Assembly: GCA_048498595.1 (NCBI GenBank) | Contig: JBEHXR010000001.1 | Location: 1 to 42,413, forward strand | Source: Bacteroidota bacterium | Lineage (GTDB): Bacteria; Bacteroidota; Bacteroidia; Chitinophagales; Chitinophagaceae | DNA length: 42,413 bases | Direction: 5' to 3' | In this document: in pieces, positions 1 to 42,413 of the stretch | How the letters are laid out: each line of letters starts with the position of its first letter | Numbering within the stretch: position 1 is the first letter of the stretch | Made by a program: the position numbers and the translations under genes | The notes under the pieces: model-generated | Databases searched by the model: none | What the model saw: the letters and a program-made list of their open reading frames with translations, nothing else | Told to the model about the DNA's origin: nothing

Positions 1-324
1 AATCCCGCGCATAATTTACTGAGTGAAATCATTGCCACGTTTGTTTTTATATTAAGCGTTTTGTTTATTGTTACGCCATCAAACGAGCTGGGTTCGCTCG
101 ATGCTTTGCCTGTTGCTTTTGTTGTGCTGGCAATTGGTTTAAGTTTAGGTGGTCCTACGGGTTATCCCATTAATCCTGCAAGAGATTTAGGTCCGCGCAT
201 TATGCATGCTATTCTTCCCATAAAGAATAAAGGCACCAGCGATTGGAAGCATAGCTGGATTCCTGTTGTAGCGCCAATAGTTGGCGGTTTGCTTGCTGCG
301 GTTTTATTCCAGGCAATTCATTAA
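1..324 (+). CDS. glpF: Aquaglyceroporin / glycerol uptake facilitator (MIP family), 5'-truncated by the window edge
   Basis: Frame is open from base 1. GGPTGYPINPARDLGPR is the second NPA motif followed by R-D, typical of aquaglyceroporins; C-terminal WIPVVAPIVGG helix. Confidence 0.88.
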   Translation, partial: NPAHNLLSEIIATFVFILSVLFIVTPSNELGSLDALPVAFVVLAIGLSLGGPTGYPINPARDLGPRIMHAILPIKNKGTSDWKHSWIPVVAPIVGGLLAAVLFQAIH

Positions 325-483
325 TGAATATTTATTCATTTTAGTTTTGGGGCTCTCATCTTTCGCATGCTATCAACAGTGGTTCGGGCTTTACATTACA
401 AATACGGCACAAGGCAATGCACAAGCTTCACCGTGTTTTTCATTTCAATCCCGCAGCCATTCATCTTTTAAAATATTATCGGC

Positions 484-509
484 AAAAAAAATCCCGCAAG
501 AAGCGGGAT
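484..509 (-). terminator. Rho-independent terminator of the 514-888 gene
   Basis: Hairpin ATCCCGC-aagaa-GCGGGAT (491-509) next to an A-run at 484-490 (U-tract on the minus strand), 4 bp past the stop codon. Confidence 0.8.
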
Positions 510-513
510 CAAT

Positions 514-888
514 TTAATTTATTCTCACTGTAATAACGGAGGCTCCATCGCCTTTGTTCTTGAGCATTACGGTTAAATTATAATCTTGTGAAGTGCTTTT
601 TAATTTTCCGGCTATATACATGGTTCCGCTCATTTCACGTTGAGAAATAACTTCAAAACCATTAATGTTATTGCTGCTAAAAAAACTTTTCACCATGTTA
701 GCGGCATCCGTCTTGTTCACATTTTGCTTTTCATTTTCTTTCGGCAGCTTTACGTCAACAGTGCTGCTAAAATAGCTGGTGAACTCGTTTACATTTGCTG
801 TTTTTAATGCAGACACAACACCATTATCGTTTTGAGCGAAGGTTGAAATCGCAAATAAAAAACCAAGTATTGTAAATATCTTTTTCAT
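514..888 (-). CDS. Secreted DUF4783-like protein
   Basis: Signal peptide ending in FAQ; size and sequence (ALKTAN..FSSTVD..FFSSN) resemble Bacteroidota DUF4783. A -7-like TATCTTTA lies at 920-913. Confidence 0.65.
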   Translation of the reverse strand: MKKIFTILGFLFAISTFAQNDNGVVSALKTANVNEFTSYFSSTVDVKLPKENEKQNVNKTDAANMVKSFFSSNNINGFEVISQREMSGTMYIAGKLKSTSQDYNLTVMLKNKGDGASVITVRIN

Positions 889-1040
889 CTATTTTTATTA
901 TATATAACAGACTAAAGATACTCTTTATTGTTTAAGCTGTTTAGTTATGCAATTGTGAAATGCATTACAAAATATCGTGAATGTTAACGTAAATAAAAAA
1001 ATCAAAATATATAAAAACGAAAACTGTGTAGTTTTACAGC

Positions 1041-2573
1041 ATGACAAGCAAACGAACAATGTTAATTATAATGGATGGCTGGGGATTGGGGAAAGTTTAT
1101 TCATCTGATGCCATTCAACATGCGAAGACACCTTTTGTAAGTAGCCTGTACAGCAAATATCCGAACACTACTTTAACAACCTGCGGCGAAGCGGTTGGCT
1201 TGCCGGAAGGACAAATGGGCAACAGCGAAGTGGGACATTTGAATTTAGGCGCTGGCAGAATTGTTTACCAGGAACTGCAAAGAATAAATGTTGCGATTCG
1301 CAATGGTGAGTTTCAAAAAAATGAACATTTATTAAACGCAATTCAGTACGCGAAAGACAGCAACAAACCATTGCATTTAATAGGCTTGGTAAGTGATGGC
1401 GGCGTGCATTCTCACACGAATCATCTTAAAGCAGTCATTGATGTTTGCAAAGCACAAAATGTAAGTAATGTTTTTGTGCACGCATTTACGGATGGTCGCG
1501 ATACAGACCCGCACAGTGGTTTAGATTTTATAAAAGATTTACAGCAACACTTAAATAATTCGGTTGGAAAAATTGCAAGTGTAAGCGGAAGATATTATGC
1601 GATGGACCGCGATAAACGTTGGGAAAGAATTAAACTTGCTTATGATGCATTGGTAAATGGTGAAGGCACCAAAGCAACAGATGCAATTGCTGCGGTTGAA
1701 CAATCTTATGCTGCAAATGTTACGGATGAATTTATTAAGCCAACAGTTATTGTTGATGAAGCACAGCAACCACTTGCAACCATTAAAGATGGCGATGCCG
1801 TTATCTGTTTTAATTTTCGTACAGACCGTTGCCGCGAAATTACTGTTGCACTTACACAGCAGGATTTTCCCGAACATCAAATGCATGCTTTAAAATTGTA
1901 CTATACAACAATGACGGAGTATGATAAAACATTTAAAGATGTACACATCATTTTTGAAAATGATAATTTAAATAATACGCTGGGTGAGATTCTTGAACAG
2001 AATAATAAAAAGCAAATACGCATTGCAGAAACAGAAAAATATCCGCACGTAACATTCTTTTTTAGCGGCGGAAGAGAAACGCCGTTCAATGGCGAAAGCC
2101 GCATTCTTGTGCCATCACCAAAAGTTGCCACGTATGATTTAAAACCTGAAATGAGTGCTTATGAAGTAACAGATAAACTCATTCCTGAAATTGAAAATGA
2201 AACTGCAGATTTTATTTGTTTGAATTTTGCGAACGCAGATATGGTGGGTCACACCGGTGTTTGGGAAGCAGTAATAAAAGCGGTTGAAACAGTTGATAGT
2301 TGTGTAGAAAAAGTTGTTACAGCAGGTCTTGAACATGGTTACACCATCTTCTTAACTGCAGACCACGGCAATGCAGACTATGAGATAAATGAAGATGGTT
2401 CTCCCAATACGCAACACTCATTAAACCCTGTTCCGTTCTTTATAATTGATAAAGATTGGAGAGGCGAAGTAAAACCGGGAAAGCTTGGAGATTTAGCGCC
2501 AACAATTCTTACATTTATGGGGTTGCCTGTTCCAAAAGAAATGACTGGCAATATTCTTGCTTCAAACAAATAA
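1041..2573 (+). CDS. gpmI: 2,3-bisphosphoglycerate-independent phosphoglycerate mutase
   Basis: IMDGWG, GQMGNSEVGHLNLGAGR, SDGGVHSH, AMDRDKRWER, AETEKYPHVTFF, DMVGHTG and TADHGNA motifs; 510 aa. Confidence 0.97.
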   Translation: MTSKRTMLIIMDGWGLGKVYSSDAIQHAKTPFVSSLYSKYPNTTLTTCGEAVGLPEGQMGNSEVGHLNLGAGRIVYQELQRINVAIRNGEFQKNEHLLNAIQYAKDSNKPLHLIGLVSDGGVHSHTNHLKAVIDVCKAQNVSNVFVHAFTDGRDTDPHSGLDFIKDLQQHLNNSVGKIASVSGRYYAMDRDKRWERIKLAYDALVNGEGTKATDAIAAVEQSYAANVTDEFIKPTVIVDEAQQPLATIKDGDAVICFNFRTDRCREITVALTQQDFPEHQMHALKLYYTTMTEYDKTFKDVHIIFENDNLNNTLGEILEQNNKKQIRIAETEKYPHVTFFFSGGRETPFNGESRILVPSPKVATYDLKPEMSAYEVTDKLIPEIENETADFICLNFANADMVGHTGVWEAVIKAVETVDSCVEKVVTAGLEHGYTIFLTADHGNADYEINEDGSPNTQHSLNPVPFFIIDKDWRGEVKPGKLGDLAPTILTFMGLPVPKEMTGNILASNK

Positions 2574-2575
2574 AT

Positions 2576-3067
2576 ATGCTAAAACGAATCTTACTCATTC
2601 TGCTGATAATATTTATCGCCATTCAATTTTTTCACCCTGAAAAAAATATTCAACCAGGTCCGCAGCCAAACGATATTTCAACATTGTATCCTGTTCCTCC
2701 TGATGTTGATTCAATTTTAGTAGTGGCTTGTAAAGATTGTCACACCAACAACACGCGTTATCCATGGTATAACAAGGTTCAGCCGGTTGCATGGTTTTTA
2801 GATAATCATGTTCGTGATGGCAAACGCTCCTTCAACTTAAATGAGTTTGCAACTTACCCTGCGTGGCGTCAATATGATAAAATTTCAGAAGTGAAAAAAC
2901 AAATTGATAAAGGTGATATGCCTTTATCTTCTTACACCTGGATTCATAAAGATGCTATTTTAACGGACGCGCAAAAGAATACAATTGAATCTTGGAGTGA
3001 AGGAATAAAAAAGCAAATGGAAGCAAAATATCCGCAGGATAGTTTAAAGAGACCAGAAAGAAAATAA
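2576..3067 (+). CDS. Heme-binding-domain monoheme c-type cytochrome
   Basis: Start re-assigned to ATG 2576, 2 bp after the gpmI stop. N-terminal membrane anchor, CKDCH heme motif, YPWY, and distal Met in MPL. Confidence 0.8.
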   Translation: MLKRILLILLIIFIAIQFFHPEKNIQPGPQPNDISTLYPVPPDVDSILVVACKDCHTNNTRYPWYNKVQPVAWFLDNHVRDGKRSFNLNEFATYPAWRQYDKISEVKKQIDKGDMPLSSYTWIHKDAILTDAQKNTIESWSEGIKKQMEAKYPQDSLKRPERK

Positions 3068-3129
3068 CCGCTTATACATTCTCTGTTTTTTCTTGTTCAT
3101 GGTTTTGTAGATTAGTTTAAAATACTTGT

Positions 3130-3282
3130 ATGGACAGAGCGCTTACAACTCCTGCAAAGAAATCAGTATTTCAATTTGACGCTCTCGACCTGTTCCCATA
3201 TACAATCGCGTTGCTGATGTTGTGTGCTGAAATTTATATACTCAATGGCTTTGTTGTGTTTACACATATGCTGCATCATTAA
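3130..3282 (+). CDS. Small putative membrane protein, 50 aa (not in the ORF track)
   Basis: ATG 3130 to TAA 3282 encodes MDRALTTPAKKSVFQFDALDLFPYTIALLMLCAEIYILNGFVVFTHMLHH. It fills most of the intergenic gap and has a -7-like TAGATTAG at 3108-3115. Confidence 0.45.
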   Translation: MDRALTTPAKKSVFQFDALDLFPYTIALLMLCAEIYILNGFVVFTHMLHH

Positions 3283-3325
3283 ATACATCGCCCTTCTTTG
3301 CAAACTTTGTTTCTTTGCGTGAAAT

Positions 3326-3988
3326 ATGCAAATCACAAAAGCAACATATCTTATCTCAAGTCCGTCATTTGATAAATGCCCGAAACCCGACAGACCGGAA
3401 TATGCATTCATCGGCAGAAGTAATGTTGGCAAATCATCATTAATAAATATGTTGTGCAACAATTCAAAGCTTGCAAAAATCTCAGTAACGCCCGGTAAAA
3501 CACAACTCATAAATCACTACACAATAGAAAGTACAACTTCAAAATCAAACCTGCCTGCCGGTAGGCATGGTAAGGCAAATTGGTATTTGGTTGATTTACC
3601 CGGTTATGGTTATGCAAAACGTTCGCAGCAGCAACGTAAGCAATGGAGTAAAATGATTGAAGATTATATGCGCAAAAGAAAAAACCTTGTGAACATTTTT
3701 GTATTGATTGATGCACGACATGAACCGCAAAAAATTGATTTGGAGTTTGTAAATGATTTGGGCGAATGGCAATTGCCTTTCACAATTGTTTTTACAAAAG
3801 CGGATAAAGAAAAACCCGGTGCAGTGGAAAGAAATGTGAAATCATTTTTTGAAAAGATGAAAGAGAACTGGCAGTTTCTTCCGCAATATTTTGTTACCAG
3901 TGCAATTTCAAAACGAGGCAAAGAAGAAGTGTTGGATTTTATTGGTGATTGTAATAAAACGTATCAACAAAATGAAAAAGATATTTGA
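3326..3988 (+). CDS. engB: Ribosome biogenesis GTPase YihA/YsxC
   Basis: GRSNVGKSSLIN, TPGKTQLIN, DLPGYGYA and TKADK motifs. Confidence 0.95.
   Translation: MQITKATYLISSPSFDKCPKPDRPEYAFIGRSNVGKSSLINMLCNNSKLAKISVTPGKTQLINHYTIESTTSKSNLPAGRHGKANWYLVDLPGYGYAKRSQQQRKQWSKMIEDYMRKRKNLVNIFVLIDARHEPQKIDLEFVNDLGEWQLPFTIVFTKADKEKPGAVERNVKSFFEKMKENWQFLPQYFVTSAISKRGKEEVLDFIGDCNKTYQQNEKDI
3549..3571. repeat. GC-rich palindromic (REP-like) element embedded in frame in engB
   Basis: ACCTGCCTGCC|GGTAGGCATGGT is near-palindromic around CCGG (one G-T mismatch, one bulge) and translates as LPAGRHG. Confidence 0.6.
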
Positions 3989-4202
3989 CGTATTTGTTGA
4001 GTTGATATTCTGGTTTGCAATCTTTGCTTCACCGCTTTTAATAAGTTTAGCAATTGCGACAATAATTTATTTTTCGAATGAAAAGCTATTGGGGCTTTCA
4101 ATTTTTATTTCATCCATCGGTTTTCTAACAGGAATTTTTATAGCTGAAAAAATTCGACGCAAACAAGGCTGCTCAAACTTTTTTTCAACACTTTTTAAGT
4201 AG
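3972..4202 (+). CDS. Small two-helix membrane protein
   Basis: ATG 3972 overlaps the engB 3' end; two hydrophobic stretches followed by a basic tail (EKIRRKQG). Confidence 0.65.
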   Translation: MKKIFDVFVELIFWFAIFASPLLISLAIATIIYFSNEKLLGLSIFISSIGFLTGIFIAEKIRRKQGCSNFFSTLFK

Positions 4203-4246
4203 AACTTTTTTGATTATCCTTTCAAGAGAGGTTCGGATGACCTCGT

Positions 4247-4254
4247 TACATTTG
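4247..4254 (+). promoter_or_regulatory. Bacteroidota -7 promoter element of gltX
   Basis: TACATTTG is a perfect TAnnTTTG match, 4 nt before the ATG at 4259. Confidence 0.7.
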
Positions 4255-4258
4255 CAGC

Positions 4259-5773
4259 ATGAATAAAAAAGTGAGAGTACGTTTTGCCCCTTCACCAACC
4301 GGTGGTTTGCATATTGGCGGCATGAGAACTGTTTTATTTAATTATTTGTTTGCGAAACATAACAACGGAGATTTTATTTTACGCATAGAAGATACAGACC
4401 AAAACCGTTTTGTGCCCGGCGCAGAAGAATACATTTTTGAGTGTTTAAAATGGTGCGGTTTAGAGCCTGATGAAAGCGTGATTCATGGCGGACAATATGA
4501 ACCCTATCGCCAAAGCGAAAGAAAAGAGATGTACAAACAATATGCTGAGCAATTAATAAAAGATGGTAACGCATATTATGCATTTGATACCCCGCAAGAG
4601 CTTGAAGAAAAAAGAAAAGCAATTCCAAATTTTCAATACAATATTTCATCGCGCAGTGAAATGAAAAATTCATTGACGTTAAGTAATGATGAAACACAAA
4701 ATTTATTGAAAACAAACACATCTTATGTTATAAGAATAAAAATGCCGGAAGATGAAACAGTGAATTTTGTTGATATGATTCGAGGTGAAGTGCATTTCAA
4801 TACTTCACAAGTTGATGATAAAGTTTTATTGAAAACGGATGGAATGCCAACATATCATTTAGCAGTTGTTGTTGACGATTATTTAATGAAAATCACACAC
4901 GCATTTCGCGGCGAAGAATGGTTGCCTTCATCGCCTGTTCATATATTATTATGGCAATATTTATTTGGAATTGAGAACATGCCGCAATGGGCGCATCTTC
5001 CTCTCATTTTAAAACCAGATGGCAAAGGAAAGTTAAGCAAGCGTGATGGAGATCGTTTAGGTTTTCCTGTGTTTGCAATGAATTGGACTGACCCAAAAAC
5101 CGGCGAGCTAACACATGGTTTTCGTGAACGCGGTTTTTTGCCGGAAGCATTCATTAATTTTCTTGCGTTGTTAGGTTGGAATGATGGAACTGAACAGGAA
5201 ATTTTTTCGGTGGATGAATTGATTGAAAAATTTTCAATAGAGCGTGTGCATAAAGCCGGTGCAAAATTCGATTATGAAAAAGCAAAATGGTTCAATCATG
5301 AATGGATAAAGAAGTTGACAGTTGACAATTTACAGTTGACAATGAAAAAAGTTTTGAATGATGCGGGAATAGAAATTAATGATGATGAAAAACTAAAAAC
5401 CGTTATTGAATTAGTAAAAGACCGCTGCACATTGTTGACTGATTTTGTTCAGCAAGCTTCATTCTTTTTTCAATCACCTAAAGAAATTGATGTAAATGCA
5501 ATTAAACCAAAATGGAATGAACACAAGCAACAATTTTTTGCTGAACTAATGCGCTGTTATGAATTCATTTCAACATGGCATCATGAAGAACTTGAGAATA
5601 CTTTTAAAGAGTTAGCTGCAGCCAGTCAAATAAAACCGGGCGATGTTCTATTGCCTTTACGTATAATGCTTGTTGGTGGAAAATTTGGTCCCCATGTTTT
5701 TAATATTGCTGAAGTATTGGGGAAAGAAGAAACAGTCAATCGTATAAAACATACATTGCAATTACTGCAATAA
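4259..5773 (+). CDS. gltX: Glutamate--tRNA ligase
   Basis: VRFAPSPTGGLHIGG (HIGH motif), LRIEDTDQ, PTYHLA, RGEEW and KLSKR (KMSKS motif). Confidence 0.97.
   Translation: MNKKVRVRFAPSPTGGLHIGGMRTVLFNYLFAKHNNGDFILRIEDTDQNRFVPGAEEYIFECLKWCGLEPDESVIHGGQYEPYRQSERKEMYKQYAEQLIKDGNAYYAFDTPQELEEKRKAIPNFQYNISSRSEMKNSLTLSNDETQNLLKTNTSYVIRIKMPEDETVNFVDMIRGEVHFNTSQVDDKVLLKTDGMPTYHLAVVVDDYLMKITHAFRGEEWLPSSPVHILLWQYLFGIENMPQWAHLPLILKPDGKGKLSKRDGDRLGFPVFAMNWTDPKTGELTHGFRERGFLPEAFINFLALLGWNDGTEQEIFSVDELIEKFSIERVHKAGAKFDYEKAKWFNHEWIKKLTVDNLQLTMKKVLNDAGIEINDDEKLKTVIELVKDRCTLLTDFVQQASFFFQSPKEIDVNAIKPKWNEHKQQFFAELMRCYEFISTWHHEELENTFKELAAASQIKPGDVLLPLRIMLVGGKFGPHVFNIAEVLGKEETVNRIKHTLQLLQ
5313..5340 (+). repeat. 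Heptamer tandem repeat inside gltX
   Basis: AGTTGAC AGTTGAC AATTTAC AGTTGAC. Confidence 0.7.
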
Positions 5774-5821
5774 TTTTAATTTAGCACTGAGAAATATTTT
5801 TGTTTTAAAACTCATAACGAT

Positions 5822-6637
5822 ATGCTTACAACATCATTGCCTGATATCAATAATCAAATAAAAGTGTCTGAAGAAAACATAAAAGAGTTTCGTGAAAAAG
5901 GTCACACGCTTACAAGAGGCTTATTAAGCAAGGATGAAGTGGAAGCCTATCATGAAGTAATAAGAAATGCTGCAGAGAAATACAATACAGAAAAACGCAA
6001 AATGGAAAACCGCGACACTTATGGCAAAGCATTCTTGCAGGTAATGAATTTGTGGCGCAATGATGATGCAGTTAAAAAATTTGTGATGAGCAAACGCTTT
6101 GCAAAAGTGGCGGCAGATTTATTAGGCGTGAATAATGTTCGTATTTATCATGACCAGGCTTTATATAAAGAACCCGGTGGCGGACCAACGCCCTGGCACC
6201 AGGACCAATATTACTGGCCGATTGATACAACAAATACAATTACCATGTGGATGCCGCTTGTTGATATAACAATTGATATGGGTATGCTTACGTTTGCTTC
6301 CGGCTCGCATACAAAAGGAAGTGTGTTTAACTATGAAATTTCTGATGAATCAGAATCTGAATTTGACAGGTATGTAAAAGAAAATAAGTTTGAAATTTCC
6401 CGCGCTACAACAATGAAAGCCGGCGATGCAACATGGCACTATGGTTTTACTATTCACAATGCACCGGGTAATCAATCGCAGACTATGCGTGAAGTGATGA
6501 CAATCATTTATCTGGCGGATGATGCAAAAATTACAATGCCAAAAAATAAATGGCAGGAGAATGATTTAAAAACATGGCTGGCGAGTAAGCCTGTTGGCTC
6601 ATTAGCAGATTCAGAATTAAATCCATTAGTGTTATAA
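5822..6637 (+). CDS. Phytanoyl-CoA dioxygenase (PhyH) family Fe/2-oxoglutarate dioxygenase
   Basis: TPWHQD (HxD), GSH and distal His in TIHNA, followed by Arg; 271 aa. Confidence 0.88.
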   Translation: MLTTSLPDINNQIKVSEENIKEFREKGHTLTRGLLSKDEVEAYHEVIRNAAEKYNTEKRKMENRDTYGKAFLQVMNLWRNDDAVKKFVMSKRFAKVAADLLGVNNVRIYHDQALYKEPGGGPTPWHQDQYYWPIDTTNTITMWMPLVDITIDMGMLTFASGSHTKGSVFNYEISDESESEFDRYVKENKFEISRATTMKAGDATWHYGFTIHNAPGNQSQTMREVMTIIYLADDAKITMPKNKWQENDLKTWLASKPVGSLADSELNPLVL

Positions 6638-6645
6638 TCATTGCA

Positions 6646-8202
6646 ATGAAAAAATTTTCGTTTGCGTTTTTGTTGTGTTTGCTCACATCACAAATAATTC
6701 ATGCGCAAAACAACCAGCCAAAAGCAGAAATCATCTATCATGTTTTTCAAAGAAGTTTTTATGATAGTAACGGTGATTTGCAGGGCGATTTACAAGGGCT
6801 TGAACAAAAGTTAGATTACTTGCAGGATTTAGGTGTTACATCAATTCTTTTGTTGCCTTTATATGAATCTGTTTTCTATCATAACTATTTCGCAATTGAT
6901 TTTGCAAAGATTGACCAGGAGTTTGGTTCGATGCAGGACTATATTAATCTTGTAAAAGAAGTGCATCGCCGCCACATGAAGATTTATCTCGACATGGAAA
7001 CGCAGTATGTAACGGAAGACCAGTTGTGGTGGAAAAATTCTTATAATAATTTAAAATCGAAATACAGCGATTATATTTTGTGGGATGATTCTTCGCATAC
7101 AAAACCATCCAGTATTGTGTTCGGTGTTACTGGTTTGTTAGGTTTTGACAGCACTTACCGAAGAATAACAACTGCGAATCTTTATAGCAAAGGCGTGCAG
7201 GATTACAATTATAAATTGTTTAGCTATTTTGTTGACCCGAATCATGATGGAAAATTTGATGATGGTGCTGATGGTTTTCGTTTAGATCACATGATGGATG
7301 ATTTGGATTATAAAGGAAGACTAACAAATCTTTTTCAAAAGTTTTGGACACCATTGTTAGATGGATTACGCAAAATAAATCCGCAATTAAAAATCGTTGC
7401 AGAACAAGCCAACTGGGCTTCGTACGGTTTTGATTATTTTTCAAAAGGTGATGTTGACAGAGTGTTTGCTTTTGGTTTGCAATATGCTATTTCATCTTTT
7501 GATAAAAAGAAAATAACCATGATGGCTGATACAATTCTTGGTGAAACGCCCGCCAACAAACAGCAGGTTGTTTTTATTGAGAACCATGATATGAAACGTT
7601 TTGCATCTGCGGTGAATAAAAATTTAGATAAGGAAAAAGTTGGCGCTGCATTTAATTTATTAATTGGCGGCTTGCCTTCTATTTATTATGGACAAGAGCT
7701 TGGTATGTTTGGTGCTGGTGGCTTTGGACGATTTAATAGCAGTGATGGCAATGATATTCCGCAACGTGAAGCATTTGAGTGGAATGCATCAGACAATGGA
7801 AAAGGAATGGCGCTTTGGTATAAAAACACTGGTCCGTGGTGGGATAGTACAAATGATATTGCAAACGATGGCATTTCATTGGAAGAAGAAAAAAGTAATC
7901 CCAATTCAATTTATAATTATTATAAAAAACTGATTGCATTGCGTGAATCGAATGATGCTTTAGGTTTTGGAAATTACACAACCATCAATAACAACAATGA
8001 TTCTGTTGTAACATTTATGCGTTCTTATAAAAATGAAAATGTTATTGTTGCTGTGAATTTGTCTTCATCAAAACAAGCGGTTGATTTTAGTGATAATTCT
8101 TTTGCGAGTAAACATTTTAAAACATTATTTGGAGATGAAAACATTAATCAATCATCTTTTGATTTGAATGCGTATGAAGTTTGTGTGTGGAGAGAAGAAT
8201 AA
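6646..8202 (+). CDS. Secreted GH13 alpha-amylase-family glycosidase
   Basis: Signal peptide; SFYDSNGD..GDLQG..KLDYLQDLGV; catalytic regions DGFRLD, VAEQ and FIENHD; IYYGQELG. Confidence 0.88.
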   Translation: MKKFSFAFLLCLLTSQIIHAQNNQPKAEIIYHVFQRSFYDSNGDLQGDLQGLEQKLDYLQDLGVTSILLLPLYESVFYHNYFAIDFAKIDQEFGSMQDYINLVKEVHRRHMKIYLDMETQYVTEDQLWWKNSYNNLKSKYSDYILWDDSSHTKPSSIVFGVTGLLGFDSTYRRITTANLYSKGVQDYNYKLFSYFVDPNHDGKFDDGADGFRLDHMMDDLDYKGRLTNLFQKFWTPLLDGLRKINPQLKIVAEQANWASYGFDYFSKGDVDRVFAFGLQYAISSFDKKKITMMADTILGETPANKQQVVFIENHDMKRFASAVNKNLDKEKVGAAFNLLIGGLPSIYYGQELGMFGAGGFGRFNSSDGNDIPQREAFEWNASDNGKGMALWYKNTGPWWDSTNDIANDGISLEEEKSNPNSIYNYYKKLIALRESNDALGFGNYTTINNNNDSVVTFMRSYKNENVIVAVNLSSSKQAVDFSDNSFASKHFKTLFGDENINQSSFDLNAYEVCVWREE

Positions 8203-8238
8203 ATTCATCATCCTATCTTTATTCTACAATAAATCGTA

Positions 8239-10542
8239 GTGCTTTTAAACAATCCCATTGATATTAGTGAAGATTTTTATAAACCCGAGAATGAATTTTT
8301 TCTTGCAGGAAATGTAACGCAGTTTGATGCGCAGAAGGCTGAAGGGTTTATCCAATGGAATTTTCATCGCTGGATTTACGATTGGTTCTTTAATAAAATT
8401 GATAAACATCTTCAACCGCAAACAGAAAAATCTGCACCTTTTCAGGATTATGATGTACATCCCCAATGCAAATTTTCTATCAATTTTATTTCTAAACGCA
8501 CTATTCGTTTGCGCATGCAAACAACAACTGCAAAGCAACAAGAACATCCATCATTAATGTTGGTTGATGAACCGCCTATTGATAAAACATGGAAAATAAA
8601 AGAATCAAAAAACGAAATCATTTATAGCGGCAGTGAAGGAAAAATAATCATACAAAAAAAACCATGGCAATTAAAAATATTTGATAGTAATAATAATTTA
8701 CTCACTTCAACAAAAACCTCAGAAACATTATCTGGCATGCATTCCAAGATGCTGCCTTTTTTATTTGTGCGGAGAGCAACAGATAATTCGCGAAGTATTG
8801 CTGCATCATTTTCTTTATATACAGATGAAAAAATTGTTGGATGCGGTGAAAGCTTTACTTCATTAAATAAACGCGGACAAAAACTAAATTTATTTACAGC
8901 CGATACGCAAAGCACAGCCTCGCAACAAATGTATAAACCCATTCCATTTTTCTTTAGCAATAAAGGTTATGGAATGTTTGTGCATACATCAACACCCTGC
9001 ATATTTGATTTTGGAAACACACATGCAGGAAGTCAAGCTTTATTTATTGGTGAAGATGCTTTAGATATTTTTTTCTTTATCGGTTCGCCAAAAGAAATTT
9101 TAAATGAGTACACAAAGCTTACCGGTAAAAGTCCGGTAACGCCGTTATGGTCGTTTGGTTTATGGATGAGCCGTTTTAGTTATCGTTCACAAAAAGAAAC
9201 ATTAGAAGTTGCAGATAAATTAAGAGCAAATAAAATTCCATGCGATGTAATTCATATTGATGCGGGCTGGTTTAGAAAAGGTATTAATTGCGATTATACA
9301 TTTTGCAAAGAAAATTTCCCATCACCTAAAACAATGATGAAAATTTTATTGCAAAAAGGCTTTAAAACATCGCTTTGGCAAATACCATATTTTACACCAC
9401 TCAATCCAATCTTTGATGAAGTTATAAGTGAACAATTATTCATTAAGGACGGTAATGGCAACATTCCCACGCAAGACGCCATACTTGATTTTTCAAACGA
9501 AAAAACAAAAGCATGGTACACAAAAAAATTAAAAAGATTGTTTGCATTAGGTGCATCATGTATTAAAGCAGATTTTGGTGAAGCTGCACCGTTAAATGGT
9601 TTTTATGCATCCCAACGCAGCGGGTTTTATGAGCACAATTTGTACCCGCTTCGCTATAATAAATTGGTAAGCGAAATCACGCAAGCATCAACAAAAGAAA
9701 ATATAATTTGGGCAAGAAGTGCATGGGCTGGGAGTCAGCGTTATCCTGTGCATTGGGGCGGCGATGCGGAAGTTTCTGATATTGGAATGGCATGTTCATT
9801 AAAAGGTGGCTTATCATTGGGCTTAAGCGGATTTACATTCTGGAGTCATGATATTGGCGGATTTTCTGCAGCACCAAATGAAGAACTATTTAAACGCTGG
9901 ACATTCTTTGGTTTGCTTTCATCGCATAGCCGTGTGCATGGCTTTCCGCCAAGAGAGCCATGGTTATTTAGCAAAGATTTTCAAAACACTTTCAGAAAAA
10001 TTGTTGAATTACGTTATAGATTGATACCATACATTTTTACGCAGGCTTACATTGCATCGCAACAAGGTTTGCCATTAATGAAAGCTTTGTTATTGAATTA
10101 TCCTGAAGATGAAACAGCATGGTTTATTGATGATGAATATTTGTTGGGAGATGATTTATTGGTTGCGCCTTTGATGGAAAATGCAACTGCGAGAAAAGTG
10201 TATTTACCTGTTGGACGCTGGATAGATTATCAAACCCAAAAAATATATGAAGGTGAAAAATGGCATTTGATTGAAGCAGGTGAATTGCCCGGAATTTTAT
10301 TGGTAAAAAATAATAGTTTGATTCCATATATTGAATTAGCACAAAGCACAACGTTTATGAATTGGTCGAAGATTGAATGGATTGCCTTTTCGGTTGCGCA
10401 ACAAGCAGAAGGAAAATTATTTTCACCTGAAGCAAATAAACTGCAAACAGTAAGCGCCTCACTTCAAAATAAAAAATGGATTTGGAATAATAAAACTGCA
10501 ACAAAAAATTTCAACATAAGAAATTATACAGAAAATTATTAA
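8239..10542 (+). CDS. GH31 glycosidase (YicI-like alpha-xylosidase/alpha-glucosidase)
   Basis: YKPIPFF, PLWSFGLWMSR, nucleophile motif KADFGE, HWGGD, WSHDIGGF and SHSRVHG; GTG start. Confidence 0.9.
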   Translation: MLLNNPIDISEDFYKPENEFFLAGNVTQFDAQKAEGFIQWNFHRWIYDWFFNKIDKHLQPQTEKSAPFQDYDVHPQCKFSINFISKRTIRLRMQTTTAKQQEHPSLMLVDEPPIDKTWKIKESKNEIIYSGSEGKIIIQKKPWQLKIFDSNNNLLTSTKTSETLSGMHSKMLPFLFVRRATDNSRSIAASFSLYTDEKIVGCGESFTSLNKRGQKLNLFTADTQSTASQQMYKPIPFFFSNKGYGMFVHTSTPCIFDFGNTHAGSQALFIGEDALDIFFFIGSPKEILNEYTKLTGKSPVTPLWSFGLWMSRFSYRSQKETLEVADKLRANKIPCDVIHIDAGWFRKGINCDYTFCKENFPSPKTMMKILLQKGFKTSLWQIPYFTPLNPIFDEVISEQLFIKDGNGNIPTQDAILDFSNEKTKAWYTKKLKRLFALGASCIKADFGEAAPLNGFYASQRSGFYEHNLYPLRYNKLVSEITQASTKENIIWARSAWAGSQRYPVHWGGDAEVSDIGMACSLKGGLSLGLSGFTFWSHDIGGFSAAPNEELFKRWTFFGLLSSHSRVHGFPPREPWLFSKDFQNTFRKIVELRYRLIPYIFTQAYIASQQGLPLMKALLLNYPEDETAWFIDDEYLLGDDLLVAPLMENATARKVYLPVGRWIDYQTQKIYEGEKWHLIEAGELPGILLVKNNSLIPYIELAQSTTFMNWSKIEWIAFSVAQQAEGKLFSPEANKLQTVSASLQNKKWIWNNKTATKNFNIRNYTENY

Positions 10543-10569
10543 CGATTTTTGAAATGCAATAATCACTGC

Positions 10570-12099
10570 ATGAAAAAAACCAATACGCTGTTATACCTGC
10601 TTGCATTGCTTAGAATTATCATTCCTTATTTTTTACAAAATCCTGTTTATGAACCGCACCGTGATGAGTTCTTGTATTTAGCGGAAGGTCAACATTTGGC
10701 TTTTGGATTTATGGAAGTACCACCTATGCTTTCCATTTTCGCATGGCTCATTCATGCTTTAGGTGATAGCATGTTTTGGATAAAACTGGTGCCGTCTTTA
10801 TTTGGCGCTGCAACATTTATTGTTGCAGGAAAAATTGTTCAATCGATTGGTGGCAGATCATTTGCTTTGATTCTTTTATTTTTTTCTTTTTTGTTTGGTG
10901 CTTACTTAAGAATGTTTTTTTTATTTCAACCTAATGCGCCCGAAATATTTTTTTGGACGATGATTGCGTTTAGTTTTATTCGGTTTGCTCAAACAAAAAA
11001 AAAGAGATGGTTGTATGTGTTTGGTGTGAGCGTTGGTTTAGGCATGTTAAGCAAATATTCGGTTGCATTTTATACTGTAAGTATTTTACTTGGATTATTG
11101 TTTACAAAATACCGCGCTGTTTTTTTGAATAAACATTTTTGGTACGCATCAATAATTGGCTTCATTATTTTTCTTCCCAACTTAATCTGGCAATGGCAAA
11201 ATCATTTTCCTGTTATTGTTCACATGAACGAACTGCAACAAACGCAATTGCAATACATAAATCCTTCAGGCTTTTTAATTGACCAGTTGCTGCTATTCTT
11301 CCCTTGTTTTTTTGTTTGGCTTACAGGATTTTTTAATACCCTTTCATCAAAGCAATATCGTTTTATCGGTTTAGCTTATGTGTTCGTGATTATATTATTA
11401 TTGATTGGCCATGGAAAAAGTTATTACTCCGCAGGTGTTTATCCATCTTTGTTTGCATTCGGCGTAGTTTCTCTTGAAAAATTTACAGCAACCAGGCAAA
11501 AATTCCTGCGTTATGCATTTGTAATTTTTGCAGTTGGTTTTGGATTGTTTGTTGTTCCTATTTTATTGCCCATATTACCACCGCAACCGCTTGCTGATTT
11601 ATATGTAAAAATGAATATTCAAAAAACGGGCTCTCTAAAATGGGAAGATCTAAAAAATCATCCGTTGCCGCAGGATTTTTCTGATATGTTAGGTTGGGAA
11701 GAAATGGCGCAGAAAGTTGCAAAAGCATACAACATGATGAACGATTCAGAAAAACGAAACGCAGTTATTTATTGTAACAATTATGGAATGGCGGGCGCTG
11801 TAAATTATTATGCGCCGAAATATCACTTGCCTGCAGCATATAGTGATAATGCAAGTTTTTTGTATTGGCTTCCTTCAAACATAAACATGAAAAGTTTTGT
11901 TTTGGTTACAGACGATCCTCATGAAGAACAACATGATTGGGCAAAAGGTTTTCAGCAAATAACAAAAGTTGATAGTGTTACCAGTTTTTATGCACGTGAA
12001 CGCGACGATTATATTTATTTGTTTAAAGGGGCAGATGCAAACTTTCAAAAATTCTTTAAAGAAAAAATTGCAAAAGATAAAGCGGAGTTTAAATATTAA
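10570..12099 (+). CDS. GT39/ArnT-like polytopic membrane glycosyltransferase
   Basis: HRDEFLY near the N-terminus, many TM helices, SKY, PNLIWQ and GKSYY motifs. Start chosen at ATG 10570. Confidence 0.78.
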   Translation: MKKTNTLLYLLALLRIIIPYFLQNPVYEPHRDEFLYLAEGQHLAFGFMEVPPMLSIFAWLIHALGDSMFWIKLVPSLFGAATFIVAGKIVQSIGGRSFALILLFFSFLFGAYLRMFFLFQPNAPEIFFWTMIAFSFIRFAQTKKKRWLYVFGVSVGLGMLSKYSVAFYTVSILLGLLFTKYRAVFLNKHFWYASIIGFIIFLPNLIWQWQNHFPVIVHMNELQQTQLQYINPSGFLIDQLLLFFPCFFVWLTGFFNTLSSKQYRFIGLAYVFVIILLLIGHGKSYYSAGVYPSLFAFGVVSLEKFTATRQKFLRYAFVIFAVGFGLFVVPILLPILPPQPLADLYVKMNIQKTGSLKWEDLKNHPLPQDFSDMLGWEEMAQKVAKAYNMMNDSEKRNAVIYCNNYGMAGAVNYYAPKYHLPAAYSDNASFLYWLPSNINMKSFVLVTDDPHEEQHDWAKGFQQITKVDSVTSFYARERDDYIYLFKGADANFQKFFKEKIAKDKAEFKY

Positions 12100-12332
12100 T
12101 CGAGCGTTTAAATTATTTTGAAAGTATCACCGCGATTGCTGTACACGTTTTTGCTATGGATGATTTATAGCATCTATAAGTGCAAAAAATATTACTGATT
12201 GTTTAATGTTAAATAAGTTTTCGTCTCAACATTTTTCAGTTTTGTATCAAATAATATTTTATTGTGCTTCTTTTTCGCAGAATTAAGATTTGCATAAATA
12301 GATTTGCCAACCACAATTCTTAGCGCACAAGA

Positions 12333-15300
12333 ATGAATATTTCAGAACTCTCGCTGAAACGCCCGGTACTTGCTACGGTAATGAACATAATGATCATTGT
12401 GTTTGGTGTTACCGGCTTTACATTTCTTGCTGTGCGCGATTATCCTGCAATTGATCCGGCTGTTGTGAATGTGAGAACATCTTATACCGGTGCAAATGCC
12501 GATATTATAGAGAGCCAGATTACAGAGCCGTTGGAAAAACAGATCAATGGCATTCCCGGAATTCGCACACTCACTTCTTCAAGTTCACTTGGCAATAGTA
12601 ATATCACCGTCGAATTTAATTTAGGTGTTGATCTTGAAGCCGCTGCCGCAGATGTACGCGATAAAGTTAGCCAGGCGGCACGTAGTCTTCCGCAGGATAT
12701 AGATGCACCACCGGTTGTTTCAAAAGCCGATGCCAATAGTGAACCCATATTAATTCTTGCATTACAAAGTCCGACAAAAAGTTTATTGGAATTGAGTGAT
12801 TATGGTGAAAATGTTTTGCAGCAACAGTTTCAAACCATAAATGGTGTAAGCTCAGTGGGATTGTTTGGTGAAAAGCGTTATGCCATGCGGCTTTGGCTTG
12901 ATCCGGATAAAATGAATACATATAATGTTTCATTTACCGATTTAAGAAATGCATTGAACTCAGAAAATATTGACTTGCCACCGGGCAAAATTTATGGTAA
13001 TAATACAGAACTCACTATTCGTACCGTTGGAAGATTAACAACGGAAAAACAGTTTCGCGATCTTATTATTCGCGAAGACAGTACCGGCATTGTGCGCTTA
13101 AGTGATATTGCCAATGTAGAATTAGGTGCAGAAGATTATGAGCAAAGCTGGAAGTTTAATGGCGTAAACGCGGTAGGCTTATATGTAATTCCGCAGCCAG
13201 GCGCAAACAACATTGCCATTGCAGATGAGTTTTATAAACGTCTTAATGCTATCGAAACATCTAACCGGACAGATATTCAATTAAAAGTTTTAATTGACAA
13301 TACAAAAAATATTCGCAGCTCACTTGCAGAAGTAAAAGAAACACTCATTATCTCGTTCATTCTCGTTGTACTTGTAATATTTATTTTCTTCCGCAATTGG
13401 TTGATTGCACTTCGACCGTTAATTGATATTCCTGTTTCGCTCATTTCCACTTTCTTTATTATGTACATTGCCGGCTTTACAATTAATGTATTAACACTGT
13501 TAGGTATTGTGCTGGCAACGGGTTTGGTGGTTGATGATGGCATTGTTGTAACAGAAAATATTTTCAGAAAATTAGAAAGTGGGTTGCCAATACGCAAGGC
13601 AGCCGTTGAAGGCAGTAAAGAAATTTTCTTCGCCGTTTTATCAACATCAATCACATTGGCAATTGTATTTCTTCCGGTAATTTTTTTAGAAGGATTTATC
13701 GGAAGATTGTTCAGAGAGTTTGGTGTAACGCTTGCCTGCGCTGTTTTAATTTCTGCATTTGTGTCTCTCACCATAACACCTGTTTTAAATGTTTATTTAA
13801 CTGGAAAGAAAGCAGGGCACGGAAAATTTTATGAACGCACAGAACCCTTCTTTAAAGGAATAGAAAATGGATACAGAAGGTTGCTTGAACGTTTTATGAA
13901 AGTGCGCTGGATTGCATTTGTGATTGTTGCAATATGCGGTGTTATTATTTTGATAACCATGACTAACCTGCAAAGTGAAATTGCGCCGATGGAAGATCAC
14001 AGCAGTATTCGCTTTACCGTTACTGCACCTGAAGGCACGAGCTATCCATACATGCAAAAAATTACAGACCAGATAGCAGATTATTTATACGATTCTGTTC
14101 CGGAACGTGATTTTGTTTTTGCAAGAACACCTGCTTTTGGCGGCACCAATTCAGCACAGCCCCGCATCGGTTTAGTTCCTCCGGATGAAAGAACAAGATC
14201 ACAGGATGCAATTGCAAATGATCTTCAGAAAAAATTATCAAGATTTAACCAGGCGAGAATATTTGCCCAGCAAGATCAAACTATTGCCGTTGGTGCGGGT
14301 CGTTTTGGCTTGCCTGTTCAATTTATTTTGGAGAATATGGATTTTGATAAATTGAAACAAGCCATTCCAAAATTCCTGGATGCTGCACGGCAAGATCCAA
14401 CGTTTTCGAATGTTGATGTGAATTTGAAATTCAACAATCCTGAATTACAACTTTCAGTTGACAGGATGAAAGTGAAAGATCTTGGATTAACTACGGAAGA
14501 TGTGGTGTCTGCAATACAAGCCGCATTCAGCGGCGGTCGTCTTGCATATTTTATAATGGGCGCAGATCAGTATGAAGTAATAGCACAGGTTGAACACAGC
14601 GACAGAAATAAGCCGGTTGATATTTCGCGTTTGTATGTGCGCAATGCAAGCGGACAAAATATTCCGTTAAGCGCTGTTGTGCACTTGGTGGAAAGCAGTA
14701 GCCCTACTACATTGTATCACTATAACCGTTACAAGGCTGCAACTATTTCTGCATCGCTTGCAGAAGGAAAAACAATTGGTGACGGTATTAAAGACATGCA
14801 GGCAATTGCTAACAAAACTTTGGATGAAACATTTCAAACAGCATTAAGCGGTCCTTCAAGAGATTATGTTGAAAGCTCATCAAACATTGGCTTTGCATTT
14901 ACGCTTGCATTGTTATTAATTTATTTAGTGCTTGCTGCACAATTTGAAAGTTTTCTTGATCCATTTGTAATTATGTCTACAGTCCCGCTTGCATTAGCCG
15001 GGGCATTATTAAGCTTGTGGATATTCGGGCAAACACTAAATATATTTTCGGAAATTGGAATGATAATGTTGATTGGACTAGTTACAAAGAATGGAATTTT
15101 AATTGTTGAATTCGCTAATCAAAAAAGAGAAAGCGGAATGGATAAACACGAAGCTGTGCTTGAAGCAGCGAATCAACGCTTGCGACCTATATTAATGACA
15201 AGCCTTGCTACATCATTAGGCGCTTTGCCTATTGCATTAAATATTGGCGCATCAGCCAGCAGCCGTGTGCCGCTTGGTATAGTTGTAGTGGGTGGAATTA

Positions 15301-15395
15301 TTTTTTCTTTGATTTTGACATTGTTTGTAATTCCGGCAATGTATTCGTTTATATCAAGCAAACACAAAGCACATAAAACAGAGATTAGTGAATAA
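12333..15395 (+). CDS. RND efflux permease (AcrB/AcrD/AcrF family)
   Basis: 1020 aa; RPVLA, GLVVDDGIVVTENI, GLVTKNGILIVE and RLRPILMT motifs. A -7 element TAGATTTG lies at 12299-12306. Confidence 0.95.
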   Translation: MNISELSLKRPVLATVMNIMIIVFGVTGFTFLAVRDYPAIDPAVVNVRTSYTGANADIIESQITEPLEKQINGIPGIRTLTSSSSLGNSNITVEFNLGVDLEAAAADVRDKVSQAARSLPQDIDAPPVVSKADANSEPILILALQSPTKSLLELSDYGENVLQQQFQTINGVSSVGLFGEKRYAMRLWLDPDKMNTYNVSFTDLRNALNSENIDLPPGKIYGNNTELTIRTVGRLTTEKQFRDLIIREDSTGIVRLSDIANVELGAEDYEQSWKFNGVNAVGLYVIPQPGANNIAIADEFYKRLNAIETSNRTDIQLKVLIDNTKNIRSSLAEVKETLIISFILVVLVIFIFFRNWLIALRPLIDIPVSLISTFFIMYIAGFTINVLTLLGIVLATGLVVDDGIVVTENIFRKLESGLPIRKAAVEGSKEIFFAVLSTSITLAIVFLPVIFLEGFIGRLFREFGVTLACAVLISAFVSLTITPVLNVYLTGKKAGHGKFYERTEPFFKGIENGYRRLLERFMKVRWIAFVIVAICGVIILITMTNLQSEIAPMEDHSSIRFTVTAPEGTSYPYMQKITDQIADYLYDSVPERDFVFARTPAFGGTNSAQPRIGLVPPDERTRSQDAIANDLQKKLSRFNQARIFAQQDQTIAVGAGRFGLPVQFILENMDFDKLKQAIPKFLDAARQDPTFSNVDVNLKFNNPELQLSVDRMKVKDLGLTTEDVVSAIQAAFSGGRLAYFIMGADQYEVIAQVEHSDRNKPVDISRLYVRNASGQNIPLSAVVHLVESSSPTTLYHYNRYKAATISASLAEGKTIGDGIKDMQAIANKTLDETFQTALSGPSRDYVESSSNIGFAFTLALLLIYLVLAAQFESFLDPFVIMSTVPLALAGALLSLWIFGQTLNIFSEIGMIMLIGLVTKNGILIVEFANQKRESGMDKHEAVLEAANQRLRPILMTSLATSLGALPIALNIGASASSRVPLGIVVVGGIIFSLILTLFVIPAMYSFISSKHKAHKTEISE

Positions 15396-15443
15396 TAATT
15401 TTGAAATTAATGATTGTGAAATTTTGAATTTGATTTAATTGAA

Positions 15444-16736
15444 GTGAAAAAAATATTCATCATATTATTTTTTATCAGCACAAAAATTTTTGCACAACAA
15501 CCATTGCAGTTAAGCAATGCCATCAACATTGCATTGAAAAATAGTTATGATATTGAAGTCTCGAAAAATAATGTGCGCATCAATTCAATCTATAATAATT
15601 ATGGCGTTGCGGGAGGCTTGCCCGTTGTAACTGGCGCTTTATCCGACAGGGAACAGGTTACGAATGTAAATCAAAAATTAAGTGATGGAGAAAATATAAA
15701 CCGCAGTGCGGCATCTGGCAATAATGCAACAGCCAGCGTAACCGGCAGTTTGCTTTTGTATAATGGCATGCGCGTGGTTGCCACAAAAAAAAGATTACAG
15801 GAACTTGAAAGCCAAAACCAGGAATATTTAAATGCTACTATTGAAAACACGATTGCAACTGTGATGACGCAATACTATGATGTAGTACGTCAACAAAGTT
15901 ATTTGCAAACATTAGATACTGCTATTGCCATTGCACAAAGGCAATTGAATATAGTAAAAACGCAGGTGAGCGTTGGGCTAGCAAACAACGCAGATCTATT
16001 TCAATCGCAGATTGATTTAAATGCACTGATTCAACAACAACAATCGCAGCAATTGGTAATTGACCAGGCAAAGACTTCTTTATTAACCACACTTACTTTA
16101 AAACCAGATAGTGCAATTGTAATTGCAGATACAATTCTTATTGATTCAACCATTATGCTGGATGATGTAATGAATAATATTTACAGAAGCCCCGATGTAA
16201 TTGGTGCCAGCATGCAGGTTAACATTAACCGGTTACTCGAAAAAGAAACAGCAGCACAACGTTATCCTTCTGTTTATGCAAACACAGGCTATAATTATAA
16301 TCGTTCACAAGCTGCGGCAGGAAATATATTGCTGAATCAAAACTATGGACCGTATGTTGGGTTGACTTTAAACATTCCAATTTACAATGGCTCTATTTAT
16401 AAGCGGCAGCAGCGAGTCGCAGAAATCAATACAACTAATGCAAGATTGCAGCAAAATATTTTAGTGCGCGATAATACTTCTAATGCTGTAAAAAATTATG
16501 AGGCATACCAAAACTCTTTGCAGCAATTGCAAACACAAAAGGAAAATTATGATCTTGCTAAAAAGCTATTGGATCTGGTGCTGCTAAAGTTTCAGTTGCG
16601 TGTTGCTTCAATTGTCGATTTAAGAAATGCAGAAACAAGTTTTCAAAATGCAGGCTATGCATTGATTAATTTAAGTTATGCTGCAAAAGCCGCAGAAATA
16701 GAAATGAAGCGGCTAACTTATCAGTTAGGATTTTAA
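15444..16736 (+). CDS. TolC-family outer-membrane efflux protein
   Basis: Signal peptide, ALKNS, two repeated halves (LLYNG / IPIYNG), coiled-coil content; directly after the RND gene. Confidence 0.88.
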   Translation: MKKIFIILFFISTKIFAQQPLQLSNAINIALKNSYDIEVSKNNVRINSIYNNYGVAGGLPVVTGALSDREQVTNVNQKLSDGENINRSAASGNNATASVTGSLLLYNGMRVVATKKRLQELESQNQEYLNATIENTIATVMTQYYDVVRQQSYLQTLDTAIAIAQRQLNIVKTQVSVGLANNADLFQSQIDLNALIQQQQSQQLVIDQAKTSLLTTLTLKPDSAIVIADTILIDSTIMLDDVMNNIYRSPDVIGASMQVNINRLLEKETAAQRYPSVYANTGYNYNRSQAAAGNILLNQNYGPYVGLTLNIPIYNGSIYKRQQRVAEINTTNARLQQNILVRDNTSNAVKNYEAYQNSLQQLQTQKENYDLAKKLLDLVLLKFQLRVASIVDLRNAETSFQNAGYALINLSYAAKAAEIEMKRLTYQLGF

Positions 16737-17848
16737 AATTCTTTCTTCTTCCAAATAACATTTCTTTCTTTTAAATAATTCATTACAAAATCAAAACAAG
16801 ATTTGTATTTGCCAACAAGCTCCGGCGGAAAAACACCTTTCTCATTAAATAAATTTTTTGCTATAAGGTTTGCAGAAGCGGTGCATGTGTAACCGGTTGT
16901 TCTGCTCATCGAAGAAGTTTTGGTTGCTGTATCAAAACGATCAAGCAAATTATATTCAATTGTTTGGTTGATTGATTTTAAGATCACGTTCATTACCGTT
17001 AATTCTTCTTCATCATCGCCCAACTTCCATTCATTAAATAAAATTTTAGAAGTGAATTGCAGCGGCGAAATTTCATTTCCATCTATTTTTATTTTTTCTG
17101 TATTGAAGAAGCCGCCTTCTTTTAACGCAATAATTAAATCAATATGACCCGGGTAACGCAACGTTTTTTCTTTTTGATTTTTTATATGCGGCATCGTAAA
17201 TAGTAATGAACGCAAACCATCGGTATTAAATGTTTCAAGCGTTCCTATTTCATCAAACTGCATCCAATCACGTTCAGTTAATGCAGGCTTTACTACAATA
17301 TTTCCATTCTCCATTAAACGTGCCGGGCGTGTATATTCCTCAATCACATCAACAGGCGAAAACGGCGCTTTATATTCAAAAGGTTTTTTACGAATTTTTG
17401 GTAAGCCGCCAACATATATTTCAAATGCATCAATCTTCAGGTCTTCATTATATCGCCCGATAATATAATTGCTCATTCCAGGCGCAACACCGCAATCTGT
17501 AATAACTGTTACATTTTTTTCTTTTGCCAATGCATCAAGCTCTAAAGCATTTTCAGGGAAAAAAGAAATGTCTGCAATATTTTTTCCGCATTCAATAACA
17601 GCTTTCAACGTATCAAAACCCATAAACCCGGGTACAGCAGTTACAATCAAATCAAACGGTGCTAAAAGATTTTTGTATGATGCATAATCTTTTAAATCAG
17701 TTTTAATTGTTTTAATGTTCGCATTTTGTTTTTGTACTGATTGAAGATTGATGTCATTTACATCAACCGAAGTAACTGAATGTTCTTTTGCCAAATCAAG
17801 CGCCATTACTCTACCCACCATGCCTGCACCTAAAACAGCTATGTTCAT
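16733..17848 (-). CDS. Saccharopine dehydrogenase / lysine 6-dehydrogenase family protein
   Basis: GAGMVG Rossmann motif, DCGVAPG, VGGLP and KTLRYPGH. Convergent with the TolC gene, sharing TTAA at 16733-16736. Confidence 0.85.
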   Translation of the reverse strand: MNIAVLGAGMVGRVMALDLAKEHSVTSVDVNDINLQSVQKQNANIKTIKTDLKDYASYKNLLAPFDLIVTAVPGFMGFDTLKAVIECGKNIADISFFPENALELDALAKEKNVTVITDCGVAPGMSNYIIGRYNEDLKIDAFEIYVGGLPKIRKKPFEYKAPFSPVDVIEEYTRPARLMENGNIVVKPALTERDWMQFDEIGTLETFNTDGLRSLLFTMPHIKNQKEKTLRYPGHIDLIIALKEGGFFNTEKIKIDGNEISPLQFTSKILFNEWKLGDDEEELTVMNVILKSINQTIEYNLLDRFDTATKTSSMSRTTGYTCTASANLIAKNLFNEKGVFPPELVGKYKSCFDFVMNYLKERNVIWKKKEF

Positions 17849-17931
17849 TTTTAGAATTTTTGCAAAGATGTGTAAAGCAAACTATTGGCGATAAATTTTT
17901 ATGTACAGAAATTACAACTCAATTTTGAACG

Positions 17932-18597
17932 ATGGACTGGCAAACAATCTGGCTGCAATTTATTGAAGGCATGAAGCAAACAACCTGGCTTGAATATATA
18001 GCAGTATTTACAGGCATTGCCAGTGTTTGGCTGCAGAAAAAAGAAAATATTTGGGTCTTTCCCATCGGTTTAATTAATACCATTATTTATGTATGGATAA
18101 GTGTTGAAGGAAATTTATTCGGCGAAGCAAGCGTAAATTTTTATTATACCGTTGTAAGTATTTATGGATGGATTTTGTGGTCAAAAAAAGATGTGCATCA
18201 GCATCATGTTTTAAACATTGAATTTTCAAATAGAAAACAATGGCTACGGCAATTATTGTTCTTTGCTTTTTTTTATGTAGCTATTTTTTTCATTCTTACT
18301 TATTTAAAAAAATCATTTGCACCAAACGCAATTCCCTGGGCTGATGCTTTTGCGAGCGCAACAGCATATACAGGCATGTGGTTAATGGCAAAGAAAAAAG
18401 TAGAGAGCTGGTATTGGTGGATAGCAACAAACATTGCATCAATACCATTGTACTTTGTAAAACATTATGTGTTTACGAGCGTATACTATTTAATTCTTTT
18501 AATAATGGCTTTTTTTGGTTTGATTGAATGGATAAACAGAGCCAGAAAAATAAAACCTGCATTAATGATAGGTGAACGAACACAATTTTATGATTAA
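17932..18597 (+). CDS. pnuC: Nicotinamide riboside transporter PnuC
   Basis: Multi-TM protein with YGWILW, PWADA and ESWYWWI motifs; adjacent to a NadR-like kinase. Confidence 0.9.
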   Translation: MDWQTIWLQFIEGMKQTTWLEYIAVFTGIASVWLQKKENIWVFPIGLINTIIYVWISVEGNLFGEASVNFYYTVVSIYGWILWSKKDVHQHHVLNIEFSNRKQWLRQLLFFAFFYVAIFFILTYLKKSFAPNAIPWADAFASATAYTGMWLMAKKKVESWYWWIATNIASIPLYFVKHYVFTSVYYLILLIMAFFGLIEWINRARKIKPALMIGERTQFYD

Positions 18598-19138
18598 AAA
18601 AATTGTTGCGATAGGACCGGAAAGCACAGGCAAAAGTACCTTGTGCAAACAGCTTGCAGCGCATTTTAATACAACCTGGTGCCCTGAATATGCGCGTGAA
18701 TATTTGCATCAAAACGGAATAAAGTACAACTATGGTGATTTGGAAAAAATTGCAGAAGGTCAATTAGTAATTGAAGATTATTTTGAAAATGAAATGAACG
18801 CTCAACTCACAACTAATAGCGCGCAGCTTTTATTCATCGATACCAACATGTACGTAATGAAAGTTTGGTATGAATATGTATTTGGCAGATGCGAATATTT
18901 TGTGCTGGATGAAATTGCTGCAAGAGAGTATGATTTGTATTTGCTCTGCAACATTGATTTGCCGTGGATAGAAGACGAAATGAGGGAATACCCTGATGAA
19001 CAGCCAAGAAAAGAACTTTATAATATTTATAAAGACATTCTCATTAACCAAAAAACAAATTGGATTGAAATAAGTGGTAATTATGACGAGCGCTTACAAA
19101 AAGCAATCGCTGCTGTTGAAAAATATTGCTCGGTCTAA
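18590..19138 (+). CDS. NadR-type P-loop kinase (ribosylnicotinamide-kinase-like, AAA_28)
   Basis: Walker A GPESTGKST, PEYAREYL, FIDT and YDLYLL..DLPW. ATG 18590 overlaps the pnuC end; no NMNAT or HTH domain. Confidence 0.82.
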   Translation: MIKKIVAIGPESTGKSTLCKQLAAHFNTTWCPEYAREYLHQNGIKYNYGDLEKIAEGQLVIEDYFENEMNAQLTTNSAQLLFIDTNMYVMKVWYEYVFGRCEYFVLDEIAAREYDLYLLCNIDLPWIEDEMREYPDEQPRKELYNIYKDILINQKTNWIEISGNYDERLQKAIAAVEKYCSV

Positions 19139-19953
19139 TAATCTGTTTTAAAAGAATTACCGAAAGGAATTTTCAAAAGATCTTTTACGTTTTCATCGTT
19201 TCTGCCTTGTAAAACATCAAGTCCGTAATGAATATTTTCAACCGGTGTTTTGCAATAAGTTCCAAATAATTTATCCCAGAAAGGAAAGATATTACCAAAG
19301 TTTGTATCGGTTTCAGGACGAATATAATGATGATGGATACGATGCATGTTTGGCGTTATGATAATATATGAAAGCACCTTATCCAACCGCCGGTTCATTT
19401 TAATATTTGCATGATTGAATTGCGAAAGCAAAACACTAAGGCTCTGATATAAAAACACAAGCCACATAGGCGCGCCGCAAATAAATACTGCCAATGTTGT
19501 AAATACAGCACGCAAAACACTTTCACCCGGATGATGACGATTGGCTGTTGTGGTATCAACATGCGTATCTGAATGGTGGATTACATGAAACTTCCACATC
19601 CATTTTATTTTATGCTCAATGTAATGAATGAACCATGCACCAATAAAATCAAGCAGCATTAACCCAACGATTAATTCAAGCCACAGCGGCATTTCAATCC
19701 ATTGTAAAACACCAAACTTATTTTTTAAACACCAATCGCTTGTAAGAACGATCAGTAATGCAAAGGCAAAATTTACAATGATGGTTGTAATGGTGAAGAA
19801 AATATTTATACCTGCATGTTTCCATTTGTTGTATTTAAAACTGAATAAAGGAATGGCGCTTTCAATCAGCCAAAAAAGTGCAAGACCACCGGCAAGAATT
19901 AATGCACGTGTATGCGATGGCATGTTTTGAAAATATTGAACTACAGAATTCAT
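19135..19953 (-). CDS. Sterol desaturase / fatty acid hydroxylase family protein
   Basis: His boxes HYIEH, HVIHH, RHHP, NHAN and HRIHHH; TNFGNIFPFWDKLFGT. Confidence 0.9.
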   Translation of the reverse strand: MNSVVQYFQNMPSHTRALILAGGLALFWLIESAIPLFSFKYNKWKHAGINIFFTITTIIVNFAFALLIVLTSDWCLKNKFGVLQWIEMPLWLELIVGLMLLDFIGAWFIHYIEHKIKWMWKFHVIHHSDTHVDTTTANRHHPGESVLRAVFTTLAVFICGAPMWLVFLYQSLSVLLSQFNHANIKMNRRLDKVLSYIIITPNMHRIHHHYIRPETDTNFGNIFPFWDKLFGTYCKTPVENIHYGLDVLQGRNDENVKDLLKIPFGNSFKTDY

Positions 19954-19983
19954 ACAGCAATTAAACTACAAGTTAGCACAAAT

Positions 19984-20010
19984 AAAAAAAGCCGGCAATT
20001 TGGCCGGCTT
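19984..20010 (-). terminator. Rho-independent terminator downstream of frr
   Basis: AAGCCGGC-aatttg-GCCGGCTT hairpin with a flanking A-run (U-tract on the minus strand). Confidence 0.8.
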
Positions 20011-20032
20011 CTTAAAATATTTTTTAGGAATA

Positions 20033-20599
20033 TTATACTGCCATCATTTCTTTTTCTTTTGCAGCAAGATGCTTATCAACTAAAGCAATGTATTTGTTCG
20101 TCGTTTCCTGTATTGTGTTTTCGCCGTCTGTGGCAACATCTTTACTTAATCCGTCTTTCTGCAATTTTTTAATTTCTTCAATCGCATCGCGACGGATATT
20201 TCTTATAGCAACTTTTGAGTGCTCACCTTCTGCACTTGCTTTTTTAAAAAGTTCTTTTCTGCGTTCTTCTGTTAATGGAGGAAGAAACAACCGAATCTGA
20301 TTACCGTCATTCTGTGGTGTAATTCCAATATTGGCTTGCAAAATTGCCCGTTCAATTGCCTGCAACATATTTTTTTCCCAGGGTTGAATGCTTATAGTGC
20401 GTGCATCAAGAATAGTTACGTTGGCAAGTTGCGTTAAATGTGTCGGGCTTCCGTAATATTCCACAAAAATTCCGTCAACCATTGTTGGGTTTGCTTTACC
20501 TGCCCTGATTTTTGTAAGTTCTGTTTCGAGATGGCTGATTGCTTTTTTCATTGATGATTCCGCGTCATCAATTACCAGTTCCAGTTCTTCTGTTTGCAT
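20033..20599 (-). CDS. frr: Ribosome recycling factor
   Basis: IRAGKA, YYGSPT, PQNDG, PPLTEERRKEL and VAIRNIRRDA. Confidence 0.97.
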   Translation of the reverse strand: MQTEELELVIDDAESSMKKAISHLETELTKIRAGKANPTMVDGIFVEYYGSPTHLTQLANVTILDARTISIQPWEKNMLQAIERAILQANIGITPQNDGNQIRLFLPPLTEERRKELFKKASAEGEHSKVAIRNIRRDAIEEIKKLQKDGLSKDVATDGENTIQETTNKYIALVDKHLAAKEKEMMAV

Positions 20600-20652
20600 A
20601 AAAATTATTTAGAAAACATCAAAACTAAGCAATCAGTCGAATAGGTAAAATA

Positions 20653-21792
20653 TCAATCCTCGTTTGCAGTAATTTTTTCTTTAACTGGATATATAACATA
20701 AACCTTAGATTCTGCTGTTTGTTCTTCAGATTGTTCTTCACGCACAATATGCAACTTTTTACGGGCAGGAATGAAACGTTTTAATACGTAAACAGAACCA
20801 AAATATAAAATAAACTGACTTGCGAGAACAACATTTATATTAATATTTTTTAGAGAAAGTGTGATTAAAGCAAAGAAAAATTCTCCGGTTAATAACGTTA
20901 TTGTTACCTCGCTGTGAGAAAGCCCTTTGTTTTGTAATAAATGATGCAAATGGCTTCTATCGGGCGCTAATGGAGATTTGCCTCTTGCAATACGCAATGC
21001 AAAAACACGCAAAACATCCATTAACGGAATGAGTAAAAACCCAAAAGCAACAACAGGTGTTGCATAATGTGCAAGATTTACCTGGATTGTACTGTTTTCT
21101 ACAAATTTTATAGCAAGTATACTGCAGATAAGCCCAATAAGCGTTGACCCTGAATCGCCCATGAAAATTTTTGCAGGTGGAAAATTATACATTAGAAAGG
21201 CCAGCAACGCGCCTGCAATAGAAAAAGCTAAAACAGCGTAAGGCAATACATTATTAATAAGAAAAAATGTTCCAAAAAATAAACAGGCAACAAGCCCGAT
21301 GGAACCGGCAAGACCATCAACCCCGTCTAAAAGATTGAAAGCATTTATAAGAAGAATGATTGTGAAAAAGGTTATGTATATACTTTCAGTATGTGTGAGT
21401 GCATGAATACCTAAAAAGCCATGCAGATTGCTAACCAAAAGATTGCCTTTTAAAGTAAGTACCGCTGCTACAGCTAATTGGCCTAACGTTTTTTTCCAGG
21501 CTTTTAAAATAAAAATATCATCAATAAGCCCTAAAATAAATATCACGAAAAAACCTGCCATGTAATATTGCAGATCGGCATTGTAATTATTGAAATCAGA
21601 TACAAGCAACATGCTTAATATCAGCCCTGAAAATATTGCAATACCGCCTAAAGATGAAACAGGGTAGTTGTGCGTTTTACGCTCATCCGGTATATCATAA
21701 ATCTTATTTTCGTGCGCTAATTTAATTATTAACGGGAGTAGGAAGAAAGTTGTTAAGTAAGCGATAATAACACCAATAGCTACTTGTATCAT
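20653..21792 (-). CDS. WecA/TagO-like polyprenyl-phosphate sugar-1-phosphate transferase (MraY family)
   Basis: D.PDERK.H, LGGIAI, GLIDD, NAFNLLDGVDGL, FMGDSGS and DRSHLHH. Start re-assigned to ATG 21792, with a -7 element TATATTTG upstream. Confidence 0.85.
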   Translation of the reverse strand: MIQVAIGVIIAYLTTFFLLPLIIKLAHENKIYDIPDERKTHNYPVSSLGGIAIFSGLILSMLLVSDFNNYNADLQYYMAGFFVIFILGLIDDIFILKAWKKTLGQLAVAAVLTLKGNLLVSNLHGFLGIHALTHTESIYITFFTIILLINAFNLLDGVDGLAGSIGLVACLFFGTFFLINNVLPYAVLAFSIAGALLAFLMYNFPPAKIFMGDSGSTLIGLICSILAIKFVENSTIQVNLAHYATPVVAFGFLLIPLMDVLRVFALRIARGKSPLAPDRSHLHHLLQNKGLSHSEVTITLLTGEFFFALITLSLKNININVVLASQFILYFGSVYVLKRFIPARKKLHIVREEQSEEQTAESKVYVIYPVKEKITANED

Positions 21793-21901
21793 AAAGGGAC
21801 TATTTAAGCAGGGTCGGGCAAATATAAATTCAAATCCAACCTTAGACAAAACATATTTTTTAACGGCTGCGTTGGAATTAATTAAAAAAAAATTAAAACA
21901 A

Positions 21902-23839
21902 TTAATGAAGACTTCGTAAAACAGTGTCATTAATTTTTACAGGATATTGTTTTTTTAGTTCTGCGATCCATTGCTTTTCCAATTGCTCCTGGTAATCATT
22001 AATAACCAAACCTTTTGCGTCTTCAAAGCTGCGGGGCTCAGGCTGTGGATATACCTTAATTATATGAATAAAGGTATAGGCATCGCCTGCGTCGTTTGCT
22101 TCAGCTGTTGTTTGAAAGCCCTCTTCCATTTGTACCGGTTGTTTTACCGGCAATTGATCCTGTTCGAAACGACTACTATCTGCATATATTGAATTTCCAT
22201 AACCCGCAATAATTGTGCGCCATTTTAAGGGTTCTGCTTTTATTTTTTCTGCAACCTCATTTACAGTTGCTTTATCTGCACCTGAAATAACCAATGCTGT
22301 TACGCTTTTATTCCATTTATAATCACCGGAATGCTCTGTAAAATATTTCTCTAAACCCGCAGAATCCTGCGAGGCCTTGTTCCAAACATGTTTGTCCATT
22401 ACGTAAAACAACATATTTGCATCATTAAACTCTTTTAGTTGCGCCATTATTGATGGATCAAAATCCTCAATATTTTCCCTGTAGTAATCCGTACACGAAG
22501 TATTTATAAAGTCTTGCATCAATTTTTCATATCCAATATTTTCCGGCGCCGCAACAACTAAGTTTTGTTGACTCTTCAGATAACTGATCCAATCATTTGT
22601 TGTAAACTTCTTTTTTTCAAACTCAAATAATATAGTTGATGGCTTTATACTTTTTAACGCAGGCGGCAGCTTATCGTCTTGCTGAAGTGCAGTGTCTGTG
22701 TAAGCCCACAAGTCAGTACGATTATAATCATCATTCTTAAATTTTACAAGCTTTAGCCATTTTTGAACAAGATTTTTCTTTGCTGCATCAAGCCTTCCAT
22801 CTGTCTGAATTTTTTGCTGCAAATAAGCGGTGTAGGTTACATCATTTTCATCTGCAGAAACCGGCAGGGTTTCAACAAGCTTAACAATATTAAAACCGTA
22901 AGACGTTTTAAACGGTTTAGTAAAGTCGTCTGGATTTTTTAAACTGAATACTTTATTTTCAAAACTGCTGTCGTATTCACCAACATTAATTTCAATCGTT
23001 GCAGATTGATCGTACTGCTCATAATTTTTTCCATAAGCCAATAACTGTGTTTGAAATGGCACACCACTTTGAAGTAATGTATAAACTGAATCTGCCTGTT
23101 GACGTGCATCTTCAATTTGCGCAGCAGTAAAAAATTGCGGTGTTGAAAATATTAATTGTTGAATTTTTCTTCTGCCCAAGGCAGGTCTTTCGCCTGCATT
23201 TTTAAAAATATGATAACCAATATTGCTTTTATAAATAGATGAAAAAGCGTTTGCCGGCAAAGTATATACAATATTTTCTATTGAATAAGGCAGCGTGAAA
23301 ACGGTAATGTAACCAATGGTTCCCTTTGCAGCTTTGGTATTTGCATCCGTTGAGTATTGTTCTGCAACGTCTTCAAAATTTCTGCCTTCAGTTAACGCCA
23401 CATAAGCTTTTTTAATTTGATTAAACGCGTCCGTTGTATCAATGCCATTAAACGGAACAAAAACTTCTTGTAATAAAATATCTTTTTGACTGCGAACAAA
23501 TGCTTCGTGCAGTAGCTTATTTACATCTGCCTGCTGGTTAATAAAATTATCGGTAAGCTGTGTTTTAAAATTTTCAGCTTCTCCTTTTAAATCTGCATTT
23601 GTATTTACTTTTTCATCATAAGCAGCCTGTAATTTCAGGCGAAAGTTTATGTATAAGTCAAGATAATCGCGCAGCTTTTGCTGCCTGTTTCCCGTTGTGT
23701 CCGGGTTTTTATTGTAAGCTTCCAGAAATTCATCTTTCAATACTGCATGGTTGCCGTAAGTAAATAACGTTTGAGATTTTAAGGCAGCTGAAAAAAATAA
23801 AATAAAGCATGCAGCAATTGCACTTAATTTTTTAAGCAT
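21902..23839 (-). CDS. Exported parvulin/PpiC-type peptidyl-prolyl isomerase (SurA/PpiD-like chaperone)
   Basis: Signal peptide; YINFRLK; FEDVAEQYS.D...GTIGY and GYHIFK / YGFNIVK rotamase segments; C-terminal DYQEQLEKQWI.ELK. Confidence 0.82.
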   Translation of the reverse strand: MLKKLSAIAACFILFFSAALKSQTLFTYGNHAVLKDEFLEAYNKNPDTTGNRQQKLRDYLDLYINFRLKLQAAYDEKVNTNADLKGEAENFKTQLTDNFINQQADVNKLLHEAFVRSQKDILLQEVFVPFNGIDTTDAFNQIKKAYVALTEGRNFEDVAEQYSTDANTKAAKGTIGYITVFTLPYSIENIVYTLPANAFSSIYKSNIGYHIFKNAGERPALGRRKIQQLIFSTPQFFTAAQIEDARQQADSVYTLLQSGVPFQTQLLAYGKNYEQYDQSATIEINVGEYDSSFENKVFSLKNPDDFTKPFKTSYGFNIVKLVETLPVSADENDVTYTAYLQQKIQTDGRLDAAKKNLVQKWLKLVKFKNDDYNRTDLWAYTDTALQQDDKLPPALKSIKPSTILFEFEKKKFTTNDWISYLKSQQNLVVAAPENIGYEKLMQDFINTSCTDYYRENIEDFDPSIMAQLKEFNDANMLFYVMDKHVWNKASQDSAGLEKYFTEHSGDYKWNKSVTALVISGADKATVNEVAEKIKAEPLKWRTIIAGYGNSIYADSSRFEQDQLPVKQPVQMEEGFQTTAEANDAGDAYTFIHIIKVYPQPEPRSFEDAKGLVINDYQEQLEKQWIAELKKQYPVKINDTVLRSLH

Positions 23840-23845
23840 AACAAA

Positions 23846-25303
23846 TTATTGGGAAGAGGTAACAGATTTTAGTTTGGTTTCTATTAATCCATCATACTGA
23901 TCGAGGCTAAGACCTTTTGCTACAATTCTTTTTTTATCGTCTAATAAAAAATAAGTTGGTGTTTGAGAGATGTCGTAAAGCTGGCGATAATCCGCCTGGT
24001 TAGAAGCCTCAAGTTGCTTTCTTTTTTCAGGGGTTTCATAACCATGATACCAGCCGCTTAAATTATGTTCTCTTATGAATTTTTTCCAATCATCAATTAC
24101 ATTATCATTTACACAAACCGCTAAAATTTTTACACCTTCATTTTTCCATTTTGCCTCATAAAAAGAATCAAGCCTGGGAACCTGTAGCTGGCAATGGCTG
24201 CAATGCGGATCCCAAAAAACAACAAATGTTAGCGGCGCAGTAATATTATATAATGAAATATCTTTTCCAGCAGTATCAGTTAAATCAAGCGCCGCAGCCT
24301 GGTCGTTAAGTTGGTTCGCCATCAGGCTGTAAGCTCTGTCGAAAATATATTTTTTCTGTTTGTCGTTCAGCCATGTTGTATCACCTTTAGAGAAAAAGTT
24401 TTCAAACAAAAACAGAAACACTTTATCCTGTCCCATATATTCAGGGTTGATATATTTATCTGTAAACTTTCCCAATAAAAATCGGTGTAATTCATCTGCG
24501 CCCCTGGATGCAAGCAACATATAATTCACGTCATTGATGATAGAATCAGGATCTGGCGAAACGTAATATTTATAATAATCATCGAGTTTCGGTTCAAAAA
24601 AAGGCGTATGCAAAAGCATGTTGTTATTAAAATCAACATTATCCCAATAATGATCTTTTACATAATAAAAAGGATATAGTGAATCTACTTTGCCATTGCT
24701 TAAAACTCTTGGTTGCGGACGATCAGGAATTTTTGCAATCTGCAGCAAGGCTGCAAGCATCGAGTTGGGTTTTGTATTGATAACATTGTTGCGATAGTTG
24801 CTTAACTCAGTTCCTTTTTTTGAAATTTCCTTTTCAATTGCTGATGAATCAGCAGAAGTTTTTGCTGCCTTTAGTTGTTCTTCCAAAGTATTCAACTCAG
24901 GAGAAATCTTAGAAAGAAAAACGGTGTAATCAGCAAAAATTGTATTGTCTGGCGAGCCGGTGAATTTAATATCTGCAGGTTTTGTTGAATCAGAAAAAAC
25001 GCTGAAGTGCTGTGCAGAATCCATCAGCAGTTCAAATAAAATAACTTTCTCCGGCGATACAAGAAAGTAAATGCCTTGCTGTAATTTTTCATCACCTTTA
25101 AAAATGGCAACACCCTTTGTGTTGGCAATGGCAGAATCAACCAAAATCTTTCTTTTGCCATAATAACTGCCCAAATAAATTTTTACATTTTTAAAATCTG
25201 TGGTCGCAGTTATCTCATATCCCTTGGCGTTTGCCTGAGCTCTAAGAGGTTGGTTAAAGGCTAAAAACAAAATACATATTACAGCAGCCAAAAAGTTCCT
25301 CAT
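23846..25303 (-). CDS. Exported DUF5106/redoxin-domain protein with a C-terminal thioredoxin fold
   Basis: Signal peptide from ATG 25303; HYWDNVDF; VFWDPHCSHC (CxxC) and TPTYFLLD. Confidence 0.75.
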   Translation of the reverse strand: MRNFLAAVICILFLAFNQPLRAQANAKGYEITATTDFKNVKIYLGSYYGKRKILVDSAIANTKGVAIFKGDEKLQQGIYFLVSPEKVILFELLMDSAQHFSVFSDSTKPADIKFTGSPDNTIFADYTVFLSKISPELNTLEEQLKAAKTSADSSAIEKEISKKGTELSNYRNNVINTKPNSMLAALLQIAKIPDRPQPRVLSNGKVDSLYPFYYVKDHYWDNVDFNNNMLLHTPFFEPKLDDYYKYYVSPDPDSIINDVNYMLLASRGADELHRFLLGKFTDKYINPEYMGQDKVFLFLFENFFSKGDTTWLNDKQKKYIFDRAYSLMANQLNDQAAALDLTDTAGKDISLYNITAPLTFVVFWDPHCSHCQLQVPRLDSFYEAKWKNEGVKILAVCVNDNVIDDWKKFIREHNLSGWYHGYETPEKRKQLEASNQADYRQLYDISQTPTYFLLDDKKRIVAKGLSLDQYDGLIETKLKSVTSSQ

Positions 25304-25434
25304 GGTTAAAAAATTGCGTAAATATATTTCAATATCCATTTGCATTTGTTAATCATAAGTAAAACAGCCTTAGGTAAAGGGTTATTCTTTATACGGTTTA
25401 GATAAAACTGCTTTGATAATTTACTTTTGCCGCG

Positions 25435-26865
25435 GTGAGAAATTTTAAAAAGCCGGTTATATTTAAACAGCTTCAGATTGAAAATTACGCTGCTGAAGGC
25501 AGATCGCTTGCAAGGGCTGATGGTAAAGTAATATTTATTGAAAACACGGTGCCGGGTGATATTGTGGATGTTCAGCTTTATAAAAATAAGAAAGATTGGG
25601 CTGAAGGTTTTCCTATCTATTTTCATAAATATTCTGAACAAAGGGTAGAACCTTTTTGTTCGCACTTTGGTATTTGCGGCGGCTGTCAGTGGCAAATGCT
25701 GCCGTATGAAAAACAGCTGATGTATAAACAAAAGCAAGTTGATGATGTGCTGCAACGAATTGGCAAAACGGCGCTGCCATCAATTAACCAAATAATTGGT
25801 GCTGACGAAACAAAATTTTATCGCAATAAAATTGAATACGCATTTTCAACAAAACAATTTATTCCCGAAAATGTGTTCAGGCAGCTAATAGATGAACATG
25901 CAGATGTGAAATCTTTCAGCGAAAAAAATGTTGCAGGTTTTTTTGCAAAGGGTTTATTTGATAAGGTGGTTGAAATAAAAAAGTGTTTTCTGCAGGCAGA
26001 GCCAACGAATGAAATAAGAAATGCAATCGCTGATTTTGCACGCACAAATAATTTTTCTTTTTATGATTTCAGGGCACATGAAGGCTGGCTGCGCAACATG
26101 TTGGTGCGTATGGCAACCACTGGGCAAATAATGTTGAACATCGTTCTTACAAAATATGATGAAGCGAAAACGCAATTGTTGTTTGATTTTATTTTGAAAA
26201 GCTTTCCTGAGGTAACAACGCTTTTATATACCATCAACAATAAAAGAAACGACAGCATTTTTGATCTTCAACCGCAAATTGTAAAAGGTGAAGGTTATAT
26301 AACGGAACATCTGGAAAATTTTAAATTTAAGATCAGCCCCAAATCTTTTTTTCAGACAAATACAAAGCAAGCCGAAAAACTTTATCGCATTGCAAGAGAT
26401 TTTGCTGGGTTAACAAATGTTGAAACTGTATATGATTTGTACTGTGGAACGGGCAGCATCGGTATTTTTGTAAGCGGGCAGGCAAAAAAAATAATTGGCG
26501 TTGAAGTGGTAAGCGAAGCGGTTGAAGATGCAAAAGAGAACGCATCAATTAATGATATAACAAACGCAAGCTTTTATAACGGCGATGTAATTGATGTTTG
26601 TACCAGTGAATTTTTTGAAGAGAATGGCAAGCCGGATGTGATAATGGTTGATCCGCCGAGAGCAGGTTTACATGGTAAGCTGGTTGAAAAATTATTAGAG
26701 ATAGAATCGCCGGTTATTGTTTATGTAAGTTGTAACCCTGCAACGCAGGCAAGAGATTTGAGCATTTTAAACGAAAAATATTCGGTTGAAAAAATTCAAC
26801 CGGTTGATATGTTTCCGCATACACATCACATTGAAAACGTTATTCAGTTAAAAATAAAAGCATAA
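25435..26865 (+). CDS. rlmD: 23S rRNA (uracil-1939-C5)-methyltransferase
   Basis: TRAM domain, CSHFGICGGCQWQ Fe-S motif, SFFQTN, DLYCGTG, DPPRAG, YVSCNPATQARD and DMFPHTHHIE. Confidence 0.93.
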   Translation: MRNFKKPVIFKQLQIENYAAEGRSLARADGKVIFIENTVPGDIVDVQLYKNKKDWAEGFPIYFHKYSEQRVEPFCSHFGICGGCQWQMLPYEKQLMYKQKQVDDVLQRIGKTALPSINQIIGADETKFYRNKIEYAFSTKQFIPENVFRQLIDEHADVKSFSEKNVAGFFAKGLFDKVVEIKKCFLQAEPTNEIRNAIADFARTNNFSFYDFRAHEGWLRNMLVRMATTGQIMLNIVLTKYDEAKTQLLFDFILKSFPEVTTLLYTINNKRNDSIFDLQPQIVKGEGYITEHLENFKFKISPKSFFQTNTKQAEKLYRIARDFAGLTNVETVYDLYCGTGSIGIFVSGQAKKIIGVEVVSEAVEDAKENASINDITNASFYNGDVIDVCTSEFFEENGKPDVIMVDPPRAGLHGKLVEKLLEIESPVIVYVSCNPATQARDLSILNEKYSVEKIQPVDMFPHTHHIENVIQLKIKA

Positions 26866-26876
26866 CCTATAATTGA

Positions 26877-27704
26877 ATGAGAGAATTTAGACCAGGCAGT
26901 TTCCAGATATTACCACCCGTTATTAAAAATCTTTTAATTATTAACGTGCTTGTGTTTTTAGCACACCATCCGTTTGCCCCTACTGCAGGTTCGCAAACAA
27001 TGGAAAATCTTTTTGCATTGCATACATGGCAAAGCCCTTTGTTTAAACCATGGCAATTCATTACGCATTTGTTTATGCATGGAAGCTGGGCACACATTCT
27101 TTCAAACATGTTTGCATTATGGATGTTTGGTTCTGTGCTTGAAAATTTATGGGGGCCGAGACGATTTCTCATTTTTTATTTTGTTTGTGGACTTGGTGCA
27201 GCATTATGCCACATGGTTGTTTTATATTTTGAAACAAATACTTTATTAAACAGCTACCATGCATTAATGCAAAACTTTAATCTTTCAAGCTTCACCCAAT
27301 TTTATTCTAAAGAACATATAGGTAACTATTATGACGGTTCTCAACTATTGCAACAATGGCAAGCAAATCCTTCTGATATGGCATCTGCTCAACAGGCAGT
27401 TAGCGTGGCAAGTCAATTCACCGCTGAAAGAATTAATGAAGGCACATTAGGCGCTTCCGGGGCAATTTTTGGATGCCTTGTAGCTTTTGGTTATCTTTTT
27501 CCAAATACCCTCATATATTTCTATTTCTTTATACCACTTAAGGCAAAATGGTTCGTATTAATTTATGCAGGCTTTGAACTTGTAATGGCTTTGCAAAACA
27601 GTGCTGGCGATAATGTGGCACATGTGGCGCATTTAGGTGGTGCTTTGTTTGGATTTTTATTGGTATTGTTTTGGAATAAAAATAACAAGCGAACGTTTTA
27701 TTAA
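26877..27704 (+). CDS. Rhomboid intramembrane serine protease
   Basis: PWQFITHLFMHG, HILSNM, catalytic GASG and AHVAHLGG. Confidence 0.92.
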   Translation: MREFRPGSFQILPPVIKNLLIINVLVFLAHHPFAPTAGSQTMENLFALHTWQSPLFKPWQFITHLFMHGSWAHILSNMFALWMFGSVLENLWGPRRFLIFYFVCGLGAALCHMVVLYFETNTLLNSYHALMQNFNLSSFTQFYSKEHIGNYYDGSQLLQQWQANPSDMASAQQAVSVASQFTAERINEGTLGASGAIFGCLVAFGYLFPNTLIYFYFFIPLKAKWFVLIYAGFELVMALQNSAGDNVAHVAHLGGALFGFLLVLFWNKNNKRTFY

Positions 27705-27730
27705 AAAACAGTTTAAAGTAATTTTACTTC

Positions 27731-28639
27731 ATGTCGGTGACGGAGAGAAATAAGAGAATACCCATACTTGGACAAGACAATAATGCGCTAACCTGGCTTA
27801 TTATTATTAATGCTGTAATTTTTCTTGCGCTATTATTTATAAAGCTTGTTTATCAAATCAGCGGCGATACAGGACTGCAATCTTATCAAACACAAATTGC
27901 AGATTGGTTTACGTTGCCGGCAAGTATTGCAAAACTTCTTACACGTCCATGGACGATTATTACCTACATGGTTGCGCACGATAATCTTTGGTATCTTATA
28001 AGCAGCTTATTATGGCTTTGGTGCTTTGGTTATATTTTACAAGACCTTGCTGGTAATGGCAAGATCATTCCAATTTATTTTTATGGTGGTATTGTTGCAG
28101 CAATCACTTTTATAGCTTCTGCAAATCTTTTTGCCTCATTAAAACCAGATGTGGATTTTCTCTCACAAACAGGTGCGGCGGCTTCTGTTGTTGCAATTGC
28201 CGTTGCGGTTACAACACTTGCACCTAATTATAGAGTTTTTCAAATGTTGAATGGCGGTATTCCTATATGGATTATAACCATCATTTTTATTGCTATAGAT
28301 TTCGGTACCGTTGGAATGGTGAACGGTGCAGTTGCCTTATCACATGTTGCAAGCGGTTTAACAGGGTTTGCTTTTGTTAAGCAATTAAGAAAAGGCAACG
28401 ATCTCGGTTTATGGATGACACGATTTTCTGATTGGGTAAATGATCTTTTTAATCCTGAGAAAAAAGTAAAAGCAAATCAATCATATTACAAACCAACAAG
28501 AAAGCCTTACCAAAAAACTTTGCACGTAACGCAGCAAAAGCTTGATGAAATTCTTGATAAGATAAATTCTGAAGGATACCAGTACCTTTCTGATGATGAA
28601 AAAGAATTTTTAAAGAAAGCAAGTAACACTGATTTATAA
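27731..28639 (+). CDS. Rhomboid-family protein, probably catalytically inactive, with a C-terminal 'LDKI..GY..L' domain
   Basis: RPWTIITYM..H, GAAAS where GxS is expected, LSHVASG, and a C-terminal LDEILDKINSEGYQYLSDDEKEFL. Confidence 0.8.
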   Translation: MSVTERNKRIPILGQDNNALTWLIIINAVIFLALLFIKLVYQISGDTGLQSYQTQIADWFTLPASIAKLLTRPWTIITYMVAHDNLWYLISSLLWLWCFGYILQDLAGNGKIIPIYFYGGIVAAITFIASANLFASLKPDVDFLSQTGAAASVVAIAVAVTTLAPNYRVFQMLNGGIPIWIITIIFIAIDFGTVGMVNGAVALSHVASGLTGFAFVKQLRKGNDLGLWMTRFSDWVNDLFNPEKKVKANQSYYKPTRKPYQKTLHVTQQKLDEILDKINSEGYQYLSDDEKEFLKKASNTDL

Positions 28640-28662
28640 TGTGCAGGTAAGGTAAATAATGC

Positions 28663-29760
28663 ATGAGATCTTTTTTCAAATTCATTTATAGATTACTCTG
28701 CTTAATTGTTCTTCTTGCATATATTATTTCCTGCTTCACGCAATTTATTCATCCAACGCAATTTTCTTTTATAGCGCTTTTCTCGCTTGCGTTTCCATAT
28801 TTGTTTTTATTGATGATTGCTCTAATCATCTTTTCTTTTTTTGTAAATAAGCGCATGGCATTTTTTTTATTGATTTGTTTGTTGTGCGGATATAAAAATC
28901 TAAGCACATCTTTCGCATTTAATTTTTCTTCACAGTGGAATGCACAAAAACAAGATTCATCATTAAGAATAATGACATGGAATGTTGAAGACTTCGTGAA
29001 CTTATTATATGGATCTGAAGTGCGTGCAGAAATGCTTAATCTCATCACCCAAAATAACCCCGATGTTTTATGTGTGCAGGAATTTACAGAAGTGGAAGGC
29101 GCAAAGTGGAGGGCTTCTGTAAGAAAAGAATTGGATTCAATGGGATATAAATATTGTTTGCTCTCGAAAGATCAGAGCTGGTCAAGTTCAATTGAAAGAA
29201 ATACAACACGCGGCACAGCAATTTTTTCAAAGCTTCCTTTTTTAGATAGTTGCCGCTTTAATGTGCGCAAACATGAGATGAATGAAAACGCGGTTTATGC
29301 AACTGTTCTTTTTAATAATAAGCCTTTGCGCATTTATACTACACATCTTGCATCATTCCAAATTTACAGAGACACTACCAATGCAAACAAAGACATTTAT
29401 AAAATTACTTACGATCGCAAACGTGCTGTTGAATACAGGTTACGCGAAACAGAAATAGCACATGAGCGTGAAGTGAAAATAATTCGCGATTCTATTTCTA
29501 AATCACCTTACCCTGTTATCTATTGCGGCGATATGAACAGCACACCATGTTCTTACAACTACCGCATGTTGAAAAATAATTTGCAGGATGCCTTTCTTAC
29601 AAAAGGTTTTGGCATTGGGGCAACATTTTATAAAATTCTTCCCACCCTTCGTATTGATGTTTGTTTAGTCGATCCAAAATTTAAAATAGATCAGTGTACG
29701 GTGGTAAAACGCAAACTTTCGGATCATTATCCCGTAGTTACAGACATAGGCTGGAAATAA
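28663..29760 (+). CDS. Membrane-anchored endonuclease/exonuclease/phosphatase (EEP) family protein
   Basis: Three N-terminal TM helices; MTWNV, CVQE, THLAS, CGDMN, RID and SDH. Confidence 0.88.
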   Translation: MRSFFKFIYRLLCLIVLLAYIISCFTQFIHPTQFSFIALFSLAFPYLFLLMIALIIFSFFVNKRMAFFLLICLLCGYKNLSTSFAFNFSSQWNAQKQDSSLRIMTWNVEDFVNLLYGSEVRAEMLNLITQNNPDVLCVQEFTEVEGAKWRASVRKELDSMGYKYCLLSKDQSWSSSIERNTTRGTAIFSKLPFLDSCRFNVRKHEMNENAVYATVLFNNKPLRIYTTHLASFQIYRDTTNANKDIYKITYDRKRAVEYRLRETEIAHEREVKIIRDSISKSPYPVIYCGDMNSTPCSYNYRMLKNNLQDAFLTKGFGIGATFYKILPTLRIDVCLVDPKFKIDQCTVVKRKLSDHYPVVTDIGWK

Positions 29761-29785
29761 ATTTCATTGCTATTCGTTATTTTTA

Positions 29786-30907
29786 ATGATGGCAGTAAGC
29801 ATGATTCGCAGCACAATAAAAAGCATTTTGCTTGTTGTTACTGTTACGGTTTGTTTTTTATACATGCTAAGTGTTATAACGCCCTATTTAAACCCGCAAC
29901 ATTGGTGGCTGGTTGGTTTTCTTGGTTTAATGTTCCCATACCTTTTTTTTATTTTGCTGTTTACTTTTTTCTTTTGGCTGATGGTTAAGCCAAGGCTTGC
30001 ACTGCTTCCTTTTTTTATATTGATATTTGGTGCAAAACAAATTGCTGTAACATTCGCTGCACATTTTAACAGTACAGATTTAGCAAATAAACCTGCCGGC
30101 ACTTTTCGCATTGTAAGCTGGAATGTTGCAAACATGTATGGCTTAAGCAACGACAGAGAAATTAAACAGCATAACCGAACAGAGCTTGCACAAAGCATTC
30201 TGGATTTACAACCAGATATTATTTGTCTGCAGGAATTTAATCATTCCTACACGCAGGGAGAAGGCGCCGATAACATTGGTTTGTTTAGCAAACAATATCC
30301 AAATTATTTTTATTCAAAAGATTTTAATAAAGAGAATGGATATTATACTTCCGGCTCTATCGTGTTTTCAAAATATCCGATTATAGATTCAGGCAAATTT
30401 GATTACCCCGGAAATTTTACAGGCAGCTTAATTTATATTGATGTGAAAGTGCATGATGATACGGTAAGAATTTTTACAACGCATCTTCAATCCTTTGGTT
30501 TTAATAATGCAGATTATGCTGAGATAAATAAAATAAAACAGCGCGATGAAAAATCAATTGAAGCTTCGAAAAATATTTTTAAAAAAATGAAGAATGCCTT
30601 TACCAATCGCGGTGTACAGGCAGATATAGTGCGGGAACAAACGGATGTATGTAAGTACGCTTCTGTTGTGTGCGGCGATTTTAATGATGTGCCAAGTTCT
30701 TACACATATTTTCATATTCGCAATCTTCGCCAGGATGCATTTTTGAAAAAAGGATTGGGTGTTGGCAAAACATACAGCTCATTAGCGCCAATGTTGCGCA
30801 TTGATTATATTCTGCCTGATACTTCATTCAGCATTCAGCAATTTGGAATGATTGATGAAAATTTAAGCGACCATGCAATGCTGGTGAGTGATTTAAAATT
30901 GAAATAA
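29786..30907 (+). CDS. Membrane-anchored EEP family protein (second tandem paralog)
   Basis: Three N-terminal TM helices; VSWNV, CLQE, THLQS, CGDFN, RIDY and SDH. Exact start uncertain. Confidence 0.88.
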   Translation: MMAVSMIRSTIKSILLVVTVTVCFLYMLSVITPYLNPQHWWLVGFLGLMFPYLFFILLFTFFFWLMVKPRLALLPFFILIFGAKQIAVTFAAHFNSTDLANKPAGTFRIVSWNVANMYGLSNDREIKQHNRTELAQSILDLQPDIICLQEFNHSYTQGEGADNIGLFSKQYPNYFYSKDFNKENGYYTSGSIVFSKYPIIDSGKFDYPGNFTGSLIYIDVKVHDDTVRIFTTHLQSFGFNNADYAEINKIKQRDEKSIEASKNIFKKMKNAFTNRGVQADIVREQTDVCKYASVVCGDFNDVPSSYTYFHIRNLRQDAFLKKGLGVGKTYSSLAPMLRIDYILPDTSFSIQQFGMIDENLSDHAMLVSDLKLK

Positions 30908-30910
30908 GAT

Positions 30911-31213
30911 TTAAAGTTTTGCGCCTTTAATTAAAATTGAAGTTTTTATCGATTGCTCTTTTAAATGCAGAATTTTTTTTCGCTCTTCATCCTTCATGAA
31001 ATTTTCAAAATCAGATTCGTTCTCAAATTCTACAAAGTGAACTTCGTAAGGCTTATCTATTGAATGTTCAATAAAAGAATTTTCTGTTGGTCTTATGCGC
31101 AGTAATAACTTGCCGTTATATTTTGAGATTAATGGAATCGCAATATCTTCAAAAGAATGAAACACTTCTTCCTGCCCTTCTTTTATGTAAATGAGTTGAG
31201 TGAAGTAAAGCAT
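30911..31213 (-). CDS. DUF1330-like small alpha/beta protein
   Basis: KYNGKLL, VEFE..F..F..D.ER pattern; 8 bp downstream of the TauE gene. Confidence 0.65.
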   Translation of the reverse strand: MLYFTQLIYIKEGQEEVFHSFEDIAIPLISKYNGKLLLRIRPTENSFIEHSIDKPYEVHFVEFENESDFENFMKDEERKKILHLKEQSIKTSILIKGAKL

Positions 31214-31221
31214 GCTCTAAA

Positions 31222-32010
31222 TTACCGTAACCAAATTTCTTTTACAATAATATAAATACCCATTGCTAAAACAAACCAGCCGAAACCTGTTTTCAATTTT
31301 GCACCATTAATTCTTTTGCCCAACATTCCTCCAACAAAAACACCGGCAATTGCAATAAATGAAACGATAAATAAAAATGACCAGTCTATTTTAAAATGAC
31401 CTGTATCACCAATAAAACCAGCGAGTGAGTTTAATGCAATAATTAGAAGTGATGTACCGATTGCTTTTTTCATGGGCAAATGCAACAGCAACACTAATGC
31501 AGGTATTAAAAGAAAACCACCGCCTGCGCCAAGAAATCCTGTAACCAAACCAATGCTAACACCATATAAAATTAGTTTACCAAGGTTTGTTTTCTTTTCT
31601 TCATCAACAGTAATTGTGTGTTTGCTTCTTATCATGCTGATAGAGGCAACTAACATCAGCAAAGCAAATAACACCATCGTAAGAATTGAAAAATGCATGA
31701 TGATATTTCCAACATGAATATCTTCAGGTATGCGCGGAATAATAATTTTTCTTGTGATAAAAACAGTAATGATAGATGTAACGCCAAACAACAAAGCAGT
31801 TTTAAAATCAACCAAACCTGCGCGCCAGCTATTAAATGAACCAATTAAACTGGTGGAACCAACAACGAACAGAGAATAAGACGTAGCAAGAATCGGGGAA
31901 ACGCCAAACAAATAAACTAAAACAGGAACGGTAAGTATGGAGCCGCCGCCGCCAATTAAGCCTAATGAAACGCCAATAAATAATGCTGCGATGTAGCCTG
32001 CTATTTGCAT
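31222..32010 (-). CDS. TauE/SafE (TSUP) sulfite/thiosulfate exporter
   Basis: Two repeats GLIGGGGSIL and GFLGAGGGFL; AIGTSL; about 8 TM helices. Confidence 0.9.
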   Translation of the reverse strand: MQIAGYIAALFIGVSLGLIGGGGSILTVPVLVYLFGVSPILATSYSLFVVGSTSLIGSFNSWRAGLVDFKTALLFGVTSIITVFITRKIIIPRIPEDIHVGNIIMHFSILTMVLFALLMLVASISMIRSKHTITVDEEKKTNLGKLILYGVSIGLVTGFLGAGGGFLLIPALVLLLHLPMKKAIGTSLLIIALNSLAGFIGDTGHFKIDWSFLFIVSFIAIAGVFVGGMLGKRINGAKLKTGFGWFVLAMGIYIIVKEIWLR

Positions 32011-32014
32011 GTTG

Positions 32015-32059
32015 CAAAATTGTTTTTATGTTTCGGCTTTAAATGTGATGTTCGTCACA
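32015..32059 (-). promoter_or_regulatory. Crp/Fnr box plus -7 element of the tauE promoter
   Basis: Minus strand TGTGA-cgaaca-TCACA (32059-32044), 21 bp spacer, CAATTTTG (32022-32015), 4 nt, ATG. Confidence 0.75.
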
Positions 32060-32699
32060 CAGCAACATTTACTTCTCCCTGCCATTCAATAGAATTGCGA
32101 TGCAGGATAAGGAAATGTTTGGCTTCCATCTTTTTTAATAAGCGGCTGATTACTTCACGCGAAGAATTTAAATCATTTGCAATTTCCTGGTGTGTAAGCT
32201 TAAGGTTTGTTCCAAATTGTGCTACTTGTCTTTTCAAATAAAATTCAAGCCGCTCATCCATGCTTGAAAATGCGATGGCATCAATGGTTCTCAGCAATTC
32301 TTCAAAACGGTTGCGATAAGAAGTGATTACAAACTGGTACCAGCTTTTATATGTCTGCATCCATTTATCCATATATTCAAGCGGTATGCTTAACACAACA
32401 ACATTGGTTAATGCTTTTGCCAACACTTCGCTTGTTTGATGTTTCATTGAGCAAACCAGCGATAATGAACACGCCTGTCCTGCCTGCAGGTTATAAATAA
32501 AAAATTCGTTGCCTTCATCATCTTCGCGATACAACTTTACAAACCCTTCCAGAATTAACATTGTTGAACGGATGGTTTGACCAACGCGTAATAATGTTTC
32601 GCCCGCTTTTACTTTTTTTATATCACCATGCTCCAGCAGCTCTTCATATAATTCGTTTTCAAGACCAGGAAAAAGTTGCTGCAGTGATTGTTTATTCAT
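32055..32699 (-). CDS. Crp/Fnr-family transcriptional regulator
   Basis: cNMP-like domain (ILEGFVKLYREDDEG) and HTH THQEIANDLNSSREVISRLLK. Confidence 0.93.
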   Translation of the reverse strand: MNKQSLQQLFPGLENELYEELLEHGDIKKVKAGETLLRVGQTIRSTMLILEGFVKLYREDDEGNEFFIYNLQAGQACSLSLVCSMKHQTSEVLAKALTNVVVLSIPLEYMDKWMQTYKSWYQFVITSYRNRFEELLRTIDAIAFSSMDERLEFYLKRQVAQFGTNLKLTHQEIANDLNSSREVISRLLKKMEAKHFLILHRNSIEWQGEVNVAV

Positions 32700-32715
32700 G
32701 TAATGAAAATTATTT

Positions 32716-32744
32716 CAAAGTTATACACTCAAAGGCAACACAAA
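32716..32744 (-). promoter_or_regulatory. Consensus Bacteroidota promoter of the Crp/Fnr gene
   Basis: Minus strand TTTG (32744-32741), 17 bp spacer, perfect TAACTTTG (32723-32716). Confidence 0.6.
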
Positions 32745-32769
32745 TACAATAATAAGATTGGTTGATTAT

Positions 32770-33047
32770 TTACATTTTGCCTTGTAAAATTTTATGCCAA
32801 TACAACCATGGTAATACATGTCGCTTTAATTGATACATGCTCCATCTTTCTTTGCTTTGATCAAATGGAAATGTTTCTGTTGGCTTATTGTTGTAATCAA
32901 ATTCGCACAATACAAGTTTACCATAACCTGTAACAACAGGGCAGCTTGTATAGCCATTGTAAGAGGCTTTAAGTTTTTCACCTTTTATAAGTGATAATAA
33001 ATTTTCAACTAACACAGGCGCTTATTGCGAATTGCTGCATATAGCAT
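32770..33047 (-). pseudogene. sqr: Remnant of sulfide:quinone oxidoreductase (C-terminal ~90 codons)
   Basis: YNGYTSCPVVTGYGKLVLCEFDY..PFDQSKERWSMY.LK..LPWLYW matches the SQR C-terminus. Upstream GCA GCA ATT CGC AA TAA GCG CCT GTG is a decayed AAIRKQAPV. The N-terminal FAD-binding domain is absent. Confidence 0.8.
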
Positions 33048-33064
33048 AAAAATATTTTATGCTA
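33042..33064. repeat. Perfect 10-bp inverted repeat at the sqr break point
   Basis: TAGCATAAAA-ata-TTTTATGCTA. Confidence 0.7.
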
Positions 33065-33106
33065 ACCTACTTTTGATCATCAATTTGTATGGTAACTAAA
33101 ATCACA
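33062..33106 (-). promoter_or_regulatory. Crp/Fnr box plus -7 element of the sqr-remnant promoter
   Basis: Minus strand TGTGA-ttttag-TTACC (33106-33091), 21 bp spacer, TAGGTTAG (33069-33062). Confidence 0.62.
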
Positions 33107-33189
33107 AGCGCAGGAAATTTAAATCATGCTTTTAGAAGAATTATGAAGTAAGAATTACAGATATGTAAGCGAAAACTTTTATGAAGGAG

Positions 33190-33654
33190 TTACGGCTTTA
33201 CAACGCCCCAGCCTTGCGCCTGGCGAATAATAAGCTCTCCATTCGCACTTGGAACAACGCCAATAAAATTGTAAATGCTATCGCGGCTAATTTTTCTTTC
33301 GCGCAACGTGTTGTTGCATTGTGCAACAATTACTCCCTGTTCAACCAACGACTTTAACTGATCTCCATATTTACTGTCTTTGAAATAAGCATCGGTGCCG
33401 CCGGCAAAAGCAATTAATTCAATATGCACCTTACCTTTTAATCTTTCATCGTTTAATGCGTTTTGAATATTTCTTAAAGCCTTTTCAATAACTTTTGGAT
33501 CATTATTGTCTAACTGGTAAATGGCATAATAATCTTTTTTATCTGCAACAGCGCCTGTAAAATTTCGATTCTTGTTTAACAGATCATCATTGGTTTGTGC
33601 ATGCACTGAAGAAAAAATAATACTTGTAAAAAGAAGGGCAAATAACTTTTTCAT
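33190..33654 (-). CDS. Exported DsrE/DsrF-like protein
   Basis: Signal peptide ending in VHAQ; LRNIQNAL, IELIAFAGG, conserved-Cys segment VAQCNNTL and VVPSANGELI..QAQGW..VKP. Confidence 0.78.
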   Translation of the reverse strand: MKKLFALLFTSIIFSSVHAQTNDDLLNKNRNFTGAVADKKDYYAIYQLDNNDPKVIEKALRNIQNALNDERLKGKVHIELIAFAGGTDAYFKDSKYGDQLKSLVEQGVIVAQCNNTLRERKISRDSIYNFIGVVPSANGELIIRQAQGWGVVKP

Positions 33655-33656
33655 AT

Positions 33657-34652
33657 TTATTGATTTTGTTTTTGAGCATTTTTAATTGAAAGAAATGGCC
33701 CGTATTTATGTTGTGTTTCTGAAAACGAATCTGCGTATGGGCCAAAAGGAAAATCAATGGGCTTTTTAAAAATATTTTTCCAATCATTACTTTGATCTTT
33801 ATGTGGGCGGGGTTGGCTGTTAACAAATGCAGCCACATTCCACGCTTCTTCATCTGAAAGTTTTGGATGATGATAATCTGTTCCGAAAGGCATATTGTTT
33901 TTTACAAATGACGCAAAAGTGCTTATGCGATATAACCCTGCACCATCATTGTAACTGTTATCTCCCCATAAAGGCGGGTAAACATATTCGTTTCCATCTG
34001 TATTTAACTTGCCTTGTCCATCGTTTCCATGACATGGAGTGCAATTGTTTATAAAAACTGTTTTGCCCTTTTCAACGCTTGCCGCAGTATTCATGTATTG
34101 CAATTTCATATCTGTTGTGCCGCCACGTACATCACCTTTCGGAACACTTTTATCCAGCCATTGTATGTATGCATAAATCGCCTGCATTTCTTTTGATGTT
34201 GTGTCTAATGCTTTTCCATTCAGGCTTCGTTCAAAACAATCATTCACTCTTTCATATATTGTTTGTATGGTGTTACTGCGTGCTTTGTATTGAGGATAAG
34301 TGGCAAAGGTTTTCCCAAAATTTAGCGCGTAAGGCAGCATGCCGCCATCTAAATGACAATTCTGGCAATTCATTCCATTACTTATATGCGCAACAATTCC
34401 TTTTGGCCCGAGATAAACTGATGTGTGAGCAATCAACGCATAACCGTATGAAATTAATTTACCGCTGTCTGTATAATATGGAATTTGATATATGCCCGGT
34501 CCGCGCCAAACAGTATCTGCAGGTTCCGACTGTAAATAAGATTGAAATTTTTTTTCTGCTGTTACAGAAGTTTTATGCATACTAATAACGCCATTGATTA
34601 CAACAATAGCAATAACCAGAAGTAGTATTATGAGAATCCAGTTTGATTTCAT
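33657..34652 (-). CDS. tsdA: Diheme c-type cytochrome, TsdA-like thiosulfate dehydrogenase/tetrathionate reductase
   Basis: Two CxxCH motifs (CQNCH, CTPCH), ERVNDCFERSLNG with the active-site Cys, YPPLWG..SYNDGAG and KNNMP (heme-2 Met). N-terminal anchor; start at ATG 34652. Confidence 0.78.
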   Translation of the reverse strand: MKSNWILIILLLVIAIVVINGVISMHKTSVTAEKKFQSYLQSEPADTVWRGPGIYQIPYYTDSGKLISYGYALIAHTSVYLGPKGIVAHISNGMNCQNCHLDGGMLPYALNFGKTFATYPQYKARSNTIQTIYERVNDCFERSLNGKALDTTSKEMQAIYAYIQWLDKSVPKGDVRGGTTDMKLQYMNTAASVEKGKTVFINNCTPCHGNDGQGKLNTDGNEYVYPPLWGDNSYNDGAGLYRISTFASFVKNNMPFGTDYHHPKLSDEEAWNVAAFVNSQPRPHKDQSNDWKNIFKKPIDFPFGPYADSFSETQHKYGPFLSIKNAQKQNQ

Positions 34653-34702
34653 TTTAAACCTGCATAACAAATAATCTTATTTTAAGGTAGCATTTTCGCT
34701 GA

Positions 34703-35290
34703 TCATTCTTTAACCAAATCCTGTATTTGTTTTAAAAAAGATTGAGCATCATAGTTCGCAATACCTTCATGATGCAATCTTATTCTTCCTTGTTTGTCGA
34801 TGATAAGCGTAGTTGGTAACGAACCTTTAAAAATATCATCCGGCACTTCTTCTCCACGAATGTATAAAGGAATAGTGTATTGACTTTTTCTTAGGAAATC
34901 TTTCGCCATTTCAAGATCGTCATCTTCATTTATCGTAAGAAAAAAAATATTCTTATTGTTTTTGTATTGATTGTAAAATTTGCCAATCGCAGGCAGCTCC
35001 GCTCTACATGGCGGGCACCAGGTTGCCCAAAAATTTACAAACACAACTTTTCCTTTTAATGATGATGTATTGAACTTATTTCCGTGTGCATCATAAAAAC
35101 TAAAAGCGGGTGCATCTTTAAGATCGTTATTATTTTTTTCAATTGAAGTGGAATTAAAAACTCCTATAGAAATAAACTGTTTTAATACCCATGCTTTTGC
35201 ATTGTTGTTAAATAAGAAAACTAATATCAATGCAACAAAAAGATAATTGCTCCAATTTGTTTTAAACCATTCGTTGCTAAACCATTTCAT
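34703..35290 (-). CDS. TlpA-family membrane-anchored thiol:disulfide reductase
   Basis: N-terminal TM helix, VNFWATWCPPCRAE and LPTTLIIDKQG. Confidence 0.9.
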   Translation of the reverse strand: MKWFSNEWFKTNWSNYLFVALILVFLFNNNAKAWVLKQFISIGVFNSTSIEKNNNDLKDAPAFSFYDAHGNKFNTSSLKGKVVFVNFWATWCPPCRAELPAIGKFYNQYKNNKNIFFLTINEDDDLEMAKDFLRKSQYTIPLYIRGEEVPDDIFKGSLPTTLIIDKQGRIRLHHEGIANYDAQSFLKQIQDLVKE

Positions 35291-35398
35291 GTGTATTGAT
35301 GTTCGTTTGTAAAATTAGTACAGCATTTATCTATATGTGCATAATACAGCTCATACAAAAAAATTTGCACAAATCTAATTAGCAATATCAAGGCGTTA

Positions 35399-35443
35399 AG
35401 TGATGTATGTCACCCTTAAAAATAGCAGTGATGGCGAGCTTTG
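35399..35443 (+). promoter_or_regulatory. Crp/Fnr box plus -7 element of the DUF2892 promoter
   Basis: AGTGA-tgtatg-TCACC (35399-35414), 21 bp spacer, GAGCTTTG (35436-35443). Confidence 0.65.
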
Positions 35444-35457
35444 GGCAAAACATTATT

Positions 35458-35679
35458 ATGAAAAAGAATATGGGCGCAGCAGATCGCATTTTGCGCATTC
35501 TAATAGCGATTGTTATCGGGATTCTTTATTTTACACATGTTGTAACAGGCACACTGGGTATTGTTCTAATGGTGATTGCCGCAATTTTTTTGCTTACAAG
35601 TATTATAAGCGTTTGTCCTTTGTATAGCATGCTTGGCATCAGCACTTGTCCGCGCAAGCAGCGTAATAAAACTGTTTAA
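35458..35679 (+). CDS. DUF2892 (YgaP-like) small membrane protein
   Basis: MKKNMG.ADRILR, two TM helices and the CPLY..LGISTC signature; start re-assigned to ATG 35458. Confidence 0.88.
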   Translation: MKKNMGAADRILRILIAIVIGILYFTHVVTGTLGIVLMVIAAIFLLTSIISVCPLYSMLGISTCPRKQRNKTV

Positions 35680-35695
35680 AGCTATCGCTATATTA

Positions 35696-35731
35696 AAAAA
35701 AGAAGGCAGTCTAATTAAAGACTGCCTTTCT
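35696..35731. terminator. Terminator between the convergent DUF2892 and rhodanese genes (stronger on the minus strand)
   Basis: AAGGCAGTCT-aattaa-AGACTGCCTT (35703-35728) with an A-run on the left and a pyrimidine run on the right. Confidence 0.8.
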
Positions 35732-35749
35732 CTACACAACATCACCTTA

Positions 35750-36058
35750 TCAAACTGCCTCTTTTAAATTTTGCCAGGCACCACCGTTGCATGCATCTAT
35801 TCCGGCAGCTACAAGCATGTTTTTCGCTGTCATACTTCTTGCGCCACTGCGGCAAACAGTAATTATTTTTTTATTCAGCTTTTTTAGTTCGGCAATCTTT
35901 GATGATAATGTATCAAGCGGAATATTTCTTGAACCGGGAAGATGACCGCTTTTAAATTCGTGCGGTGTGCGTACATCAACAACCAATGCACCTTCATCAA
36001 TGATCGCTTTCATGTTGTGTGATGGTTTTTCAAATAATGATTTAAGTTTTTCAAACAT
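35750..36058 (-). CDS. Single-domain rhodanese (sulfurtransferase)
   Basis: VDVRTPHEFKSGHLPGS.NIPL and active loop CRSGARS. Confidence 0.92.
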   Translation of the reverse strand: MFEKLKSLFEKPSHNMKAIIDEGALVVDVRTPHEFKSGHLPGSRNIPLDTLSSKIAELKKLNKKIITVCRSGARSMTAKNMLVAAGIDACNGGAWQNLKEAV

Positions 36059-36087
36059 ATAATTGTATTTATTTTTTATAAAAAGAT

Positions 36088-37503
36088 TTATAACATGGTT
36101 GTGGGGCGAACATAATCGGTAACTGCAAACCTGCCGCTTTCTTTTAAGGCTTTAAATCCGCCCTGCACTTCAACTATTTTATCGTAACCTCTTGCACGCA
36201 GGATAGAAGTAAAAATCATTGAACGATAACCACCGGCACAATGCACATAATAAGTTTTGTTTTTATCAATATGTGCCATGTTATCATTAATAAAATCAAG
36301 CGGTTCATTTTCTGCATCAGCAATGTGCTCACTGTCGTACTCACTTTTTTTGCGCACATCAAGTATGTTCACCTGTTTTGCTTTCATCACATCTGCAAGC
36401 TCATTTGCAGTAATACTTTTTATGGCATCTGTTTCTTTGCCTGCATTCTTCCATGCATTAAAACCGCCTTTCAAAAAGCCAATCGTATTATCATAACCTA
36501 CACGCGCCAATCTTGTAATTACTTCTTCTTCTTTGCCTTCATCCGTTACTAATAAAATCGGTTGTTTAATATCCGGAATCAATGTGCCAACCCACGGCGC
36601 AAAAGTTCCGTCGATACCAATGTTAACTGAATTTGGAATGAAACCTTTTGCGAATGTTTGCGCATCTCTTGTATCTAATATCAATGCATTTGTTTCGTTA
36701 GCGGCTGCTTCAAATGCTTCAGCGCTTAATGCATGTTCACCACGCTCTAACACTTTATCAATACTTTCATAACCATGAATGTTCATGATAACATTTAATG
36801 GAAAATAGGATGGCGGCTTTACTAAGCCGGTTGTTACAGCTTCAATAAATTCTTCTTTGCTCATTGGCTGCAAAGCATAATTTGTTTTTTTCTGATGACC
36901 TAACGTATCCGTTGTTTCCTTGCTCATATTCTTACCGCAAGCACTTCCTGCGCCATGTGCAGGATAAACAATAATGTCATCATTCAATGGCAAAATTTTA
37001 TTGTGTAATGATTCATATAAATAACCTGCAAGCTTATCTTCTGTTAATTCAGCTTTTACTTTTTGTGCAAGATCGGGGCGACCTACATCTCCAATAAACA
37101 ATGTATCTCCTGAAAATAATCCAACCTCTTTACCTTCTTCATTTTTTAAAAGATAACAAGAACTTTCCATTGTATGACCCGGCGTGTGCAATACTTTAAT
37201 TACAAGTTTGCCAAGCTTAAATGTTTGTCCGTCTTCAGCTACAATAGCTTTAAAACCTGGTTTTGCTGTTGGACCATAAACAATTTGCGCACCCGTTTTT
37301 TTACTCAAATCCAAATGACCGCTAACAAAGTCGGCATGAAAATGTGTTTCAAAAACATACTTTATTGTTGCATTGTTTTGTTTAGCTTTTTTAATGTAAG
37401 GTTCTACTTCGCGCAGCGGGTCAATCACTGCAGCTTCACCTTCATTTTCTATATAATAAGCGCCTTGTGCAAGGCAGCCCGTATAAATCTGTTCAAGAAT
37501 CAT
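36088..37503 (-). CDS. MBL-fold persulfide dioxygenase fused to two rhodanese domains (CstB-like)
   Basis: ETHFHADFVSGH, HTPGHT, SGDTLF.GDVGRPDL, PAHGAGSACGK, a pseudo-rhodanese domain and a C-terminal rhodanese HCAGGYRS; start at ATG 37503. Confidence 0.85.
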   Translation of the reverse strand: MILEQIYTGCLAQGAYYIENEGEAAVIDPLREVEPYIKKAKQNNATIKYVFETHFHADFVSGHLDLSKKTGAQIVYGPTAKPGFKAIVAEDGQTFKLGKLVIKVLHTPGHTMESSCYLLKNEEGKEVGLFSGDTLFIGDVGRPDLAQKVKAELTEDKLAGYLYESLHNKILPLNDDIIVYPAHGAGSACGKNMSKETTDTLGHQKKTNYALQPMSKEEFIEAVTTGLVKPPSYFPLNVIMNIHGYESIDKVLERGEHALSAEAFEAAANETNALILDTRDAQTFAKGFIPNSVNIGIDGTFAPWVGTLIPDIKQPILLVTDEGKEEEVITRLARVGYDNTIGFLKGGFNAWKNAGKETDAIKSITANELADVMKAKQVNILDVRKKSEYDSEHIADAENEPLDFINDNMAHIDKNKTYYVHCAGGYRSMIFTSILRARGYDKIVEVQGGFKALKESGRFAVTDYVRPTTML

Positions 37504-37523
37504 AACAATAAAATTTAATGATG

Positions 37524-37568
37524 TAAAATTAAAACAGTGCAACCGCTTAAAATGTGACAGAAATCACA
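37524..37568 (-). promoter_or_regulatory. Crp/Fnr box plus -7 element of the dioxygenase-rhodanese promoter
   Basis: Minus strand TGTGA-tttctg-TCACA (37568-37553), 21 bp spacer, TAATTTTA (37531-37524). Confidence 0.75.
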
Positions 37569-37605
37569 TAGACTGTTTTTCTGGATTAAGTTTTTGAAGA
37601 AACGA

Positions 37606-40038
37606 TTATTCTATCTCTTTTTCAATATGTGTAAGCCTGCCGTCTGTACTAACGCCTTCTACTATTACGCGAAAACTTGATGTAATATCATTATTATAAA
37701 AGTGGATGCGCACAGTATGGTTTTCGTTGTTGGTTAAAATCATCGGATTCCAGTAAAGCGTGGTTCTTAAATCCTGCTCATCATTACGACTGTCAAAACT
37801 TGCGTAGTTGGGTGAGTAAAATTCTTTTGGCGCGGTATAACCAATTAATATTTTATAAGGAAGTCCTTTGCTTTGTGTTTGTACAACGTCGCCACCTTTT
37901 CGGGTATATACAGCAATGGCACCATTTGCTCCGCCACCACTGGATCCAAAGAAAGGCGGTCTAAATACTTTTACATAAGCAACATCAGCCATAGTCATAC
38001 TGGTAAGCTGATCTGCAGTTACCGGCATTTCATCTAAATAAAAATCAGGAGTACCGCCACGCCATGATACAGAAGGGGTAGATGTTGTACCGGACGGAAT
38101 TGAAATGGTTAATCCTGCAACACGACTTTGCAAATAATTAAAAACGTTTGTTGCACCTTTACTAAAAGGATCATTTAATACATCGAACTGGTATGCATCG
38201 CTGCCGCTAAAAAGTGGCGATGCATATTTTTCATCTAAAACCTGCAGCGGACTTTTTGCTTTTGTTGTTACCGTAACATCCTGCAAAGTTGTTCCTTGTT
38301 GTAACTTAAATAACCTCAGTTGTTCTTCAGCCAATCGTCGCCGGTAATTTTCAGTTGCTGTATCAACAAAAGAAATTGCATTTATTGTATCGCTACCAGA
38401 TGTTTTTATTGCAGGCATACTTGAATTAAATGTTACCGCTGCGGTGCTTGACAACCCTGCATTTCCGGCAACCTTGTAAAAGGCTTTTGTAGTATCAATT
38501 AATACATCATTAGGTAAAGCAAAAGAAGCATCCGCATTTATTAACGCCTGTTCTACTTTGCGTGACGTGTCTTTTTTATTGTCGAGCATTAATATTATAA
38601 ATGCGCCTTGCCGTAAATCTGATTCAGATGCGCCATAAACCTTGCCTGAAAATTTTAAGTAATCTGTATCGTTTTGATATTTTATGGCAGGAAATTTATT
38701 GTGCACAACATCTTGCCAGTTTATGCGGCGCCAGCCGTTGGTGAGCATTACAAGATCAAGTTGCTGCTGCAGGGTATCGCTATTGTTTTTAAAATAATAT
38801 GAGGGATTATAAATTGATCCTTTAAGATCTGCAGTTAACAATAACCTCGATATTATATCATCGCTGCTATCTATTCCAATTCCGGCATCTGTTACAGCAA
38901 CAGAAAGATTTGAAATAACTGTATCCGGTACGCTAATTACAAGTGTATTCGATTTTCTTTTTCCTAATCCTAATTCTGAAAAGCCTACTTCAGGATCAAA
39001 ATGATAATCATCATTATTAATAAAAGTAACACGCTCTGCAAATGCAATCCAGTTTGAATCGAAAAGTGTTATTTGTAAAATGCCGGATGGCAAAGCTGCT
39101 ACAGGTATTGAACCGCCGGTAACAAAATTATCCTGCAGGTTGGCTGCAGCAAAATATACAAGATGCTGGTTCATGGTTGCAGCTATGTATATTTTTTTAA
39201 AATTATCAGTTGAATTTTCAGAACGCTGAATTTTAAACCCACGTGTTTGATCCTGCACTGTTATTGCTAAAGTTGCACCTGATTCTTTTGCAGCCGGCAA
39301 GTTTGTTTGATAATTGTTATTCTGCGCATCTTTCCATTTTGCTGTATACGTTTCACCTGTTTTTGGCGTAAGCGCAAAAGAACCCATTCCATCATGCAGT
39401 GATGAAAATGTTGCAACCTGTTCTCCGCTTTTATTCACAACAGTACCATGAACAGCGTCCGGTCTTCCATCGGCGCCCACTGCCTTAAATGCAATTTTGC
39501 TTTCAATGCTGTTAATCCAATCACCACCTTCCGGCAAAAATTTAATAGAAGCTTTTGCCGCAGTTGCAGTTGTTTTTAAAGAAGGTTTTGTTTGAACTAC
39601 AGGAATGGCTTTTCTGTATAAAAAAGAAGAATCAAAATTCAACATCCAGCGTGTATATGCTTTCACATAAACCGTTCTGTCTTTAAATTCTAATGGTAAA
39701 CTGTAATCGCCGCTGGCAGATGATTGATAAATAGCAGCCACGCAATGTTTCAGCAGCTTGCCACTTTCATCAATAAAATCTATGTATAAAGTTTTGCTGA
39801 TGTTATCTGTATTTGCGCCTTCCATTAAATAGGCTTTAAACCAAATGGTTTCACCCGGCGCATAAGCAGGCTTGTCATAATGCAAATAAATTTTTTCCTG
39901 CGGAAAATTATCAGCGAGTGTTGTTATGGCATCTTTTACTGAGTTTAAGTCTGGTGTTTGTGCGAACGATTGCGATGCAGCGATAACAAAAATGAAAAAG
40001 AAAAATAAACGCATAGTTTTTTCCGGCTTCATTTGCAA
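37606..40038 (-). CDS. Large exported protein with a macroglobulin-like N-terminal domain and a TonB-plug-like domain
   Basis: Signal peptide (true start may be 40014), PQEKIYLHYDKPAYAPGETIWFKAY, FLPEGG, LDLVMLTNGWRR, plug-like GANGAIAVYTRKG and DLRTTLYWNP; no beta-barrel. Confidence 0.65.
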   Translation of the reverse strand: MQMKPEKTMRLFFFFIFVIAASQSFAQTPDLNSVKDAITTLADNFPQEKIYLHYDKPAYAPGETIWFKAYLMEGANTDNISKTLYIDFIDESGKLLKHCVAAIYQSSASGDYSLPLEFKDRTVYVKAYTRWMLNFDSSFLYRKAIPVVQTKPSLKTTATAAKASIKFLPEGGDWINSIESKIAFKAVGADGRPDAVHGTVVNKSGEQVATFSSLHDGMGSFALTPKTGETYTAKWKDAQNNNYQTNLPAAKESGATLAITVQDQTRGFKIQRSENSTDNFKKIYIAATMNQHLVYFAAANLQDNFVTGGSIPVAALPSGILQITLFDSNWIAFAERVTFINNDDYHFDPEVGFSELGLGKRKSNTLVISVPDTVISNLSVAVTDAGIGIDSSDDIISRLLLTADLKGSIYNPSYYFKNNSDTLQQQLDLVMLTNGWRRINWQDVVHNKFPAIKYQNDTDYLKFSGKVYGASESDLRQGAFIILMLDNKKDTSRKVEQALINADASFALPNDVLIDTTKAFYKVAGNAGLSSTAAVTFNSSMPAIKTSGSDTINAISFVDTATENYRRRLAEEQLRLFKLQQGTTLQDVTVTTKAKSPLQVLDEKYASPLFSGSDAYQFDVLNDPFSKGATNVFNYLQSRVAGLTISIPSGTTSTPSVSWRGGTPDFYLDEMPVTADQLTSMTMADVAYVKVFRPPFFGSSGGGANGAIAVYTRKGGDVVQTQSKGLPYKILIGYTAPKEFYSPNYASFDSRNDEQDLRTTLYWNPMILTNNENHTVRIHFYNNDITSSFRVIVEGVSTDGRLTHIEKEIE

Positions 40039-40151
40039 TTCTATTTAAAAAAATATCTTTAATTGTTTGATGCAGTTATCTTAACAGTTCATCAACAAAA
40101 AATCTATATTACGACCTGATTATTTGAAATATCCCGTCAAGTTTGAAAAGT

Positions 40152-40613
40152 ATGAATATTCATTGGCATTGTAAAGCTTTTAAAAATCTTACACCGGATG
40201 AGTTATATCAAATTATAAGATTGCGCAACGAAGTTTTTGTAGTTGAACAAAATTGTATTTTCCAGGATGCCGATAATAAAGACCAGGAATGTTTTCATTT
40301 AATGGGTTGGATAGAAGGTGAGTTGGCTGCATATACAAGGCTTGCGCCGGCTGGTTATATTTATGCTGAAGTTTCTATTGGCAGAGTTGTTACATCGCCA
40401 AAATACAGGAGGAATAAAATTGGTTATGCGCTGATGAAAAAATCAATTGAAGAATGCAAACAAATTTTTGGAATTACTAATATTAAAATTGGCGCGCAGT
40501 ATTATCTTAAAAATTTTTATGCTGCTTTCGGGTTTAAGCAAATAAGTGATATTTACCTTGAAGATGGAATTGAACATATTTATATGTTGCTCGATAAATT
40601 TGAAACATCATGA
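40152..40613 (+). CDS. ElaA-like GNAT acetyltransferase
   Basis: LY.IIRLR.EVFVVEQNC, IGRVVT, IGAQYYL..FY..FGF and YLEDGIEH; start at ATG 40152. Confidence 0.9.
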   Translation: MNIHWHCKAFKNLTPDELYQIIRLRNEVFVVEQNCIFQDADNKDQECFHLMGWIEGELAAYTRLAPAGYIYAEVSIGRVVTSPKYRRNKIGYALMKKSIEECKQIFGITNIKIGAQYYLKNFYAAFGFKQISDIYLEDGIEHIYMLLDKFETS

Positions 40614-41758
40614 TTTCTTTACGAAATAAAATTTTTTGTTACTTCTTTTTGCTGCTTTGCGTTAGTGCAAATGCACAACAAAGTATATCTGAAAACAATG
40701 CGGCTTCAAACAACGAATGGTTATTGCCTTTTGTAAAACTTGATTCTGTAAATCCTGTAATGAAACCCGGCGACTTAACTTTCTTTTGTCCGGTTCAGAA
40801 AAAAGAAATTAGCTGGGAAGCGAAAAATGTTTACAATCCGGCGCTAACAGTAAAAGATGGAATGATGGTAATGTTATATCGTGCACAAGACAGCGCAGGT
40901 TGTTCAAGAATCGGGCTTGCTACAAGCAGCGATGGAATACATTTTAAGCGTTATGCAAAACCGGTTCTATATCCTGATAACGATGCATATAAAAAATATG
41001 AATGGCCCGGCGGCTGCGAAGATCCAAGATTGGTTCAAGACATCACCGGCATGTATTATTTAACTTATACGGCTTATGATGGAAAGATAGCGCGGCTGAT
41101 GATAGCCACTTCAAAAGATTTATATCACTGGCAAAAACATGGACCTGTTTTTAATGATGAACATTATAAAAATATTTGGTCTAAGTCGGGTTCAATTGTT
41201 TCAAATTATAAAAACGGAAAACCTGTTGCTGCAAGCATTCATCACAAATACTGGATGTATTGGGGCGATAAATATATCTGGCTCGCAACATCAACAGATC
41301 TTATTCATTGGTCGCCGGTGGAAACAAATGCAAATGAAAATGCAGCATATGATTCTGTTTATTCAGACAATAATATTTCTAACATAAAAATTGCTCTGCC
41401 AACAAGAAAGAAAATGTATGATTGTGATTTGGTAGAAAGCGGTCCGCCGGCAATGCTTACATCAAACGGAATTTTGCTGATCTATAATAGCCGGAATATT
41501 CCAGCAATTGGTGAGAGCAGTTTGCCTTTTGGAACATATACTGTTTCTGAAGCATTGCTTGATAAAAATGATCCCTCCAAAATAACAGATCGAACAAGCA
41601 CTTATTTTCTAAAGCCCGAACAACCCTATGAATTTAGCGGCGAAGTAAATAATGTTTGTTTTGCAGAAGGATTGGTGCTGTATAAAAATAAATGGTGGTT
41701 ATATTATGGAACTGCCGATTCAAAAATTGCTGTTGCAGTAAAAAATGTTTCAAAATGA
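40610..41758 (+). CDS. Secreted GH130-family beta-mannoside-active enzyme
   Basis: Signal peptide; YNPA, LYRAQD, SRIGLA, GGCEDPR, WSKSGS, VESGPP and VCFAEGL. Confidence 0.85.
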   Translation: MISLRNKIFCYFFLLLCVSANAQQSISENNAASNNEWLLPFVKLDSVNPVMKPGDLTFFCPVQKKEISWEAKNVYNPALTVKDGMMVMLYRAQDSAGCSRIGLATSSDGIHFKRYAKPVLYPDNDAYKKYEWPGGCEDPRLVQDITGMYYLTYTAYDGKIARLMIATSKDLYHWQKHGPVFNDEHYKNIWSKSGSIVSNYKNGKPVAASIHHKYWMYWGDKYIWLATSTDLIHWSPVETNANENAAYDSVYSDNNISNIKIALPTRKKMYDCDLVESGPPAMLTSNGILLIYNSRNIPAIGESSLPFGTYTVSEALLDKNDPSKITDRTSTYFLKPEQPYEFSGEVNNVCFAEGLVLYKNKWWLYYGTADSKIAVAVKNVSK

Positions 41759-42413
41759 GTTTTTCTGTTTCAATAAAAAATGATGATGTTTTTCCTGTAG
41801 TTATTTTAAAAGATGAATTACAAAAAACGGAAGCGCATATCTATACATTTGGCGCTTTGCTAAATGGTTTTGTTATTGAAGGCAGGCAAAATATCATTGA
41901 TGGTTTTGCATCGTGCAAGGATGCGAAACAAAATATTACAAACGCATTTAAAAGCGCAAAGCTGAGCCCGTTTGTTTGCAGAATAAAAAATGGCGAATAT
42001 TATTTTCAAGATAAAAAATATAAAACGGGAAAATTTTTTTTAGGCGAAGAAGCAATACATGGTTTGATCTATGATGCAACTTTTACAATTGTTGATTCAA
42101 ATGCTGATGATGTTTCAGCTAACATTAAGCTCGAATATTTTTATTCGAGAGAAGACGAAGGATTTCCGTTTGAGTTTTTGTGTGAGGTGATATATAAATT
42201 GGAAAAAGAAAACAAACTTTCTATCACAACAACTATTACTAACAAAAACGAAAAGCAAATGCCTTTGTGTGATGGATGGCATCCTTATTTCAAATTTGAT
42301 CAGCCGATTGATGATTTATCATTCAAAATAAATTCAAATAAAATTTTAGAGTTTAATGATAGGTTAGTGCCGACGGGAAAAGTTTTTCCATTTGAAAAAT
42401 TTCAATCTTTACA
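41755..42413 (+). CDS. Aldose 1-epimerase family protein, 3'-truncated by the window edge
   Basis: ATG overlaps the GH130 stop (ATGA) and the frame stays open to the end. Translation gives LSPFVCRI..G.Y, AIHGL, GFPF, TITN..PLCDGWHPYF and LVPTG. Confidence 0.88.
   Translation, partial: MSFSVSIKNDDVFPVVILKDELQKTEAHIYTFGALLNGFVIEGRQNIIDGFASCKDAKQNITNAFKSAKLSPFVCRIKNGEYYFQDKKYKTGKFFLGEEAIHGLIYDATFTIVDSNADDVSANIKLEYFYSREDEGFPFEFLCEVIYKLEKENKLSITTTITNKNEKQMPLCDGWHPYFKFDQPIDDLSFKINSNKILEFNDRLVPTGKVFPFEKFQSL

Follow-up and report, generated by a model that had tools for sequence, protein, structure and literature searches.

Gene content and promoter elements of the locus

The window (the whole stretch of 42,413 nucleotides that was analysed) contains a sulfur locus in which the gene for a Crp/Fnr-family regulator is found together with the genes and promoter elements listed in Table 1. 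In comparisons with the PDB, the 471-aa protein matched 3TP9 (E 1e-68) and 3R2U (E 3e-61), the latter of which we take to be CstB of S. aureus, and the TsdA-like protein matched a thiosulfate dehydrogenase (E 6e-44). The sqr remnant covers positions 308-392 of the 406 positions of NF049943, and no further sqr pieces were found elsewhere in the genome. The locus is also carried by cultured strains of Chitinophaga, Niastella and Parafilimonas.

Table 1. Genes and predicted promoter elements of the sulfur locus (positions in the window)
Feature	Position	Strand	Remarks
tauE, sulfite-exporter family	31222..32010	-	PF01925
tauE -7-like octamer	32015..32022	-	one mismatch
box 1, for tauE	32044..32059	-	perfect palindrome; shares bases with the stop codon of the regulator gene
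Crp/Fnr-family regulator, 214 aa	32055..32699	-	Pfam cNMP_binding and HTH_Crp_2; conservation; structure model
regulator -7 octamer, own predicted promoter	32716..32723	-	perfect; no box at 21 bp
sqr pseudogene	32770..33050	-	about the last 90 codons left, joined to its own promoter
sqr-remnant -7-like octamer, weak	33062..33069	-	one mismatch
box 2, for the sqr remnant	33091..33106	-	two mismatches
DsrE-like protein	33190..33654	-	PF02635
TsdA-like dihaem cytochrome c (thiosulfate dehydrogenase family)	33657..34652	-	PF21342
TlpA/ResA-like thioredoxin-fold protein	34703..35290	-	
octamer facing tlpA-tsdA-dsrE	35370..35377	-	perfect -7; not in the sequence-only reading
box 3, bidirectional	35399..35414	both	-7 at 21 bp on either side
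ygaP/DUF2892 -7-like octamer	35436..35443	+	one mismatch
YgaP-like (DUF2892) membrane protein, 73 aa	35458..35679	+	PF11127; start codon checked
single-domain rhodanese	35750..36058	-	PF00581
metallo-beta-lactamase fold with two rhodanese domains, 471 aa	36088..37503	-	CstB-type persulfide dioxygenase architecture
dioxygenase -7-like octamer	37524..37531	-	one mismatch
box 4, for the dioxygenase-rhodanese operon	37553..37568	-	perfect palindrome

The four boxes and octamers that a sequence-only reading had assigned to tauE, the sqr remnant, DUF2892 and the dioxygenase were read at the claimed coordinates with a spacer of 21 bp in every pair, and this layout was confirmed. The number of four held for the claimed promoters and not as a total, since a fifth octamer faces tlpA-tsdA-dsrE; likewise, each of the four octamers deviates from TAnnTTTG by one base as had been described, and the same statement fails for the full set because the fifth is perfect. 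The octamer of the regulator's own promoter was, as claimed, a perfect TAnnTTTG. The predicted centring of the boxes at -41.5 follows arithmetically from the fixed 21-bp spacer, provided that the octamer occupies -12 to -5 (passages of PMC9723704). The +1 so predicted for tauE would be the A of its ATG, i.e. the transcript would be leaderless, and a 4-nt gap as at tauE was also found in 6 of 40 tauE orthologue sites. The octamer of the sqr remnant scored 0.7 bits, against a median of 8.9, with a matrix trained on relatives. Decay of this -7 element after pseudogenisation was considered and rejected, since the octamers of intact sqr genes are similarly weak, that of the intact sqr of one relative (L003) being near-identical.

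A composite site was defined as a box with at most two mismatches, 21 bp, and an octamer with at most one mismatch. Five such sites were counted in positions 31001-38000 versus three in the 529,348 bases of contigs C2-C20, at whose rate 0.04 composites would be expected per 7 kb. Two of the three perfect boxes in the whole genome lie at the sulfur locus. RNA contigs from two runs over the stretch were shallow, fragmentary and uninformative.

Properties of the regulator

The regulator was placed in the Crp/Fnr superfamily by a cNMP-binding-type domain, a C-helix and a Crp HTH, all of which are present, and its structure model (pLDDT 91) matched the CRP-family fold, not the CsoR, ArsR and Fis-AAA+ folds of CstR, SqrR/BigR and FisR. 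Its recognition helix, R181-E182-x3-R186, has the spacing of R180/E181/R185 in CRP that had been pointed out from the sequence, and the three residues were found in 110/110 close homologues. The scores with the family models were 56.7 bits for CRP (PRK11753, cut-off 266), 47.1 bits for NtcA (TIGR03697, cut-off 244.95) and 34.4 for FNR (PRK11161, cut-off 228), whose box is TTGAT, the regulator having two cysteines instead of the four needed for [4Fe-4S]. Residue 181 is Glu or Val instead of the Pro (Ser/Gln) of HcpR2, and hcp (PF03063) gave no match in the genome, which is 92.65% complete. Homologues are present in 111 of 350 sampled Bacteroidota genomes; of 7984 homologues, the 120 that were listed bore generic Crp/Fnr names throughout, and of seven plasmid records six were named generically and one was unannotated.

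The two cysteines, the only ones in the protein, are C77 and C83. C77 is conserved in 109/110 close homologues and in 43/43 sequences of a wider set (identity down to 30%), and C83 in 107/110 and 42/43, respectively. In the alignment to 4BH9, C77 falls at the start of the cAMP cassette of CRP, and the cAMP-pocket residues G71-E72 and R82 are absent from the regulator. A conserved cysteine may also be structural.

A sulfur signal might act as a non-covalent pocket ligand (thiosulfate, sulfite, glutathione persulfide or CoA), with the cysteines lining the site unmodified. C83 is absent throughout one clade whose members still lie beside dioxygenase, tauE, yeeE or rhodanese genes, which favours such a ligand, as does the allosteric role of glutathione for PrfA and Vfr (passages of PMC7315123). 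The alternative was nevertheless considered decidedly unlikely in view of C77, one of just nine invariant columns in the 43 sequences, and of the cysteine pairs used by the known primary reactive-sulfur (RSS) sensors according to the passages used of PMC13467558.

Conservation of the box and the spacer

The boxes and the 21-bp spacing were kept at orthologous loci (80 related and 40 distant). Counted in related genomes, which are not independent samples, composites with a spacer of 21 bp numbered 106 in an unanchored scan of the 80 related loci, versus four or fewer for every other spacer, and 23 versus two or fewer at the 40 distant loci, 18 of which had zero sites under the rule used. Upstream of the sulfur-locus genes of the related loci (L001-L080), an octamer with at most one mismatch lay 21 bp from 77 of 115 boxes, and no other spacer between 10 and 35 gave more than three octamers. 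Such single-base spacing is unneeded for a repressor that, bound at -49 to -34, would block RNA polymerase until freed by sulfane sulfur, like CstR and SqrR. Although the known RSS sensors are mostly repressors (passages of PMC13467558), no box overlaps the -7 element and the -7 elements are mostly non-consensus, and repression was judged highly improbable.

Octamers linked to boxes had T as the first base in 23/94 and C in 53/94, and TTG at a spacer of 17-20 was found for 4/94 of them versus 17/132 control promoters in a test of low power for the -33 element. Sorting the dioxygenases by the presence or absence of a box did not yield informative subtypes, since many of the genes sit inside operons.

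Among 150 genomes of the family, composites were found in 53 of the 64 with the regulator versus 18 of the 86 without it (129 versus 22 matches), and a reversed-pattern control gave 14 matches in either group. The composites in these 18 genomes without a close regulator, together with the identity of the box to the E. coli CRP consensus and a genome completeness of 92.65%, would suit another, global protein of the Crp family as the reader of the boxes, with the local gene as a bystander. This was regarded as extremely improbable. Nine matches in the nominally regulator-less genomes precede regulon genes (eight) or a distant homologue (one). Against the proposed regulon, tauE homologues were found in 30/86 genomes without a regulator at E<=1e-40, although weaker homologues adjoin tauE in some. 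In a matrix scan of the genome, 7 of 42 oriented boxes had a -7 element at 21 bp, four of these composite sites lying at the sulfur locus. Other composites of the genome also count against the regulon: two, on contigs C262 and C86, lack a nearby downstream gene, and a third, on C62, is about 350 bases away from one. The same architecture under a different global Crp, which had been named as a refutation, was not seen genome-wide. The two other full Crp proteins of the genome carry the helices TESLIR and RVETVIR.

Covariation of the recognition helix and the box

The box also varies with the helix of the local protein, moving from TGTGA towards TGTAA as the helix goes from R-E to R-V, which ties it to the local regulator and argues against a global reader. 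In counts uncorrected for base composition and paralogues, 17/22 half-sites of R-E loci had G and 19/26 half-sites of R-V loci had A, and A stood in both halves of 20/33 sites in R-V genomes, 9/66 in distant R-E genomes and 2/106 in R-E loci of Chitinophagaceae. The tree requires about five E/V changes, and one sister pair is as predicted (L251 with V and TGTAA versus L255 with E and TGTGA). Residue 181 is known to matter for specificity (passages of PMC1274295 and PMC2677863). The link has exceptions: distant R-E genomes have mainly hybrid boxes (42/66), L253 (R-V) has a TGTGA box, G466 (R-E) has two all-A sites, and a distal member on contig C156 of the genome that contains the window has an all-A box.

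Content of the predicted regulon

Of the 67 matches distal to the regulator in genomes that have it, 45 lie in front of trx, ygaP, dioxygenase, tauE, rhodanese, tolC, osmC, sqr, cdr or trxB according to gene labels assigned by the analyst, five further matches being doubtful. The core of the regulon comprises dioxygenase-rhodanese, TauE, YeeE/YedE, SQR, TsdA and CoA-disulfide reductase-rhodanese; as for an RSS sensor, dioxygenase, SQR, rhodanese, TauE and YeeE genes stand under predicted boxes.

The same regulator could also act by class II activation with its cysteines sensing general thiol, oxidative, electrophile or nitrosative stress, or with a cofactor sensing oxygen, the sulfur genes being part of a redox regulon. 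The distal members include thioredoxin (9 matches), OsmC (4), TrxB and TolC (8), and trx, trxB, osmC, prx and RND tolC are also compatible with general thiol stress; NO or O2 is sensed by other Crp/Fnr proteins, HcpR and NssR (passages of PMC1274295). A redox regulon was held to be possible but unlikely, since the core genes are the set named for RSS sensors (passages of PMC13467558), no respiratory or catalase genes were found among the labelled matches, hcp was not found in the genome, and an FNR cluster is absent.

Proposed mechanism and significance

The comparative evidence supported the sequence-only reading of a putative Crp/Fnr-activated reactive-sulfur regulon. The adjacent two-cysteine protein of the Crp type probably docks at the four palindromes, and activation by this protein through the boxes is predicted with high confidence. 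Crp proteins are dimers, and the regulator dimer would bind TGTGAY-N4-RTCACA through R181/E182/R186, abut the -33 region and touch RNA polymerase in the way known from class II CRP/FNR promoters, a contact that may offset the weak -7 and the absent -33 elements. The single box 3 would serve the divergent ygaP and tlpA-tsdA-dsrE promoters, and five sulfur-detoxification promoters would be activated from the predicted -41.5, with predicted +1 positions near 32010, 35365, 35448 and 37519.

The signalling steps are the least certain part of the proposal. Sulfide would be oxidised to persulfide or polysulfide, persulfidation of C77 or a C77-C83 cross-link would replace cAMP binding, and the induced dioxygenase, rhodaneses, TauE, YeeE, thioredoxin and TsdA would clear the signal. 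Reactive sulfur as the signal was deduced solely from the regulon content and the conserved cysteines, and the whole chain, sulfane sulfur included, is favoured by a narrow measure. At about an even chance, the regulator may be a dedicated persulfide sensor of a fourth structural class, i.e. a CRP-fold activator in which a reactive cysteine (or the C-x5-C pair) replaces the cAMP pocket; it would then be the main sulfide/sulfane-sulfur regulator in aerobic Bacteroidota and have Firmicutes relatives. The geometry of class II activation would thereby be defined for the first time with the Bacteroidota -7/-33 sigma factor, single sites serving two divergent promoters among them.

No paper on this regulator was found in a search of titles and abstract openings, which the slash-spelled Crp/Fnr may escape. 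Dedicated RSS sensors are given as members of the CsoR, ArsR and Fis families alone in the searched passages of PMC13467558, and Bacteroidota are unmentioned in the searched passages of that review and of PMC9774590; the two-cysteine Crp-type protein would be a reactive-sulfur switch of a kind so far undescribed. If the proposal is true, a regulator, an operator and a regulon are named for sulfide detoxification in heterotrophs abundant in soil, freshwater and the sea, the Crp/Fnr family gains a covalent-sensing branch, and a precise activator-promoter geometry becomes usable as an inducible part for an unusual Bacteroidota sigma factor. Each step is directly testable in the cultured carriers.

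Comparison with known systems

The R-V subtype shares its helix with NtcA of cyanobacteria, which is the second-best sequence match in the PDB. The NtcA box is GTA-N8-TAC. Unlike the regulator, NtcA senses 2-oxoglutarate and has no cysteine at the position of C77. The best PDB match was 3DV8 (Eubacterium rectale eubrec_1222; profile E 4e-34, the next being 1e-20), a structural-genomics deposit labelled as a putative regulator, in which C-x5-C and REVITR are kept.

HcpR2 (Rodionov et al. 2005, passages of PMC1274295) is likewise a Crp/Fnr protein, found in Bacteroides and others, with a motif, GTAAC-N4-GTTAC, that is identical to the R-V-subtype box; it differs in having Pro at 181 and in always occurring with hcp, whereas the present regulator has Glu or Val, sulfur targets and a genome in which hcp was not found. 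For Chlorobaculum tepidum, of the wider phylum, Crp-type control of the sulfur genes psrABC and cydAB through a CRP-like motif (CLM) has been proposed (passages of bioRxiv 10.1101/172254), with different targets, a motif without the spacer, variable positions (57-58 and 35 bp upstream, or overlapping), and a motif known without its binding protein.

The regulator resembles E. coli CRP in its fold, its R-E-x3-R helix, the TGTGA-N6-TCACA site and the predicted centre at -41.5, and differs from it in the lack of the G71-E72/R82 cAMP pocket, the small sulfur regulon, the preference for Y/R at the inner box positions and the Bacteroidota -7/-33 sigma factor with which it is predicted to work. With CstR (CsoR family), SqrR/BigR (ArsR) and FisR (Fis, sigma-54) it shares a cysteine pair and, according to the passages used of PMC13467558, targets such as dioxygenase, SQR, rhodaneses, TauE, YeeE/YedE and CoA-persulfide reductase; unlike these proteins of other folds, it is a predicted activator at primary-sigma promoters.

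Architecture of the locus and its predicted promoters

Locus genes, assigned by Pfam, NCBIfam and PDB searches, encode TauE, a Crp/Fnr protein (the regulator), a C-terminal SQR remnant, DsrE, a TsdA-like cytochrome, a TlpA-like thioredoxin, YgaP/DUF2892, a rhodanese and a metallo-beta-lactamase with two rhodanese domains, which matches PDB 3R2U (S. aureus CstB). The nearest regulators (79-80% identity) were found in Chitinophagaceae MAGs. The sequence-only reading had described four promoters here, each with a CRP-type box 21 bp upstream of a -7-like octamer one base off TAnnTTTG; all four boxes and octamers were located where described and with that spacer, but the set was incomplete, as the ygaP box also has a perfect octamer 21 bp away on the minus strand, towards tlpA-tsdA-dsrE, which gives a fifth composite. 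The palindrome thus lies at an equal distance from two predicted promoters that point away from each other, a rare arrangement with three further cases in the scanned related loci. When the octamer was placed at -12 to -5, as stated in PMC9723704, the 21-bp spacer put the box at -49 to -34, centred at -41.5 from the predicted +1. For tauE, the predicted +1 is the A of the ATG and the octamer-to-ATG gap recurs in 6/40 orthologue sites, which fits a leaderless transcript.

The window's sqr is a deletion remnant fused to its former promoter. About 300 N-terminal codons are gone, and the promoter abuts the last ~90 codons with an out-of-frame start; the related locus L003 has an intact sqr whose box and octamer are nearly the same as those in the window. 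A search of the assembly gave no further fragment of sqr, and the genome may therefore be unable to oxidise sulfide to sulfane sulfur. The ygaP and sqr genes of L003 diverge directly around a box, so the tlpA-tsdA-dsrE block was either gained in the window or lost in L003.

Coordinates of features in the window, in related loci (L) and on contigs (C) of the window's own genome (G000)
Feature	Position	Strand	Remarks
tauE box	window 32044-32059
Regulator gene	window 32055-32699	-	214 aa
sqr remnant	window 32770-33106 (promoter included)	-
sqr-remnant box	window 33091-33106
tlpA-tsdA-dsrE block	window 33190-35290	-	between ygaP and sqr promoter
ygaP/DUF2892 box	window 35399-35414
Dioxygenase box	window 37553-37568
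Insertion	L003:4830-7909		restriction endonuclease-like and retron PtuA/HNH-like genes between sqr and regulator, all under family cut-offs
SoxB-like hydrolase, OprD-like porin, tsdA	L034:7233-8933; also L045, L134		beneath the same boxes
Distal composite	C62:4287-4331	+	flanked by universal-stress-protein-like genes and next to a P-type ATPase whose like is divergent from the regulator in several relatives; lipoprotein gene cluster ~350 bases downstream
C156 site	C156:6523-6818	-	all-A box and perfect octamer at 21 bp, upstream of the gene for a GCC-motif membrane protein (76 aa); its family recurs in regulon loci and had no Pfam or NCBIfam match
Tandem paralogues	C86:2817-7547	-	at least six, ~250 aa, common histidine-rich N-terminus
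Second dioxygenase-rhodanese gene	C383:2184-3310 and C83:2-808		apparently divided between two contigs; directly follows an ArsR-like gene with a single C-terminal cysteine; without box

Conservation and specificity of the composite

The regulon is real, conserved and specific. Under a loose rule (box with at most 2 mismatches, 21 bp, octamer with at most 1 mismatch), positions 31001-38000 of the window gave 5 matches, against 3 across contigs C2-C20 (529,348 bases); the whole 3.7-Mb assembly has three perfect boxes, two of them in this locus. Among the best 80 of 571 related loci, tauE and the dioxygenase each recurred in 49, two YeeE/YedE genes in 43 and 41, rhodanese in 32, thioredoxin in 26, tsdA in 20 and dsrE in 15, the window itself being counted for genes present there. 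For boxes with at most one mismatch within 150 bp of recurring sulfur genes, an octamer (at most 1 mismatch) was found at 21 bp in 77/115, with no more than 3 for each of the other spacers between 10 and 35; the proportion was 38/69 for two-mismatch boxes near such genes, and 4/15 (at most one mismatch) and 2/43 (two mismatches) near other genes. The conservation of box and spacing that the sequence-only reading had proposed to check was borne out by a gene-blind scan of all 1.13 Mb of related loci, which gave 106 composites at spacer 21 and at most 4 at any other. The box consensus is TGTGAY-N4-RTCACA, and the octamer began with C at 53 of 94 sites, with T at 23, with G at 15 and with A at 3. 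The SoxB-like/OprD-like/tsdA set is possibly a thiosulfate/tetrathionate module without the remaining Sox.

The genome-wide scan likewise proposed was done with a matrix trained on 159 sites from relatives, and 42 oriented boxes were obtained, 7 of them with the octamer at 21 bp (4 in the locus, 3 elsewhere); of the distal three, two had no gene close downstream and one was ~350 bases from a gene. The two other full Crp proteins of this genome have helices TESLIR and RVETVIR. Across 150 family genomes, which are kin and not independent, the strict pattern was found in 53 of 64 regulator genomes (129 matches) vs 18 of 86 regulator-less ones (22 matches), and the reversed-pattern control gave 14 matches in each group. 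Among 150 of the 157 matches, 80 regions were sampled around those lying away from the regulator or in regulator-less genomes; some of these regions may be the regulator locus on a split contig. By manual labels, 45 of the 67 oriented matches from regulator genomes precede trx, ygaP, tolC, dioxygenase, tauE, osmC, rhodanese, sqr, cdr, trxB or similar genes, the others being 5 doubtful members, 10 before other genes and 7 before nothing; in regulator-less genomes, 8/19 precede regulon-type genes (manual labels). The regulon is dispersed but specific. G012, of the same genus, has zero strict-pattern matches, yet carries a one-mismatch box with the octamer at 21 bp. Eight matches (L116, L129, L130, L139, L149, L151, L154, L182) precede a gene for a TolC-family outer-membrane protein, a member that recurs in the regulon and may indicate an efflux pump for a sulfur species.

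Recognition helix and box

Regulator homologues (E<=1e-30) were found in 111/350 phylum genomes; the large family f20 had none in 76/76 genomes searched, and family f5 had one in 26/26. A distant set of 40 regions from 12 other families contained 14 helices with Glu after Arg (R-E) and 26 with Val (R-V); composites at 21 bp occurred in 22/40 regions, and in a gene-blind scan 23 composites had the 21-bp spacer, while no other spacer had more than 2. At exact-core sites, box position 4 was G in 17/22 half-sites of R-E loci and A in 19/26 of R-V loci. Sites with both A, mixed and both G numbered 20/7/6 genome-wide in 26 R-V genomes, 9/42/15 in 24 distant R-E genomes (2 typed by genus only) and 2/27/77 in Chitinophagaceae loci, all helix-box counts being uncorrected for base composition and paralogues. 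The tree of 48 proteins needs ~5 E/V changes, at least 3 of them forced by strong branches, and one sister pair (support 91/76) combines L251 (V, TGTAA boxes) with L255 (E, TGTGA); L253, G466 and C156 are exceptions. Position 181 is a known specificity residue: loss of Glu accompanies GTAAC in HcpR2 (PMC1274295), and CRP with Val181, obtained by selection on A/T at that base, no longer discriminates there (PMC2677863). It is very likely the adjacent Crp/Fnr protein that reads the boxes, from the predicted class II position.

Putative signal and comparison with known regulators

The structure model is confident (pLDDT 91) and has a CRP-like fold. Of the regulator's two cysteines, C77 is conserved in 109/110 close and 43/43 diverse homologues and C83 in 107/110 and 42/43, the C-[IV]-M-S-F clade that lacks C83 being mostly outside that alignment. 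The signal is probably sulfane sulfur, judging from regulon content and cysteine position. The regulator scored under the CRP, FNR and NtcA family cut-offs, and hcp was not found in this genome. No paper describing the regulator was found in the open literature (subscription journals and RegPrecise-type databases lying outside the search, and spelling variants of Crp/Fnr possibly being missed).

C77 aligns to the start of the cAMP cassette of CRP, of which the regulator lacks G71-E72 and R82. The best PDB match was 3DV8 (Eubacterium rectale, structural genomics), in which C-x5-C is kept as in the regulator. A 2026 review assigns sensors of RSS to the CsoR, ArsR and Fis families (PMC13467558), the E. 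coli-like Crp of A. baumannii is persulfidated with unknown effect (PMC7315123), and a spacer-less CRP-like motif is proposed for Chlorobaculum psrABC (bioRxiv 10.1101/172254).
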